Below are positions 1 through 64,000 of a stretch of DNA of 64,000 bases, piece after piece. The DNA comes from Chloroflexota bacterium (lineage in GTDB: Bacteria > Chloroflexota > Limnocylindria > Limnocylindrales > CSP1-4): assembly GCA_045804645.1 (NCBI GenBank), contig JBJMMR010000052.1, positions 39,405-103,404 of the forward strand. The letters run 5' to 3'. Below the pieces are notes generated by a model. The model had not been told where the DNA came from. It was given only the letters and a program-made list of their open reading frames with translations, and made no database searches. The position numbers and the translations under genes are program-made. Position 1 is the stretch's first letter. Each line of letters begins with the position of its first letter.

Positions 1-690
1 GGTCACGAGCCGCATCGAGGGTCGCGGCGGGAAGATGTAGGTCCCGCGGGCGATGTACTCCTTTAGGATGTCGTTCTGGGTGGTGCCGCTGATCCTGGCT
101 CGTTCGACGCCGTGGCCCTCCGCAGCGGCGACGTAGAGCGCGAGGAGGATCGGGGCGGTGGCGTTGATCGTCATCGACGTGCTGACGTCCCCGAGCGGCA
201 GACCGTCGACGAGCGTGGCCATGTCGGCAAGGCTGCTGATCGGGACCCCCACCCGCCCGACCTCCCCTTCCGCGGCGGCCGCATCCGAGTCGTAGCCCAT
301 CTGCGTCGGCAGGTCGAACGCCACCGACAGCCCGGTCTGGCCATGATCGAGCAGGTACCGGAAGCGGCGGTTCGTCTCCTCGGCCGTCGCGAACCCGGCG
401 TACTGCCGCATCGTCCAGAGGCGACTCCTGTACATCGTCGGCTGGACGCCGCGGGTAAAGGGGTACTCCCCCGGGCGTCCTAGGTCGCGGTCCTCATCGA
501 GATCGTGCGTATCCGCGGCCGTATACAGGTCGCGGACGAGGATCCCGGATGACGTCTCGAATGCCTGTCGCCGCTCAGGGCTGGAGGCGAGCGCCTTGGC
601 CCGGAGCGTCTCGCGCCACCGTTCGCGCGCAGGGTCCGTTCCCTCGACGACGGGTCTACGGGGGCGAGTGTTCCGGGTCGTGTCGGTCAT
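1..690 (-). CDS. methylmalonyl-CoA mutase family protein, catalytic N-terminal part (gene 3' end lies beyond window start)
   Basis: Absent from the ORF track because it is open at the window edge. My reverse-strand translation from ATG (complement of 688-690) reads [10 protein letters not shown]...[47 protein letters not shown]...[17 protein letters not shown]...[25 protein letters not shown]. These are characteristic B12-mutase motifs. The start lies 4 nt after the BCCP stop. Confidence 0.85.
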
Positions 691-694
691 CGTG

Positions 695-1189
695 TCACTC
701 GACGACCACGAGCACGTCCCCGACCTCGACGGTCCCCCCAGTCGCGGCAGCAACGCGGACCACGGTGCCACTGCGCGGCGCACGCAACTCGTTCTGCATC
801 TTCATCGCCTCTACCGCGAGGAGCGTCTGGCCCGCCTCCACGCTGTCACCAGGCACGACGGCAACGGACGCCACCCTTCCCGGGATGATGGCACGGATCT
901 CGAGCGCTCCACCACCCCTGGTCGAGTCGTCCCCCGCGCGCGTCGCACGCTCACGCAGGGTCGCCCGTGCGTCGTCCTCGACGACGAGCACGAACCGCCA
1001 CCCGTCGACGACGACCTCGACCGTTCGCGTCCCGTCCCGAGCGGGCTGCCCGACGGCTCCCTGTTGGACGATGTGACCGGCCGGCACCGGCTCGTCATTC
1101 GGCAACACGAGCGTCGGGTCGTCCGGATGGGCGGTTTCCCCAGCCGACCGCACGCGCACGTCGCGCGCGGGTCGAGTCATCGCGGCCAA
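695..1189 (-). CDS. biotin carboxyl carrier protein (stand-alone biotinyl domain protein)
   Basis: 164 aa ORF with the C-terminal biotinylation motif EAMKMQNEL inside a ~70 aa biotinyl/lipoyl-type domain. Its start overlaps the end of the biotin carboxylase ORF by 13 nt. Confidence 0.85.
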
Positions 1190-2778
1190 CGCTCGATCGC
1201 CGTCGCTCGGCCGGCGGTCCGCCAGGGCGACGCAGGTGGAGCGTCTTTGCGCAAAGACAGTGGTGCGTGGACTCCCGCCGAACGGCCGACCGCCACGGCC
1301 GCGACGGCCGCCACGTCAAACACGTGCCTGCGGTCGGCGGCGCCATCCCAGTGGTCCGTGACCCAATCGGTGGACAACGCGTCCCCGTCGTCGCCGAGGA
1401 ATCGTTCGTCGCGCACGAGGGCACGGTCGAACGGCAGGGTCGTCTGTATGCCGGTGATCTCGACCTCGTCGAGCGCCCGGCGAAGCGCGGCGACGGCTTC
1501 GCGCCGATCGGCGCCGACCGCCATGACCTTTGCGATCATCGGGTCGTACTCCGATGCGACGCGGTCGCCAGCCCGGATGGCGGTGTCGACGCGGACACTA
1601 GGGCCCGACGGCATCACCCACTGCCCGACGCGACCCGGGGCGGGGGCAAAGTCGCGGGACGGATCTTCTGCGGCAAGCCGGACCTCGATAGCGTGCCTCT
1701 GAGGGTCGAGGGCGCGGGCTGCCGCTCCGCGTGCTCGATCCGAAAGCGAACGTCCTGCCGCGATCCATAGCTGCTCGGCGACGAGGTCGAGGTCGGTCAC
1801 CAGTTCGGTGACGCCGTGCTCGACCTGCAACCGCGCGTTGACCTCGAGGAACCAGAACTTGCGCTCGCGGTCGAAGAGGAACTCGGCAGTGGACGCATTC
1901 CACAGCCCCGCCGCGCGTGCGGCGCGAACGGCCATCCCGTGGAGCTCGCGACGTTCGTCGGTCGTCAGCCCTGGCGCCGGCGTTTCCTCGACAAGCTTCT
2001 GATGGCGGCGCTGCACGGAGCAATCGCGCTCGCCGAGAGCGACGACTTCGCCCGACTGGTCACCGAGCAACTGGACTTCGATATGACGCGCGGGCCGGAC
2101 CTCCCGCTCGAGGTAGACGGCGCCGTCGCCGAACGACGCGCGCGCCTCGGTCGACGCGGCGACGAGGGCCGCCGGTAGGTCGCCCACGCGTGCGACCCGC
2201 CGCATCCCCCTACCGCCTCCGCCCGCGGCAGCCTTGACGAGCAGGGGAAAGCCGATCCGCTCGGCAGCCGCGGTGATCCCGTCGATGGCATCGGCTCGAT
2301 CGATCGGCGCAGGATCGAACGTCCCGGGGACCACCGGTACGTCGGCCGCCGCGGCCGTCCGTCGCGCCGCGAGCTTGTCGCCCAGCGCGTCGATCGCCCC
2401 CGCTGGCGGTCCGATGAACACGAGCCCGGCCTCGACGACCGCACGCGCGAACGACGCCCGTTCCGACAGAAAGCCGTACCCCGGGTGGATCGCTTCAGCA
2501 CCGGTGGCGATCGCCGCCTCGATGATGCGGTCGGCACGCAGGTAGCTCTCGGCGGCGGCCGCCCCGCCCAGCCGCACCGCGTCGTTCGCCGCGCGGACAT
2601 GCGCCGCTTCCGCGTCGACGTCGGAATAGACCGCGACGACCTCGACGCCGAGGTCGCGGCACGTCCGGATGATGCGAAGCGCGATCTCCCCGCGGTTGGC
2701 TATGAGGATGCGGGTGAACGGCCGAGTCGCGGTGTCTTTGCGCAAGGACACCCGAGGTGTCGGGGCGACGCCCGTCAC
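1177..2778 (-). CDS. biotin carboxylase subunit of an acyl-CoA (propionyl/acetyl-CoA) carboxylase, lacking a fused BCCP domain
   Basis: 533 aa with [21 protein letters not shown], the ATP-grasp glycine loop [10 protein letters not shown] and [14 protein letters not shown]. Overlaps the pccB stop by 4 nt (2775-2778). Confidence 0.9.
1243..1258. repeat. parS-like palindrome copy 1 (GTCTTTGCGCAAAGAC, perfect 16-mer)
   Basis: Perfect 16 bp palindrome read directly. Lies in the 3' end of the biotin carboxylase ORF. Same core as the copies at 2731, 4342 and 5833. Confidence 0.6.
2731..2752. repeat. parS-like palindrome copy 2 (GGTGTCTTTGCGCAAGGACACC)
   Basis: 22 bp palindrome with one mismatched pair. 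Lies about 9-16 codons into the biotin carboxylase ORF. Confidence 0.6.
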
Positions 2779-4373
2779 AGGGGGATGTTGCCGTGCTTCT
2801 TCGGCGGGTTCGTATCGCGCTTGTCGGCGAGCATCTCAAGCGCCGCGATGAGGCGCGGCCGCGTCTCCGACGGTCGGATCACGTCGTCGACGTAGCCGCG
2901 CGCCGCGGCGACATACGGATTGGCGAAGCGGTCCTCGTATTCAGTCACGAGACGCGCCCGAGTGGCCGCGGGGTCATCCGCCCCGGCGATCTCGTCCCGA
3001 TACAGGATGTTCACCGCGCCCTCCGCGCCCATCACCGCGATCTCCGCCGTCGGCCAGGCGAGGTTGATGTCGCCGCGGACGTGTTTACTCGACATCACGT
3101 CGTACGCGCCGCCGTACGCCTTGCGCGTGATGACCGTCACTTTCGGGACCGTCGCCTCGCAATACGCGTAGAGGAGCTTGGCACCGTGCCGGATGATCCC
3201 GCCGTGCTCCTGCCCGACACCAGGCAGGAAGCCCGGAACGTCGACGAGCGTCAGGAGCGGGACGTTGAAGCAGTCGCACGTCCGGACGAAGCGCGCCGCC
3301 TTCGTGGATGCCGCGATGTCGAGTGCCCCGGCCAGGACCGCCGGTTGCTGTGCGACGATGCCGATGCTGCGGCCGTTCAAACGGGCGAAGCCCGTGAGGA
3401 TGTTCTGCGCCCACCCCGGCTGGATCTCGGTGAACGAGCCGTCGTCGACGATCCGCTCGATGACGCCGTGCATGTCATAGGGCTTGGACGGGTCGTCCGG
3501 GATGATCGAGTCGAGGGTGTCGTCCATCCGGTCGACCGGGTCATTCGTCGACGAGATCGGCGGATCGCCAAGGTTGTTCTGCGGCAGGAACGCCAGCAGT
3601 CGTCGCGCACTCTCGAGCGCCGAGGCCTCATCCGGCGCCGCGAGATGTGCGACACCGCTTTGGGTCGTGTGGGTCGTCGCACCGCCGAGCGTCTCCGCGT
3701 CGACGTCCTCGTGCGTGACAGCCTTCACGACGTTCGGTCCGGTCACGAACATGTAGCTCGTTCCCTCGACCATGATCGTGAAGTCGGTGATCGCCGGGGA
3801 ATAGACGGCTCCCCCGGCGCAGGGCCCCAGGATCACCGACAGTTGTGGCACGACGCCGGACGCGAGCGTGTTGCGTAGGAAGATGTCGGCATAGCCGCCG
3901 AGCGAGACGACGCCCTCCTGGATACGCGCACCGCCAGAATCATTCAGCCCGATGATCGGGGCGCCGACCTTCATCGCCAGATCCATGATCTTGCAGATCT
4001 TCTCGGCGTACGCCTCTGACAGCGATCCGCCGAACACCGTGAAATCCTGGCTGAAGACGAACACCGTGCGTCCATCGATGGAGCCATGCCCCGTCACGAC
4101 GCCGTCGCCGAGGTACGACGTATGGACCGTGGCGTTCCGGTTGGTCACGAACGCGTCAAGCTCGATGAACGAATCCGCGTCAAGCAACAGCTCGATTCGC
4201 TCGCGCGCCGTCAGCTTTCCGCGCCCATGCTGCTGGTCGATCCGCTCCTGGCCACCACCGAGACGCGCCTCTTCCCGCATCGCAGCAAGGCGCGCGAGAC
4301 GTCGTTCGTTCGTCGACAAGGGGTTGATCCTCAGCGAATCGGGCTGTCTTTGCGCAAGGACAGCCGTCATCAT
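2775..4373 (-). CDS. pccB: propionyl-CoA carboxylase beta chain / methylmalonyl-CoA carboxyltransferase
   Basis: Carboxyltransferase N and C domains ([39 protein letters not shown]). I prefer the tandem ATG ATG start (complement of 4368-4373) over the track start at 4430, because the longer version reads through two DnaA-box-like sites. Confidence 0.9.
4342..4365. repeat. parS-like palindrome copy 3 (GGCTGTCTTTGCGCAAGGACAGCC)
   Basis: 24 bp palindrome with one mismatched pair. Lies immediately after the preferred pccB start codon and about 160 bp upstream of parA. Confidence 0.6.
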
Positions 4374-4383
4374 ACGGTCCCAG

Positions 4384-4392
4384 TTATCCACG
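4384..4392 (+). promoter_or_regulatory. DnaA-box-like 9-mer TTATCCACG (8/9 to TTATCCACA)
   Basis: Read directly in the pccB-parA divergent intergenic region. Confidence 0.45.
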
Positions 4393-4417
4393 GAAATGGT
4401 GAACAACTCCCGCCGCC

Positions 4418-4426
4418 TGTGGATAA
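4418..4426 (-). promoter_or_regulatory. DnaA-box 9-mer (plus strand TGTGGATAA, i.e. TTATCCACA 9/9 on the minus strand)
   Basis: Read directly. Inverted relative to the box at 4384, 26 bp away. Confidence 0.5.
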
Positions 4427-4521
4427 CCACCGTCCCGTGCCCAACGACGCTGGAGTAGCATGACGCGACGTCCCGCCGTCACCGTCAACCATCGGGCCGA
4501 TCGATTCGAGGTGATGCCCCA

Positions 4522-5292
4522 GTGAAAAACGTCATCGCGATCGCGAATCAAAAGGGGGGCGTCGGTAAGACGACGACTGCGATCAACCTCGCGGGGGCGT
4601 TGGCGGAAGAGGGATATCGCGTCCTCTGCATCGATATGGACCCCCAGGCCAATCTCACTGCGGGTCTCGGGATCAACCTCAACACCGTCGAACGATCGAT
4701 GGCCGACGTCCTCGCCGACGGCCGTTCGAAGTTGAGTGACGTGATCCTCGCGACCGATAGCGCCGGCATCGATGTCGCTCCGGCGCACATCGATCTCGCC
4801 TCGACCGAGGGCGAACTGTTCACCGCGCTCGGACGCGAGTCGATCTTGCGCGAGGCGCTCGACGGGCAGATCAAGGGTTACGACTACGTCCTGATCGATT
4901 GCCCGCCGAACCTCGGGCTGCTGACCGTCAATGGCCTCGTCGCCTCCAACGGCGTGATCATCCCCGTCCAAACGCAGTACTACGCGATGAAGGGCCTGAC
5001 GAACCTCGTGAAGGTCATCAACGCGATCCGGCTCAAGCTCAACCGCAATCTCCGAATCCTCGGACTGCTTCCGACGTTCTACGACGGTCGCACCAACCTC
5101 GCTCGGGACATGCTCGACGAGCTGCGCGTGGTCGGTGACCACCACGTGTTTACGAGCATCGTTCGGAACACGGTGAAGCTCGGCGAGGCTCCCCTCGTCG
5201 GGCGGCCCATCACGAGCTACGCGGGCGGAAGCGAAGCTGCTCGCACGTACCGTGAGCTGGCACGGGAGGTGGTAGACCTTGGCACGGCCTGA
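4522..5292 (+). CDS. parA: ParA/Soj family partition ATPase
   Basis: 256 aa with the deviant Walker [22 protein letters not shown] start with GAGGTG upstream. Overlaps the parB start. Confidence 0.9.
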
Positions 5293-6340
5293 TTTCCGAG
5301 CAGCCGCCGCGCGTCGACTCTCGGAGGAGCGCGAGCTCTCCCCGGCCATCGTCAGCCTTCTCTCCCCGGACGGCCCGACCCGAAGCGTCGGGGTCCGGAT
5401 CGTCCAGGTCGACCGGATCGAGCCGAATCCCGAACAGCCGCGACTCGCGTTCAACCAGGAAACACTCGACGAACTCACCGCGTCGATCCGCGAGCACGGC
5501 GTCCTCCAGCCGATCCTCGTTCGGCCCGTCGGCCAGAACCGCTATCAGCTGATCGCCGGCGAGCGTCGTTGGCGCGCCTCCAAGCAGGCGGGTCTCGAGA
5601 CGATCCCAGCCTTGATCGAAGAGATCGACGATGACACGGCGCTGGAGATCTCGATCATCGAGAACCTCCAGCGCGAGGACATCTCGCCCCTCGACGAGGC
5701 GGCCATGTTCGACCGGATGGTCACTGAGCACGGGTACAGCCTCCGGAAGCTTGCGGATAAGCTCGGCAAGGACAAGGGCTACGTCGAGAATCGTCTGCGG
5801 CTCGCGGACGCTCCCGACGAGGTTCGCGAGCTGGTGTCTTTACGCAAAGACACCCTTTCGCACGCATACGAGCTCATGAAGGTCCAGGACCCCAAGCGAC
5901 GCCGGCGGCTCGCCGACCAGGTCGCGCGCGGCGAGCTGACGCTCATCAAGCTCCGCGACAAGATCGAGGGACGCCGAACGCGGGTCCCCCGGGTTCTGGA
6001 CGGCGTGAACGGGTCAGAGCCGACGCTCGACCTCGACGTCGACGCGGGCGGGGACGACGAGCTGGACGAACCGACTCCGATCGCGCGCGCACCGGAGCCC
6101 GTGGAGCAGATCGAAGAGCTGACGCGACGGCGCGGGCCGCTGAGCGAAGACTCGCTCGTGAACGCGAAGTCATCGCTGGCGGAAGCTCTCGACGAGCTGG
6201 TGAATGTCTTGCGCGCCCCAGAAGCGATTCGCTCGATCCCCGATGTCGATCGAGACAACCTCGCCAAGTACCTGACGATCTCGAAGCTCCGCCTCGAGAA
6301 CGCCATCGCCCTCGTGCGTTCTGGCGACGGGTTCGACTGA
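5279..6340 (+). CDS. parB: ParB/Spo0J family partition protein (CTP-binding type)
   Basis: 353 aa with an N-terminal ParB box (IEPNPEQPR), the arginine patch [10 protein letters not shown], an HTH ([23 protein letters not shown]) and an acidic linker. TTG start overlaps the parA end. Confidence 0.9.
5833..5854. repeat. parS-like palindrome copy 4 (GGTGTCTTTACGCAAAGACACC), inside parB
   Basis: 22 bp palindrome with a central mismatch. Lies inside the parB ORF and encodes VSLRKDT, just after the predicted HTH. Confidence 0.6.
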
Positions 6341-6361
6341 GCGTTCCGACCGGCTGACCGG

Positions 6362-7075
6362 CTAGGGCCGCGCGAGCAAGCCCGCGACCCAGCCGGCCGC
6401 CGCGATCGCGGCGCCGACCGCCTGTGCCTCCCACGCCCGGCGTCTTGCAGCCACGTCCCTTCGCCATCCGAGGCTGACGCCCGCCATCACGACGAGCGTC
6501 CCGGCGACGATAAGCGCGAGCGGAACCAGCGGCCACGCTAGGGGATCGGCAAGGACCATGCCCACGCCCGTCGCGGCGGCCATGAGCACCATTCCGGCCC
6601 ACCACGATCGACGCGCGCCCAGTGCCGTCGCGACGGACCGCGTCCCCGCGGCGCGATCGGTCTCGAGGTCGACGCGCGCGTTCGCGACCGCGAGCCCCGC
6701 TCCGGCCAGGACCGCCATCGGCACGAGGATCCGAAAGAAGTCCGGCAGCGAGCCGGTCACGCCGAGCCAGCCGTATACCGGCAGCAGCGGGATGCCGACG
6801 GCGAACGGCAACCAGGACCACGCCGTCCCCTTGGCGAGGAGGTCGTAGGCGGCGCCGACGAGAAGCACGGCGATGGCGACCAGGAACGTCGCCGGTCCGG
6901 AGGGCAACGCCAGCACGACTCCGGCACCAGCCGCCACGACGACGACGCCCCTCGCCGTCCGAGGGTCGACGAGACCCCCAGGGATCGGCTTCGGCGGGAC
7001 CCGCCCGGCGTCCGCTGGCGCATCCACGAGGTCGTTGAGCGCGCCGATGGCGAACTGGAGCGCCGCCATCGACAC
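6362..7075 (-). CDS. UbiA family prenyltransferase (start uncertain; homology continues upstream to about 7190 without a canonical start codon)
   Basis: Multi-TM protein with LNDLVDAPADA (NDxxD prenyl-diphosphate motif). The frame upstream of the GTG at 7075 stays open and reads ...AAGIVRLVHPFPSVLDGIVVFAVALLAGG, which looks like the normal first TM of this family. Confidence 0.75.
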   Translation of the reverse strand: MSMAALQFAIGALNDLVDAPADAGRVPPKPIPGGLVDPRTARGVVVVAAGAGVVLALPSGPATFLVAIAVLLVGAAYDLLAKGTAWSWLPFAVGIPLLPVYGWLGVTGSLPDFFRILVPMAVLAGAGLAVANARVDLETDRAAGTRSVATALGARRSWWAGMVLMAAATGVGMVLADPLAWPLVPLALIVAGTLVVMAGVSLGWRRDVAARRRAWEAQAVGAAIAAAGWVAGLLARP

Positions 7076-7205
7076 GGCTAGCCTCGTAGCGGTCGCGACA
7101 CCTCCCCCGGCCAGGAGCGCGACAGCAAAGACGACGATACCGTCGAGGACCGAGGGGAATGGATGGACCAGCCGGACGATGCCGGCGGCGCGTGCCGCGA
7201 AGGGT

Positions 7206-7571
7206 TCAGACGTAAACGAGCTCGTCGAAGTTCTCGACGAGGTAGTCGATCAGCCGGTCGCGGCCGTTGGGGGTCTCGCGGCGGATCCCAGGTACGAGCG
7301 CGTAGAGAGCGACTGCCGGGATCATCTGCCGACCCTGGGCGTCTCGCCCGAGTGAGGCCATCGGACCGCTGCCGGAAGCGAACACACGTTCGATATCCGC
7401 TTCGCTCAGGCCTGCGGCCTTGCGGAGATCGGTGAGGACTCGGATGACGCCACGGCGCTTCGCGACGTCGCGCATCATCTCCGCGGCCCACGAATCGATC
7501 TGGTCATCCGACTGGTCGGCGAGGCGCTGTCGGTATTCCTTCGGGTCGGTCGAAAGCCCTGTCCCTGCCAC
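7206..7571 (-). CDS. hypothetical protein
   Basis: 121 aa ORF with strong GC3 bias and no recognised motif. Confidence 0.55.
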   Translation of the reverse strand: MAGTGLSTDPKEYRQRLADQSDDQIDSWAAEMMRDVAKRRGVIRVLTDLRKAAGLSEADIERVFASGSGPMASLGRDAQGRQMIPAVALYALVPGIRRETPNGRDRLIDYLVENFDELVYV

Positions 7572-7631
7572 GGCGCTCCCTGTCTGGCTTCGGTCTTCCG
7601 AGTATGCCAGACGGACGCCGCGCGTCGCGCC

Positions 7632-8435
7632 TCAGACGGCTTCCGCGCGCTCCTGGGTGCCCGTCGCGAGCGCCGAACATTGCGCCGCCAAGGCCGCGTC
7701 ACGCGATCCCTCGGGCCACTCGTTGAATCGCTCCGTCATCCAGGCGGCGATCCGCCCCGTCCGTGGTGCACTCGGCGCGTCCGCAAGCATGTCCCCGAGC
7801 CGCGCCGCAAGCTGCGCCGTCAGGGCCTCGACCGCCGCACGGTCCGGGCGTCCGTCCACCGCGATGGGTTCGCCGATCCGGATGCGAACGCGGGCACCGA
7901 ACCGGAGCCAGGTGGTGCCGTTGATCGCGATCGGAACGAGCGGGACACGCGAACGGAGCGCGAAATATGCTGCGCCGTCATTGAGCGGCAGGAGATGGTC
8001 CTCCATCGCGCCGATCCGTCCCTCGGCGGCGATCGCGAGCACACCGCCCTTGCCGATGACGGCGCCGACGCGTCTCGTCGCCTCGAGCAGGTCGTTCTTG
8101 CCCGGCTTGTACGGGATGGCGCTGCCGGTCCATAGCATCACCCGGTTCCGTCCGCTGGACCGCATGTCCTCCTCTTTCGGGCCGAAGAACGACAGCCGTG
8201 GCCGAAGAGGGAGCGTCGCCATCAATGCGAAGGGATCCACCCATGAGAGGTGATTGAACGCGTAGATGGCGGGGCCGGCTGGCAGCCGATCGCGGCCCTC
8301 GACGTCAAACCGGAGCCAGGTGCGGGTGAGGAATGCGGCGACGACCCGAGCGACGTAGTAGCGGATCGTCCGGCGGACTGGATGAAGATTACCGAGGGGA
8401 TCGGACCGCGGCGCCACATCAGCACGTGCGCTCAT
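7632..8435 (-). CDS. 1-acyl-sn-glycerol-3-phosphate acyltransferase family protein (PlsC-like)
   Basis: Has the HxxxxD acyltransferase motif FNHLSWVDP and the AAEGRIG block. Start chosen at the internal ATG (MSARADV...) rather than the track start at 8540. Confidence 0.8.
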   Translation of the reverse strand: MSARADVAPRSDPLGNLHPVRRTIRYYVARVVAAFLTRTWLRFDVEGRDRLPAGPAIYAFNHLSWVDPFALMATLPLRPRLSFFGPKEEDMRSSGRNRVMLWTGSAIPYKPGKNDLLEATRRVGAVIGKGGVLAIAAEGRIGAMEDHLLPLNDGAAYFALRSRVPLVPIAINGTTWLRFGARVRIRIGEPIAVDGRPDRAAVEALTAQLAARLGDMLADAPSAPRTGRIAAWMTERFNEWPEGSRDAALAAQCSALATGTQERAEAV

Positions 8436-8554
8436 GGCCGGCGACGCTAGCACAGGGTCGTCGGGACGCTTGTCGGTCTCCCGACATATGTGCGAGAACG
8501 GAGCGGCAAGCACGGCCCGATCGACCCGGCGCGAACCCATCGGCGCCCCGTACG

Positions 8555-9679
8555 ATGGATCCGATGCCGATCGACTGGCAGCCGCAAGGCATCCTCCTCG
8601 CGCTCGCGGGCCTCGGCCTCGGCCTCTGGCTGCTCGCGCGCGGGCTGGCTGACTACCGCGAAGCGACGCGTATCGGCGATACGTCGACGTCGCGGATCGC
8701 GACGCTCGCCGCCGGGGAAGTCCAGGTCAGTGGCACCATCGAGCCTGCCGAGTTGACGCTGATCTCGCCGCTCCAAAGCGCGACGTGCGTGTACTACCGC
8801 TCGACGATCGATGGGGCCGACGACGGCATCGATATCCGCGCTGACCTCGCGGAGCTCGGCGCGGACTTCTTCGAGGAGCGGGCGGTGGGCTTTCGGGTGC
8901 GTGATGCGACCGGGGACATCAGGGTCTTCCCGCGCGCCGCCCGTTGGGACGCGCCGACCACCCTCGACGGCAGCACGGGCCTGATGGGCGACGAGCCGGC
9001 CGGGCTGCGGATCCGGACCGGCTCTGCGCTTGCCGCGACCGGTCTCGGGCGCGAGGCTGCGATCGCGGCGCTGCTCGCCCGTCCCGAGGTCGCCCCCGAC
9101 TTCCGGCCGCTCGTCATCCTCGGTGGTGCGTCGCACCGTGGCATCGGCGGCGGCGACCGCCGGCGGCACTACCGCGAAGCGATCCTCGCGCTCGGCGACA
9201 CGGTGACGGTCCTCGGGCGTGCGCTGCCCTTCGGCGACCTGGCCGATCCGGCGGAAGCCGACATCGCCGTCGGGTCGGAGCTCGCCGCCGACGACGCCGA
9301 AATCGCGGCCGACATCGCCGAGGCACGCGAAGCGGGGCTGCTGACAGGGACCCCGGAGGCAGCATGGGGGAACGCCGCTATCCCGGGCTTCGGCATCGGT
9401 CAGCCCGTCCGGACCCCCGTACTCGACCCGCAAGCAGTCGCCTTGCCGCTCGCGACGGCGAGGCAGGCATCGGACGCGGAGCGTCGCTTTGAGATCCCTC
9501 CAGATGCGCTCGTGCTCGCGAGCGCTCCCGAGGCGCCGCTCCTGATCGCGCACGGGATGCCGTCCGCAGCCGTCGAGCGACGCCAGGGTCGCTTTCTCGT
9601 GGGGTTGCTCGGCGCGATCCTCGCGATCGCCTCAGCCATGGCTCTCGCGCTGATCGCGTCGGGCGCGCCAGGCACGTGA
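8555..9679 (+). CDS. GIDE-domain membrane protein (N- and C-terminal TM helices)
   Basis: From the internal ATG: MDPMPIDWQPQGILLALAGLGLGLWLLARGL...TSRIATLAAGEVQVSGTIEP...SPLQSATCVYY, which resembles bacterial GIDE/E3-ligase-like domain proteins. Has a C-terminal TM. Lies directly upstream of lemA. Confidence 0.6.
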   Translation: MDPMPIDWQPQGILLALAGLGLGLWLLARGLADYREATRIGDTSTSRIATLAAGEVQVSGTIEPAELTLISPLQSATCVYYRSTIDGADDGIDIRADLAELGADFFEERAVGFRVRDATGDIRVFPRAARWDAPTTLDGSTGLMGDEPAGLRIRTGSALAATGLGREAAIAALLARPEVAPDFRPLVILGGASHRGIGGGDRRRHYREAILALGDTVTVLGRALPFGDLADPAEADIAVGSELAADDAEIAADIAEAREAGLLTGTPEAAWGNAAIPGFGIGQPVRTPVLDPQAVALPLATARQASDAERRFEIPPDALVLASAPEAPLLIAHGMPSAAVERRQGRFLVGLLGAILAIASAMALALIASGAPGT

Positions 9680-9692
9680 TCAGCGACGCCTG

Positions 9693-10259
9693 ATGACCCC
9701 GCAAAGCCTCGCAGCCGCGTTCGCGGTCGGGTTGCTGCTCGCGATCGTCCTGTACATGGCGGTCACGAGCTACAACGCGGTCATGTCGCTCCGCCAACGC
9801 ATCGACAAGGCGTGGTCGAACATCGACGTCGTGCTCAAGCAGCGCCACGACCAGCTGCCGGCGCTCGTAGCCGCCGTACGCGGCGTGATGGCATTCGAAC
9901 AGGACGTCCTTACCGAGGTCACCCGCGCCCGCGCCAACTACTCCCCCACCGAACCGATCCCTGACCAGGCTGTCCATTCGGATGAGACGACCCGCGCGGT
10001 GAGGTCGCTCTTCTCGGTCGTCGAGGCATATCCGGAGGTCAAGTCCAACGTCAACGTCCTCGACCTCCAGAAACAGATCGAGCGACTCGAATCGATGATC
10101 GCGGACCGCCGGGAGCTCTACAACGACCAGGTCTATCGGTACAACGCGCGGATAACGACGCTGCCGACGATGCTGCTCGCGCCGCTGTTCGGCTGGCAGC
10201 AACGCCCGTTCTTTGCCGCACAGCCGGAGGACCTGCAGCGACCGGCCACCGACCTGTGA
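9693..10259 (+). CDS. lemA: LemA family protein
   Basis: 188 aa with an N-terminal TM, then YNAVMSLRQRIDKAWSNIDVVLKQRHDQLP...RRELYNDQVYRYN, the typical LemA signature. Confidence 0.85.
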   Translation: MTPQSLAAAFAVGLLLAIVLYMAVTSYNAVMSLRQRIDKAWSNIDVVLKQRHDQLPALVAAVRGVMAFEQDVLTEVTRARANYSPTEPIPDQAVHSDETTRAVRSLFSVVEAYPEVKSNVNVLDLQKQIERLESMIADRRELYNDQVYRYNARITTLPTMLLAPLFGWQQRPFFAAQPEDLQRPATDL

Positions 10260-10855
10260 CCGAAGAGCCCGAGCGCCAGATCCATCTCGTCCGCCACGGT
10301 GAGACGGAATGGTCGCGCTCCGGGCAGCACACCGGTCGAACGGATCTCCCGCTGACGGAGCTCGGGCGGCGTCAGGCCGAGGCCATCGGGGAGCGGTTGC
10401 GCGCGCACCGTTGGGCGTTCGTCCTGACGAGCTCCGCGTCCCGCGCTGCCGACACGGCCCGCCTCGCCGGTTTCCCGGATGCGGAGCGCACGACGGACCT
10501 GATGGAGTGGGACTACGGCCAGTTCGAGGGCCGAACGACGGCGCAGATCCGCGAGACGCTAGCGGGTTGGTCGATCTGGAAGGGCCCGTGGCCGGACGGC
10601 GAGACACCCGAGCAGGTCGGCGATCGAGTGGATCGCGTCATCGCGCGCTGTCTCGCCCCGGACGTCACGGGCGACAGCCTGCTGTTCGCCCACGGTCACG
10701 TACTGCGTGTCCTCGCCGCGCGCTGGCTCGGGCAGTCGCCGCGGGCGGGGGCGCGATACGCCCTCAGGACCGCGACCCTCAGCGTCCTGGGCTGGGAGCA
10801 TGCGACCTCCGTGATCGAGCAGTGGAACGACGGCTGCCACCTCGACGACGCATGA
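10256..10855 (+). CDS. histidine phosphatase family protein (phosphoglycerate mutase-like)
   Basis: Has the catalytic motif LVRHGETEWS. GTGA start/stop overlap with lemA. Confidence 0.85.
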   Translation: MTEEPERQIHLVRHGETEWSRSGQHTGRTDLPLTELGRRQAEAIGERLRAHRWAFVLTSSASRAADTARLAGFPDAERTTDLMEWDYGQFEGRTTAQIRETLAGWSIWKGPWPDGETPEQVGDRVDRVIARCLAPDVTGDSLLFAHGHVLRVLAARWLGQSPRAGARYALRTATLSVLGWEHATSVIEQWNDGCHLDDA

Positions 10856-10889
10856 GTCCGCGACCGGGCGACGACTCGGCGAAGCCGCC

Positions 10890-12857
10890 CTACGACCAGC
10901 GGACCGTGGCGATACCCACCGGCGCGCTGATGCCGCGTAGCTCGACCTCCCGAAACCCCTCGTCGGTCACCCGGCCCGCCGCCGACATCGCCGCCTCCGT
11001 CGCGACGATCTCGCTGGCCGCGCCGACCGCGGCGACGCGGGCCGCCAGGTTGACCCCCACACCCGAGTAGTCGTTGCCGCGCCGGCTCGCATCGGCGGTG
11101 TGCAGGCCGATCCGTATCGCGATGGCCGCACCGCTCGTTCGTCGATGCTCGGCGAGCCGGCGCTGGATCGCCATCGCGGCATCGAGTGCTGCGCCGGCGT
11201 CATCGAATGCGACGAAGAACCCGTCGCCGGTCGAATTCACGACGTCGCCACCGGCGCGCGTCAGGATCGCGCGCAGCGTCTCGTCATGCCATCGCAGCAG
11301 CTGCTCCCATGCCTCGTCGCCGAGCAGTTCGGCGAGGGCGGTCGAGCCGACGATGTCCGTGAACAGGAACGTCTTGCGCGCGCTCGCGTGCCCCGCACGG
11401 CGTTCAGCCACGACGGCCGCGGCAGCGTCGGCCTGGGCAACGTCGAGACGTGCCCCGAGCCGCTCGAACTCCGAGCGCGCTGACGCGTACTCGAGATCCG
11501 CGCCGTCTGTGTCGCCGACCATCTCGAGTGCCGAAGCGAGGACAAGGCGGTCGCGAGCGATCTCATACGGGGCACCGACACCGCGCCAGGCGGCGATCGC
11601 CGCTCGGAGCTCGCGCACCGCCGCCGCCGGCTCACCGTCCGCCAGAGCCACGCGGCCGGCGGCATCGTGTGCGCGAGCCGCGGCTGCCGGTGTGTCGTGC
11701 GTCGCGAGCGTGCGGCTCAGCTCCTCGGCGGCGTTCCGTGCCACAGGCACGTGGCCCACCGCGATCGCGATGTCGACCTGCGCGGGAAGCAGCCGAGCTC
11801 TCGCCCAGACATCGGGCGTTTCCGCGACTTCACGGTCGATCGCGATGGCAGCGCCGCGCGCATCGCCGCGGGCGAGACGGATCAGGGCCAGCGCGGGCTG
11901 CGGCGAATGGCCATTGGCGTGTGCTTCACGGAGCGCGGCTTCGGCGCGGTCGAGGTCGCCCATCCGAAGCCGGATCTCGCCGATCGCGTAGAACCCGTCG
12001 GAAAGCGGTGGGACGGCCCGATAACGCGCCAGCTCCTGCGTCGCTCGTTCCAGCTCTTGAGCGGCTCGGGGCCAGTCACCTCCGAGGGCCACGATCTCGG
12101 CGCGGTGGACGCGGCAGACGCCCGGGAAACCCGAGACCGCGCTGCGTTCACACCAGCGCTCGGTCGCCTCGGTCCATTCGCTTGCACGCTCGTAGTCGTT
12201 GAGGTCGCGGCACGCGGAGATCATCGAGCAGTACGTGACGCCGGTCAGATACGGCGTCAGCTCGTCGTTCACCGCGGCCGCCGTCGCCTCCTCCATGAGC
12301 GCGAGGCCCCCGGCGGTGTCCCCTGCCCCGATCTTCAGGCCGCCGAGCGAAAGCAGCGCGATCGCCTGGAGGTTCGGATCCGTCGAGCTCGACGCGATGC
12401 GGACGGCGTCCTCCGCGAGCGCGAGCGCCTCGTCGAGCCGTCCCTGAGCCCGCGCCGCACCGCTCATCGCGAGTGCCAGGTACCCGTGAGCGTATGTGCC
12501 TGACGTTCCCTCGAGCAGCCGCGCGGCTCGTCGGGTCCAGCCGGACGCGATCGAGCTCCGGCCCTGGAACGCCAGATCGATCGCAAGCCCGAGCGCGATG
12601 GCCGCGGCTCGTATCGGGTCCCCTGCCGCGAGATGCGAGGTGAACGCTCGCTCGAGCGCGCGTTCGCGCACGTCGATGTTCGCGGTGAAGAAGGCCGCGT
12701 CGGACAGCGACTCGAGATCGGCGCCCTCGAGTGGGCGCTCGGCGTCGGCTGCCACGAAGGCGTCGAAGGCTTGCTGCCACATGTGGTTCGCGATGGCCTG
12801 CCGCGCCGCGGCGAGCCGCTCAGGGACCGCGGGGTCGGACGGAGCCGAGGTCGCCAT
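10890..12857 (-). CDS. class III adenylate/guanylate cyclase with N-terminal TPR-like helical repeat region
   Basis: The C-terminal cyclase domain reads FLFTDIVGSTALAELLGDEAW...STGDGFFVAFDD...IRIGLHTA...GVGVNLAARV. Start set at ATG (MATSAPS), which overlaps the upstream stop as ATGA. Confidence 0.85.
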   Translation of the reverse strand: MATSAPSDPAVPERLAAARQAIANHMWQQAFDAFVAADAERPLEGADLESLSDAAFFTANIDVRERALERAFTSHLAAGDPIRAAAIALGLAIDLAFQGRSSIASGWTRRAARLLEGTSGTYAHGYLALAMSGAARAQGRLDEALALAEDAVRIASSSTDPNLQAIALLSLGGLKIGAGDTAGGLALMEEATAAAVNDELTPYLTGVTYCSMISACRDLNDYERASEWTEATERWCERSAVSGFPGVCRVHRAEIVALGGDWPRAAQELERATQELARYRAVPPLSDGFYAIGEIRLRMGDLDRAEAALREAHANGHSPQPALALIRLARGDARGAAIAIDREVAETPDVWARARLLPAQVDIAIAVGHVPVARNAAEELSRTLATHDTPAAAARAHDAAGRVALADGEPAAAVRELRAAIAAWRGVGAPYEIARDRLVLASALEMVGDTDGADLEYASARSEFERLGARLDVAQADAAAAVVAERRAGHASARKTFLFTDIVGSTALAELLGDEAWEQLLRWHDETLRAILTRAGGDVVNSTGDGFFVAFDDAGAALDAAMAIQRRLAEHRRTSGAAIAIRIGLHTADASRRGNDYSGVGVNLAARVAAVGAASEIVATEAAMSAAGRVTDEGFREVELRGISAPVGIATVRWS

Positions 12858-13237
12858 CAGTCGCCCGTCGCGAGATCGGCGACGCGGGCTCGGATCAGCT
12901 CGTCGAGCAGATCGGACGATAGTGGCTTTGCCGGCGTGAAGTGGATGCTGCCCTTCGTGCGCCCAAAGCCCTCGATGTCGGCCGAGTGCGCGGCCAGGAA
13001 CGAGTCGGTCAATGGGTACACGCTGCAATGCCGCTTCCAACCCGCGTACGACACGAGGAACCGACCGTCGAGCCTGAAGGCCGGCATGTCGTAGCTGATG
13101 GTCTCCTCCGCGTCGGGCACCAGCTCCCGGATCCGACCGCGCACGCCCTCGAGGAGCTGCCGCTGCTCGACGGGGAGCGCTGCGAGGTAGGCGTCGACCC
13201 TCGGATCACGCGCTTGCATCGACCCGATGATACGCAT
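12857..13237 (-). CDS. DUF1801 (YdhG-like) domain protein
   Basis: Reads DAYLAALPVEQRQLLEGVRGRIRELVPDAEETISYDMPAF..., the typical DUF1801 pattern. Confidence 0.7.
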   Translation of the reverse strand: MRIIGSMQARDPRVDAYLAALPVEQRQLLEGVRGRIRELVPDAEETISYDMPAFRLDGRFLVSYAGWKRHCSVYPLTDSFLAAHSADIEGFGRTKGSIHFTPAKPLSSDLLDELIRARVADLATGD

Positions 13238-13274
13238 CGGCTAGGGTGGACTCGCAGCACCGAAGGAGAAGGAC

Positions 13275-13649
13275 ATGCAGTTCAACGGCATCCTGATCGG
13301 CTCGGACGACCCGGCCCGCCTCATCGCGTACTACACGAAGGTCCTCGGCGAACCCGGCTACACGGACAGCAGCTTCTCGACGTGGATGCTCGGCTCGGGC
13401 ACGGTGTCCATCGGCCCGCACAGCGAGGTCCACGGCCAGAACCCCCAGCCCGGCCGGCTGATCTGGAACATCGAGACCACCGACGTCCAGGGCGAGTTCG
13501 ATCGGATGAAGGACGCGGGAGCGATCGTCGTCCGAGAGCCCTACTCGTTCGAGGGCTTCCCGGATTCGTGGATCGCGACGCTCGCCGACCCCGACGACAA
13601 CTACTTCCAGCTGATGACGCCGTTCGATCCGGACTCGATGGGGAGCTGA
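13275..13649 (+). CDS. VOC (glyoxalase/bleomycin-resistance fold) family protein
   Basis: 124 aa; pattern ...YYTKVLG...W.L....V.IGPH...NIET.DV...F.R....GA.VV.EP...DPDDNYFQL. Confidence 0.65.
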   Translation: MQFNGILIGSDDPARLIAYYTKVLGEPGYTDSSFSTWMLGSGTVSIGPHSEVHGQNPQPGRLIWNIETTDVQGEFDRMKDAGAIVVREPYSFEGFPDSWIATLADPDDNYFQLMTPFDPDSMGS

Positions 13650-13662
13650 CCGAGCCCTTGCG

Positions 13663-14166
13663 CTAGCGGGCTGCTCCGCCCCGACGCCGCCCGACGAGCT
13701 CGTCGACCCATTCGCCGAGGCGGGGTAAGTGCTCGTCGTAGTGATGGGCCGCACCCTTGCGGATCCACCACGCCGCCTCCTCGCTCGGTGCCTCGAGCGA
13801 GAACCATTCCTCGAGCATCCTGGTCCGGGCGGCGTTCGCCTGGACCCACGCGACGTCCCACGGCTGGCCCGCCATCGCGTCAAGGAAGGCCGCGTTCAAC
13901 GCATCGATGTCGATGTCGTGGCCTTCGTAGGTGCCAGCGGACATCCTGGCGAACTGGATCTGGGTCTCGGCGAGCCAGGTCCCAAGGTGCGCGACGACGT
14001 CACGGACGGTCCAGTCCGGGTCGCGGTAGTACCCAGGCTCGATGCACTCCTCAGGGGTCAACGGGCGCACGAGCGCGACGAGCTGATACCAGCCCCGCCG
14101 CTCGTCGTCGATGTCGGCGGCGTACGGGTGCCCGACGGGTGCCGGCGCCGTCTGCTGCTCGCTCAT
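13663..14166 (-). CDS. DinB/YfiT-like four-helix-bundle protein
   Basis: Contains WTVRDVVAHLGTWLAE and a C-terminal HHYDEHL motif. Start set at the internal ATG (MSEQQT), 8 nt after the upstream stop. Confidence 0.55.
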   Translation of the reverse strand: MSEQQTAPAPVGHPYAADIDDERRGWYQLVALVRPLTPEECIEPGYYRDPDWTVRDVVAHLGTWLAETQIQFARMSAGTYEGHDIDIDALNAAFLDAMAGQPWDVAWVQANAARTRMLEEWFSLEAPSEEAAWWIRKGAAHHYDEHLPRLGEWVDELVGRRRGGAAR

Positions 14167-14173
14167 CGGATGG

Positions 14174-14527
14174 TCAATGGAGATGCTGCATCCAGTCGCG
14201 GGGGACACGTCCCGCGGGCCCCGGCACGGGTTGGTCGGTGGGGTGATGCGTCGGAGGGATCAGCTCAGGCCCGAGGAACGATTCGTCGGTAGCGTAGTCG
14301 TAGAACCACTCCTCACCGGGCTCGTAGCTCGCGATGACCGTGTGGTCGGTCGTGCTCGCGTGCGCCTTGGCGTGCTGCGACGGCGACGAGTCGCAGCAGC
14401 CGATGTGACCGCACGTCGCGCACCGTCGAAGGTGGAACCACCAGCCTTCTGTCGCGGTGCACTCGGCGCAGCCGTCGCCGCTCGGAGGGGCGGTGGGATC
14501 GATCGGCGGGCCCTCGGGTACGGTCAT
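14174..14527 (-). CDS. UBP-type zinc-finger domain protein
   Basis: Reads CAEC...WWFHLRRCATCGHIGCCDSSPSQHAKAH...DH, the typical Znf-UBP pattern. Confidence 0.75.
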   Translation of the reverse strand: MTVPEGPPIDPTAPPSGDGCAECTATEGWWFHLRRCATCGHIGCCDSSPSQHAKAHASTTDHTVIASYEPGEEWFYDYATDESFLGPELIPPTHHPTDQPVPGPAGRVPRDWMQHLH

Positions 14528-14769
14528 TGCCGGTAGTTCTCCACGATCTCCGCCGGGCGGGCCTCAGCCTCGTCCGGATCCTGCCCGAATTCACGCCGAG
14601 CCTGACGCTGACGAAGCAGGTCATAGCACTGGTCGAGCTCGACGCCGATCACCTTGAGGCGCTGCTGGTCGTCGGTCGTCAGCCCGCCTCCCTCGCTCGC
14701 GTGCAGCCAGAGCTGCTCTTCCTCGTGGGCGAGCTCGTTGATCCGGTCGATGATGGGTCCGTCAGCCAT
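14524..14769 (-). CDS. DUF2630 family protein
   Basis: 81 aa; IIDRINELAHEEEQLW...LKVIGVELDQCYDLLRQRQARREFGQDPDEA matches my recollection of DUF2630. Confidence 0.65.
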   Translation of the reverse strand: MADGPIIDRINELAHEEEQLWLHASEGGGLTTDDQQRLKVIGVELDQCYDLLRQRQARREFGQDPDEAEARPAEIVENYRQ

Positions 14770-14848
14770 GAGCGTTCTCCTTGACGGAACGATACGCCGC
14801 CGGGCGAACGTCAGCAGGCGCGGCCGGCGGCGGGCCCGATGACGCGAC

Positions 14849-16147
14849 CTAGCACGGCAGCAATCCGGCGTCTTCCTTCGCCTCGAGGACGCGCAGTGCC
14901 GCAGCGTCGACGCGAGTGCGGAAGTCCGGCCTCGACGCTGCCCGCGCCTCGACCGCCTTTGCCATCGTCACCGCCATGTCCACGGGGCGAACGACCACCA
15001 GGTCGCCGCCGTCCTGCAGGAAGCGGATCGCTCGCGAGCCCACCGGGATCGAGGAGACTGCCTCCGCTGAGAGGCTGTCGGACATCACGAGCCCGTGGAA
15101 GCCGAGCTTGTCCTCGAGGATCCCGTTGATGATCGAGGACGAGAAAGCCGCGAGTCGGTCGGGGTCCAGCCGCTCGTAGGTCGCCAGCGACAGCATCACG
15201 GCCGGGACACCGGCCTGGACCGCCCGGTGGAAGGGCTCGAGGAACGCGTCGTCAGCCGTCGTGACGTCGTCGACGACACCGCTGCTGAAGTCGGTGTTCT
15301 CGGCGACTCGCCCGAGCCCGGGAAAATGCTTCGCGGTCGTGACGATGCCTGCGCTGTGCATCCCCGCGATGAACGCCGCAACGTGGTCGGCGACGGTCTT
15401 CGGGGTCGAACCGTACTCGCGCTCGAGCTGGCCGATCGGTGCGTTCTCCGCCGCCGTGCCCGGCGGGACGACATCGGCCACCGGCGCGAAGTCGAGATTG
15501 ACGCCCGCCGACGCTAGTTGCTTGCCCCACTGTTCTGCCCGCTGCCGAAGCGTCGCAGTCGCCCACGTGCCCTGCGTCACCGCCGATGGCATCCGCGCGA
15601 ACCCGGGACCACGCAGCGCCTGGATCTGTCCGCCTTCCTGGTTGGCTGCGACGAAGGCGGCGATGCCGTGCGTCGACGTGTCCGTGGAAGCGGCTTGGAC
15701 CGCATCAGCGACCTTCCGGATCCCGGCGGCTCCGACGGTCGTCGTCCGCGTGAACCACCACGTTCCGAAGCCGTTCTCGGCGAGCGCCGAGCGCGCGCCG
15801 GCATCGAAGACGTCATTCGCGAGTCCGACTGCGAAGACCTGACCGACCCGCTGGGTCTCGGTCAACGACGCGAGGACGCGCGCCGAGCACGACCTCGCCG
15901 TCGATGGAGCGGGCGTCTCGCTCGGCGGTCCGGCCGTCGGCCTCGATGGCGTCGACGTCGCCCCAACGGATGCGCTCGCGCTCTGGGTTGCGCTCTGGGT
16001 CGCGCTCGAACTCGCGGTCGACACCGGGATCGGCCCAGTCGCCTGTGGACTGCTCGTCGGAGTCGATGTCCCGCACGCGGCAAGCAGGATCGGCAGGAGG
16101 ACGACAGCCAAGTGATGGCGCCGTCCGAGGCGGTCGTGTCCGTTCAC
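14849..16147 (-). CDS. glycoside hydrolase family 3 N-terminal domain lipoprotein (NagZ-like beta-N-acetylhexosaminidase)
   Basis: Has the KHFPGLGRV motif and the lipobox LLAAC. Start set at the GTG (VNGHDRLGRRHH...) that gives a normal lipoprotein signal and avoids overlap with the upstream gene. Confidence 0.8.
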   Translation of the reverse strand: MNGHDRLGRRHHLAVVLLPILLAACGTSTPTSSPQATGPIPVSTASSSATQSATQSASASVGATSTPSRPTAGPPSETPAPSTARSCSARVLASLTETQRVGQVFAVGLANDVFDAGARSALAENGFGTWWFTRTTTVGAAGIRKVADAVQAASTDTSTHGIAAFVAANQEGGQIQALRGPGFARMPSAVTQGTWATATLRQRAEQWGKQLASAGVNLDFAPVADVVPPGTAAENAPIGQLEREYGSTPKTVADHVAAFIAGMHSAGIVTTAKHFPGLGRVAENTDFSSGVVDDVTTADDAFLEPFHRAVQAGVPAVMLSLATYERLDPDRLAAFSSSIINGILEDKLGFHGLVMSDSLSAEAVSSIPVGSRAIRFLQDGGDLVVVRPVDMAVTMAKAVEARAASRPDFRTRVDAAALRVLEAKEDAGLLPC

Positions 16148-16199
16148 GCTCGGGTAGACGTCAGGGACTTCTGGTGTGCGCCGCGAGGTGGGGGCGCGA

Positions 16200-16523
16200 T
16201 CAGGCGATCTCTCGATCCGAGCGCCGGAATACGAGGTAGTCGGCACCCCTCGCATCGACGTACGTCCGATCCGCGGTCTCGACGATGCGGAGCACGACCT
16301 CGTCGCACGCCGGACACCGGAGCACGGCCCCCGGCCCGCCCATGAACAGACGCATCGCCCCGACCATATGCACGGTGCCGCAGTGCGCGCAGCGGCCAGG
16401 TACGGCGGTCATATCCCGACCGAATAGCGATTCGAGCGACCCGGCGAGGGCGTTTCCGTCGAGCTCACGCTCGATCGCGGGGTCATCGCTGTGGTCCAGC
16501 ATCCTGGTCTCCTCGGTCGTCAT
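16200..16523 (-). CDS. DUF6510-like small Cys-pair protein
   Basis: 107 aa with LDGNALAG...CAHCG...LRCPACDEVVLRIV. Translationally coupled to the ferredoxin reductase gene (4-nt overlap). Confidence 0.55.
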   Translation of the reverse strand: MTTEETRMLDHSDDPAIERELDGNALAGSLESLFGRDMTAVPGRCAHCGTVHMVGAMRLFMGGPGAVLRCPACDEVVLRIVETADRTYVDARGADYLVFRRSDREIA

Positions 16524-17260
16524 GTCCCTGTGGGTCCGAATCGCTCCGTCCGCACGCGGTCCGGCGGCACCCCTAGCCGGACCAGGGCGTTCGCGGCGAC
16601 CTCGACGAGCGCCGTCGGTCCGCAGATGTAGACGCGCGCCCCGACGCCGAGCGGCTCGAGCACTTCGCCAAGCATCCGCTGGTCGATGCGGCGGTCGTAG
16701 CCGCTCCAGCCTGACGGCCGGGAGCGGGTCAGCGTGTGGATCACTTCGAATCCGTCCTCGGCCGAAGCCAGTTCGTCGAGCTCGTCTCGGAAGATGATCT
16801 CGTCCGCATGGCGCGAGCTGAAGAGGAGCCGCGTCGGCACTTCCAAGCCCGCTCGGTGGCGATGGCGGATCATCGCCATCAACGGCACGACACCAGACCC
16901 GCCCGCGACCAACAGCAACGGCCCACCGAGCGCCGCCTGCCAGACGAAGTAGCCGCCGATCGGGCCCCGCACCTCGAATCGGTCGCCCACGACGACGACC
17001 TCGTGCAGGAAGGGCGATACCTCGCCCCCGGGGATCTGCTCGACGGTGATGTCGACCTCGCCCTCGCGCTCGGGCTCTGAGGCGATCGAGTAGCTACGCT
17101 CGACGCTGTAGCCGTCCTCCGCCGTTAGCCGAACATCGACGTGTTGCCCGGGTCGATGACCGGGCCAGCCAGGCAGCCCGAGCGTGAACGAGCGGACACT
17201 CGGCGTCTCGTCACGGATCGCGACGACCGTCGCGAGCTGCCATGCGATCGGGTTCGCCAT
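16520..17260 (-). CDS. ferredoxin-NADP reductase-like FAD/NAD(P)-binding oxidoreductase
   Basis: Contains RSYSIAS (RxYS FAD motif) and GGSGVVPLMAM (NAD-binding). Start set at the internal ATG (MANPIAW). Confidence 0.8.
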   Translation of the reverse strand: MANPIAWQLATVVAIRDETPSVRSFTLGLPGWPGHRPGQHVDVRLTAEDGYSVERSYSIASEPEREGEVDITVEQIPGGEVSPFLHEVVVVGDRFEVRGPIGGYFVWQAALGGPLLLVAGGSGVVPLMAMIRHRHRAGLEVPTRLLFSSRHADEIIFRDELDELASAEDGFEVIHTLTRSRPSGWSGYDRRIDQRMLGEVLEPLGVGARVYICGPTALVEVAANALVRLGVPPDRVRTERFGPTGT

Positions 17261-17294
17261 CCTGCTGTCAGTCGCCGCTATAGCGCTCTTCGAG

Positions 17295-17894
17295 TCACTG
17301 GTCGCCGCGGTTGTGATAGCCGAGCGACTCCCAGAACCCCGGCTGATCGCGCTCCTGGACCCGGAAGCCACGCACCCACTTGGCGCTCTTCCAGAAGTAC
17401 CGCCCCGGAACGACGAGCCGCGCGGGGCCGCCGTGCTCCGGCGCCAGCGGCTTGCCGTCGTACTCCCACGCGACGAAGGCCTGGCCGTTCAGCACGTCGC
17501 CGAGCGGAAGGTTCGTCGTGTAGCCGCCATCGGAATAGGCGATCACGAACGCCGCCTTGTCCTCGAGGTCGACGTTCTCGAGGAGCGTGTCGACGCTCAC
17601 GCCGCGCCAACGCATATCGAGCTTCGTCCACTTGGTCACGCAGCTGATGTCGACGACCCATTCGCGGTTCTCCAGCGCCATCAGCTCCGGCCAAGTCCAG
17701 GTCATCGGCGCCCGAACGAGTCCCTCGATCGTGAAGGACCAGCTGTCGAGCGATGTACGAGGGGTGGGTCCGGCCGACAGGACCGGGAAGTCCGTCGTCA
17801 GGTACTGCCCCGGCGGGACCCGGTCGCGAGTGTCGCCTGCGCCGGGCTGGTTCGGCCGACCGACGAAACCGCGGGTTACGAAACGTTCGGTCAC
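17295..17894 (-). CDS. sulfite-oxidase-like molybdopterin-dependent oxidoreductase
   Basis: 199 aa; PPGQYLTTDFPVLSAGPTP...ISCVTKWTKLDMRWRGV is typical of the short SUOX-fold family. Confidence 0.8.
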   Translation of the reverse strand: MTERFVTRGFVGRPNQPGAGDTRDRVPPGQYLTTDFPVLSAGPTPRTSLDSWSFTIEGLVRAPMTWTWPELMALENREWVVDISCVTKWTKLDMRWRGVSVDTLLENVDLEDKAAFVIAYSDGGYTTNLPLGDVLNGQAFVAWEYDGKPLAPEHGGPARLVVPGRYFWKSAKWVRGFRVQERDQPGFWESLGYHNRGDQ

Positions 17895-17987
17895 GGCTCC
17901 TCCACGATCGATCGAGTCTAGTCCTCAGCCCGGCCTGAGGCGCGACGTACGGCTGCTAGGACCGTTCGCATCCTGCAGGACGGCCTG

Positions 17988-18251
17988 TCACGACTCCGTC
18001 TGGTCGGCGGCCGTTCGAGGTTCCTCGCCCTGTTCGTCGGACACGTCCTCATCGGCCGCCGGGTCACGAGACCCTGGAACGCTTCCGTCCTCGTCGATAG
18101 CACCGCGCTGATGCGGTCGAGCGTCTATCCGGTCCCGGCGGTAGCGCTCGACCTCGCCGGGGGCGGCGTCGTTCTCCTGCCAACGCGGCGAGGTACCGTC
18201 GAAGCTCGGTGGACGTTCGCTCGACGGATCGTCCAGGCGATCGTCGCTCAT
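17988..18251 (-). CDS. acidic hypothetical protein
   Basis: 87 aa from the internal ATG (MSDDRLDD...). D/E-rich and probably disordered. Confidence 0.4.
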   Translation of the reverse strand: MSDDRLDDPSSERPPSFDGTSPRWQENDAAPGEVERYRRDRIDARPHQRGAIDEDGSVPGSRDPAADEDVSDEQGEEPRTAADQTES

Positions 18252-18498
18252 CGTCTCGGGCCTCCGTTCTCTCGATGCCCCGAAGGGGACGCAGGGCCGT
18301 AGCTCGAGAAACGTCGACCGCACGTTGGTCGCACTTGGCGACTCGAACGTAAGTCTACGCACCAACAGGCCCGCAGAGTCACATCAGGCCGTGTGTCGCG
18401 TCGCGGGGAGGCGCGATCCGCGGCGGGACGGAACAGGTAGCATCTGACCGCTACGCCGTCGCGGCCAGGGGCGCGCACGGGGCCATGCAGGAGGGACC

Positions 18499-19167
18499 AT
18501 GGATACGCGCAAGTATCTGGCCGAACTCGTCGGCACATTCCTGTTCCTGACGATCGGCTATACCTCCGTGGCAGCGGCCTCGGCCGGCGGTGTCCCGACC
18601 CTGCTCGTCGTCCCCTTTTCATTCGGCCTTGGGCTGCTCGCGGCGATCTTCGCGGTGGGACACATTTCGGGCGGCCATTTCAACCCGGCCGTCACGGTCG
18701 CGGCGGTCCTGGACGGCCGTATCGAGACGACCGATGCCATCGGCTACATCCTCGCTCAGGTCATCGGCGCTATCGGCGGAGCGGCGGTCGTGTTCGTCGT
18801 CGCCGGACAGTCGGCCGTCGCGGCTGGCGTGACGGCACCGGGACAGGGCATCACGGCGATCGGCGCGCTCATCCTGGAGATCGTCTTCACCGCGGCCTTC
18901 ATCCTTGTGATCCTCGTCTCGACGAAGCGCGCCGCCGGCCTCGCGCCGTTGGCCATCCCGTTGACGCTGGTGGCGATCCACTTCGCCGCGGCCTCCCTGT
19001 CGGGCGCGTCGGTCAATCCGGCCCGCTCCATCGGGTCCGCGCTGCTCGGCGGGGACCTCAACGACCTGTGGATCTATATCGTCGGCCCGATCGTCGGCGG
19101 CATCGGCGGGTGGGCGCTGTACCGGGTCCTGGGCGAGGACGGCGCCGCGGAGGCGGTGGTCGACTAG
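18499..19167 (+). CDS. MIP family channel (aquaporin/glycerol facilitator)
   Basis: Two NPA boxes: GGHFNPAVT and SVNPARS. Confidence 0.9.
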   Translation: MDTRKYLAELVGTFLFLTIGYTSVAAASAGGVPTLLVVPFSFGLGLLAAIFAVGHISGGHFNPAVTVAAVLDGRIETTDAIGYILAQVIGAIGGAAVVFVVAGQSAVAAGVTAPGQGITAIGALILEIVFTAAFILVILVSTKRAAGLAPLAIPLTLVAIHFAAASLSGASVNPARSIGSALLGGDLNDLWIYIVGPIVGGIGGWALYRVLGEDGAAEAVVD

Positions 19168-19217
19168 GAACCGATCGCGTTCGACGGAGAGGGCGGGCTG
19201 AACGCCAACATCGGAAC

Positions 19218-19589
19218 GTGACGATCCTGCTCGTCGGGGCTGGCGGTTTTCTTGGCGCGATCTCCCGCTACGTCGTCGACGGCTTCGTATCGAGCGCGAC
19301 CGCGGGCCGGTTCCCGTTCGGCACGCTCGTGGTGAACCTCACTGGTTCATTCGTACTCGGCCTGCTGTTCGCGCTGAGTATCGAGCGGGCGGTCTTGCCG
19401 TCGACCATCCGAGCTCCTGTACTGATCGGCTTCATCGGCGCGTACACCACGTTCTCGACGCTGACGCTTGAGACGTGGCGGCTCGTCGAGGACGGCAGCT
19501 ATGCGCTCGCCACTGCGAACCTCTTCGGGTCGATGCTGCTTGGCATGGTCGCCGTCGTTGCCGGACTGACCGTGGGGCGTGCGCTATGA
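19218..19589 (+). CDS. crcB: fluoride channel CrcB/FluC
   Basis: From GTG: VTILLVGAGGFLGAISRYVV...GTLVVNLTGSFVLG...IGFIGAYTTFSTL. About 123 aa. Confidence 0.85.
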   Translation: MTILLVGAGGFLGAISRYVVDGFVSSATAGRFPFGTLVVNLTGSFVLGLLFALSIERAVLPSTIRAPVLIGFIGAYTTFSTLTLETWRLVEDGSYALATANLFGSMLLGMVAVVAGLTVGRAL

Positions 19590-19924
19590 AGATCGACGGC
19601 CAGGGACTCCTCCTCCGGATCTATATCGGCGAGTCCGATCAGTGGCACGGCAAGCCGCTCTACCAGGCGATCGTCGAACGCCTCCGAGAACGAGGCCTTG
19701 CTGGCGCGACCGTATTGCGCGGGATCGAGGGTTACGGTGCGAAGGCACATCTGCACACGACCCGCATCCTGCGGCTGTCAGAGGACCTGCCGGTGCTCAT
19801 CGAGGTCGTGGACCAGGAGGACCGCTTGCGCGCCGTGCTGCCTGAGCTCGATGGCATGGTCGGTGACGGTTTGATCACTCTGGAGCGAGTCGAGGTGATC
19901 GCATACCGAGCCGAGCCGTCCTAA
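19586..19924 (+). CDS. DUF190 domain protein (commonly crcB-associated)
   Basis: MKIDGQGLLLRIYIGESDQWHGKPLYQAIVERLRERGLAGATVLRGIEGYG. ATGA overlap with the crcB stop. Confidence 0.8.
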   Translation: MKIDGQGLLLRIYIGESDQWHGKPLYQAIVERLRERGLAGATVLRGIEGYGAKAHLHTTRILRLSEDLPVLIEVVDQEDRLRAVLPELDGMVGDGLITLERVEVIAYRAEPS

Positions 19925-20155
19925 AAGGGACGAACTGGCGGGGGTCATCCTGGCGATGCCCGACCCGGGTGCACGACATGGGTGCTGGTAATCTGTCTCA
20001 GCGATGGATCTCGACGAGACGATGAACGTGACGACCCTCGGGCGCACGTCGCTGGTGGTGGCGGCCAGCGACGGCCCGGGTGGATAGGCACGACCCGACC
20101 CCCCTCCCACGCCTCGCCGAGCACGACACACCAGATGACCTAAGCGCGCACTCGC

Positions 20156-21439
20156 GTGCGCACGGGATGTCCTGACGTGGACGTCCTGATCGCGGGCGGC
20201 ATCTTCCTCGTCGCCTACGCCCTGATCGCATCCGAGCGCTTCGACCGCACGCTGGTCGCGTTGCTCGGCGGACTGCTGGTCGTTGTCCTCGGGATCATCG
20301 ACCAGGAGGAGGCGTTCGCCGGCATCGATTTCAACGTGATCTTCCTGCTGGCCGGCATGATGATCCTGGCGGGCGGGCTCAGCCGGACGGGCTTCTTCGA
20401 ATACGTGGCTGGTCTTGCGATCCACCGATCACGCGGAGAGCCGTTCCGGCTGCTCGTGATCCTCGCCCTGGTCACAGCCGTGCTGGCAGCATTCCTCGAC
20501 AACGTCACGACCGTCGTCCTGCTCACACCGGTGACGCTATCCATCGCGCGGACGCTGAACGTGTCGCCCTTCCCGTACCTGATCAGCCAGATCTTCGCGT
20601 CCAACATCGGCGGCACGGCGACCCTGATCGGCGATCCGCCGAACATCCTCATCGGATCGGCGGCCGGTCTTGACTTCGGCGATTTCCTCGTCAACCTCGC
20701 GCCGGTCGTCGTGATCATCATGGTGGCGTTCGTAGCCTTCCTGTGGATCGCCTTCGGTCGGTCGATGGCCGACGACGAGGACAGGCTCGACCGCCTCGCC
20801 ACCGTCGACCCGGCGGCAGCGATCACGGATCGGCCGCTGATGATGAAGGCCCTGGTCGTGTTGGGGCTGACGATGGTCGGCTTCCTGCTCCACTCGCTGA
20901 TCGGGGTCGAAGCCGCGACCATCGCCCTGCTCGGAGCGACGGTGCTGATGATCGTCGGACGACTCGATCCGCATGACGCGCTGCGCGACATCGAGTGGAA
21001 CACGCTGTTCTTCTTCGTCGGCCTGTTCATGCTGATCGAGGCCGTCGTCCATGTCGGGATCGTCGGCACGATCGCCGATGCGCTCGCCGTCGCCGCCGGC
21101 GGCGACCAGACGGTCGCGACCGCCGGCATCCTGTGGGTGTCCGCCCTCGGTTCGGCGATCGTCGACAACATCCCCTACACAGCGACGGCCATCCCGATCG
21201 TCGAGCGCATGATCGAGACGGGGCTCGAGGGCGATCCACTGTGGTGGGCACTGGCGCTGGGAGCCTGCCTTGGTGGCAACCTCACGATCGTCGGTGCCTC
21301 CGCCAACATCGTCGTGGCCAATCTCGCCGAACGCGACGGACACCCGCTCCGGTTCATGCAGTTCTTCCGCTACGGCGCGGTGGTCGTGGCCTTCTCGCTC
21401 GTGATCTCGACGGCGTATGTCTGGGTTCGGTACCTGTGA
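20156..21439 (+). CDS. ArsB/NhaD (SLC13-like) family permease
   Basis: 427 aa polytopic membrane protein with the family-typical N-terminus ...ALIASERFDRTLVALLGGLLVV...IDFNVIFLLAGMMIL. Confidence 0.75.
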   Translation: MRTGCPDVDVLIAGGIFLVAYALIASERFDRTLVALLGGLLVVVLGIIDQEEAFAGIDFNVIFLLAGMMILAGGLSRTGFFEYVAGLAIHRSRGEPFRLLVILALVTAVLAAFLDNVTTVVLLTPVTLSIARTLNVSPFPYLISQIFASNIGGTATLIGDPPNILIGSAAGLDFGDFLVNLAPVVVIIMVAFVAFLWIAFGRSMADDEDRLDRLATVDPAAAITDRPLMMKALVVLGLTMVGFLLHSLIGVEAATIALLGATVLMIVGRLDPHDALRDIEWNTLFFFVGLFMLIEAVVHVGIVGTIADALAVAAGGDQTVATAGILWVSALGSAIVDNIPYTATAIPIVERMIETGLEGDPLWWALALGACLGGNLTIVGASANIVVANLAERDGHPLRFMQFFRYGAVVVAFSLVISTAYVWVRYL

Positions 21440-21451
21440 GGAGGGACGGCC

Positions 21452-21607
21452 ATGGCTGACTGGCGGCGTTCGGTACGCGATTCGATGACGCTCGCCTGGC
21501 CGATCGGGCTCGGTGTCCTGATCAACGTCGTCCTGACCATCATCGGGCTCGAGATCCTCCAGCTCCTCGGGTTGTGGCCGATCCCGGAGTCGTCGCCCAA
21601 AACCTGA
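21452..21607 (+). CDS. small hydrophobic protein (51 aa), below the ORF-track size cutoff
   Basis: My translation is MADWRRSVRDSMTLAWPIGLGVLINVVLTIIGLEILQLLGLWPIPESSPKT. GAGGAGGG lies 6 nt upstream of the ATG, directly after the permease stop. Confidence 0.45.
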   Translation: MADWRRSVRDSMTLAWPIGLGVLINVVLTIIGLEILQLLGLWPIPESSPKT

Positions 21608-21822
21608 CGGTCAGGGCGGTCCGGCCGGTCCCGGCGAAGGCTGCCGGTCGGCGACGAAGCCGAGTTCGAGATCGAGCTTGTGACGTAGACGAATCACGCG
21701 CCGCTCTGGGACGGGCGGGACGGGCCGACGAAACCGGGTCGAACGGCTCTGGCGCCGGGCCGCGCCCAACCCGGACGATCGATGGCGGCGCGACAGGAGT
21801 CGGACCCCGAGGAGGCTGTTCC

Positions 21823-22719
21823 ATGCCGAAGATCACGATCCGTGGCGTGTCGATGTATGTCGAAGTCGTCGGACAGGGTCCCCCACTCGTGCTCATGCAT
21901 GGCGGACCAGGGCTCGACCACATCTCGCTGACGCCGTTCAAGCGACTCGCCGATCGGTACACGGTCGTGCTGTACGACCACCGCTGCAACGGGCGCTCCG
22001 CGGGTGCAGCCGTGACATCGATGACGTGGGACAACCTGACCGCAGACGCCGACGCACTCCGGGAGACGTTGGGGTTCGAGCGGTGGGCGGTGCTCGGGCA
22101 TTCGTTCGGGGGGCACGTCGCGCTCGAATACGCGCTTCGGTACCCCGATCGCATATCGCAACTCATCCTGCTCGATACGGCCGGCGACGCCCGGTGGTCA
22201 CAGGAGAACGCGGCCGAGGTCCTCGCCGATCGGGGCTTCAGTCCGAAGACCGTCGCGGTGGCGCGCCGCTTCTACAGCGGCCGCATCGCCCCGAAGGACT
22301 TCGTCCGCGCCGCATTCCGCCTGCTGCCCGCGTACGACCATCGCTTCAGCATCGTTCGGACGGCACACGGGATGCTCGCCGGGGCGTGGCGGATGAAGAC
22401 CCGTCCAGAAGCACTCACCTTCGGCGGCCAGATGATGCGCGGCTGGAGCGTCATGGAGCGCCTCGGCGAGATCCGCGTCCCAACGCTTGTGATCGCTGGC
22501 CACGACGACTTCCTCTTCCCGCCGGAGAGCCAGGCGCTCCTGGCGGCAGGGATACCCGGCGCGCGGCTGCGCATCATCGAGCGGGCCGGGCACAACCCCC
22601 AGGCCGAGCGGACCGCCGAGACGGTGGCAGCCGTTGCCGACTTCCTCGCGGGCCTACCCGAGAGATCGACGCCAGTGCTCCCGAGGCGTCGCCTCGCCGC
22701 GGACGCGCTTCCCGCCTAG
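21823..22719 (+). CDS. alpha/beta hydrolase (proline iminopeptidase-like)
   Basis: Has the LMHGGPG oxyanion region and the nucleophile elbow GHSFGG. ATG preceded by GGAGG. Confidence 0.85.
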   Translation: MPKITIRGVSMYVEVVGQGPPLVLMHGGPGLDHISLTPFKRLADRYTVVLYDHRCNGRSAGAAVTSMTWDNLTADADALRETLGFERWAVLGHSFGGHVALEYALRYPDRISQLILLDTAGDARWSQENAAEVLADRGFSPKTVAVARRFYSGRIAPKDFVRAAFRLLPAYDHRFSIVRTAHGMLAGAWRMKTRPEALTFGGQMMRGWSVMERLGEIRVPTLVIAGHDDFLFPPESQALLAAGIPGARLRIIERAGHNPQAERTAETVAAVADFLAGLPERSTPVLPRRRLAADALPA

Positions 22720-22883
22720 GGGAGATCGACCATGACGACCTACATCCGACCAGGATTCGCGATCACCGGCCTCGAGGACATCGCTTCACGCCTGTCAGGA
22801 GGGTCCGACCGCCGCTAGACGTGGACGACGGGTCCGGCGCCCGGTTTCCATCAGGCTCACTGAGCTTGCTACCGTCAGGTAGC

Positions 22884-22958
22884 TGGCTCCGGCGGTAGGA
22901 TTCGAACCTACGACCAAGCGGTTAACAGCCGCCCGCTCTACCACTGAGCTACGCCGGA
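22884..22958 (-). tRNA. tRNA-Asn (anticodon GTT), CCA encoded
   Basis: Folded by hand. Minus-strand sequence TCCGGCGTAGCTCAGTGGTAGAGCGGGCGGCTGTTAACCGCTTGGTCGTAGGTTCGAATCCTACCGCCGGAGCCA. It has a 7-bp acceptor stem, a D arm GCTC/GAGC, the anticodon loop CTGTTAA and a T arm GTAGG/CCTAC with TTCGAAT. Confidence 0.93.
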
Positions 22959-23073
22959 ACGACGCGGGCTCGGTGCCCGCCGGGCCACGTGGCGTGGCGC
23001 CCCGGAGGATACCGCACGTCTGGTAGCGAAGCAGCCCGACCGAACGCGCTGTCCCCTGCGATACGCTGCGACC

Positions 23074-23859
23074 GTGAGTCACCCACACGCGACGACCCAG
23101 CGTTGGCGCACTCTCGTGCTGGTGTACCCCGTCCTCGACGCCCGATACGGGTCGGGATTGTCGCGGAAGCGGGCCCGCCGCGTGATGGGGCGCGCGGAGC
23201 GCGACGTGATCATGGGCGTCATCGATCGACTGCCCGCGACGGTCCTCGATTGGAGCTCCGGGCTGGCGACGCTCGATCCGGTGGACGTGATCGAGGTGCG
23301 CCGGCCGATGACCTCGCTGTCCTCGAGCGGCGGTGGTCGCTGGTGGGTCGGGCCGCGTGAGGTGCGACCGGAACTCGAGGACGTCCACGACACCGGCGGC
23401 GAATACGACTCGATCTACGCGCTGTGGCCGTGCGAGCCGGGCGTCCCGCAATGCGGCTGGGGTTGCACGCAGGGTGCGTCCGACGCGACGCTCGGCGCCG
23501 GCTTTTCGTCGATCTCGACGGACCATTGGCACACGCTTGCGAACGACCCGGACCCCGAGCAGGGCTACGTCCATGAGTGGTTGCACCAGGTCGAGGGGTT
23601 GTACCGAGGTCTCGGGTTGTCCGAGGCCGAGCTGCCGTCACTCCACGACGCGGCGCAGTTCACCTCGACACGACCGGTCGATGAGGCCCCGTTCGGCCGT
23701 TCGTATGCCGAGTACGAGGCCGGGTCGCGAACGTGGTCGCCGTGGTACCGCGACTACATGACCGGCCGGCTTCGACCCGCGGACGGATCAGGTCTCCCGC
23801 TCGTCGACGGGCCGATCGGACTCACCCCGGAGCGGTGGCGGTTGCGGTTGCGGCGGTGA
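23074..23859 (+). CDS. hypothetical protein with an HExxH motif (VHEWLHQVEG)
   Basis: 261 aa with strong GC3 and no family recognised. Contains HEWLH and a Cys-rich patch (WPCEPGVPQCGWGC). Stop overlaps the rhodanese GTG start. Confidence 0.6.
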   Translation: MSHPHATTQRWRTLVLVYPVLDARYGSGLSRKRARRVMGRAERDVIMGVIDRLPATVLDWSSGLATLDPVDVIEVRRPMTSLSSSGGGRWWVGPREVRPELEDVHDTGGEYDSIYALWPCEPGVPQCGWGCTQGASDATLGAGFSSISTDHWHTLANDPDPEQGYVHEWLHQVEGLYRGLGLSEAELPSLHDAAQFTSTRPVDEAPFGRSYAEYEAGSRTWSPWYRDYMTGRLRPADGSGLPLVDGPIGLTPERWRLRLRR

Positions 23860-24749
23860 CGATCAGCCTTGACGGGCCGCTGATCGCGGTCTCGACGCTG
23901 GCGGCCGCGATCGACGCTCCTCGGCTCCGGGTGGTCGACTGCCGCTGGTATCTCGGCAGACCAGGCGCAGGGCGGATCGCCTACGAGGGCGGACACCTTC
24001 CCGGGGCACTGCATCTCGACATCGACTCGGATCTGACGGCGCCAACGGGGCCTGGCCGGCATCCGCTGCCCGACCCCCTGGTGTTCCGCGATCGGCTCGA
24101 GGAGGTCGGGATCGGCGACGAGCACACCGTCGTCGCGTACGACGACGTCGGCGGCTGGGTCGCGGCCAGGCTGTGGTGGATGCTCGACGATCTCGGGCAT
24201 CGGTCAGTGGCCGTGCTCGATGGCGGCATCGCGGCGTGGACCGCCACTGGGTTGCCGTTGACTCGCGAGGAGCCTGGGTACCCGCCCGCGGGTCTGTCGC
24301 TTCGCGGATCGTGGGGACGAGTTCTCGACCGGGACGAGGTCCGCGCGGCCCTCGGATCGTTGCGACTGCTCGACGCACGTGCGGGAGCGCGCTACCGCGG
24401 CGAGGTCGAACCGATCGACGCGTATCCGGGCCACATCCCGACTGCGGTCAGCGCCCCGACTGACCGGAATCTGGCGGCGGACGGCCGGTTCCTTTCGCCC
24501 GCCGAGCTCGCGGCACGGTATCGGGAGCTGGGGGCCGACGGATCGATCGGCGAGGTCGTCGTGTCGTGCGGCAGCGGCGTGTCGGCGACCCACGACGCGC
24601 TCGCGCTGCGGATCGCCGGCCTGCCGGATCCGCGGCTCTATCCCGGGTCGTACAGCGATTGGACGCAGCAGGGCTGGCCCGTCACGACCGGCCCGGGACC
24701 GGGTGATCCCCCGGAGACTACGACGCCTCCGCCAAGCGCTGTCCGATGA
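23856..24749 (+). CDS. tandem-rhodanese sulfurtransferase (thiosulfate/3-mercaptopyruvate type)
   Basis: Has two rhodanese domains and the active-site loop SCGSGVSATH. Start set at the GTG overlapping the upstream stop (GTGA). Confidence 0.85.
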   Translation: MTISLDGPLIAVSTLAAAIDAPRLRVVDCRWYLGRPGAGRIAYEGGHLPGALHLDIDSDLTAPTGPGRHPLPDPLVFRDRLEEVGIGDEHTVVAYDDVGGWVAARLWWMLDDLGHRSVAVLDGGIAAWTATGLPLTREEPGYPPAGLSLRGSWGRVLDRDEVRAALGSLRLLDARAGARYRGEVEPIDAYPGHIPTAVSAPTDRNLAADGRFLSPAELAARYRELGADGSIGEVVVSCGSGVSATHDALALRIAGLPDPRLYPGSYSDWTQQGWPVTTGPGPGDPPETTTPPPSAVR

Positions 24750-25035
24750 CCACGAGGGCGTCAGCCACGCCACGATAGTCCTCGGGCTTCACGGTCAGGA
24801 CCTGGGGCTCGTCGCTCGGCTGTTCAGGCACGATCACGAGCGTGGCCGGGCGCGTCCGTTCGATGTCGAACTGGATCCGGCGGACGTTCGCGATCGGGAC
24901 GTCGAGAGCCAGGCGTTCCGCCGACCCGACCGCGATCCTGCGGTCGGTGACGACGATGACCTGCTCACCCGCGGGTGCCTCGATGTCGACCTGCTCGTCC
25001 GCATGGAGGGCGCTGTAGATCGGAAGGTGATCCAT
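24718..25035 (-). CDS. hypothetical protein
   Basis: 105 aa ORF with good GC3. Its 3' end overlaps the rhodanese 3' end convergently by 32 nt. Confidence 0.5.
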   Translation of the reverse strand: MDHLPIYSALHADEQVDIEAPAGEQVIVVTDRRIAVGSAERLALDVPIANVRRIQFDIERTRPATLVIVPEQPSDEPQVLTVKPEDYRGVADALVVIGQRLAEAS

Positions 25036-25252
25036 GTGTTCCTGACCTCACGTGCGTGCTGTAGTTGAAGGGTCGCGATGCGCCGGTAACGGCAGGCACT
25101 CGAACATGCGTTGGAACACTTCGGACTGATTGCAGGGACTTGACGAGTGGCAGCCAGCACGAGGTCTTCGTCAGTGCGCACCCGAGTCCCGAGAAATCGA
25201 GATCGTCAGCTCCCGTCCGCGCACGGTCAGGTAACGCCCCCGACGGGACCGC

Positions 25253-26206
25253 TCACGACGGCCTAACGATGCAGCGGAACCCGATGTGGCAGGTGCTCGT
25301 GTCGACGGCTTCGGCCTGGCGGGCAGCCGGACGGTAGCGAAGGCAATAGTTGGGGGCACAGAGGTGGGAGCCGCCCTTGATCACGCGGCGCGGGATGTGC
25401 TCGCCGGGTTGGCCATGGCCAAACGACATGTCCGGCGAGGACGTCCGCGGATTGTGCGGGATGCAGCACGCATGCTCGGCCCGGTCGCTCTGCCGGGGCG
25501 CGAAGAAGTCGTCCGTCCATTCCCAGACATTGCCCGCCATGTCGTAGAGCCCGAAACCATTGGGCGGGAATGAGCGCACTGGCGACGTTCCCTCGAACCC
25601 GTCCTCAAGCGTGTTCTGCCACGGAAACTCGCCCTGCCAGGTGTTGGCCAGCATCCTGCCCTTCGGGGCGAATTCGTCACCCCATGCGAACCGCGCCCCT
25701 TCGAGGCCTCCGCGGGCAGCGAACTCCCACTCGGCCTCGGTCGGAAGCGCCTTGCCGGCCCACGTCGCATACGCTTCGACATCCTCAAAGGCGACTTGCG
25801 TGACGGGATGACGGTCCCGCCCGACGATCGAGCTGCCCGGCCCATCCGGCTGACGCCAGCACGCACCGGGCACATAGGCCCACCAATTGCGGACGTCGTT
25901 CAGGTCGACGGGACCACGAGTGCGATGGAAGACGAGAGCACCCGGAACCAGGACCGATCGGTCCGAACCCGGGAAGTCGGCCGGGTCAAGCGGACGTTCA
26001 GCGAGGGTCACATATCCGGTCGCCTTCACGAATCGGCGGAACTGGGCGACCGTGACGGGATGCTCGTCCATCCAGAAGCCATCGACGCGGACCGGGTGGA
26101 CGGGTCGCTCCTCGGGGTAAAACTCGTCCGAGCCCATGAGAAACGTTCCGCCGGGTATCCAGACCATGTCCTTGGCGGGCGCGGTGTCGGCTGGTCGATC
26201 GTTCAT
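25253..26206 (-). CDS. formylglycine-generating enzyme (SUMF1/FGE family)
   Basis: Reads MVWIPGGTFLMGSD.FYPEE...VTVAQFRRFVKATGY...GNVWEWT...IKGGSHLCAPNYCLRYRPAARQ. Confidence 0.9.
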   Translation of the reverse strand: MNDRPADTAPAKDMVWIPGGTFLMGSDEFYPEERPVHPVRVDGFWMDEHPVTVAQFRRFVKATGYVTLAERPLDPADFPGSDRSVLVPGALVFHRTRGPVDLNDVRNWWAYVPGACWRQPDGPGSSIVGRDRHPVTQVAFEDVEAYATWAGKALPTEAEWEFAARGGLEGARFAWGDEFAPKGRMLANTWQGEFPWQNTLEDGFEGTSPVRSFPPNGFGLYDMAGNVWEWTDDFFAPRQSDRAEHACCIPHNPRTSSPDMSFGHGQPGEHIPRRVIKGGSHLCAPNYCLRYRPAARQAEAVDTSTCHIGFRCIVRPS

Positions 26207-26298
26207 GTGACTCGGGCGACGAGCTTCCCGTTGCCGCGCCCCATGGTTGCGAGGGACCGTGGCGGGACTGGGCGGCGCAGTCGACGCATAGCTCCGCC

Positions 26299-28665
26299 TT
26301 ATTGGCGGGCCATCGCGAGGTGGAACCGCTCCTCCGGGGTGATCAGGTGGTCGCTGTCCTCAGTGGCCTCGTTGATGTCGAGCTGGAGCCGGCGGATCCG
26401 TCCGTTGAACTTGCTGCCCTGCGGCTCGTAGTCGTCGCTGACGGGCGTCGCGGTGTCCGAGCCCACGTCGGTGGTCTCGTCCGCGGAGAACACCATCGGC
26501 ACCGTCGCGTCAACGCGCCCTTGACCGACCTTGTTCCCGTCGATGTACAGCGCCACATCGCCACCCTTCCCAAGTCCGCCGCCGTCGTACGTGAATTCCA
26601 TCCGGACCTGGTGCGTGCCGGACGGTATGTCCGCGTCCCCGTAGGTCTTGAACCGTTGCAACCCGAAGAGGTTGTAGCAGTAGGCCGGTTTCCCATCCAT
26701 AGCGTAGAGGGCAAAACCGCCGAACGCGCCTCCCTGCGCCACGATCACGCCGTTCGCGGTGACGCCATCCGCCATCTCGACATCGGCGGTCACCGCATGT
26801 GACTTGTTCTTGATATTGACGACGGAGTTTTCGGAAAGCCGTCCCATCCCTCCGAACAGCATCTGGGAATTGCCGCGGATCAGGCTCGGTCGGCCCGCCA
26901 TCTCGGAGTTGAAGCGTTCTACTCTCCGATCGTCGAGCGGGAGGACGTTGTACTTCGTCGCTTCGATCAGGAATAGGCGTTGCAGCCGAGCGAGTTGCTC
27001 CGGTTGCTCCGCGGCCAGGTCGCGAGACTGCGTCCAGTCATCCGGGGCGTACAGCTCCCATCGATCGGCATCGATCGGCGGATTCTCGGCCATGATCCAC
27101 GGCGTGCTGTGCCGGGCAACCGCCGTCCAACCCTGGTGGTAGATGCCCCGATTCACGAACATCTCGAAGTACTGCGTCGTGCGATGCTCGGGTGCATCTG
27201 CGTCATCGAAGGCGGGCCGCATGGTTCGTCCATGAAGCGGCATCTGCTGGACGCCGTGTACGAAGGTCGGTTCGGGGAGTCCGGCAACGTCGAGGACGGT
27301 CGCCGCCAAGTCGATCACATGGCTGAACTGAGTACGGGTCTCGCCGCGCGCCTCGAAGCCCGACGGCCAGTGGACGATCGTCCCGTTCCGGGTGCCACCC
27401 CAGTGCGAGGCGACCTGCTTCGTCCACTGATACGGCGTATCCATGGCGTGCGCCCAGCCCACCGCGTAGTGGTTGTATGCCTCCGGCGTCCCGAACTTGT
27501 CGATCCGCCCCATCAGGAAGTCGGGTGTCTCGATCGTCGTGACCCCGTTCAGGGTCATCAGCTCGTTGAACGTCCCGTTTGGCGTTCCCTCGGCCGAGGC
27601 ACCGTTGTCGCCGATGATGTAGTAGACGAGCGTGTCGTCGAGGATCTCGAGGTCGGCCAACGCGTCGATGAGGCGGCCAACGTGGTGGTCGGTGTGCTCG
27701 AGGAAACCGGCGTAAACCTCCATCTGCCGCGCGAGGATCGGCTTCATCTCCGCTGGCATGTCCTCCCAGGCGGGGATCTCGACCGGCCGTTCGGTCAGTT
27801 CCGCGTCGTCCGGAATCACGCCGAGCTCCTTCTGCCGCGCGTAGGTCTCCTTGCGAAGCTGGTCCCATCCGGCATCGAACTTACCCTTGTACCGGTCAGA
27901 CCACTCCGGGCGGACGTGGTGCGGGGCATGGGTAGCGCCGGGTGCGAAGTAGATGAAGAACGGCTTGTCGAACATCAGCGCCTTCTGCTGGCGTACCCAG
28001 TCGATCGCCTTGTCCGTCATGTCCTCGGTGAAGTGGTAACCCTCCTCGGGGCTCCGATCCGGCTCCACTGGGGTCGTGTTGTGGTAGATCGCCGGCGCGT
28101 ACTGATTGGTCTCGCCGCCGATGAACCCATAGAAATACTCGAACCCGCCACCGCCAGACGGCCAGTTATCGAACGGTCCCATCGGCGAGGTCTGCCACAC
28201 AGGTACCTCATGGCACTTTCCGAATTGGGCCGTGGAGTAGCCGTTGAGCTTGAGGGTCTCGGCCAGCGGGGCGGCCGAGTTCGGACGAAGGGAGTTGTAG
28301 CCGGGCGCCGACGTGGCGATCTCCGTGATTCCGCCCATCCCGACGGAATGATGGTTGCGGCCGCTCAATAGGGCGGCCCTCGTCGGCGAGCAGAGGGCCG
28401 TCGTGTGGAAGCGGTTGAACTTCAGGCCGTTGGCGGCCAAACGTTCGGCCGTCGGGGTGAAGATCGGACCGCCGAACGCAGAGGAGGCGCCGAAACCGAC
28501 GTCATCGATGAGTACGACAAGCACGTTCGGCGCGCCCTTCGGTGGCCGAAGCTCGCGGATCGGCGGATAGCCGGTGTCGGGGTCCTTCGCGTCGTACGTC
28601 GTGAGTCCGACGTACGTCGGGTCCGGGATCGGCAGCACGCTCCGCTGCAGGGTGTCGTCGCTCAT
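26299..28665 (-). CDS. arylsulfatase (Cys-type, formylglycine-dependent)
   Basis: 788 aa with the sulfatase signature LCSPTRAALLSGRNHH and an N-terminal metal-binding DDVGFG. Confidence 0.9.
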   Translation of the reverse strand: MSDDTLQRSVLPIPDPTYVGLTTYDAKDPDTGYPPIRELRPPKGAPNVLVVLIDDVGFGASSAFGGPIFTPTAERLAANGLKFNRFHTTALCSPTRAALLSGRNHHSVGMGGITEIATSAPGYNSLRPNSAAPLAETLKLNGYSTAQFGKCHEVPVWQTSPMGPFDNWPSGGGGFEYFYGFIGGETNQYAPAIYHNTTPVEPDRSPEEGYHFTEDMTDKAIDWVRQQKALMFDKPFFIYFAPGATHAPHHVRPEWSDRYKGKFDAGWDQLRKETYARQKELGVIPDDAELTERPVEIPAWEDMPAEMKPILARQMEVYAGFLEHTDHHVGRLIDALADLEILDDTLVYYIIGDNGASAEGTPNGTFNELMTLNGVTTIETPDFLMGRIDKFGTPEAYNHYAVGWAHAMDTPYQWTKQVASHWGGTRNGTIVHWPSGFEARGETRTQFSHVIDLAATVLDVAGLPEPTFVHGVQQMPLHGRTMRPAFDDADAPEHRTTQYFEMFVNRGIYHQGWTAVARHSTPWIMAENPPIDADRWELYAPDDWTQSRDLAAEQPEQLARLQRLFLIEATKYNVLPLDDRRVERFNSEMAGRPSLIRGNSQMLFGGMGRLSENSVVNIKNKSHAVTADVEMADGVTANGVIVAQGGAFGGFALYAMDGKPAYCYNLFGLQRFKTYGDADIPSGTHQVRMEFTYDGGGLGKGGDVALYIDGNKVGQGRVDATVPMVFSADETTDVGSDTATPVSDDYEPQGSKFNGRIRRLQLDINEATEDSDHLITPEERFHLAMARQ

Positions 28666-28808
28666 CTGGACGTCTTTACCTCCCCATCGCTGTCGCAGCG
28701 ACCAAGTGAAAAGGCATCGTCGCCGGGTCCCGCCGCGTTCGCATCACCCTGTTCGGATGGCATCGGCCCGATCACACCGGCGGTCGTCTGGCCGAGCGGA
28801 CACTACCG

Positions 28809-28842
28809 AAGGACGCTTAGCGACTAAGGACGCTTAGCGACT
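28809..28842. repeat. perfect 17-bp tandem duplication AAGGACGCTTAGCGACT x2
   Basis: Read directly. Lies in the rpoD-sulfatase intergenic region, about 145-180 bp upstream of the sulfatase start. Confidence 0.9.
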
Positions 28843-28934
28843 GAGCGCGACGCGACCGAACCATCGACCAAGACCGGCGGGCAGTCCGCGTCCGCCGATG
28901 CCGCAAGTCAGACTGCTGGCGTGCGAGGGGCGAG

Positions 28935-30674
<1,740 letters not shown>

Positions 30675-30691
30675 CCGAGCCTCCTTGCTGG

Positions 30692-32593
30692 TCAGGTCTG
30701 GGCGGCCACGACGGGCCGCGCGAGTAGTCGGGTCTGTTCGCGCCGTCGGTCGATCGAACGGCGGCTCTCATTGATCTGGCGTTGTTCGCGCTGGAGACGG
30801 TCGACGGTCATGGTGTCGCCAGTGCGCTCCGCCTCGGCGAGTGCCGTCTCCAGGTATTCACTGCGCTCGCGGATCCCGTCGTCCTCGATGTCGAGGAGCA
30901 ACCCCGCGACCTCGCGCGCCTCGGGCGGCGGCTTCTGGATCGCCATCACGGCCTGTGCAAGCGAGCGGACCTCATCCTCGGGCAGGCCGGCGACGAAGGC
31001 ACTGAGATCGAACGCCGGATGGATGCCCTGATCGTTGGGCGCACGGGCCATGACGATCGCGCGGAAGAGCTCGCGGGCGAGCGTGCTCGGCAACTGGTCG
31101 GGCCCGAGCGCATCGCCGACGCGGAGCTGCTGGTCGGGCAGCAGCAGCAGCAGCCGCAGGAGCTCGGCCTCGACCGGCGTGACAGCCTTCAGGATATCGC
31201 CGACCGGCAGCGCGTCGGGCGAGGCGAGTACGGCGTTGGCCGTGATGCGGGTCGAGCCGTCGCGCTGCCCCGGGCCCACTGCCGCGAGTCGGCGCTCGAG
31301 GCTTTGCCGAAGCACCCGCTCGTCGACACCCGACACGCGATGCATCTGCTGGAGGGCCTCGTCGCGCCGGAGCGGGTCGGCGATGTCGCGGATCGACGGG
31401 ATGACCGCGTCGACGAACGCGATCCGCCCCGTCGCGGTCTTGAGGTCGTGCCGCGAAGCGTGATGGTCGATCAGGTACTCGACGAGGGGCTTGGCCCGCC
31501 CGACCGCCGATTCCCAGGCAGACGGGTCATCTCGGATGACCTCGTCGGGGTCCTTGCCATCAGGGAGACGCGCGACGCGGACGTCCTCGAGCTTGACCCC
31601 CGAGTCGTCCCCCTGGAGCTGGGTGATCAAGCCGGCAAGTGCGGTCACTCCGACGGTGCCGGCCTTCTCGCCGGCCGGGTCGACGTCATAGGCGAGGGCG
31701 ATCCGCTTCGCGTAGCGGGTCAGAAGTCCGATCTGATTCGGTGTCAGTGCGGTGCCGAGGCTGGCGACCACGTTCTCGAAGCCAGCCTGGTGGGCCATGA
31801 GTGCGTCGGTGTAGCCCTCGACGATGACCGCCTGCTCGGTCTTGCGGATCACGCCCTTCGCCTTGTCGATCAGGTACAGCGTTCGACTCTTGTCGAAGAG
31901 CGGCGTCGCCGGGGAGTTGAGGTATTTCGGCCCCTCCCCCTCCAGCAGTCGGCCACCCAGGCCGACCGCGTTGCCGTTCTGGTCGCGGATCGGGAACAGG
32001 ACGCGAGCACGGAACTTATCGATGACGCCTCGTCCGCGCTGGCTCGGGCTGGCGAGACCGACTTCGACGAGGTCGTTCGGTTCAACGTTCCGCTTCGCCT
32101 GGAGCTGGCGGGCCATGACGTCCCAACCCGCCGGCGCCCAGCCGAGCTGGTACGCCTCGATCGTGGCGTCGGTGAAGCCGCGGGCACGCAGGTATGCGAG
32201 GGCTGGTTCGCCGGCGTTCGAGGCGGTCAGGACTGCGTGATAGAAGGCGATCGCCGTGTCGAGTACGCCTCGGAGGCGGGCTTTGCGCGCGTCCTCGCGC
32301 TTCGTGCGCTCATCGATCTCGACGCCGGCCTTCGCAGCGAGCGTGCGGAGGGCCTCGGGGAACGTCAGGCCATCGCGGTCCATCACGAAGCTGAAGATGT
32401 CGCCGCCCTTCCCGCATCCGAAACAGTGCCAGGATTCGCGGGCGGGAGTGACGACGAACGACGGCGTCTTCTCCCCGTGGAAGGGGCAGAGGCCCTTGTA
32501 CGTCGTACCGGCCTTCTTGAGAGTGACGCTCTCGCCCACGACGTCGACGACCGACAACTTGCTCTTGACCTCGGCAGTGACGCCGACCGACAA
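30692..32593 (-). CDS. dnaG: DNA primase
   Basis: Has the zinc finger [13 protein letters not shown]...WHCFGCG and [24 protein letters not shown] start with AAGGAG 6 nt upstream. Confidence 0.95.
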
Positions 32594-32609
32594 GCTCCAC
32601 TCCTTGCGT

Positions 32610-32630
32610 GCGTCACTGACCAGGTGACGC
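32610..32630 (-). promoter_or_regulatory. 7-bp stem hairpin (GCGTCAC/GTGACGC, 7-nt loop) in the dnaG 5' leader
   Basis: Read directly. Ends 4 nt upstream of the dnaG Shine-Dalgarno. Confidence 0.35.
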
Positions 32631-32682
32631 CGCGCTTTCGCTGACCCGGGTCGTCCTGCCCGGCCCCGAACGTGCCTGTGGG

Positions 32683-32756
32683 CCTGTCAAGTCTTGACAA
32701 GCCCGGTTCGTCGGATGTTGCCGCCCCGGTCCGACCCTTGTCAAGTCCTTGTCAAT
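32683..32756. promoter_or_regulatory. four copies of a CTTG(A/T)CAAG 9-mer in two adjacent pairs upstream of dnaG
   Basis: CCTGTCAAG 32683-32691, CTTGACAAG 32693-32701, CTTGTCAAG 32737-32745, CTTGTCAAT 32748-32756. On the dnaG strand these provide TTGACA -35-like hexamers. Confidence 0.5.
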
Positions 32757-32860
32757 ACCCGCCAGGAGTATCGAGGGAGGGGCCACCAACAGTCGGGATA
32801 GAAACCGAACGGTGCCATCGCCGGCTGCGAATCGTCTGAGAGCCCGATGCGGCTCGGCCC

Positions 32861-34873
32861 TTAGCGGCGGACGCCGATCGCGTCGATCGCGAGCGTCACG
32901 CGGCCAGCCGACCCCGTATTCGTGATGCTGACGATGTGCGGCCCGGCGGGGAGCGCCTTGCTGTAGAGGACGAGGCGGTCGCGGATCGTCGTCGCGCGCT
33001 GGCCGCCGTAGAACCCCGTGTCCACGGTCGCGGAGACACCGTCCACCGTGATGCGCATCCGTCCGTACGCCGGCCCGACGCGGCCGATGACGTACAGCGC
33101 ATCCCCGTCGTCGGTCGTGAACGAGAGCGTCGAACCCGGGGTCCTGTTCTCGGTGAATGTGTGGCGGTAGGTCGTCGTCGCGGTGTGGCGGACGGTCCCG
33201 CTCGAGAACGCGAACGCCCGGTCATCGCCGGGAACCAGCACGGAGATGATCTGCCATGGGCTCGAGTTGTTCACCGCATCGACGGCCCGGACCTGGACCT
33301 CCCAGCTCCCGGCCGCCAACGAGAAGGTGGCGCTTTTCGCGGTCGTGCTCGTCGCGCTCGAGGGCGTCCCATCGGGCCGAGAGCGCGTCCGGTACTGGTA
33401 GCGGGTGACACCGACGTTGTCGATCCCCGACCACGAGGCGCTGAACCGACCGTCGATCGAGCGGACGACGACGTACGAACCCTTCAGGGCCGTCATCGCG
33501 GGCGCGCTGGAGTCGACCGAGACCCGGACGTACTTCCAGGACGACGAGTTGCCGGCGGCGTCGGTCGCGCGTACGGCGATCGTCCACCACCCGCTGACGA
33601 GCGTCAGCGTGGTGCTCTTCGACGTCGAGGTCTGATACGACCACGAGCCCGTCGCACCGCGCTTCTTGCCGATCTGGTACCCGGTGACGCCGAGGTTGTC
33701 TCGAGCGGCGTAGCTGACCGGCACGCTCGCGCGGTTGCGGGGCGCGACGGACAGCGCCGTCATGACGGGAACGGCGTCGTCCGGAAGGCTGCTCATCACG
33801 GTCGTGATGTTGTTGAGATAGGTCAGGTGGCGGGAGCTCCCCTCGATCGTGCCGAGCCAGTGTGCCGATGCCGAGCTGACGGTCGTGTAGCCGCTGCGGT
33901 CATACCGCTGGAGCAGGTCGACATACGCCCGGACGCTCGCCAGCCAGGACGGGAACTTCGCATACGTGTAGCCGTTGCCAGGCGCGTACGGGGTCGCGCC
34001 GAAATCGGCCGTCCAGGCGTAGTAGAGGATGTTCCCCCAGTTCTTCGTCACGGTCGCATAGCCCCGAGTCCCGGAATGACTCTCGGCGTGGAACGTCCCG
34101 AGGGCGAACGCGACGTTGACCCCGCCGGCGACCATCGTCCGATAGATCGAGCGGCCCTCGGAGATGGCCGGCGACGAGACCGCGCGGAGGCGATCGACGA
34201 AGGAGTCTTCGGTCAGCGTCGGCCCGGCGATGATGTGATCCCTGGCGTGCGGGTAGTTCGGGGGCGGTGGACAGAGCGACCGATCGAGGGTGGATGCGGC
34301 GCTCGCGGTCCGGTTCTGGGCGTCGGTGACGGTCGTTGTGACGCTCTGGGTCGTGATCGAACAATCATTGGTGATCGTCACGCTGACCGAGCTCCCCGAC
34401 ACCGACCCGCTGACGACGGTCGTGCCGCGCACCGCGACCGAGTACCGCCACGGGTCGACCGCGTTCGCAGGCGTGATCGTGACCCTCACGCGAGCCTTGT
34501 TCGTGGTGGTGTCGTAGCTGACGCCGCTCTGTGACATGGCGACGCTGAGGGCACCCGGCGCGGGAGTCGGCGTCGCTGTCGCTGCCGGAGCCAGGGCTGG
34601 TGTTGCCGCGGTGGTCGACGCGGGCGCCGGTGGCGGTGTAAGGGTCGGAGTCGGGGCGGGCGTGGGGGAGGCGCTCGGCGACGGGGTCGGGGTGGGCGTC
34701 GGGGAGGCGCTCGGCGACGGGGTCAGGGTCGGAGACGGGGTCGGACTCGGGTCTGCGGCAAGCGAGGGTGCCACGACGACCAACGACAAGGTCGTGGCAA
34801 GCAGGACGCCACGAACCGAGGCACGAAACGTGGCGGAGCGGGCGTGACGGGGGCGCGGGTAACGGTAGGGCAT
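32861..34873 (-). CDS. secreted multidomain cell-wall-associated protein (signal peptide, Pro/Thr/Ser linker, possible glucosaminidase-like domain, Ig/Fn3-like repeats)
   Basis: 670 aa with an N-terminal signal (LLATTLSLVVVAPSLA) and a PTPSPS low-complexity linker. The central region FHAESHSGTRGY...NWGNILYY resembles muramidase/glucosaminidase domains. The C-terminal half contains repeated beta-rich modules. Confidence 0.6.
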   Translation of the reverse strand: MPYRYPRPRHARSATFRASVRGVLLATTLSLVVVAPSLAADPSPTPSPTLTPSPSASPTPTPTPSPSASPTPAPTPTLTPPPAPASTTAATPALAPAATATPTPAPGALSVAMSQSGVSYDTTTNKARVRVTITPANAVDPWRYSVAVRGTTVVSGSVSGSSVSVTITNDCSITTQSVTTTVTDAQNRTASAASTLDRSLCPPPPNYPHARDHIIAGPTLTEDSFVDRLRAVSSPAISEGRSIYRTMVAGGVNVAFALGTFHAESHSGTRGYATVTKNWGNILYYAWTADFGATPYAPGNGYTYAKFPSWLASVRAYVDLLQRYDRSGYTTVSSASAHWLGTIEGSSRHLTYLNNITTVMSSLPDDAVPVMTALSVAPRNRASVPVSYAARDNLGVTGYQIGKKRGATGSWSYQTSTSKSTTLTLVSGWWTIAVRATDAAGNSSSWKYVRVSVDSSAPAMTALKGSYVVVRSIDGRFSASWSGIDNVGVTRYQYRTRSRPDGTPSSATSTTAKSATFSLAAGSWEVQVRAVDAVNNSSPWQIISVLVPGDDRAFAFSSGTVRHTATTTYRHTFTENRTPGSTLSFTTDDGDALYVIGRVGPAYGRMRITVDGVSATVDTGFYGGQRATTIRDRLVLYSKALPAGPHIVSITNTGSAGRVTLAIDAIGVRR

Positions 34874-35017
34874 CCGAGACTCGAGCTGCCTGGGGGGACA
34901 TAGACCTTCACGCTCGAGCCCGAATCCGTCAAGCGGCCCATCGGCGACGGGACCGGTGGTACGGAAGTCGGGGCACCACGTCCCGGCGAAGCGCCTGTCA
35001 GCGCCCGGCGAAGCGCG

Positions 35018-35272
35018 TTACTCGGCCCGCGCCTTGAGCGCGTCGATCAACGTCGACAGGACGTCGTACCGCAGCTGCGCGCGACTGGCCTCGTCCTCGA
35101 GGGACTCCCGGGTCGTCCCGTCGCCGTAGCCGGCCGAGAGGCGAACCTGTCGGCGACGGATCTCGCCGAGCTCGGTGGCGCGGGCCTTGAGGAGTGCCCG
35201 CCCAAGCTCGGCGAGTTCGGCGTCGGTGAGGTCGAGCCGGAGCTCGACCTGTCTGGCCGTGCGATCGGTCAT
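35018..35272 (-). CDS. hypothetical helical protein
   Basis: 84 aa with very high GC3 and no motif recognised. Confidence 0.5.
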   Translation of the reverse strand: MTDRTARQVELRLDLTDAELAELGRALLKARATELGEIRRRQVRLSAGYGDGTTRESLEDEASRAQLRYDVLSTLIDALKARAE

Positions 35273-35315
35273 CGACCGATCGTACAGATCGTCGTCCGGG
35301 ACTGGTGCGTCGGGG

Positions 35316-36074
35316 TCAGCGCGTCGTCGTCGTCGTGGCCCGTCGGCCGTTGCGACCCTGCGACTTCGATCCTGATGCCGTCGTCTCCGTGCCGGTCATC
35401 TGCGGACTGGTGCCGCTCGACGACCTCGTGGCCATGTCGTCGCCTTGGCCCTTAGCGCCCTGCTCCTGCTGGCCGTGGACGCGAAGCTGATTCATCACGT
35501 CGTGGACCCCGGCGACTTGCTCGACGACGTCCTCCGCAAGCCGCTTGCCCCAGCGGTCGTCGACGAAGCCCGTCAGGGTCACGACGCCTTGACTCACCTC
35601 GACCTCGATGCCTGAGGCGTCGAGATCACCGTGTTCGGTCAGCCGGTCGCTCACATCCTCGCGGATGCGCTCATCTGATCGCTGATAGCCCTTCGGGCCG
35701 CGACCGGCGAACTGCCCGGTCTGACCGCCTCGGCCGCCCCACGAGCCTTGCCCCGAGGCGCCCTGGCCCTGGCCCCGACTCGAGCGGCCCGATCGACCGC
35801 TGCGCCAGCCGGCTCCCGTCCCCTGGCCCTGGCCGTACTGGACATCGCGCTGATCGAACTGCATCTCCTGCTGACCCGGCTGGTCCTGGTCGGAGTCCGA
35901 CGCATCCTGACCTTGGTAGAAGACCGCGTAATAGCCGACGCCCCGATAGCCAGGTCCGTAATACCGATATGGCTGGACGTATCCCTTCCAGTCGCCCTGG
36001 CCACCGCTCTGGGTCGTCATCGAGCGGGACTCGTCACGTTGCTGCTCGTCCTGATAACGCTCATCGCCACGCAT
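35316..36074 (-). CDS. BON-domain protein with a Gly/Gln-rich disordered N-terminal half
   Basis: ATG (MRGDERYQ) preceded by GAGGAGGT. Contains ...GRGPKGYQRSDERIREDVSDRLTEHGDLDASGIEVEVSQGVVTLTGFVDD... (BON domain). Confidence 0.75.
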   Translation of the reverse strand: MRGDERYQDEQQRDESRSMTTQSGGQGDWKGYVQPYRYYGPGYRGVGYYAVFYQGQDASDSDQDQPGQQEMQFDQRDVQYGQGQGTGAGWRSGRSGRSSRGQGQGASGQGSWGGRGGQTGQFAGRGPKGYQRSDERIREDVSDRLTEHGDLDASGIEVEVSQGVVTLTGFVDDRWGKRLAEDVVEQVAGVHDVMNQLRVHGQQEQGAKGQGDDMATRSSSGTSPQMTGTETTASGSKSQGRNGRRATTTTTR

Positions 36075-36229
36075 GCGCCTACCTCCTCGTCCGATCCTTT
36101 TCTCCGCTTCGGACTGGTCCGGCCATCGTCGGACGCGCCTCGTCAGCGTGTCGTCATCGAGTGTCTGGAGGTGGGTTTCGGGGGTGTGACAGCGGCCGTG
36201 CAACCCGTTTCGCGGGTACCCTGACGACG

Positions 36230-37237
36230 ATGGCGAGCGATCCGCACGACCCCGGGCCCGACGCTGCCGCTGCCGTCTTCGATGGCTCGGATGACGTGGC
36301 GGCGAACCCGTTCCCGGCATCGAACGGCGGCACGATCCGGATCGGTACGGCGTCCTGGACCGACCCGACGATGACCGCGGCCGGCGTCTTCTACCCGAGC
36401 GGCGCAGACAGTGCCGAGGAGCGGTTGCAGTACTACGCGTCGCGCTTCCCGCTGGTGGAGGTCGATGCGACCTACTACTCGCTCCCGTCGCGGCGCACTT
36501 CAGAGCTGTGGGTCCAGCGGACGCCGCCCGACTTCACCTTCGATATCAAGGCGCACGCCCTGATGACGGGCCAGCCGACCGAGACGAAGCGGCTCCCCAA
36601 GGATCTCCGCGAGGCGCTGCCGGCCGACGTCGCGGAAAAGAGGCGCATCTACGCGAAGGATCTGCCGGACGAGCTCAAGGACGATGTGTGGGCGTGGTTC
36701 GCGGATGGCCTCGAGCCGCTCGCGGAAGCCGGGCAACTGGGCTCGATCCTGCTGCAATATCCGCGCTGGTTCTTCACCTCATCCGAGAACCGCGACACCA
36801 TCGAGGACGCGGTCGACCGCCTCCGCAAGGTCGGGATGACGCCGGCGGTCGAGTTTCGGAACGCGACCTGGTTCAACGAGAAGAACATCGAGCGAACACT
36901 AAAGTTCCTCGGCGATCGTGAGATCCCGCTCGTCATGGTCGATGGGCCGCAGGGCTTCAAGTCGAGCGTGCCGCCCATCGTGGCGGCGACCTCTCCTGAC
37001 CTCGCCGTCGTCCGGTTCCACGGGCGGCGGGCCGAGACGTGGGAGGCGCAGAACATCAAGACGGTCGAGCGGTTCCGCTACCTCTACGACGACGATGAGC
37101 TCGAAGAGTGGGTGCCACGCGTCCGCGACGCCGCTGGGCAGGCCAAGCAGACTCACGTCCTGTTCAACAACTGCTATGCCAACTACGGCGCGACCAACGC
37201 GCTGATGCTCGCGGAACTGCTGCGCGACCTGGACTAG
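36230..37237 (+). CDS. DUF72 (UPF0759/YecE-like) protein
   Basis: Reads IRIGTASWTDPTM...FYP....SAEERLQYYASRFPLVEVDATYYSLPS...W...TPPDFTFDIKAH, the typical DUF72 pattern. Confidence 0.8.
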   Translation: MASDPHDPGPDAAAAVFDGSDDVAANPFPASNGGTIRIGTASWTDPTMTAAGVFYPSGADSAEERLQYYASRFPLVEVDATYYSLPSRRTSELWVQRTPPDFTFDIKAHALMTGQPTETKRLPKDLREALPADVAEKRRIYAKDLPDELKDDVWAWFADGLEPLAEAGQLGSILLQYPRWFFTSSENRDTIEDAVDRLRKVGMTPAVEFRNATWFNEKNIERTLKFLGDREIPLVMVDGPQGFKSSVPPIVAATSPDLAVVRFHGRRAETWEAQNIKTVERFRYLYDDDELEEWVPRVRDAAGQAKQTHVLFNNCYANYGATNALMLAELLRDLD

Positions 37238-37905
37238 CCTGCGCCCTTCTCGAGCGCGCCCGCCGCGACCCGCAGATCCGCGACGAGCCCATCGAACATC
37301 TCGTCGCGATCGTCCCGTGCGCGGAGGACCGCCGATGGGTGGATCGTGACGAGGGCCGTCGGCGCGAGCTCTGACTCGATCGGTCGTCCGTGATCGCGCA
37401 TCACGGACACGTCCTTCCCGAAGAGCGCGTCGGAGGCGGTCGCGCCCATCGCCACGAGGACCTGCGGTCGGACCAGCTCGAGCTCGCGCTCGATCCAGAC
37501 GTGGCACGCCGTGACGTTCGCGCGCGTCGGCTTCTCGTGCAGACGTCGCTTGCCGTTGGGGCTCGGTCGCCAGCGGAAATGCTTGACGACGTTCGTCACG
37601 AACGCAGCCTCGCGGTCGATCGCCGCGAGCTCCAACGCTTCAGCGAGGATCCGTCCTGCAGGGCCGACGAACGGATGGCCCTCGATGTCCTCCTTGTCGC
37701 CTGGCTGCTCCCCGACCAGCATCAGGGGGGCCGGCACCGGCCCTTCGCCGAACACCGTCTGGGTCGCCCGCTCCCATAGCTCGCAGCGCCGGCAGCCGGC
37801 GGCCTCGTCGCGCGTCTTGGCGAACTCGTTTTCCGCGCGGACTCCACGCGCTTCGGCGTTACGCATCTGCAAGGTCGTACCCGGCGCCGTCGACATCGCC
37901 AGCAA
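37234..37905 (-). CDS. udgX: family-4-like uracil-DNA glycosylase of the UdgX type
   Basis: Has Fe-S cysteines (GCRRCELW) and motif A (GEQPGDKEDIEGHPFVGPAGRIL). Also carries the UdgX-specific insertion VKHFRWRPSPNGKRRLHEKPTR (compare the KRRIH loop of M. smegmatis UdgX) and TIHPSAVLR. Confidence 0.8.
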   Translation of the reverse strand: MLAMSTAPGTTLQMRNAEARGVRAENEFAKTRDEAAGCRRCELWERATQTVFGEGPVPAPLMLVGEQPGDKEDIEGHPFVGPAGRILAEALELAAIDREAAFVTNVVKHFRWRPSPNGKRRLHEKPTRANVTACHVWIERELELVRPQVLVAMGATASDALFGKDVSVMRDHGRPIESELAPTALVTIHPSAVLRARDDRDEMFDGLVADLRVAAGALEKGAG

Positions 37906-37974
37906 AGCGCGCCCGTAACGTTTCGGTCCGGCGACGATCGTTTCTATCGGCCTCCCCGCCTTGATCGTCGACCT

Positions 37975-38003
37975 GAGCCCGGCCCCGCATCTGGGCCGGG
38001 CTC
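37975..38003 (-). terminator. perfect 11-bp stem hairpin downstream of the hemerythrin gene (no U-tract)
   Basis: GAGCCCGGCCC-cgcatct-GGGCCGGGCTC, read directly. Confidence 0.4.
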
Positions 38004-38046
38004 CTCCATGTCTGGCGGACCCCGCGCACCATGGTCTCGCCGTGGT

Positions 38047-38511
38047 TCAGCGACCAGCCGGCACGTTCAGTTCGTCCTGGGCTTCGGTCTTGCGCTGCTC
38101 CATCTGCGTACCAAGCTCCTCGAGCTCGTCCTTGTCGAACACCTGGCGAGCCTTCTGGAACATCTCGCCCTCCTCTTCCTCCATGTGGTGCTCGACGTTC
38201 TCCTTCATGACCTTGGCCTTCGCGCCCCAGGTCTCGTCGTCGACCGGGAGATCTTCGAGCTCGGCCATCACCGTATCGACGACGTGGTGCTCCTCGTATC
38301 CCTCGAGGACGATGTCCTTCGCCTTCGGATGGTCCTTGAGAGCGGGGTAGAAGATCTCCTCCTCGATGACCTCGTGGACCGTGAGCTCTCCCTTGATCTG
38401 GGCGAAGAGTTCCTCTCGGGTCTTGACGCCTCGTTCGGTCGTCGACTCCAGCTCATCAAGGAGCTTGCGCATCTTCTGGTGGTCGTCCTTGAGCAGCGTT
38501 AGGGCATCCAT
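38047..38511 (-). CDS. hemerythrin (HHE cation-binding) domain protein
   Basis: Reads MDALTLLKDDHQKMRKLLDEL...HEVIEEEIFYP...HH..D...E...E.H..EEE. Confidence 0.85.
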   Translation of the reverse strand: MDALTLLKDDHQKMRKLLDELESTTERGVKTREELFAQIKGELTVHEVIEEEIFYPALKDHPKAKDIVLEGYEEHHVVDTVMAELEDLPVDDETWGAKAKVMKENVEHHMEEEEGEMFQKARQVFDKDELEELGTQMEQRKTEAQDELNVPAGR

Positions 38512-38736
38512 CTCGGCCTCCGGTCAGTGGATCACGGGGATGCGACGGATTCCAGCAGCCGGCATGCACGAGTGAAGTGACGGCGCGGGCGGCTCAGCGC
38601 AAAGCGACGTTGCAGTCGCCCGTCACGCGGCCGGTCCACGACCCAGCCCGTGTTCGTCCAGGACGCAGGTCTGATCGGGCGACTGACAGCACCCATGACG
38701 ATCCGGCACCCGACCAAAGGACCTAGCATTCGCCGC

Positions 38737-39618
38737 ATGGACTACGGACTGTGTCTCCCCAATTTCCGCGACGGCGCCTCCCGCGAAGGCATGGAGGCCG
38801 GCGCGGAGACGGCCCGACGGCTCGGCTGGTCGACCGTTTGGACGACTGACCATGTGATGGTCCCGAGGTCAGCGGCCGACGACTACGGGACGAACTACGA
38901 CGCGATCGCGGTCCTGGCCTGGATCGGCGCGCGATTCCCGGAGCTCAAGCTCGGGACGAGCGTCATCGTCGTCCCGCAGCGCAACGCCGTCGTGCTCGCG
39001 AAGGAGCTGGCATCGATCGACGCACTGAGCGGCGGTCGTCTGATCGCCGGCGTCGGTGCGGGTTGGAACGAGGAGGAGTTCGCGAATCTCGGAGTAGCCG
39101 ACCGGTTCCATGTGCGTGGCGCCTACCTCGACGAGACCATCGACCTGTGGCGCCACCTCTGGTCGGGGTCGCGCGAGCCGTTCGAGGGTCGCTTCCATCG
39201 ATCCGACGATTTCGTCTTCGCGCCGCTTCCCGCACAGGGCGGCGCCGTCCCGATCGTCGTCGGTGGCCGAGCTGAGCCGGCCCTCAGGCGAGCCGGCGGC
39301 AAGGGTGACTGGTACCACTCGAGCGCGACGAGTGCCGCGAAGTACGCGCAACGCGTTCCGGTCATCCGCGCCGCCGCGGACGCCGCAGGCCGCCCGATGC
39401 CGCGCCTCACGGCTCGCGCGTGGACCGAGTTCGGTGCGGCGACGAGCGATCATTACGCGATACGCGGCAGCGTCGAGGAGATGGTGGCGGAGATCCGAGC
39501 CTTCGCCGCCCTCGGCGTCGACCACCTCGCCGTCTGGTTCGACGCCACCGACCCGGACGAGCTGGTTCAGCTGATGGAGCGTTTCGGCCGACAGGTCGTC
39601 CCGGCGGTCGAGATCTAG
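38737..39618 (+). CDS. luciferase-like monooxygenase (LLM) family oxidoreductase, probably F420-dependent
   Basis: Has an LLM TIM-barrel pattern (MDYGLCLPNF...TTDHV...GVGAGWNEEEF). The cofactor assignment is inference. Confidence 0.7.
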   Translation: MDYGLCLPNFRDGASREGMEAGAETARRLGWSTVWTTDHVMVPRSAADDYGTNYDAIAVLAWIGARFPELKLGTSVIVVPQRNAVVLAKELASIDALSGGRLIAGVGAGWNEEEFANLGVADRFHVRGAYLDETIDLWRHLWSGSREPFEGRFHRSDDFVFAPLPAQGGAVPIVVGGRAEPALRRAGGKGDWYHSSATSAAKYAQRVPVIRAAADAAGRPMPRLTARAWTEFGAATSDHYAIRGSVEEMVAEIRAFAALGVDHLAVWFDATDPDELVQLMERFGRQVVPAVEI

Positions 39619-39621
39619 CCG

Positions 39622-40497
39622 CTACTCGACCGAGGTGAAGAGCGTGAGCTGGAGATCGGCCGGCGCGGACAGGCGGACGTTGCGGTCACCCCACGGCGTC
39701 TGGACCGGCCCCTCGCCCAGGAGCACGGCACCGTTCATCCGGGCACGCTTCGCGAGCGTCGCAGAGTCATCGACCGACAGCGCCAGCCGGATCTGGCCGG
39801 CGACGCGTCGACCCACCTCGACCCGGTCGATGTAGCTCGCCTGGGCCTCATCGATGAGCTCGAGCGTCGCGCGACCGCCGTCGAGGACGACGACCTTCCC
39901 GTCAGGTGACGTCCAGTCGGCGAGCTGCGGCAGGCCGAGGACGTCGCGGTAGAAGGCGACAGCGGCGTCGTGATCAGGCGCCGTTACCGCGACGCGCAGT
40001 TCGTGGACGGGACGTGCATGGGTCTCGGCTGCGTGACCGGCGGCGCGCCAGGCCGCGAAGGGTTCGTCGGCGCCGTCGACGTCGAGGTGCTCGAGCTCGA
40101 CCATCACGCCGTCGATCCGGTCGAGTCGACTCGCCATGAACTCGCTGAAGCCGAAACCGCCGGCAGCCGCGTGCGCGCGTGTCGCGGCGTAGACGATCCG
40201 TGAGATGCCGGTCATCCCGGCGGTCGCCTGACAGATCGGGCAGGGCTCACAGCTCGAGACGACGATCGCGCCACGCAGGTCGAACGTGCCCAGTCGCCTG
40301 CACGCGGCCCGGATCGCCTCGACCTCACCGTGCGACGTCGGATCCGCGTCTCGGTGCGTCGCATTGAGGCCGGTCCCGAGGACCTCCCCTGCCCCACCGT
40401 CGGCGACGACCAGAGCCGCGAACGGCGACTGGCCGGCTTCGACGTTTCGGGTCGCGAGTCGAACCACCGCGCGAACGTGCTCCTCGATCGATGTCAT
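39622..40497 (-). CDS. fusion of a CDA-fold nucleoside/base deaminase domain with a C-terminal VOC (glyoxalase/bleomycin-resistance) domain
   Basis: From ATG (MTSIEEH). The zinc motifs HGEVEAI and SSCEPCPICQ are followed by ...VAFYRDVLGL...LEL... (VOC-like). The longer track ORF to 41052 is an Arg-rich artefact overlapping the upstream gene. ATGA coupling with the AlkZ-like gene. Confidence 0.75.
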   Translation of the reverse strand: MTSIEEHVRAVVRLATRNVEAGQSPFAALVVADGGAGEVLGTGLNATHRDADPTSHGEVEAIRAACRRLGTFDLRGAIVVSSCEPCPICQATAGMTGISRIVYAATRAHAAAGGFGFSEFMASRLDRIDGVMVELEHLDVDGADEPFAAWRAAGHAAETHARPVHELRVAVTAPDHDAAVAFYRDVLGLPQLADWTSPDGKVVVLDGGRATLELIDEAQASYIDRVEVGRRVAGQIRLALSVDDSATLAKRARMNGAVLLGEGPVQTPWGDRNVRLSAPADLQLTLFTSVE

Positions 40498-41636
40498 GCG
40501 TCGTCCTTCCTCCAGCGCTTGTAGCGGGCGTAAACGGCCGGTTCGATCGGCGCGACGAATCTCGCAAGCCGGTCCGCCACCTCTTCGAGCGCGACGCGAT
40601 CCGGAGCGCTGAGTCTCCGGAACGGCTCGAGCTCGATCCTCGTCCGGCCGTCCTCGGCGACCGCCCACCAGCGGCCAGCGACGAACCCGTCGACGAGGAT
40701 GCTCGGGAGCGTATCGCCGTTCGGGGCGATGATCTGCGGCCGGTCCGCATCGCTGATGATCCGCGTCCGATCGTCGTGGGCGAGGACGGTGCTGTCCCAC
40801 ATCGGCAGGAGCCGGGGCGGTGCGGCGATGTCCTCGTCGGGGAGTGGCGCGTCGGCGAGGTCCACGAGCGCGCGTCCGCTCTCCGCTCGGTACATGCGCA
40901 GATCCGCGGCCGCCTCGACGGCGTCGACACCGGGTCGGATAGCGGCCACGGAGACGCCCGCCCAGCGCGCGACGTCCGCGAGTGACGCCGGGCCGAACGC
41001 GCCGAGGTACCGGCGGACGAGGTGCTCCATCGCAGCGCCCGGATCCGGCCACTCACCGCTCGATAGCCACGCGTCGGCGTCCACCAGGAGCGGCCGCCGA
41101 GCGTACGACCACCGGACGTCGGACGGCACCTCGACGAAGGGGTGGATACGACGAAGCCACCACGCGAGTTCATCGGCCGACCGCCCATCGCGCTCACCCA
41201 AGCGATCGCGCAGTTCGGCAAGCGCTCGCGGCTGGGCAGCGAACCTGGCACCGAACTCACGCAGCTCTCGCAGCAGCGACGGCTCCGGAACGTCGCGGCG
41301 ATCGCCGCGGCGGGCGCCAGTAAGCGTTCCCTGGGTCGCCGTCCAAAGCGACCGGTAGTCGGAGGCGGACGCGATGTGAACCGTTCGCCGCATCAGCCTG
41401 CCCTTGACAAGCCGGCGCTCGGCGAACGCGCTGTCCAGCGTCGCAGTGTCGAAGTCCCCGAGCCTCGCCCAGAGCCCGATGTACGGCGATGCCGGTTCCT
41501 GGGCCTGCAGTCCACCGATCGCCTCGACCGCAGAGACGACGTCGAGCTTCGACGGTTGCAGAAGGAGCTGGCGGGCGAGCGTCGCCCGATTCAGTCGTCG
41601 CGTACTCAGGACAGGGCCCGCGGCGGCGCTCCTCAC
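40494..41636 (-). CDS. winged-helix HTH_42 family protein (AlkZ/YcaQ-like DNA glycosylase)
   Basis: Reads LNRATLARQLLL...VVSAVEAIGGLQAQEPASPYIGLWARL...LVKGRLMRRTVH. The QAQ triplet matches the AlkZ-type Q-x-Q motif. Confidence 0.7.
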   Translation of the reverse strand: MRSAAAGPVLSTRRLNRATLARQLLLQPSKLDVVSAVEAIGGLQAQEPASPYIGLWARLGDFDTATLDSAFAERRLVKGRLMRRTVHIASASDYRSLWTATQGTLTGARRGDRRDVPEPSLLRELREFGARFAAQPRALAELRDRLGERDGRSADELAWWLRRIHPFVEVPSDVRWSYARRPLLVDADAWLSSGEWPDPGAAMEHLVRRYLGAFGPASLADVARWAGVSVAAIRPGVDAVEAAADLRMYRAESGRALVDLADAPLPDEDIAAPPRLLPMWDSTVLAHDDRTRIISDADRPQIIAPNGDTLPSILVDGFVAGRWWAVAEDGRTRIELEPFRRLSAPDRVALEEVADRLARFVAPIEPAVYARYKRWRKDDA

Positions 41637-42853
41637 TCGCGCGGCAATCTCCCGGCGCGGAATGCAGCGATCATCTCGGTATATCCGGGCAGACCACGCT
41701 CGTAGCCGATCGCCCAGAACCCGGCACCGGCGAGACCGCGGTCGTCGGCGAGACGTAGCTTGGGCGTCAAGCTACGCGGCGAGTCGTAATAGACCGCGTC
41801 CCACGCCGTCGGGATAGGGCTGGCCGGCGAAGGACTGACGGCCGAGCTGCTCGTCGCGGCAGAAGTCGCGAATGCCGTCGGCACGGTGTAGAACTCGACG
41901 CTCTCGGTCGGCTCATACGTCGGCGAAAAGGTCGGATCGTCGAAGACACCCAGGTTCCGGCGCGGGACCCACGCGTCGCCTCGTCCACTCGACGGCGCGA
42001 GGAATCCTGGCGCGATCACCGGCCACGTGACGCCGTACAGCGGTAGCCCGAGCAGCAGGCGCTCAGACGGGACACCGAGGGTGGCGTACAGATCGAGCGA
42101 CCAGACGAGGTCCTTCTCCTGGCCGTCCATCCGATCGATCGGTGCCGACGCGCCCGGCTCCGTACGGGCAGTCCGGTAGTCGTACCCCATCAGGAAGATG
42201 CGATCCGCGCCCGCGGCCGCGGCGACAGCGGCCATGGCCGCACCGATCTCGTTGCCCTGCGTCGCGACTGACAGTCGGGCGTCCGGGACGCGCTCCCGCA
42301 GCGTGCTGCGCAGTCGACCGACGAATGCGCCGTACAGCGGGACGAGGTCGATGGGTATGGCTTCGACGTCAACGTTGATCCCATCGACCCCGAGCTCCTC
42401 GACCAGCCCGACAAGCTCGTCGATCCAGCGATCCTGCGCCTTGGCATCGTCATAGAAGCGACGATTCTTCGTCGCGCCGAAGCTCGTGTATACGATCTCG
42501 ACCCGGGCCCCTCGGTCGTGCGCGGCACGGATCATCGAGCGCCCGACATCGCCTTGGATCCGCTGGAGACCCGTCTGCGGGTCGACCCGCCCATCGCGCT
42601 GGTGCGTGACCGAGAACAGGCCGAGCGTCGTCAGGTCCGTAGCAGCGACGTGATCGGCGATCGTGTCGTCCATCTCCCAGTACGGCACGAACCCGTAGAC
42701 CTCGTGCTTCGGAACCGGGATGGGGCTGGGCTGGGCGGTCGAAGTCGCGCTCACGGGCAGGTCAGAGGCGATCGGAGCCGAAGCGGTCGGCATCATGGTG
42801 CCGCAGCCGCAGACAAGCACCGCGACGAGCGCGACGATCGCGGCACGTCTCAC
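41633..42853 (-). CDS. glycoside hydrolase family 18 lipoprotein (chitinase/YaaH-like)
   Basis: Has the catalytic DGINVDVE (DxxDxDxE). The GTG start at 42853 gives the lipoprotein signal MRRAAIVALVAVLVCGCG. Confidence 0.8.
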   Translation of the reverse strand: MRRAAIVALVAVLVCGCGTMMPTASAPIASDLPVSATSTAQPSPIPVPKHEVYGFVPYWEMDDTIADHVAATDLTTLGLFSVTHQRDGRVDPQTGLQRIQGDVGRSMIRAAHDRGARVEIVYTSFGATKNRRFYDDAKAQDRWIDELVGLVEELGVDGINVDVEAIPIDLVPLYGAFVGRLRSTLRERVPDARLSVATQGNEIGAAMAAVAAAAGADRIFLMGYDYRTARTEPGASAPIDRMDGQEKDLVWSLDLYATLGVPSERLLLGLPLYGVTWPVIAPGFLAPSSGRGDAWVPRRNLGVFDDPTFSPTYEPTESVEFYTVPTAFATSAATSSSAVSPSPASPIPTAWDAVYYDSPRSLTPKLRLADDRGLAGAGFWAIGYERGLPGYTEMIAAFRAGRLPRE

Positions 42854-43041
42854 GTGATCGACACGCGGCGAGCGATCGACCGTGCAGCCGTCGCGGCGGG
42901 TGTCGCCGCCGCCAGCGTCGGCGCTACGGTCGGCGCAGAGGGTCCCGGGTTCGGCGTGCACCCCGCCGTTGCAACGGCCAGCCCGATGAGCGTGGCGCCA
43001 GCGAGCAGGTGACCGGAACGGCGGGATACGACGGCGCTCAT
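42850..43041 (-). CDS. possible small lipoprotein (63 aa)
   Basis: MSAVVSRRSGHLLAGATLIGLAVATAGC... has a lipobox. Its stop overlaps the GH18 GTG start (GTGA). No clear RBS. Confidence 0.3.
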   Translation of the reverse strand: MSAVVSRRSGHLLAGATLIGLAVATAGCTPNPGPSAPTVAPTLAAATPAATAARSIARRVSIT

Positions 43042-43210
43042 GGGGTTGACGGCCAGTATGCCGGGAAACGTTGAAACCGCCGGTCGGGAAGGGTCATCAC
43101 CGCCGCGCTGACACACGCTCGCAACGAGTGGACGCCGCCCCATGGTGGTAGCTGCTTCGTCGCTGACCCACGCTGTAGATGACCCCCGAACCCTCGATGG
43201 AGGTGCGTCA

Positions 43211-43660
43211 GTGGGCAACGATCAGGATCGTATGGGCCAGAGCGGGACCCAGTCAGGTCAGACCGGCAATCGGACGGGTCAGCCCGGGAACTCCGAGGAC
43301 TGGGATACGGGCCAGGGTGACACCGGGACAGGATCCACGAGTCCGGGCGCGAGCTCGATGGGCTCGGGTGGTCAGACCAGCGACTACGGCCAGAGCGGCA
43401 ACATGGGCCAGACCGGAGACGCTGAGGGTGCCGGTGGCTCGATGGGCGGAAGCGGTTCGGGCGGGATGAGCGGCGGCGGCTCGTCGTCCGGCGGCAGCGG
43501 TTCGGGCGGGATGAGCGGTGGCGGCGGTTCGCAGTCGGGCGGCTCCCAGTCCGGCGGCGGCTCCCAGTCGGGCGGCGAACCCCGACGGAGCGACCAACGC
43601 AACGTTCCTACGAGGCCCCCTGCGGCGACGCGGGGGGCTTCGCTGTGTCTCGGTCGGTAG
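43211..43660 (+). CDS. Gly/Ser/Gln-rich low-complexity (intrinsically disordered) protein
   Basis: GTG start with GGAGG 7 nt upstream. Sequence GQSGTQSGQTGNRTGQPG...GGSGSGGMSGGG x2...SQSGG x3. The DNA carries a perfect 23-bp repeat at 43451-43473 and 43496-43518. Confidence 0.55.
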   Translation: MGNDQDRMGQSGTQSGQTGNRTGQPGNSEDWDTGQGDTGTGSTSPGASSMGSGGQTSDYGQSGNMGQTGDAEGAGGSMGGSGSGGMSGGGSSSGGSGSGGMSGGGGSQSGGSQSGGGSQSGGEPRRSDQRNVPTRPPAATRGASLCLGR

Positions 43661-44687
43661 GAAGACCCGGCCCGGCCGGCTGGCCGCGCACGGGGAAAGC
43701 CTCCTGGACCGCCTCGGCGAGATCGGCCTGCGTGGGCGGTGGCTCGTGCCAGCGGTGGACGAGGATGGTGTGCCGTCCTGGGATCGGCACGTCTCGCTGT
43801 GCGATATACCGGAGAAAGACGGCACCGGAGTCGGGCACGAGGTAGGACGTTTCCCCGGACGTCAGGCCCTGCTGGATGAGCGCCTCCCACGCGGCACTCG
43901 CCGTCGCGGGCTCGGCGAGCGAGATCTCGGGGACTGACTTCCCGACGAGATCCTCGGCCGGCCGCCCGATCGTTGCGGCGGCGCTCGCGGTGATGTCCAC
44001 GATCCGAAGGTGCTCATCGATGACGTAGATGGGTGGCCCGCTCACCGCCGGTAGTCGCGGCGCGATCTCGATCCCGTCATATGTCTCGAGATGGAGCCGG
44101 CCCACCCAGTCGGCAAGGTCCTGCTCGAACAGCGGCCGCTCGGGCCGGCCGCCGGTCGCCGACCGGATCGTCCGGAGGTCCGGCCACACCCCGACCGTCA
44201 CCGCTTCGCATTCGCGCCCGATGACCCGCCGCCCAAGGTGCGAGGCCACGAGGCCAAGATCGACGAAGCGGCGCTGCTGGTCACGCAGGGTCTGGACCAG
44301 CCGCGCTTCCTCGTTCGGGCGCGACCGGATCGTCAGGATCCGAAGGTAAGCCGTTCTCTCGGGCGGTAACGCGGCGAACGTCCGACCGACGATCTCGTAG
44401 TGCACGGCCTCATCGACCGAGAGCGGGAGTTGCAGCCGCGCCGCCAGGAAGCGGTCCTGTTCGCCGACGTCAGTGGCGCGCGCCATCAGCGTCGCGTCCG
44501 TCCAGACGGACACGATCGCTGCCTCGACGCCATGGTCCCCCGGCATCGACGAGCGCCGCGCTCCGACGATCAGGCTTTCGAGGCCGGGCACATCGAGCGC
44601 CGACCGGGCCAGGCGGCCGCGCGCGTCGACGAGCGCGTTCGCGTCGAGGTCGGTCGGGAATCGGCCGAAGACGATGCGCAGGATCAT
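43608..44687 (-). CDS. PAS-domain protein with two N-terminal ABM/ferredoxin-like modules
   Basis: Start at the internal ATG (MILRIVFGRF). The C-terminal part reads LRIVDITASAAATIGRPAEDLVGKSV... (PAS). The N-terminal assignment is tentative. Confidence 0.6.
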   Translation of the reverse strand: MILRIVFGRFPTDLDANALVDARGRLARSALDVPGLESLIVGARRSSMPGDHGVEAAIVSVWTDATLMARATDVGEQDRFLAARLQLPLSVDEAVHYEIVGRTFAALPPERTAYLRILTIRSRPNEEARLVQTLRDQQRRFVDLGLVASHLGRRVIGRECEAVTVGVWPDLRTIRSATGGRPERPLFEQDLADWVGRLHLETYDGIEIAPRLPAVSGPPIYVIDEHLRIVDITASAAATIGRPAEDLVGKSVPEISLAEPATASAAWEALIQQGLTSGETSYLVPDSGAVFLRYIAQRDVPIPGRHTILVHRWHEPPPTQADLAEAVQEAFPVRGQPAGPGLPTDRDTAKPPASPQGAS

Positions 44688-44739
44688 TCGGCTCCACTGT
44701 ACCCCGTGTGGTTGCCTTCCGGGACCCCCCCCGGCCATG

Positions 44740-44779
44740 GTGCACAATACTTGTGCACAACTTCTTTGCATGCTAGAGT
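44740..44779 (+). promoter_or_regulatory. candidate ArsR operator plus promoter
   Basis: The palindrome GTGCACAAtacTTGTGCAC (44740-44758) overlaps a TTGTGC -35. A 17-nt spacer precedes the TAGAGT -10 at 44774-44779. The ATG lies 10 nt downstream, implying a leaderless or near-leaderless mRNA. Confidence 0.5.
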
Positions 44780-44788
44780 CGGGACGAT

Positions 44789-45385
44789 ATGGACGTTCCC
44801 GCATCCTCCATCCAGCTCGACCCAGCCGCGCTGCGCGTGCTCGCTCATCCGCTCCGAGCACGTCTCCTCACCGCTCTTCGGATGAACGGAGGGGCGACGG
44901 CCACTGCCCTCGCCCGAGAGCTCGACACGAACACGGGGGCGACGAGCTATCACTTGCGGAAACTGGCTTCGGTCGGCCTGGTCGAGGAGACCGAAGGCGG
45001 TCGCGGCAAAGAACGCTGGTGGCGAGCGAGCACCGTGAGCCATGAGTGGCGAGAGCGCGACCTCGCGGGCGATCCCGACGCCGAGGCGGCGAGCGACTGG
45101 CTCCGGCGGCACTACTTCGTGGGATTCGCCGAGCGCTACGGGCGATGGCTGGACGCCGCGGCGGGTGAGTCGCTCGATTGGCGGGATGCCGCAGAGTCGG
45201 GCGATGCCGAGATCCGAGTCTCGCCCGATCGGCTCCGCGAATTCCAGGCTGAGCTTTCGACCCTTCTGGACCGCTACAGAGACCCCTCCCCCGACGATGA
45301 TCGCTCTCGGCGTGTCGCCGTCTACTTCTACACGTTCCCGGTAGATGCCGCCGATCCCGCCGACGCGCAGGAGTCGAAGGCATGA
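44789..45385 (+). CDS. ArsR-like winged-helix transcriptional regulator
   Basis: Reads LRVLAHPLRARLLTALRMNGGATATALARELDTNTGATSYHLRKLASVGLVEE. Confidence 0.85.
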   Translation: MDVPASSIQLDPAALRVLAHPLRARLLTALRMNGGATATALARELDTNTGATSYHLRKLASVGLVEETEGGRGKERWWRASTVSHEWRERDLAGDPDAEAASDWLRRHYFVGFAERYGRWLDAAAGESLDWRDAAESGDAEIRVSPDRLREFQAELSTLLDRYRDPSPDDDRSRRVAVYFYTFPVDAADPADAQESKA

Positions 45386-46665
45386 CGGCCACTCTCGACG
45401 CCCGATCGCTCCGCCGACGCTTCCTCGCGCTGATCTCGCTGCGCTGGCTTCCGGTCGGCGTCCTGATGCCGATATTCGTGCTGGTCCCGCTGTCGCGTGG
45501 GCTGTCGCTCACCGAGATCGGGGTCATCTTCGCGTCGCAGGGGTTGGTCGTCCTCGCTCTCGAGCTGCCGACCGGCGGGCTTTCCGACGCCCTCGGCCGC
45601 AAACCCATCCTGTTGATCGCGTCGGCGGTGGCGATCGTGTCGATGGCCCTGTTCACGGTCGCCGACTCCGCGGCGCTGTTCATCGCGGCAATGGTTCTCC
45701 AGGGTGTCTATCGGGCGCTCGATTCGGGACCGCTGGAGGCATGGTTCGTCGACGCCACGCTCGTGGCGGACCCCGACGCCAAGATCGAGCACAGTCTCGG
45801 CCGCTCGTCGGCGGCCGCGAGCATCGCGATCGCGATCGGCTCGCTCCTGTGCGGTGGTCTCGTCGCGCTACATCCGATCGCCGGCGTCGACCCGCTGCTG
45901 CTGCCGCTCCTCGTCGCCCTCGCGCTCCACGTCGCGCGGCCGATCACGATCGCGGCATGGATGGTCGAGGAGCCACGGCCTCGCAACGCGGCGGCGATCG
46001 CAGCGTCGATCAGGAGCGTACCGGCGATCATCGGTCAGGGACTCGGCCTCCTGCGCTCCTCGCGCGTGTTGCTCGCGATCATCCTCGTCGAGGCGTCGTG
46101 GGGCGTGGCGATGGTCACGTTCGAAAGCCTGTTCCCGATCCGGCTCTCCGAGCTCGTCGGGGGAACCGACTCGGCCGCGGCGATCATGGGCCCGGTCGGT
46201 TCGGCAGCATGGTTCGCCTCGGCCGCCGGCGCGGCGGGCATCGCCATGGTCAGTCGACGGATCGGCGTCGCGCGGTCAGCCGCGCTGCTGCGCCTCGTGC
46301 AGGGCGCCACGATCATCGCGATGGGCGTGGTCGCGGGCGTCATCGGTGTCGTGTCGGCGTACCTCGCCTGCTATACCGCGCACGGTGCCTCCGACCCGAT
46401 GCACACCACACTGCTCCATCGACAGGTGGACGGCGCACACCGCACGACGGTGCTCTCGATGAACTCGATGGTCGGCCAGCCGGCCGCTGCGATCGGCGGC
46501 ATCGTCCTGGCGGCGCTCGCTGACGGCACGAGCGTTGCGGCGGCCATGGTCGTCGGCGGGCTGATCTGTGCCGCCGCCGCCCCGCTGTACCTGCCTGCGT
46601 TCCGACAGGAGCGGGCTCCGCGGATCACAGGCATCGAACGAGCTGCGGCAGCACTCACGACGTAG
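45382..46665 (+). CDS. MFS transporter
   Basis: 427 aa, about 12 TM. 4-nt overlap with the arsR-like gene. Confidence 0.8.
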   Translation: MTATLDARSLRRRFLALISLRWLPVGVLMPIFVLVPLSRGLSLTEIGVIFASQGLVVLALELPTGGLSDALGRKPILLIASAVAIVSMALFTVADSAALFIAAMVLQGVYRALDSGPLEAWFVDATLVADPDAKIEHSLGRSSAAASIAIAIGSLLCGGLVALHPIAGVDPLLLPLLVALALHVARPITIAAWMVEEPRPRNAAAIAASIRSVPAIIGQGLGLLRSSRVLLAIILVEASWGVAMVTFESLFPIRLSELVGGTDSAAAIMGPVGSAAWFASAAGAAGIAMVSRRIGVARSAALLRLVQGATIIAMGVVAGVIGVVSAYLACYTAHGASDPMHTTLLHRQVDGAHRTTVLSMNSMVGQPAAAIGGIVLAALADGTSVAAAMVVGGLICAAAAPLYLPAFRQERAPRITGIERAAAALTT

Positions 46666-46860
46666 ATCGACTGGGATCGCGCGGAAAATGAACGATTCGG
46701 CGCTGGCGAACGCCATATCTCATGCAAGCCCGCGGTCCATCCTCCTCCCTTGGGGCCGCGGGCTCGAGCGGCACTTGTCGTGAGGGCTCGGGCGCCCGCC
46801 TGGGGGGCGGCGCCCGAGGTCCCTCTCCCGCGACCGCCGGCTCCCCTAGACTCGGGCCCC

Positions 46861-48111
46861 GTGACGATCGAGGTCGCCGGCGCCCGCAGCATCCTTCGTG
46901 ATCCGGTCTTTGCGCGCCTGTGGTTCATCCAGGCCGCCAATCAGATCGGCGGCAACATGGCGCTGTACGCGCTGACCGTGCTCGTCTATTCGTCCACCCG
47001 TTCGAATAGCGCCGTCAGCGCGCTGCTCGTCTCCTTCGTCCTGCCCCAGATCGCGCTGTCACCGTTCGCTGGCGTCGTGGTCGACCGTCTCGACCTTCGG
47101 TGGGCGCTCATCGTCCCCAACGTGATCCGCACCGCGTTGACCGCCGGACTGGCGCTCGCCGGCACGAACATCGGGTTGGTCCTTGCCCTCAATCTCGGGG
47201 TGAGCCTCATGAGTGTCGCGCTCACGCCTGCCGAGGGGTCGATGATCCCGCGCGTCGTGCCGAAGGCACAGCTCGAGGTCGCGATGAGCGTGTTCAACCT
47301 GACGCTCCAGGCGTCGTTCGCGATCGGGTTCGCGTTCCTCGGCCCGGTGATGGTGTCGATGGCCGGACCGTCGTTCGTTCTCGGGGTCGTGACGGTGTTC
47401 TATGTCGCGGCGAGCCTCGCCTGCATCGGCCTGCCGAGCGCGCCACCGATCGAAGCGCCGGACGCCGACGGGCGGCGCACGATCGGCGATGTGATCCACG
47501 AGCTCCGCGAGGGGCTCGCGGTCGTGCGACGTGAACCGACGATCAGTCGGCCGATCCTGCTGCTGGCGACGGCGACCTCGGTCGCTAGTGTCCTCGGCGT
47601 CCTCGGCCCGTCGCTCGCTGTCAGCGTCGGGCTCGAGCCACAGAACCTCGCGGTCGTCGTGATCCCGCTCGGGATCGGCGTGGTCCTCGGCGTGTTCGGC
47701 CTGCGACGGTTCGGCGAAGGGTGGCCGCGGCGACGGGTCGCCGAGGCGGGCTTGCTCATCCTCGGGGCCGTCACCGCGGCACTCGCGGGGGCTGGCTGGC
47801 TCGACGAGTCGATGCGCGGCATCGGGATCGGCGTCGGCGCGTTACCGGTCGTGGTCGTGACGGCGATGGTCGCCGGGGCGGCGTACGCGGTCACGTCGGT
47901 GACGGCCCAGACGAACCTCACCGAATCGACACCAGCCGATGTCCGCGGCCGTGTGTTCGGCGTGCTCGCCTCGATCGTGTCCGCTGCTTCGCTGATCCCG
48001 TCGCTGGTGATAGGCCCGCTCGCGGACCGCCTCTCGACCGGCGCGGCGATCGCCATCGCCGGCCTGATCCTCGTCACGGTCGCTCTGTGGTCGATCCGGC
48101 GACACACCTAG
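46861..48111 (+). CDS. MFS transporter
   Basis: GTG start (VTIEVAGARSILRDPVFARLWFIQAANQIG...). About 12 TM. Confidence 0.8.
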   Translation: MTIEVAGARSILRDPVFARLWFIQAANQIGGNMALYALTVLVYSSTRSNSAVSALLVSFVLPQIALSPFAGVVVDRLDLRWALIVPNVIRTALTAGLALAGTNIGLVLALNLGVSLMSVALTPAEGSMIPRVVPKAQLEVAMSVFNLTLQASFAIGFAFLGPVMVSMAGPSFVLGVVTVFYVAASLACIGLPSAPPIEAPDADGRRTIGDVIHELREGLAVVRREPTISRPILLLATATSVASVLGVLGPSLAVSVGLEPQNLAVVVIPLGIGVVLGVFGLRRFGEGWPRRRVAEAGLLILGAVTAALAGAGWLDESMRGIGIGVGALPVVVVTAMVAGAAYAVTSVTAQTNLTESTPADVRGRVFGVLASIVSAASLIPSLVIGPLADRLSTGAAIAIAGLILVTVALWSIRRHT

Positions 48112-48154
48112 TCGACATACTTCTGTGCCCGAAGCAAGAAGGATGGAGGGATCG

Positions 48155-49396
48155 ATGGACGCAGCCCAGGTCCAGGCAGGCCCAACGACTCGCGCAGGAG
48201 GCGGTCCTCCTGGCTGGGTCGCGACGGCCCGAGATCTGTATCTCGTCGCGATGGCCGTATTCGTGGTCAACATCGTGATCGGGATCCTCAACGGCGCCGA
48301 TGCCGTCGAATTCGACCAGAACCAGATCCTGACCCACGTCCACGCGGGGACCGTCGGCTGGCTGACGCTGACGATCGTCGCGTCAACGTTCCTGCTGTTC
48401 CAGGCCGCCGATCGCCGGCTCATGGTCGCGCTCGCGGTCCTCGTCCCGATCTACGTCCTGGCCTTCTACACGGGCAACTTCGTGTTTCGAGCTATCGGCG
48501 GTGTCGCGCTGCTGATCGCGGTCGTCTGGCTGCTCGTCTGGGTGTGGCGGACGTTCCTTGCCTCTGAGCGGACGCTGCCGCGACTGGCGGTGACCTTGGG
48601 AATCACGAGCTTCGCGTACGGCGCACTGTTCGGCGTGCTGATCCAGATCACACGGGCGAGCGGCGTGAACATCCTCCCGGGCGACGCGATCGGGGCGCAC
48701 GCGAGCGCGATGACGTTCGGCTACCTCGTCCTCGCGGCGATGGGGTTCATCGAATGGCGGCTGCGGGGGACGCGCGACCTACCGACGCTCGGGATCGTGC
48801 AGGTCGTCGCACTGTTCCTCGGCGGTTTGGTGATCTCGCTCTCGTTGCTGGCCGGTGCAGCCCAGGCCGGTGGCGGGATCTACCTGCTCACGCAGCTGGT
48901 CGCGGTCGTGCTCTTCGTCGTCCGCATCTGGCCGCGAGCCCTTCGCGTCGACTGGGTGACCGCCCAGCCGATCCGTCATTTCGCGATCGCGTCGATCTGG
49001 GTCGTGTTCGCGCTCGGGCTGTTCATGTACATCGTCTTCTCCGTCATCACCGCGCCCGACCCGAACGATGCGAGCGCCCTTCCGGTCAACGTGCTGATCG
49101 CGAGCGACCACTCGGCATACATCGGCATCGTCACGAACGTCATGCTCGGGTTGCTGACGACGCTCCTCCTGCGAGCCGAGGTGCGCCGGTCGTGGATCGG
49201 GCAGGTCATGTTCTGGGGCGTGAACCTCGGCCTGATGGTCTTCGTGATCGGCCTGATCCTCGACTCGCCCGAAATCAAGCGGATCGGCGCCCCGGTGATG
49301 GGCATCGCGCTGCTGTTCTCACTAGCGGTCCTCGCCTGGACGACGCTGCGGGAGCCGCTGGAGGCCTCCGAGGCGGATCTCGAATACGCCACGTAA
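48155..49396 (+). CDS. polytopic membrane protein of unknown function with conserved His residues
   Basis: The ATG at 48155 is preceded by GGAGGG. About 12 TM, with His-containing helices (THVHAGTVGW, GAHASAMTFGY, SDHSAYIG). Family not recognised. Confidence 0.6.
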   Translation: MDAAQVQAGPTTRAGGGPPGWVATARDLYLVAMAVFVVNIVIGILNGADAVEFDQNQILTHVHAGTVGWLTLTIVASTFLLFQAADRRLMVALAVLVPIYVLAFYTGNFVFRAIGGVALLIAVVWLLVWVWRTFLASERTLPRLAVTLGITSFAYGALFGVLIQITRASGVNILPGDAIGAHASAMTFGYLVLAAMGFIEWRLRGTRDLPTLGIVQVVALFLGGLVISLSLLAGAAQAGGGIYLLTQLVAVVLFVVRIWPRALRVDWVTAQPIRHFAIASIWVVFALGLFMYIVFSVITAPDPNDASALPVNVLIASDHSAYIGIVTNVMLGLLTTLLLRAEVRRSWIGQVMFWGVNLGLMVFVIGLILDSPEIKRIGAPVMGIALLFSLAVLAWTTLREPLEASEADLEYAT

Positions 49397-49477
49397 GAGA
49401 CAGAGCCGCCGGGCGCCGTCGGCAGCTCCGGGTAGTTCCGAGTCGCGACCGCGGACCGCCGCGAAAGGGACCGCGGC

Positions 49478-49518
49478 GACGCGGCTCAAGGGACGCGGCC
49501 GACGCGGCTCAAGGGACG
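49478..49518. repeat. GC-rich short tandem repeats
   Basis: Perfect 18-mer GACGCGGCTCAAGGGACG at 49478-49495 and 49501-49518, read directly. Degenerate AAGGGACGGCGGC-type units continue to about 49556. Confidence 0.85.
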
Positions 49519-49581
49519 GCGGCCGAAGGGACGGCCGGCGAAAGGACGGCGGCGACGGGGCCGAAGCCCCGTGCGCCGTCT

Positions 49582-49609
49582 CGGAGATCGCCTGGGGGCT
49601 CGATCTCCG
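49582..49609. terminator. 9-bp stem hairpin CGGAGATCG / CGATCTCCG with a 10-nt loop
   Basis: Read directly. Followed by GGGGTTTG. Lies about 190 bp after the membrane-protein stop. Confidence 0.3.
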
Positions 49610-49834
49610 GGGGTTTGACCAGCGGGCTTCCCATCGTGCACCCGTCTGGTGGGGTCTGGTGCGGTGGGGTTGCGCGTTCGGTGACGGCGTGCACCACCTT
49701 CGGCGAAACCGGCCCGCCGGGGCCGTCGTCCCGGACGTCGCGAGCAGATAGACGACGATGCGTGATGGCGTGCGCGTCGTCCGGCCGGCGACTGTCCCGG
49801 TTGACGGTCCGCCTCGGCGGTCGGCCGCCAGTCG

Positions 49835-50236
49835 CTAGCCGGTAGCGGAACCCGTCCCCGCGAGAGCGTTCCGAGCCATCACCGGATCACTCGCGACGAA
49901 ACCGACCTCGATGTCGTTGCCTTGCATCCCGAGCAGCAGCACCGATTCGATGTTGACCCCGGCGCTTGCCAGCTGACGCGACGCCTTGGCGAGCGAACCA
50001 GGCTCGTGCCGCAGCGGGATCGACGTGATCTCCTTCTGCTCGAATTTCGCGCCGCTCTCGGCGAGGGCCGCACGTGTCTGCGCGTTGTCGTCGGTCGCGA
50101 TCGCGATCCGGGCGCTCTGGCCGCAGGTCGTGCCGCTGACACTTGTGATGTTGACGCCCTTGGCGGCGATGGCCTCGGTGATGTCCGCGAGCGCACCAGG
50201 CGTATCGGCGAGCTCGACCAGGAAGGCGTGCTGCAT
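49835..50236 (-). CDS. tandem ACT-domain protein
   Basis: Start at the internal ATG (MQHAFLVELADTPGALADITEAIAAKGVNITSV...), preceded by GGAGGAGC. The longer track ORF is an Arg/Pro-rich artefact. Confidence 0.7.
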   Translation of the reverse strand: MQHAFLVELADTPGALADITEAIAAKGVNITSVSGTTCGQSARIAIATDDNAQTRAALAESGAKFEQKEITSIPLRHEPGSLAKASRQLASAGVNIESVLLLGMQGNDIEVGFVASDPVMARNALAGTGSATG

Positions 50237-50349
50237 CTCGACGCTCCTCCACACCTCGGCCCGTCCGAGGACCATAGCGAGCGGCGCCTCGAGGGCGGGT
50301 CGGGAGTCTGTCGATTCTACGCTCGAGGTCCAGGTGGGTCTCGGCGGCC

Positions 50350-50382
50350 GGCGTCGCCTCGGGCGGGCGTCGCCTCGGGCGG
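50350..50382. repeat. 16-bp tandem repeat GGCGTCGCCTCGGGCG x2
   Basis: Read directly. A degenerate third copy lies near 50410-50431. Confidence 0.8.
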
Positions 50383-50466
50383 AAGCCCCTCGTGCCGGAT
50401 GCCCCTTGGGCCGGCGTCGCCTTGCGCGGGCTCCGCCGGGGGAACGCGCTCCGCCGGGAGATCGGT

Positions 50467-50613
50467 CCGCCCGTGTTACTTCACGTGTTACGACTGACAC
50501 CGGAACCAGCCCAGGTCGGGACCTTGGCCCGCATCCGTAACAAGTGATGTACCAAACGGCGGTCGAGGGCGATTTCCTTCGTCAGTCGTAACAAGTGATG
50601 TACCAAACGGCGG
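50467..50613 (+). repeat. composite inverted-repeat module 1
   Basis: Contains units A1 (50467-50498, reverse), A2 (50530-50562, forward) and A3 (50581-50613, forward). Unit consensus is GTCAGTCGTAACAnGTGATGTAaCaAACGGCGG. The outer units form about 32-bp terminal inverted repeats. Confidence 0.85.
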
Positions 50614-50696
50614 GCGAAGGAGGCTCTCGGGTGCGGCTAGCGGGCGCGGCTCGGGGAAGCGCTTCCTCGGGTTCCGATCCGCTCGGACCCACCCAA

Positions 50697-50842
50697 CTCG
50701 CCTGTTACATCACGTGTTACGGCTGTCGGCTGAAGCGCCTTTTGGAACCACCTTGGCCGTCACTCGTAACACGACATGTTCCAAACAGCCGAGAAGGTCA
50801 CTCTCCTTCGTCAGTCGTAACAAGTGATGTACCACCGGCGCG
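50697..50842 (+). repeat. composite inverted-repeat module 2
   Basis: Contains units A4 (50697-50727, reverse), A5 (50759-50791, forward) and A6 (50810-50842, forward). Same architecture as module 1. Spacers share GGAACCA...CCTTGGCC and CCTTCGTCAGTCG. Ends 48 bp before the XRE ATG. Confidence 0.85.
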
Positions 50843-50889
50843 AAGGACGGGATGAGTGCTGGGTAACCGTCCCGCGCCATCGTGGACTC

Positions 50890-51546
50890 ATGCCGACCTG
50901 GGACACTCGAGCGCAACGCGGTTCGCAGCGCGGAGACCTCCTGCTGCGCCGACTCGGCGAGGAACTCCTCGGCGCCCGGATGGCAGGCGGTCTGAGCAGT
51001 CGTGCCGTTGCGGCACTCGCCGGGATCTCCCACGTTCAGGTGATCCGGATCGAGCGTGGCCTCGCTCCGCACGTCGATGTCGGACTACTCGCTCGGCTGT
51101 CCGCCGTTCTCGGCCACGAGCTCAGCCTCCGGATCCACCCGGTCGGTCCGCCGGTGCCGGACAAGGCCCACGTCGCGCTCCTCAAACGGTTCGCGGCCCG
51201 ACTCGGGCCCACCATCAGGTGGCAGACCGAGGTTCCGATCCCCCTCCCCGGCGACCTCCGCAGCGCGGACGGCGTGGCGACCGCCGAGGCCGAAGACTTC
51301 GATGCGATCGTCGAAGCTGAGACCCGCCTTCACGATGTCCAGGCAACGGAACGCCGGCTCAGGACGAAGCAACGGGACCTCGGGACGAAACGCGCGATCC
51401 TTCTCGTAGCTGACACGCGCCACAACCGCCGCGTCATCGCCGCAATACCGGACCTCGACCGACAGTTCCCCATCAGCACACGGGCCTGCGTGGCCGCGCT
51501 CAAGGCCGGTCGAGACCCAGGCGCCGACTGCCTCGTCATCCTCTAA
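50890..51546 (+). CDS. XRE-family HTH regulator with an uncharacterised C-terminal domain
   Basis: HTH: LSSRAVAALAGISHVQVIRIERG. The C-terminal half carries D...EAETR and LLVADTRHNR patterns. The start is uncertain: ATG 50890 is preferred, since the upstream GTG/ATG at 50824/50827 lie inside repeat unit A6. Confidence 0.75.
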   Translation: MPTWDTRAQRGSQRGDLLLRRLGEELLGARMAGGLSSRAVAALAGISHVQVIRIERGLAPHVDVGLLARLSAVLGHELSLRIHPVGPPVPDKAHVALLKRFAARLGPTIRWQTEVPIPLPGDLRSADGVATAEAEDFDAIVEAETRLHDVQATERRLRTKQRDLGTKRAILLVADTRHNRRVIAAIPDLDRQFPISTRACVAALKAGRDPGADCLVIL

Positions 51547-51557
51547 CGTGAGTAGCC

Positions 51558-52253
51558 ATGACCGTTACCGCCGTCCGCGACCTGCCGCAGCCCGATGCCG
51601 TGATCTTCGATCTCGACGGCACCCTCGTCGACACCGTCGAGACGCGCATCCGCGCGTGGCTCCAGACATTCGAAGAGATCGACATTCCCACGACCCGGAA
51701 CCAGCTCGTTCCGCTCATCGGTCTTGATGGAAAGCGACTGGCGCGCGAGGTCAGTGCGCTCGCCGGCCAGCCGATCGACGACGACCGTTCCGAGGTGATC
51801 GACAAGCGTTGCGGCGAGATCTACGAAGGCCTCAATAGCGACCCTCGGCCGCTGCCCGGCGTGCGACGGCTGTTCGACACGATCGATGCCCGCGGCCTTC
51901 GCGCCGCGATCGCCACATCGAGCCGCAAGGAGCAGGTCAAGACCTCTGTCGATGCCCTTGGGCTCGCGAGGGAGCCCACCATCGTCGATGCGAGTCACGT
52001 GGAGAACGCCAAGCCCGAACCCGACCTGCTGCTGCGTGCCGCGGAGGAGCTTGGGATCGACCCATCGCGCGCCTGGTACGTCGGCGATTCGACGTGGGAC
52101 ATGGTCGCCTCGGCCGCCGCAGCGATGATCCCGCTCGCGGTCACGGCGGGCTCCGTCGTAAGCCGCGAGGCGCTCGAGGGAGCGGGCGCCGCCATCGTGG
52201 TCGCGACGCTCGACGAGATTGCCGATGCCTTGACGCCGCCCGCCGGCGTCTGA
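51558..52253 (+). CDS. HAD-superfamily hydrolase (phosphatase)
   Basis: Motif I VIFDLDGTLVDT and motif IV GDSTWD. Confidence 0.85.
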   Translation: MTVTAVRDLPQPDAVIFDLDGTLVDTVETRIRAWLQTFEEIDIPTTRNQLVPLIGLDGKRLAREVSALAGQPIDDDRSEVIDKRCGEIYEGLNSDPRPLPGVRRLFDTIDARGLRAAIATSSRKEQVKTSVDALGLAREPTIVDASHVENAKPEPDLLLRAAEELGIDPSRAWYVGDSTWDMVASAAAAMIPLAVTAGSVVSREALEGAGAAIVVATLDEIADALTPPAGV

Positions 52254-52366
52254 TCACCCGTCCGGCGCTTGGGCGTGGCGGCGCAACCCCGCCGCGTGTG
52301 ACTCCGCCCGCGGGCGTGGGGACCGGCCGGGCGTAACGCGCCCCCCGGCGTCTGACCCCGCCGCGC

Positions 52367-53080
52367 CTACCGCGCCCGCGCCTCGCGTAGCGCCTCTGCC
52401 ACTCCCCGATCCCAGGGGTCGCCGTGCCCGACGAGCAGCCAGCGGGCTTCGATCGCGTCCAACCGCGCCCATGACGCCTTGGCCGTCTCGGGGTCGAGCG
52501 TGAACGGTGCGATCGCCGGCCCTGTCTCTCCGGTCAGCACGCTTCGTGTCGTGAAGCTGTCGCCGACGAAGACGGCATCGACCGCCGGGATGTGGATCCC
52601 GACGCTTCCCGGCGTGTGCCCGGGCATATGCATCACGCGCGGCGAGCCGGGGAGGTCGAGCGTCGCCCCATCGTCGACCGGAACGAGCTCTGTGATCGGC
52701 GGGATCCGCAGGCCGCCGTTCCGGCCCGTGTACCAGAGGAACCCGAGCAACGCGCCGACCTTCACGGGCCCCCACCCTGACATCGGTTTGCTCACGTCGC
52801 CTCGCGCGCGCGGGACATCGGCGGCGTGGACGTACACGGGGACGCCGCGTTCCCGGCGTAGACGCTCGGCGAATCCGACGTGGTCCGTGTCGCCGTGAGT
52901 CAGCACGACACCTCGAACGTCGTCGATCGATCGACCCATCGCGGCAAGTTCGCCCGGCAGCTGGTTCCAGTAGCCAGGCAAGCCCGCGTCGATCAGCGTG
53001 ACGCCCGTCTCGTCCGCAACGAGGTAACTGTTCACGAGCGTCGAGCCGCCGAGCCGATGCAGGGACGGTGCCAATCGCAT
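52367..53080 (-). CDS. MBL-fold metallo-hydrolase
   Basis: Has VVLTHGDTDHVGF (HxHxDH-type variant) and further downstream His residues. Confidence 0.8.
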   Translation of the reverse strand: MRLAPSLHRLGGSTLVNSYLVADETGVTLIDAGLPGYWNQLPGELAAMGRSIDDVRGVVLTHGDTDHVGFAERLRRERGVPVYVHAADVPRARGDVSKPMSGWGPVKVGALLGFLWYTGRNGGLRIPPITELVPVDDGATLDLPGSPRVMHMPGHTPGSVGIHIPAVDAVFVGDSFTTRSVLTGETGPAIAPFTLDPETAKASWARLDAIEARWLLVGHGDPWDRGVAEALREARAR

Positions 53081-53093
53081 GTCGTTCCCTCCC

Positions 53094-53483
53094 CTACCGG
53101 CGCGACGCGGTCGACGGCCGGAGGGCCTGCACAGCGTCGTGGCCGATGACCACGATCGCGAGCCAGTCGATGACGATGACGGCCGCGAACACGATCGCGA
53201 GCCGCGGTTGACCGGCGCTCGCGAGCCCCGCGGCTGCGACGAGCAAAAGGATCGTTCCGACCATGTCGCGACCCTGGTGGCTCAGTCGATTGTCCGCCTT
53301 CGGTGCGACGACGAACGCCCAGAACACGATCAGCGCGCCTGCCGCACCGGCGGCGAGGACGATCCGCCCGATCCCATCGAAGCCGACCTGCCAACCCCAG
53401 TACGCGACCGCGGCGATCCCGAGGAGCTCGACGATGAAGCGGATCGCCAATGCCGCCACTCCCACGACCTTCAGTCCTTGCAC
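53094..53483 (-). CDS. small 4-TM membrane protein (DUF2568/YrdB-like)
   Basis: 129 aa, hydrophobic. GTG start. Divergent from the tetR gene. Confidence 0.55.
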   Translation of the reverse strand: MQGLKVVGVAALAIRFIVELLGIAAVAYWGWQVGFDGIGRIVLAAGAAGALIVFWAFVVAPKADNRLSHQGRDMVGTILLLVAAAGLASAGQPRLAIVFAAVIVIDWLAIVVIGHDAVQALRPSTASRR

Positions 53484-53517
53484 TGTCTCCTCGCTTGCGC
53501 TACCTTTTCGCCGTCAT

Positions 53518-53556
53518 GGCTATGCTACATAGCTTTCATGGCTAATGTCAATAGCC
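53518..53556. promoter_or_regulatory. two candidate TetR operators
   Basis: GGCTATGCTACATAGCT (53518-53534) and GGCTAATGTCAATAGCC (53540-53556). Both lie in a locally AT-richer divergent intergenic region. Confidence 0.5.
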
Positions 53557-53619
53557 CTAGCCGGCGCGAAACGACAGCAAGACCACCACGCCCAGACGGG
53601 CCGACAACGAGGGAACCAC

Positions 53620-54213
53620 ATGCCGACCCCGCCCAGGACCTCGCTGGAGCAGATCGTCAAAGCAGGTCGCGACATCATCGAAGCCGACGGGATCGACGGA
53701 CTCACCATGCAGTCGATCGCGGCGCGCGTCGGTGTCCGCGCGCCCTCGCTGTACAAGCGGATCCGAAACCGGAACGACCTACTGAGACTTGTGGGGAACG
53801 ATGCCGCGGCGGAGCTGACGCGCAAGCTCGAGGCGGCCGTGGGCGGCGAGGACGCCCGGCAGGACCTCGCAGCGATCGCCAGGGCGTTCCGCCGGTTCGC
53901 GCGCGCAAACCCGGGCGCGTATTCGCTGATCTTCGCGCCACTCCCCGACGATGCTCGCGCCGACGCGGAGTGGAGCATCAAAGCGAGCGCTCCCGTCATC
54001 AACGCGACGGAACGTCTTGCCGGTACGGACGAAGGGCTCGAGGCCGCACGCACCGTGGTTGCGTGGGCCAACGGCTTCATCGCGATGGAGCTCGCCGGGG
54101 CGTTTCGGCTGGGGGGTGATGTCGAGCGAGCATTCGACTACGGCATCGACCGCCTCTCGGCAGCGATCGACGCAAAGGCACCTGAGACGGCCGTGACGCG
54201 CGCCCGGCGCTGA
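53620..54213 (+). CDS. TetR family transcriptional regulator
   Basis: N-terminal HTH: LTMQSIAARVGVRAPSLYKRIRNRNDLL. Confidence 0.85.
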   Translation: MPTPPRTSLEQIVKAGRDIIEADGIDGLTMQSIAARVGVRAPSLYKRIRNRNDLLRLVGNDAAAELTRKLEAAVGGEDARQDLAAIARAFRRFARANPGAYSLIFAPLPDDARADAEWSIKASAPVINATERLAGTDEGLEAARTVVAWANGFIAMELAGAFRLGGDVERAFDYGIDRLSAAIDAKAPETAVTRARR

Positions 54214-54285
54214 CGACGAAGGGACCACCCCTGCCGGGACGACTTTCTCGGCCGGGCGGCGCCCAGCCGGACCTAGACTCGGCCG

Positions 54286-55578
54286 GTGGACCCAGCCGCC
54301 CAGACGTTCGTCCAGCTCGTCGTCCTCGTCCTTCTCGGGCTGCTTGTCGCGCGCATCGTCACCTCCATCCCCGGTTTGCTCCGCCGCGATCGTCGCCCCG
54401 AGGCGCGCTCGATCCTCGTCGTCGGTGTCGGCGGTGGAGGTAGCAATGCGGTCGACCGGATGGTCGATGTCGGGCTTCCTGGCGTCGGCTTCGTCGCGGT
54501 CAACACCGACGCGCAGGCACTGCGTGAGTCACGCGCCGAGCAACGGGTGCGCATCGGTGACCGCGTCACGCGCGGGCTGGGCTCGGGAGGCGATCCCGAG
54601 ATCGGACGCCGCGCGGCCGACGAGGATGCCGAGCGGATCGCGGCTGCCGTCGCAGGTGCGGATCTCGTCTTCGTCACAGCAGGTCTCGGTGGTGGCACGG
54701 GTTCGGGCGCGGCGCCGACGGTGGCTGCCAAAGCACGCGAAGGCGGCGCGCTGACGATCGGTGTGGTCACCAAGCCGTTCGACTTCGAAGGCACACCCCG
54801 ACGCGATGTCGCCGAAGACGCCGCCGAAGCGTTGCTGGCCGAGGTCGACGCGATGATCACCGTCCCGAATGATCAGGTCGGTCAGGTCATCGACCCCGAT
54901 GCGTCCGCGCTCGAGGCGTTCCGGGTCGTCGACGAGGTTCTGCTCAAGGCGGTCGAGGGCATCGTCGAGCTGTTGACCGCGCCGGGTCTGATCAACCTCG
55001 ACTTCGCCGATATCCGGTCGGTCGTGCAGGGCGCCGGACCGGCACTGATCGGTCTCGGCGAGGGTCGTGGCGACGATCGTGCGGTCATCGCGGCCCGCCA
55101 GGCGGCGTCCAGCCCGCTGCTCGAGTCCAGCATCGAGGGAGCCCGCGGCGTCTTGCTTCAGATCGCGGGACCCGCCGATCTGAGCCTTCGCGAGGTGCGT
55201 GCTGCAGCCGATGTCGTGCGCGCCGTGGCGGATCCGCGAGCGAACGTGATCTTCGGGGCCAGCATCGGCGCCGTGCCGGACGACCAGGTCTACGTCACGC
55301 TCATCGCGACGGGCCTCGACGGTCAACCACGTTCCGGAACCTTCCCGCGTCCGACACCACTCGTCCGCGAAGCTGTCGCCTCGCCGACCGTCGCGACACC
55401 ACCAGCCACGCCACCAGGCGGGACCGAGCCACGCGCCGTGCCGGCGCAGCTCCAGTTCGATCCCGACGAACCCCTCGAACTCCCGACCTTCCTGCGGAAC
55501 CCCCGACCGACGTCGGGCACCGGTCGTCGGCGCGAGCCGCGGAAGACGCCGACGCCGACCGGTTCACGGCGCGGCTGA
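54286..55578 (+). CDS. ftsZ: cell division GTPase FtsZ; the ORF as drawn carries an N-terminal hydrophobic extension
   Basis: Has GVGGGGSNAV, NTDAQAL, the tubulin signature GGGTGSGAAP, VTKPFDFEG, the T7 loop NLDFADIRSVV and the C-terminal peptide DEPLELPTFLRN. The first 30 codons from GTG 54286 encode MDPAAQTFVQLVVLVLLGLLVARIVTSIPGLL. An alternative in-frame TTG lies at 54376. Confidence 0.9.
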   Translation: MDPAAQTFVQLVVLVLLGLLVARIVTSIPGLLRRDRRPEARSILVVGVGGGGSNAVDRMVDVGLPGVGFVAVNTDAQALRESRAEQRVRIGDRVTRGLGSGGDPEIGRRAADEDAERIAAAVAGADLVFVTAGLGGGTGSGAAPTVAAKAREGGALTIGVVTKPFDFEGTPRRDVAEDAAEALLAEVDAMITVPNDQVGQVIDPDASALEAFRVVDEVLLKAVEGIVELLTAPGLINLDFADIRSVVQGAGPALIGLGEGRGDDRAVIAARQAASSPLLESSIEGARGVLLQIAGPADLSLREVRAAADVVRAVADPRANVIFGASIGAVPDDQVYVTLIATGLDGQPRSGTFPRPTPLVREAVASPTVATPPATPPGGTEPRAVPAQLQFDPDEPLELPTFLRNPRPTSGTGRRREPRKTPTPTGSRRG

Positions 55579-55583
55579 AGCCC

Positions 55584-56207
55584 TCAGGGCTCGGCTGACA
55601 GCCGCTCCCCCGCCTCGATGCGCATCGGTAGCCGGTTCTCCGCGGGCGTGAGCGGGCAGGAGTACTTCGGGTCGTACACGCAGGACGGGTGGTAGGCGAG
55701 GTTGAAGTCGAGCGAGTACGTGCCGTCCTCTTCGGGCTCCAGGTCGAGGTACCGTCCGGCGCCGTACGTCTCCGTGCCGCTGGTCGCGTCGAGGAACGGA
55801 ACGAACAGCGACTCGTCGACCCCGCCGTCGAACGTGTAGGCCGTCAGCCCATGTCGCGCGCCGTCACGCTCGAACCGCAGTACGCCCGCTCGATGCGCCG
55901 GCCGCAGTCGTCCGTCAGAGGTCGGGATCTGGAAGTTCGACGGTTCATCGCCGGCGTACGGCTCGAGCTGGAGGTCCTCGAAGCGCCAGTCGGGGTCGAT
56001 CTCGTAATACGGCAATCCCTTGAACGTCGATCGTTCAGCCTCGGGTACGGGACTCCCGGGGTCCGATCCGAAGAATGCATCCTTGTCGGCCCGGAACGAA
56101 GCGACGGCTTCCTCGTACGTCTGTGGTCGATGCTCGTGGTGGTGGTGATGCTCGTCGTCATCGTGCTCGTGCGCGTGTTCGTGGTGCTCGCCGTGGCCGT
56201 CGGTCAT
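55584..56207 (-). CDS. DUF1684 protein with a His-rich N-terminus
   Basis: Reads FKGLPYYEIDPDWRF...GTETYGAGRYLDL...DFNLAYHPSCVYDPKYSCPLTPAENRL. The N-terminus is GHGEHHEHAHEHDDDEHHHHHEH. Confidence 0.8.
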   Translation of the reverse strand: MTDGHGEHHEHAHEHDDDEHHHHHEHRPQTYEEAVASFRADKDAFFGSDPGSPVPEAERSTFKGLPYYEIDPDWRFEDLQLEPYAGDEPSNFQIPTSDGRLRPAHRAGVLRFERDGARHGLTAYTFDGGVDESLFVPFLDATSGTETYGAGRYLDLEPEEDGTYSLDFNLAYHPSCVYDPKYSCPLTPAENRLPMRIEAGERLSAEP

Positions 56208-56290
56208 GAGGTGCCTCCGCTCGGCGGCATCGTGCGCGCCTCGGCGCGGCCTGTCGACTCTGCTAGCCTGCCCCTCTCGCGAGGGGGTAT

Positions 56291-57598
56291 ATGAGCCGTC
56301 ATCCGACTGGCCCGCGAGGGTCGCTCGTCGCCACTGCCGCCCTTGTCGCGCTCATCGTCGCCGGATGCATGCCGTCCTCGAGTACGCCTGCGCCTTCGGG
56401 CGGGCCCTCCACACCCGGCGCGCCATCCGCCTCACAGTCCGCGACGACCGCCACCGGATCACCACCTGGAGCCTCTGCGAGCGCCGGCCCATCGGTGTCG
56501 GCCGCGGCAGAACTCCTGCCGATCTCCGGCGTCTGGCGGGTCCGCAAGGTGCTCCGCGCCGAGGACCAGTCTCGGCCCGTCGCCGACGCCGCGTTCGACG
56601 AGGAGACCTATCGCGTCGATGCGTCCTGTGACCAGGAACCGTGCGAGACGGTCAAGGTGACGACGACGCCGCTCGGTCTGACGTCACCGGCGACCGTCGT
56701 CGACATGACCCGCGAGGGGGCGATCTACAAGTCCTCCGGCCAGCTCGCTCAGGCGTCGAGCTGTGTCACCGGCCTCGGCGACCGCGTGGATGGCGGGGTG
56801 GACACAGCATCGGTCCTGCGTCTGTGGGTCACGACCGATCGCCCGGTGGGTTCATCGGTGGCGTCGGTGGCACTGCACGGCAGCGTCGAGCTGACGATCA
56901 CACCGACGCCGATCGGCGAGGACGCGGGCTGTGAACCAGACACAGCGGCGTTCGAGCTGACCGGCCGACGCGAGGAGGTCGCCGTCCGGGATCCCGATGG
57001 ATCGACCGCGGGACCTGACCTACATCCACCGACCGGTGCCACGTACGTCGCGAGAAAGACGGTCACTGCCCGAGTGCCGGGCGCGACCGTCCGCTATTTC
57101 GACGTTAGCGGCGACACGTCCGCGGAGCTCGCAGAAAGCGTCGGCCGGGGTGGCGCGAAGGCGTGCGGGATGATCGACTACGAGTGGTTCCGCGGCGACG
57201 CCCGTCCGAGCGCGTGCACGCTCACTCGCGTCAGCGACACCCGTCAGTCGATCCGGCTTTCGACGAGCGCGTCCTCGGGGTCGTGTCGCATCCGAGAAGC
57301 CCGCGTTGGGACGAGCTACATCGTCTATATCCCGCGCTGGAGCGATCCCGCGCGCGTACCGAAGCCACTGCTCGATTGGTGGCGGAAGATCGTCGTCTTC
57401 ATCGCCGACCATGAGGCCGGGCACGTCAAGATCGGCCGCGACTACATCCGGCGGCTCAACGAGCGCCTCGTCGGCAGACCCTGTTCGGACCTGAGTTCGA
57501 TCGTCAGATCATGGGCGAGCCAGCACGCGGCAGCGCAGGAGGCGTACGACCGAAGCGAGTACTCGCGACCGTGGCCGCAGCCCGCGGCCGGCTACTAG
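56291..57598 (+). CDS. lipoprotein with a C-terminal DUF922-like putative Zn-peptidase domain
   Basis: Has the lipobox LIVAGC and a low-complexity S/P/A linker. The C-terminal part contains IADHEAGHVKIG (HExxH). Confidence 0.65.
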   Translation: MSRHPTGPRGSLVATAALVALIVAGCMPSSSTPAPSGGPSTPGAPSASQSATTATGSPPGASASAGPSVSAAAELLPISGVWRVRKVLRAEDQSRPVADAAFDEETYRVDASCDQEPCETVKVTTTPLGLTSPATVVDMTREGAIYKSSGQLAQASSCVTGLGDRVDGGVDTASVLRLWVTTDRPVGSSVASVALHGSVELTITPTPIGEDAGCEPDTAAFELTGRREEVAVRDPDGSTAGPDLHPPTGATYVARKTVTARVPGATVRYFDVSGDTSAELAESVGRGGAKACGMIDYEWFRGDARPSACTLTRVSDTRQSIRLSTSASSGSCRIREARVGTSYIVYIPRWSDPARVPKPLLDWWRKIVVFIADHEAGHVKIGRDYIRRLNERLVGRPCSDLSSIVRSWASQHAAAQEAYDRSEYSRPWPQPAAGY

Positions 57599-57619
57599 CG
57601 GCCGGCTACGAGAGGATCG

Positions 57620-58114
57620 TCAGCGGGACGCCAGAGGAAGCTGGATGTCCCAGTCTGCCGAGTCGAGGTCGTAGGAGGCGTAGCTCGCTCGATGCCGACC
57701 GACTTCGACGACGTAGTCCGTCGTCCGCGGGATCGCTGGAACCTTGAACGTCACCGCGCATTCCTGGTCACCGCTCGAGGAGCCGTTCGAGACGGGCGCC
57801 AGCGCCGGCCCGAGTGAGCCACGCGCGATGATCGCACCGGACCCGTCATACAGATTCACGCTCTGACCGGGCGCGAGCGACACGGCCAGCATCGCCTCGG
57901 CGCACTCGGGTTGGGGTGAAGGGCTCGGGAAAGCCAACTCACGATGGACGTCGCGGTCGAACTGCGCCTGCGCCGTGTCCACCCAGGTGACCACGCCTGT
58001 CAGCGTTCGGACGGCTCCCTGCGCGACGAACGCGCGTGCGACGAGGACCGCCGACGCGATCAGGACGACCGCACCGACGATCGCAAGGATCGAGGGAGCG
58101 CGCGAGGTCGTCAT
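57620..58114 (-). CDS. membrane-anchored hypothetical protein
   Basis: Start at the internal ATG (MTTSRAPSILAIVGAVVLIASAVLV). Has a single TM followed by a beta-rich ectodomain. Confidence 0.5.
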   Translation of the reverse strand: MTTSRAPSILAIVGAVVLIASAVLVARAFVAQGAVRTLTGVVTWVDTAQAQFDRDVHRELAFPSPSPQPECAEAMLAVSLAPGQSVNLYDGSGAIIARGSLGPALAPVSNGSSSGDQECAVTFKVPAIPRTTDYVVEVGRHRASYASYDLDSADWDIQLPLASR

Positions 58115-58170
58115 CGCAGCGGTATAGCGCGGTGGAGGCCCCATGTCGAGGCGTTGACTACCCTGTCGGC

Positions 58171-58749
58171 ATGAGACGCGTCATCTACCACATCACGATC
58201 ACGACCGACGGTATGTATGCCGATCCCGACGGCGGTCTCGGTGACTTCGATCCAGCCGAGGACGAGCACCGGTACGCGAACGACCTCGTACGCGACGCTG
58301 GCGACATGGTCATGGGTCGCGTCATGTACGACGTCATGGACTACTGGGACCGACTCGACCTCGACGATCCGGAGGTTTCCGACGTGGAGCGGGAGTTCGC
58401 GACGTTCTGGCGGGAGACGCCGAAGCACGTCGTGTCGCGCGGTGATCCAGCGCTGCGGGCGAACGCGACGAAGCTCGAGGGCGACGTCGTCGAAACGGTT
58501 CGCCGGATGAAGGAGGGCGATGGCCCACCGATCATGTTCGGAGGCGGAGCCGATCTGTTCGCGACCGCGACCGACGCCGGGCTCATCGACGAGTACCGGC
58601 TGCTCATCGCACCGATGGCGCTCGGGCAGGGCAAGCGGCTCTTCGCCGAGCTCGAAGAGCCGCTGAAGCTGCGCCTGACGAGCTCGCACACGTTCCCGTC
58701 GGGAGCGGTGCTGCTCGAATATGTGCGCCGCGACGCACCCGCAGGCTAG
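58171..58749 (+). CDS. dihydrofolate reductase-like (RibD C-terminal domain) family protein
   Basis: Reads MRRVIYHITITTDGMYADPDG...MGRVMYDVM..YW...FGGGADLF...GLIDEYRLLIAPMALGQGKRLF. Confidence 0.8.
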   Translation: MRRVIYHITITTDGMYADPDGGLGDFDPAEDEHRYANDLVRDAGDMVMGRVMYDVMDYWDRLDLDDPEVSDVEREFATFWRETPKHVVSRGDPALRANATKLEGDVVETVRRMKEGDGPPIMFGGGADLFATATDAGLIDEYRLLIAPMALGQGKRLFAELEEPLKLRLTSSHTFPSGAVLLEYVRRDAPAG

Positions 58750-59963
58750 GAGCGAGGCGGCAACCGCTGCCAGGACCTGCCGCCGTCAGCCATCCATGAC
58801 GGTTGGGTCTGCTCGGGCGGACCATCCGGATCCAGGACGAAGTCCGTGCCATCGAACCGGCTCGTGATGATGAACGTGTCGTCAGGCGACCAGCGGTAAT
58901 ACCAGCCCCATCCGGACGGGTAGGGCTCGCTGATGGGTCTGCACGTGCTGCCATCGACGCCGACGACGCACAGGCCACCCCCATTCGTATCCATCCCCAC
59001 GACGCGGCGTCCGTCGTTCGAGAGCTCGCCATACCCGACCGGGAGCGTATGCGAGGTGCCCGAAGCCTGGTCGACGACTTCGGTGAACGAAGTGTTGTTG
59101 ACGGCGTGGTGGAACGCATATCGGGTGCCATCGGCGGACCAACCCGAGCCCCGCACATTCGAAGTGATCCCGTTCGTGTCGAGGACACCGACCTTGCCGG
59201 TGTCCAGCGAGTACACGGCAAGCTGGTCGTAACCAGCCGTCCCTTGGGTGAACATGAAGGCTCGGCCATCGGGCGGCCGCCAGTAGATCTTGCCATCGCG
59301 GTAATCGATCGGCGGCACGGTGATCGTGCCCGAGACCGTGTCGACGAGGTAGACGGCCATCAACTCCGTTCCGGCGAGCATCGCGATCGTCCGTCCATCT
59401 GGCGACCAGACGATCGAGTCCGGATCGACGTTCGCCACTCCCTCCGTCCCGAGGACCTTCTGGTTCCGCCCGTCGGCGTCCGCGACGACCGCAGTGTCGA
59501 GCTTGCCGTCGCCACGCAGGAAGAAGAGCCGCGTCCCATCGAGCGAGAACTGCGGCGCATGATCGTGTGCGTCTCCGGTGATCACCGGACGGCGGGCGCC
59601 GGTCACCGGATCGACCGTGTAGATGTCGCCTTCCGTGTCATAGGCGACGACTCCATTCGCCGCCGGCCCGAGCATCGGCGCGGGGTTCGACCGACTGCCT
59701 GCGTAGATCAGAGCCGTCGCGGTCAGGAGGACGACCAGGAGCGCAAGCAACCCGATCGTTCGCCAGGGCACGGGGCGCATCGCGCGCCGGCCGGCGGTGA
59801 TCGCTGTCATCGGGAGCCACCTTTCTGGGAAGCTCCAGCGCGGCCGCTGGCTCGTGGCCGCGGTGCGCTGAAGCAGGTCATCACGGAAATCGGGCATCCG
59901 CGGCGAGGCGGCCTCATTCAGCCACGTCGTGATATCCCGCTCGAAGAGGTCGTAGCGGTTCAT
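58746..59963 (-). CDS. single-pass membrane protein with a TolB-like beta-propeller ectodomain; probable anti-sigma partner
   Basis: Has a cytoplasmic N-terminus, a TM (IGLLALLVVLLTATALIYAG) and WD40-like repeats (...VWSPDGR..., ...GWSADGT..., ...RWSPDD...). 4-nt overlap with the ECF sigma gene. Confidence 0.65.
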   Translation of the reverse strand: MNRYDLFERDITTWLNEAASPRMPDFRDDLLQRTAATSQRPRWSFPERWLPMTAITAGRRAMRPVPWRTIGLLALLVVLLTATALIYAGSRSNPAPMLGPAANGVVAYDTEGDIYTVDPVTGARRPVITGDAHDHAPQFSLDGTRLFFLRGDGKLDTAVVADADGRNQKVLGTEGVANVDPDSIVWSPDGRTIAMLAGTELMAVYLVDTVSGTITVPPIDYRDGKIYWRPPDGRAFMFTQGTAGYDQLAVYSLDTGKVGVLDTNGITSNVRGSGWSADGTRYAFHHAVNNTSFTEVVDQASGTSHTLPVGYGELSNDGRRVVGMDTNGGGLCVVGVDGSTCRPISEPYPSGWGWYYRWSPDDTFIITSRFDGTDFVLDPDGPPEQTQPSWMADGGRSWQRLPPRS

Positions 59964-60526
59964 GCGATCACCCCTCGCCCGATAGGGCCGGGCGCGGCTT
60001 CGTCGGCGGCGATCGCCGCCCGAAGGTCTGACATGGCACGGTGAAGGCGCGACTGCGCGGTGCCCTGGGGGATGTCGAGCGTCTCGGCGACCGCCGAGAA
60101 GGGCATCCCCACGAAGTAGTGGAGCACGATGATCGCCCGTTGCTCCGGGCGGATCCGTCGAAAGCCACGTTCGATGAGATCGCGGTCGGCGATGAGCCCG
60201 CTCTCGTCGCCGATGATCGGCGGCGAGATCGGCGAGAGGTCGACTTCGATCGGTCGCCGTCGACGCTTGCGAACGGCGTCGAGGCAGGCGTTGACGGTCA
60301 ATCGATGGAGCCAGGCGTCGAACCGCGCCGGGTCACGTAGTCCGGGCAGATCGCGCCAGGCTCGGATGTACGCATCCTGGACCGCGTCGCGCGCGAGCTC
60401 CGGGTCCCGGACGATCAGGCGGGCGACAGCCTCCAGCCGCGCAAGGGACGCATCGACGAGCGCGGCGAACGCGTCATGATCGCCTCGGCCTGCTCGCTCG
60501 ACGAGTCCTCGCTGGTCCACGGTCAC
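59960..60526 (-). CDS. ECF-type sigma-70 family sigma factor
   Basis: Region 2: DAVQDAYIRAWRDLPGLRDPARFDAWLHRLTVNACLD. Region 4: IIVLHYFVGMPFSAVAETLDIPQGTAQSRLHRA. Confidence 0.9.
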   Translation of the reverse strand: MTVDQRGLVERAGRGDHDAFAALVDASLARLEAVARLIVRDPELARDAVQDAYIRAWRDLPGLRDPARFDAWLHRLTVNACLDAVRKRRRRPIEVDLSPISPPIIGDESGLIADRDLIERGFRRIRPEQRAIIVLHYFVGMPFSAVAETLDIPQGTAQSRLHRAMSDLRAAIAADEAAPGPIGRGVIA

Positions 60527-60590
60527 CCTCGGTGACGTAGCCGTTCGGCCACGCTCTAGGGTAGATGGCGTCGAAAGTGGTCAAACTTGT

Positions 60591-60645
60591 CCGACGCCGT
60601 TCCGACGCCGTTCCGACGCCGTTCCGACGCCGTTCCGACGGCCGT
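60591..60645. repeat. 11-bp tandem repeat CCGACGCCGTT x4 plus one degenerate unit
   Basis: Read directly. The minus strand reads AACGGCGTCGG, giving four phased GGAAC motifs. Lies 65-120 bp upstream of the ECF sigma start in the divergent intergenic region. Confidence 0.9.
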
Positions 60646-60699
60646 GTCCCCTGTCCCGCGGCCCTGTCCCGCGCCCCGTCCAGCCCCCGGAGGAGACCG

Positions 60700-61878
60700 A
60701 TGACCATCGCCGAACCGCGGATGGACCGCATGGTCGCGAGCGTCGAGCACGTGTTCAGCTGGTTCATGAGCGGGGACTGGGAACAGCATCACCTGGACCC
60801 GGGCGTCGCCGACTTCACGTTCGGGAACCCGCAGGAGCTGCCACTCCCCGGGCTGGTCGACGCGCTCCGGTCGAACGCGATCCCCAGGGACAAGGACTGG
60901 TTCGCGTACAAGATGAGCGAGGAGGAGCCGCGGAACGTCGTCGCGGCGTCTCTCCGCGAGCGCACGGGCATCGACTACCGCGCCGAGGATGTGGCGATGA
61001 CCGCAGGCGCCTTCGGCGCGCTCGGAGTCACGATCCGGGCACTCGCCGACGAGGGCGATGAGGTGATCTTCCTCTCGCCGCCGTGGTTCTTCTACGAGCT
61101 GATGATCGCCTCGGCCGGAGCGACCGCTGTCCGCGTCCGACTCCAGCCGCCGGGGTTCGACCTCGATCCCGATGCCATCGCCGCTGCCATCACGCCCCGG
61201 ACGCGCGCGGTCCTGGTCAACAGCCCCCACAACCCGACCGGGCGCATCTACGGCGCTGCCGAACTGCGGGCCCTGGGCGAGGTCCTGCGTTCCGCCTCGG
61301 AGCGTCATGGCCGGCCGATCGCGCTGCTGTCCGACGAGTCGTACAACCGGATCCTGTTCGACAGCATCGACTTTCGCACTCCCGCGCTCGACTACGACGC
61401 GACGATCACGATCTACACGTACGGCAAGACGACGCTTGCTCCGGGCCAGCGGATCGGGTATGCCGCGCTTCACCCGGAGTTCCCGGACCGAGCCGCCGTC
61501 GGGTATCGCATCTTCGTGCAGCAACTGGCCGCCGGGTGGGGCTTCCCGAACGCCCTGCTGCAGCACGCGATCCGCGACCTCGAACGAGTGTCGATCGACA
61601 TCGGTGCCCTCCAGGCGCGACGCGACCGGATGGTGCCCGCGCTGCGCGATATGGGCTACGAGGTCACGAACCCGCAGGGCACGTTCTACCTCATGGCCAA
61701 GTCGCCCGATCCCGACGATCTCGCCTTCGCGACCCGCCTCGCGAACCTCGGAGCGCTCGTCCTGCCTGGCACGATCGTCGAGTCACCCAGCTGGTTCCGC
61801 ATCTCGCTGACGGCCAGCGACCAGATGGTCGATCACGGTCTGCGGGTATTCCGCGAGGCGCGACTGTCGGCTAGCTGA
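60700..61878 (+). CDS. class I/II PLP-dependent aminotransferase
   Basis: ATG preceded by GGAGGAG. Contains VLVNSPHNPTGRIY and YTYGKTTLAPGQRIGY (Lys-containing PLP region). Confidence 0.85.
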   Translation: MTIAEPRMDRMVASVEHVFSWFMSGDWEQHHLDPGVADFTFGNPQELPLPGLVDALRSNAIPRDKDWFAYKMSEEEPRNVVAASLRERTGIDYRAEDVAMTAGAFGALGVTIRALADEGDEVIFLSPPWFFYELMIASAGATAVRVRLQPPGFDLDPDAIAAAITPRTRAVLVNSPHNPTGRIYGAAELRALGEVLRSASERHGRPIALLSDESYNRILFDSIDFRTPALDYDATITIYTYGKTTLAPGQRIGYAALHPEFPDRAAVGYRIFVQQLAAGWGFPNALLQHAIRDLERVSIDIGALQARRDRMVPALRDMGYEVTNPQGTFYLMAKSPDPDDLAFATRLANLGALVLPGTIVESPSWFRISLTASDQMVDHGLRVFREARLSAS

Positions 61879-61961
61879 CGTTGACTGCTGGCACCGCGGC
61901 GCCGAGACTGGCGAAGGCCCCCAACGACCCCCGAGGAAGAGCGCGCAGGAGGGTTTTGGCC

Positions 61962-63038
61962 ATGCGACGGCGAGTCGGCAGCCTGATAGGTGCTGCCCTG
62001 GTTCTTGGCGCGACGGTGCTGGCGGCAGCCGCGCCGGTTGCCGCCCACGACCGCGACGGACGGGCGACCGTCATCAAAGATGGGCTGTCCTCGCCCAAGG
62101 GTGTCGGTCTGCTGACGAGGAACTCGATCGTCGTCGGGCAGGGTGCATACGCTCCGCCCGCCGCGCCCGCATTCGAATACGTCTTCCGAGGGCCGCATAA
62201 GGGCACCTTCACGAACCTGACCGACCCGCTCAACATCGTCGATCTGGCGGTGACGCCCGACGGTGCTGGCTGGGCGATCGGGAATGACCACAAGCTGTAC
62301 CGCCAGGGGTCGGACGGCGTGATCAAGGTCGTCCTCGATATCGCGGCCTACCAGAAGGCCGATCCGGACCCGTACAACAACCCGGTCGAGGACCCAGCCG
62401 AGACGAACCCGTTCGGGCTCGCGGCGTTGAAGTCGAATGACGTCCTCCTCGCCGACGCTGCCGGCAACGACATCATCCGCGTGAAGGCCGATGGCACGGC
62501 CTGGACCGTCGCTCGTTTCCCGCGGCGCCTCGTCAAGACCGACAAGGTCGGCGACGCGAGCCTCCCGCCGAAGCTCCCCGCCGAAGCGGTCCCGACGAGC
62601 ATCGCCATCGGACCGGATGGCTGGGCGTACGTCGGGCAGCTGGTCGGCTTCCCCGGTCGACCCGGGGCCGCCTACGTCTGGCGAATCAACCCGAACGCCA
62701 AGGATGCGTTGTGCGTCGCGGGGCATGCGAACTCGAAGTGCCGGACGTGGAAGGGCGGCTTCACGTCGATCATGGATCTCGGGTTCGACCCGCGGAACGG
62801 GACGCTCTACGTGTATGAGCTCGCACGGCACGGATTCCTCGCGTTCGAGGCGGGCTTCCAGCCGGGCGGGAAGTTCCCAGCCGCGTTGCTGATCCAGGTG
62901 CCACGGCACGGTGAGCGGCGTGAACTGGTCCGGGGCGAGCTCTCGCAGCCGGGCGGCATCGTCGTCGGCCGCGGAGGCGAGGTCTTCGTGACCGACGGCA
63001 TGTTCACGGGCGGTCGTTTGCTGCGGATCCGTCCATAG
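61962..63038 (+). CDS. secreted beta-propeller-like protein (resembles the ScyD/ScyE family)
   Basis: ATG preceded by AGGAGGG. Has a signal peptide (LIGAALVLGATVLAAAAPVAA) and repeated ...P.G.A....G..YV... modules. The family assignment is from memory only. Confidence 0.55.
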   Translation: MRRRVGSLIGAALVLGATVLAAAAPVAAHDRDGRATVIKDGLSSPKGVGLLTRNSIVVGQGAYAPPAAPAFEYVFRGPHKGTFTNLTDPLNIVDLAVTPDGAGWAIGNDHKLYRQGSDGVIKVVLDIAAYQKADPDPYNNPVEDPAETNPFGLAALKSNDVLLADAAGNDIIRVKADGTAWTVARFPRRLVKTDKVGDASLPPKLPAEAVPTSIAIGPDGWAYVGQLVGFPGRPGAAYVWRINPNAKDALCVAGHANSKCRTWKGGFTSIMDLGFDPRNGTLYVYELARHGFLAFEAGFQPGGKFPAALLIQVPRHGERRELVRGELSQPGGIVVGRGGEVFVTDGMFTGGRLLRIRP

Positions 63039-63103
63039 GAGCGACTTCCATCTAGCGGGACTTCGAGAACGCGAATCTCCCGAGCGCGCGACATCCCCTG
63101 AGT

Positions 63104-63142
63104 GGCCGCGGGTCCGTCCACCCCGCGGTCACTCTTTTTCTT
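63104..63142 (+). terminator. intrinsic terminator (9-bp GC stem, 9-nt loop, T-tract ACTCTTTTTCTT)
   Basis: GGCCGCGGG-tccgtccac-CCCGCGGTC followed by CTTTTTCTT. Lies 66 nt after the stop at 63038. Confidence 0.7.
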
Positions 63143-63218
63143 GCGGCGATCGTTCATGCCGGCGCCGCCCGTTGGAGGCCGCGTTGCGGCTGCCGCTGAC
63201 CGGCCCGTACGCGGCAGA

Positions 63219-63365
63219 CCGCTGCCTTGTTACATCACATGTTCCGACTGACGGCCGAAACCGATCTCTGGCGCCGTTTGTAACCTCACGCGTTCCATAC
63301 GAGGGCCAAGGTGCCCATCAACCTTCGTTCCGACGTCAGTTGGAACACGTCATGTACCAGGCGGG
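63219..63365 (+). repeat. composite inverted-repeat module 3
   Basis: Contains units B1 (63219-63252, reverse), B2 (63270-63303, reverse) and B3 (63336-63365, forward). It belongs to the same unit family as modules 1 and 2. The middle unit plus the adjacent GGCCAAGG is inverted relative to modules 1 and 2. Ends 135 bp before the ECF sigma GTG. Confidence 0.8.
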
Positions 63366-63499
63366 ACCACCCGCCCCGAGTGAGGGACCGCGGCTGACCC
63401 ACGCCCTGGCCGCACTCCAACGAGGAATGAACCCGAACCGCTTGCGCTCCGCCGTAGCGTGTAGGCGACCAGATCGGCCGCCCCCTAAAGGAGCGAAGC

Positions 63500-64000
63500 G
63501 TGCAGGCGGAGCTCGTCGAAAGGGCACGACGCGGGGACCGCGAGGCCTTCAGCGTCCTGGCCGCCGGCGCCGTCGATCGGTTGTACGCCATCGCTCGCCT
63601 CAGCCTCCGCGACACCGAGCTCGCGGAGGATGCGACACAGGACGCGCTGGTCCGGGCCTGGCGAGATCTCCCGACGCTTCGCGACGTCGAACGATTCGAT
63701 GCTTGGCTGTACCGCCTGCTGGTCAGATCCTGCACGGACATCGGTCGTCACCGCCGGCGGTGGCGCGCCGAGGTGACGATCCTGCCGGAGCCCGCTGAGG
63801 CTGATTCGGCCGCGGCGGTCGCGGACCGCGACCTGATCGAACGCGGTCTGCGACGGCTCACCGTCCCGCAGCAGACGATCCTCGTCTTGACCTACTACGT
63901 CGGCCTGTCTCCGAGCGAGACGGCCGATGCCCTCGAAATCCCCGTCGGGACGGCGAAGTCCCGGCTGCACTACGCCATCGAAGCGCTGCGAGCCGCACTG
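63500..64000 (+). CDS. ECF-type sigma factor (paralog of 59960-60526), open at the window end
   Basis: Absent from the ORF track because it has no stop within the window. GTG preceded by AAGGAG. My translation is VQAELVERARRGDREAFSVLAAGAVDRLYAIARLSLRDTELAEDATQDALVRAWRDLPTLRDVERFDAWLYRLLVRSC...QTILVLTYYVGLSPSETADALEIPVGTAKSRLHYAIEALRAAL. Confidence 0.88.
   Translation, partial: MQAELVERARRGDREAFSVLAAGAVDRLYAIARLSLRDTELAEDATQDALVRAWRDLPTLRDVERFDAWLYRLLVRSCTDIGRHRRRWRAEVTILPEPAEADSAAAVADRDLIERGLRRLTVPQQTILVLTYYVGLSPSETADALEIPVGTAKSRLHYAIEALRAAL

Follow-up and report, generated by a model that had tools for sequence, protein, structure and literature searches.

A dispersed REP-like repeat cassette and its putative HTH-nuclease-like partner protein in Limnocylindria-like Chloroflexota

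Introduction

Limnocylindria are abundant, uncultured Chloroflexota of soil and freshwater, and to our knowledge almost none of their genetics has been characterised. Among the described intergenic elements of other bacteria, MITEs with internal protein-binding sites, such as the Neisseria Correia elements and the enterobacterial BIME and ERIC, are ~150 bp long, carry terminal inverted repeats, can affect neighbouring genes and occur as similar copies within a genome. The cassette analysed here resembled these MITEs in its length of ~150 bp, its terminal inverted repeats, its intergenic position and the similarity of its copies within a genome, but neither a target-site duplication nor a parent IS was found for it, and it was linked to one host gene.

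REP/REPIN sequences are extragenic palindromes in inverted pairs with a cognate, vertically inherited gene, RAYT (TnpA_REP) (PMC3116915, PMC3337134, PMC5581495). The cassette units were likewise short, palindromic and extragenic, stood in inverted pairs, also between convergent genes, and appeared to belong to a single gene, inherited vertically, that has its own repeats on its flanks; the repeat sequence varied by gene lineage. The differences lay in the partner, which combines an XRE-type HTH with a predicted PD-(D/E)xK-like fold whereas RAYT is an HUH/Y1 transposase (no Y1 transposase was seen at the cassette loci examined), in the three units at fixed spacing as opposed to the REP doublet, in a copy number that is so far low, and in arms of 5 bp around 7-8 bp as against the G+C-rich stems and short loops of REPs. 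A superfamily of CGTC-tagged REPs is defined by a CGTC head (with TGTC and CCTC variants), an 8-9-bp stem that begins with A/T pairs, a 4-5-nt loop and a CCA tail (PMC3733652); no dedicated transposase and no occurrence in Chloroflexi was reported for it (Di Nocera et al. 2013, PMC3733652).

Repeat units and modules in the window

The window, i.e. the whole 64-kb stretch of DNA analysed, belongs to a Limnocylindria-like Chloroflexota genome. A scan of it with a 34-bp PWM revealed nine copies of a ~34-bp unit, which were grouped as three ~148-bp modules. The initial annotation had placed six units in the gap between an ACT gene and an XRE gene and a third module further downstream, and all of them were found in place. 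The features are as follows.

ACT-domain gene, 49835..50236, minus strand: Pfam ACT; divergent neighbour of modules 1 and 2, context only
Module 1, 50466-50613: three units
Module 1 U1, 50466..50499, minus strand: outer, reverse; minus-strand core GTAACACGTGAAGTAAC; PWM 42.7; regex match 50475-50491
Module 1 U2, 50529..50562, plus strand: inner, forward; core GTAACAAGTGATGTACC; PWM 41.2; 63 bp from U1
Module 1 U3, 50580..50613, plus strand: outer, forward; CGTCAGTC-GTAACAAGTGATGTACC-AAACGGCGG; PWM 52.2; 51 bp from U2; inverted repeat with U1
Module 2, 50695-50842: three units
Module 2 U1, 50695..50728, minus strand: reverse; PWM 37.0; 229 bp past module 1 U1
Module 2 U2, 50758..50791, plus strand: forward; core GTAACACGACATGTTCC; PWM 42.0
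Module 2 U3, 50809..50842, plus strand: forward; PWM 42.5; closest unit to the HTH-nuclease gene
Partner (HTH-nuclease) gene, 50890..51546, plus strand: encodes 218 aa; XRE-type HTH followed by a C-terminal domain that lacks annotation
Module 3, 63220-63367: three units
Module 3 U3-type unit, 63220..63253, minus strand: reverse; minus-strand GGAACATGTGATGTAAC; PWM 40.9
Module 3 U2-type unit, 63271..63304, minus strand: reverse, diverged; PWM 32.4; 51 bp from the preceding unit
Module 3 U1-type unit, 63334..63367, plus strand: forward; CACGTCAT centre; PWM 40.6; ~130 bp upstream of the ECF sigma start
ECF sigma factor gene, 63500..64000, continuing past the window end, plus strand: Pfam Sigma70_r2/r4; module 3 lies upstream

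The previously proposed core GTAACANGTGATGTANCA gave 8 matches with <=3 mismatches (0.04 expected), and the looser pattern GKWAC-N7-GTWMC gave 9 matches in 64 kb, which were precisely the nine units (0.16 expected). These results confirmed that the nine-unit array is real and far above chance. Modules 1 and 2 were offset by 229 bp and shared 80-81% identity over 85 and 32 nt. The unit spacing, annotated as about 60 and 50 bp, was refined to constant intervals of 62/63 bp and 51 bp, and the outer units, described as ~32-bp terminal inverted repeats, indeed formed inverted repeats of 31-39 nt with 77-87% complementarity. Module 3 did not have the orientation of the other two, since it was their mirror image, reverse-reverse-forward with spacings of 51 and then 63 bp. 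The core of module 2 U3 ended 56 nt before the ATG of the HTH-nuclease gene. L121 has a single module at the orthologous position, and its U3 was identical to this core.

Anatomy of the cassette

Comparison across lineages showed a composite, extragenic cassette of ~146-170 bp with three oriented units, and all copies were intergenic. Each unit was an imperfect palindrome of 17 bp, in some cases 18 bp, with the pattern GKWAC-N7(8)-GTWMC, an asymmetric centre (nGTGAt), a TTCAGCCGTCAGTC-like 5' head that frequently started with CGTC, TGTC or CCTC, and the 3' tail AAACGGCG. What the initial annotation listed as a pair of GTAACA half-sites at a distance of 12 bp turned out to be the two arms of this imperfect inverted repeat, which was perfect in relatives (e.g. 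GGAACATGTGATGTTCC). The inner unit was direct with one outer unit, and U1 was head-to-head with U2/U3; the cassette thus has terminal inverted repeats of ~40 bp because its outer units are mutually inverted. Two spacing classes were found across lineages, 62-63/51 and 72-73/61-62 bp, in which both intervals shifted together by 10-11 bp. The arm gaps N7 and N8 were mixed inside one array in L128 U2, L129, L138 and L139; such a mixture is atypical of a rigid dimeric operator and counts against the model favoured below.

The CGTC, TGTC or CCTC head lay 4 nt before the arm in units of the window, L121, L127 and L129, the units were head-to-head, and a CCA-containing 3' end followed the palindrome, all as in the CGTC-tagged REPs. 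However, the heads in L126 and L128 were not CGTC (GGTC, CGCC, CTCC), and the arms were 5-6 bp (GGAACA/TGTTCC) around 5-8 nt and imperfect in the window, in disagreement with the stem and loop of that superfamily. The resemblance is a lead and not membership.

Several known sites, compared by inspection of their consensus sequences, did not account for the units. The response-regulator sites of GlnR, AfsQ1 and PhoP are direct repeats spaced by 11 bp, and the arms of the units were inverted; LexA/Cheo or KstR boxes have GAAC-N4-GTTC instead of N7; sigma-54 promoters (TGGYAC-N5-TTGT) fitted in spacing, but the -12 GC was missing and both orientations occurred; ECF-type promoters (GGAAC-N15-CGRC) differed in spacing and the context was palindromic; and attC sites were set aside for the lack of an R'/R'' consensus and of an integron context.

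Dispersed copies in other genomes

Other Limnocylindria genomes contained genuine 62/51 triplets at unrelated positions between genes. L045 has one in the gap between mfd and a gene of the MFS type, in L048 one lies inside the thrS-infC operon and separates the thrS-like gene from infC, and in L086 one is flanked by an ADH gene and an amidohydrolase gene that converge. Their identity to the modules of the window was 62-70%, as against 50% for the shuffled control with a maximum of 57%, and no XRE, ECF, ACT, NHL or HAD gene was found near them. In the genome-contig scan with an 18-nt core, nearly all hits were chance matches in low-GC genomes, and 3 of the 120 loci were real cassettes. L128 contained at least five cassettes in 15 kb, three of them 95-98% identical with the spacers included, and two were located between convergent genes (a1/a2 and y). 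L126 contained two copies with spacers and sites 84% identical; a cassette lay there between aminotransferase and NHL genes, which are only 2 bp apart in the window. An orthologous cassette between the NHL gene and an 83%-identical sigma gene was present in L129/L130 (compare module 3), and in L127 a cassette adjoined a paralogous sigma gene. The strict two-unit GGAACA pattern was found in one contig only, L127, among 241 million metagenome records. The local density was 2 loci per 64 kb in the window and 5 per 15 kb in L128, as judged from 8-64-kb pieces per genome, and a plasmid BLAST of the ACT-XRE intergenic region gave no match. The repeat family is specific to Limnocylindria-like Chloroflexota and is scattered between genes in uncultured soil Chloroflexota.

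The initial annotation had considered a MITE-like element and had stated that copies scattered without relation to gene starts would make it a dispersed repeat. Because the copies are so scattered, it is a dispersed repeat. This dispersed repeat nonetheless has a conserved partner gene. The MITE-like features that stood were the ~40-bp terminal inverted repeats, the unrelated intergenic sites and the near-identical copies in one genome (L128), and those that did not were target-site duplications, a conventional transposase and a high copy number. A conventional MITE moved by an unrelated transposase, with its position at the XRE gene incidental or a secondary capture, would also fit the pairing of the terminal repeats (92.5% of cells), the presence/absence difference between L126 and the window, and the tandem copies in two lineages. 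However, no consistent target-site duplication was found at 14 cassettes, which showed merely 4-7-nt chance words at varying offsets, no transposase was present in any neighbourhood examined, plasmid and viral relatives were not found, and the copy number was low. We regard this explanation as quite improbable.

Rearrangements of the cassette

L129 and L130 were 99.9% identical over 10 kb and differed by an exact 51-bp deletion that fused two units, and the 229-bp tandem duplication of the window was missing in L121. The orientation of the cassette relative to the same downstream gene flipped between orthologous loci. Flipping the U1-U3 segment turned rev-63-fwd-51-fwd exactly into the mirror form rev-51-rev-63-fwd. 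The family evolves as cassettes are copied, inverted between their terminal repeats and duplicated in tandem, and as units are lost or gained.

An inverton, in which a site-specific recombinase redirects a promoter by flipping the stretch that the inverted outer units enclose, would explain the mirror form and its occurrence with the other form at the same locus in different lineages, and the units do resemble recombinase core sites in their inverted arms and asymmetric centre. Nevertheless, each cluster of near-identical, same-strain contigs showed a single orientation (L121-L125, 5 contigs; L129-L134, 6; L139-L141, 3), no invertase gene was present among the neighbours examined, and no promoter was identified in the middle segment. 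The two orientations belong to lineages of ~80% versus 70% protein identity, so that a single ancient flip suffices, and an inverton is very improbable.

RNA structure and promoter analysis

The initial annotation also suggested an attenuator-like RNA switch. Folding of a module in silico gave an MFE of -68.7 kcal/mol (z = -3.98). In an alignment of 7 cassettes, 92.5% of the cells of the outer helix were paired, which exceeded all shuffles, yet the shuffled columns paired at 86%. Four pairs of this helix were changed on both sides, and these were the same motif positions varying in parallel in both terminal units; the parallel changes disrupted the local hairpins in all units of the window. 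Variable arm positions were without compensation within the window units, and mismatches in the outer helix and local hairpins were conserved and not compensated. The RNAalifold covariation terms were +0.41 and -0.89 kcal/mol (~0). A search against Rfam returned a distant tRNA only, with no match for the modules even at E<=10. A scan for sigma-70 consensus promoters and terminators found nothing; no promoter was identified in the middle segment or could otherwise be positioned with respect to the units.

The strong fold and the four doubly changed pairs would be expected of a 5' leader with mutually exclusive hairpins or of a small RNA gene. Any inverted repeat folds well, however, and the flips of orientation mean that the strand is not fixed in a leader; the copies between convergent genes and within an operon, the negligible covariation, the pairing of the shuffled columns and the lack of an Rfam family, promoter or terminator all argue against it. 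A structured RNA is therefore very improbable, and the attenuator of the initial annotation was not upheld. The joint shift of both spacing intervals by 10-11 bp likewise speaks for an element that acts as DNA. The cassette is more probably an undescribed relative of bacterial REP/MITE-type repeats than an RNA switch.

The partner protein

The gene next to modules 1 and 2 had been annotated as an XRE regulator. The XRE HTH (~residues 20-75) is present, but the description was incomplete, and a second, nuclease-like domain is predicted at residues 88-218. Pfam detected the HTH alone, and Pfam, NCBIfam, PADLOC and PHROGs gave nothing usable for the C-terminal domain. In the AF2 model this domain had a pLDDT of 92.5 and an alpha-beta-beta-beta-alpha-beta core. 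HTH matches dominated a Foldseek search with the full-length model, and the C-terminal domain was therefore run separately; it matched exclusively PD-(D/E)xK-fold proteins, weakly (E>=0.01, probability up to 0.97), including AF1548, the R2 endonuclease domain, OkrAI/BamHI, Bax1, EndoMS and Can2. Among homologues down to 38% identity, D127 and E142 were invariant, and E144 and K160 were at least 90% conserved. D127 was located at the start of β2 and E142-x-E144 within β3 of the model. D127, E142, E144 and K160 form a candidate catalytic acidic/Lys set, and the predicted fold combines the PD-(D/E)xK core topology with this conserved set.

In BamHI the acidic residues are D94, E111 and E113. The predicted core of the partner protein and its D127/E142/E144 were similar to BamHI/OkrAI with their D...ExE arrangement, but no sequence similarity was detectable, no methyltransferase gene was nearby, and specificity would come from the fused HTH. 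The HTH was structurally closest to C.AhdI/C.BclI, ClgR and HipB. The same ~217-aa architecture was found in 789 clusters (50% identity). No relative was found in viral contigs, and exact database look-ups returned no record for the window's XRE protein, for its HAD protein or for P0001, which is 98% identical.

Coupling of the cassette to the HTH-nuclease gene

A triplet of 5-N7/8-5 units was located immediately upstream of the HTH-nuclease gene in 10 lineages with varying neighbours, those named being the window, L121, L126, L128, L129, L135, L136, L138 and L139, and the unit closest to the gene was 45-105 nt from the ATG in the ten lineages. The triplet was retained despite changed neighbours (MMPL in L128, an inserted amylase gene in L135), and in both of these the cassette accompanied the HTH-nuclease gene and not the ACT gene. 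Additionally, the gene of P0132, a 47%-identical homologue, had on either side a repeat built on the same plan but with another sequence, TGCAC-N7-GTGCG, with three direct and one inverted copies upstream and one direct and one inverted copy downstream. That the link to this one gene is kept in 10 lineages, even where the repeat sequence has changed, is hard to put down to coincidence and counts against the conventional-MITE reading. The recognition helix of P0132 (SHTQ.xRIE) was nearly unchanged although its repeat arms differ, which counts against a protein-repeat match. Judged from the co-location and the one co-varying distant homologue, the HTH-nuclease-like protein probably recognises the cassette. 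Protein binding was the best fit of the ideas in the initial annotation, with the half-sites inverted and not direct.

Binding could also mean a pure transcription-factor regulon, in which the cassettes are operator arrays for the XRE protein, the ECF sigma factor and a few genes, without mobility, and the nuclease-like domain serves oligomerisation or sensing. The cassette always lay upstream of the regulator's own gene, as conserved across the orthologues, and was kept before the orthologous ECF sigma gene in the window and L129/L130, with another at the paralogous sigma gene of L127; the units are palindromic, the spacing classes lie about one helical turn apart, and the HTH is similar to those of C-proteins, ClgR and HipB. 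The cassette also resembles the tripartite operators of XRE proteins (lambda OR1-3, phi11, C-protein C-boxes) in having three 17-bp near-palindromes between divergent genes, upstream of the regulator's own gene. In contrast to those, its sites were 51-73 bp apart and not adjacent, whole arrays with their spacers were copied to promoter-less sites, and the partner protein has a nuclease-like domain in place of a CI-type or no C-terminal domain. Some cassettes occupy sites where a promoter is not expected, either between genes that converge (a1/a2 and y of L128; L086) or inside thrS-infC (L048). Operators need no such identity of the spacers as was found in L128 and L126, the cassette positions were non-orthologous (the L126 aminotransferase/NHL site against the 2-bp gap in the window), and the nuclease-like domain has invariant acidic residues. 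A regulon of this kind is an unlikely explanation.

Proposed model and significance

With moderate confidence, we favour the reading that the modules belong to a REP/REPIN-like family of dispersed DNA repeats that is coupled to an HTH-nuclease-like protein as its cognate partner, with binding suggested by the arrangement of the sequences. According to this model, the units would be recognition sites of the protein encoded beside modules 1 and 2, with a protein dimer on each palindrome. The partner protein, an XRE-HTH fused to a putative restriction-endonuclease-fold domain, would be vertically inherited. The cassette 45-105 nt upstream of its own gene would most likely serve autoregulation, and further copies may have spread to other intergenic positions, among them the site before the ECF sigma gene of the window.

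A more tentative extension is a new enzymatic type of REPIN-RAYT-like partnership, in which the protein would recognise the palindromes as double-stranded DNA through its XRE HTH, nick or cut them and thereby drive copying, inversion, unit gain and loss, and duplication; we consider this unlikely. If it were true, a family of dispersed repeats would be maintained by a route that is neither HUH nor DDE, and the protein might supply the missing type of dedicated enzyme for CGTC-headed REPs. A protein that also cuts would represent a new class of enzymes associated with repeats, akin to the RAYTs, whereas one that merely binds would offer a clean system for operator-cassette copying that wires new genes, such as those of ECF sigma factors, to a regulator.

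The repeat family now has a precise, searchable architecture, and its conserved physical coupling to the protein is defined. The large protein family of 789 clusters has been annotated merely as XRE regulators, yet it carries a conserved nuclease-like domain by prediction. The cassettes are also strain-level markers for metagenomes, as close strains differ by the 51-bp unit deletion and distant lineages by duplications and inversions.

Architecture of the repeat modules

As described in the initial annotation, six copies of one repeat unit lay in the 653-bp gap that separates the ACT gene from the next gene; the unit measured about 34 bp. The 18-nt core given there, with up to three mismatches, matched eight places in the window (G+C content 68%) against 0.04 expected, and a position-weight scan of the window added a ninth, diverged copy. 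Across the 64 kb, the looser pattern GKWAC-N7-GTWMC matched these nine unit places only, with 0.16 matches expected. The units formed modules, or cassettes, of three (outer U1, inner U2, outer U3).

49835-50236, minus: ACT gene, left border of the gap
Unit starts 50466, 50529 and 50580: module 1, reverse-forward-forward, start-to-start spacing 63 and 51 bp
Unit starts 50695, 50758 and 50809: module 2, reverse-forward-forward, start-to-start spacing 63 and 51 bp
ATG at 50890, plus: start of the HTH-nuclease gene, right border of the gap
Unit starts 63220, 63271 and 63334: module 3, reverse-reverse-forward, spacing 51 and 63 bp

The measured spacings agreed with the two reverse-forward-forward modules proposed earlier, with intervals of about 60 and 50 bp; these modules lay 229 bp apart and were linked by long direct and inverted repeats. 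The third module was also present, standing as the mirror image of the other two. Three features gave a unit its orientation: the centre (nGTGAt), which is asymmetric, the head on the 5' side and the tail (AAACGGCG) on the 3' side. The head was TTCAGCC-GTCAGTC-like and began with CGTC, TGTC or CCTC in the window. The outer units were indeed terminal inverted repeats, heads included, and the head of the inner unit differed. The two half-sites previously read in the core are the arms of an inverted repeat and are not direct, as relatives showed: the core read GGAACATGTGATGTTCC in other genomes, and in the window it was a 17-bp imperfect palindrome with degenerate arms (GTAAC...GTACC, GTAAC...GTAAC). 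At 50346-50422, a tandem repeat with a 16-nt unit (GGCCGGCGTCGCCTCG, 4.9 copies, 74% matches) separated module 1 from the promoter region of the ACT gene. Unrelated short tandem repeats also adjoined cassettes at other loci (L126 19570-19630, L129 6070-6120, L138 7260-7345).

The cassette as a DNA element

An RNA attenuator with mutually exclusive hairpins had been suggested for the modules. Their folding energy was good (z = -3.98), as is typical of any inverted repeat, and the outer U1:U3 helix was 92.5% paired, while shuffled columns reached 86%. The four "double changes" in this helix fell at shared motif positions that had altered in parallel in the two terminal units, and the RNAalifold covariation terms for the two strands were +0.41 and -0.89 kcal/mol, close to zero. 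Every window unit carried at least one uncompensated mismatch at two variable arm positions, and the arm variants of each unit (U1 GTAACA, U2 GTTCCA, U3 GTACCA) were the same in the window and in the related locus L121, not repaired. No Rfam family was found at the cassettes at E<=10. The U3 end faced the HTH-nuclease gene in the window and L121, and the whole cassette was flipped in L126, L128, L129 and L135, with the U1 end toward the gene. Two spacing classes were observed, 62-63/51 and 72-73/61-62, which differed in both intervals by 10-11 bp, or roughly one turn of the helix. The cassette is best read as a DNA element; these results do not support the attenuator reading.

Coupling to an HTH/nuclease-like gene

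The surroundings of the HTH-nuclease gene (50890-51546, plus) were compared in nine lineages besides the window. In all nine, two to four 5-N7/8-5 units lay directly upstream, and 45-105 nt separated the ATG from the closest one. The units were kept where the left neighbour was not ACT but MMPL (L128) or an inserted amylase gene of 1495 aa (L135, with four units upstream of the HTH-nuclease gene). L128 had a second cassette, slightly decayed, just downstream of the gene.

The gene product had been called an XRE regulator. Pfam detected only an XRE-type HTH in the 218-aa protein; the C-terminal 130 residues, conserved far above a linker or simple dimerisation tail, formed an additional domain with a predicted restriction-endonuclease-like fold. 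Its AlphaFold model (pLDDT 92.5) had the alpha-beta-beta-beta-alpha-beta core of such proteins. All meaningful Foldseek matches in the PDB (AF1548, R2 endonuclease domain, OkrAI/BamHI, Bax1, EndoMS, Can2, XisH-like) had the PD-(D/E)xK fold, with weak E-values of at least 0.01. Residues D127, E142, E144, K160, D163, D175, R177, H178, N179 and R180, among others, were invariant across 27 homologues; at 38-62% identity, D127 and E142 remained invariant, and E144 and K160 were at least 90% conserved. D127...E142-x-E144 may be a BamHI-like acidic set. Among 1.84 billion representatives searched, 789 clusters of the protein were found; in nearly all of them it is 216-220 aa long and the domain spans residues 88-217, and Pfam again detected the HTH alone in distant members. 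Named homologues came solely from 'Candidatus Limnocylindrales/Limnocylindria' and Chloroflexota MAGs.

P0132 is a homologue with 47% identity, encoded between Fpg and MreB. Its gene was flanked by a different repeat of the same design, TGCAC-N7-GTGCG, on both sides (L142-L145, e.g. L145 2291-2477 and 3228-3356). Upstream were three direct copies with a 29-bp period and one inverted copy 112 bp further; downstream, a direct copy and an inverted copy were likewise 112 bp from each other. At the two outer ends the copies were mutually inverted, as at insertion sequence ends. The units are probably recognised by the adjacent HTH/PD-(D/E)xK-like protein; the strongest evidence for this, still indirect, is that the repeat sequence differs along with the protein while its design and place stay.

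Dispersal and rearrangement of the cassettes

When the genome-scan loci were re-screened with the arm pattern, three of them turned out to hold genuine 62/51 triplets; they come from two further species-level MAGs. They were located between the mfd 3' end and an MFS gene (L045), between a class-II aminoacyl-tRNA synthetase gene and infC (L048), and between convergent dehydrogenase and amidohydrolase genes (L086), with no XRE, ECF, ACT, NHL or HAD homologue within 8 kb. Their identity to the window modules was 62-70% over 146 bp (shuffled mean 50%, maximum 57%). In L128, at least five cassettes were packed into 15 kb; spacers included, three of them were 95-98% identical, and two of these three sat between convergent genes. 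The two cassettes of L126 were 84% identical mutually and 65-67% identical to their positional orthologues in the window. Positions were not strictly orthologous across lineages: a cassette separated the aminotransferase and NHL genes in L126, where the window gap is 2 bp; in the window, L129 and L130 it followed the NHL gene and preceded an orthologous (83%) ECF sigma gene; and in L127 it lay beside a paralogous (50%) sigma gene. The strict two-unit pattern matched a single metagenome contig, and therefore copy number seems modest. Beyond a possible operator role, the cassette is a dispersed repeat.

The module pair of the window was a lineage-specific 229-bp tandem duplication; the L121 orthologue (81% identical) has a single module. 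L128 showed an independent tandem duplication, also with a 229-bp period, though its cassette is 21 bp longer. The two periods were exactly equal (window 50466 to 50695, L128 3494 to 3723; cassette lengths 148 and 169 bp). L129 and L130, from different samples, were 99.9% identical over 10 kb and differed by an exact 51-bp deletion with its junction inside the unit core (L129 15405-15472, L130 9214-9230), so that a pair of direct units is fused to one hybrid, a strain-level polymorphism of unit number. Inverting the segment between the terminal repeats turned the canonical architecture into its exact mirror form, which explains the cassette flip between lineages. Only one orientation was present inside each strain cluster.

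Comparison with known systems

We lean, with guarded confidence, towards the explanation that the modules represent copies of a REP/REPIN-like composite extragenic repeat, and that the adjacent protein recognises its units. Its weak points are N7 versus N8 arm spacing within arrays, the recognition helix of P0132, nearly unchanged despite different repeat arms, and the weak Foldseek statistics. The data show the architecture of the cassette, its excess over chance, conservation, dispersal, coupling to the gene and rearrangements, together with the fold prediction and conserved residues of the protein; protein binding, autoregulation, any catalytic activity and the way in which cassettes are copied are inferences. 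The cassette ahead of the HTH-nuclease gene would most likely serve autoregulation, and the cassette ahead of the ECF sigma gene may subject it to shared control; other cassettes lie where a promoter is not expected.

REPIN-RAYT pairs (PMC3116915, PMC3337134, PMC5581495) are closest in working to the cassette and its gene, but the enzyme here is not the HUH/Y1 transposase that defines them. CGTC-tagged REPs, for which a dedicated transposase is not known (PMC3733652), resemble the cassette in its CGTC/TGTC/CCTC heads and head-to-head arrangement, whereas stem/loop geometry differs and the head was not kept in all lineages. The ends resemble those of the MITE-like element proposed initially; however, neither target-site duplications at the cassettes nor a parent IS was found, no neighbourhood examined contained a transposase, and plasmid and viral collections gave no relatives. 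Tripartite XRE-repressor operators and C-protein C-boxes are similar in site size, number and position but differ in spacing, dispersal and the protein's nuclease-like domain.

Neighbouring features in the window

22887-22958, minus: tRNA gene (RF00005, 73 bits), the sole Rfam family detected in the window
50237-50340, minus: ACT gene leader
53545-54213, plus: TetR-family gene (TetR_C_33), directly upstream of the FtsZ gene
54286-55578, plus: FtsZ gene
59960-60526, minus: first ECF sigma gene
63098-63145: hairpin at the NHL-repeat gene end
63420-63499: conserved block before the second ECF sigma gene
63500-64000, plus: second ECF sigma gene

The ACT leader, about 95 nt, was almost invariant across six lineages, with a TAGAAT -10-like box (about 50311-50316), the blocks CUCCCGACCCGCCCUCGAG and CUCGGACGGGCCG, and a predicted helix pairing CUCC with GGAG of the ribosome-binding site. 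It had no Rfam match and may represent a hitherto undescribed cis-regulatory RNA of the ACT-domain gene. Module 3 was flanked by the hairpin at the NHL gene end, which is G+C-rich and runs into a stretch of T (gagtggccgcgggtccgtccaccccgcggtcactcttttt), and by the block conserved with L129 (TGAACC...CCGCCGTAGCGTGTAGGCGACCAG...AAGGAGCGAAGC-GTG), which may hold the sigma gene's own promoter and ribosome-binding site. The sigma paralogues, 3 kb apart, were 55% identical; only the second had a cassette upstream, and the first was divergent from an aminotransferase gene across a 40-bp gap. The TetR-FtsZ gene pair was conserved in L121, L126, L129 and L139 and recalls SlmA-type FtsZ control.
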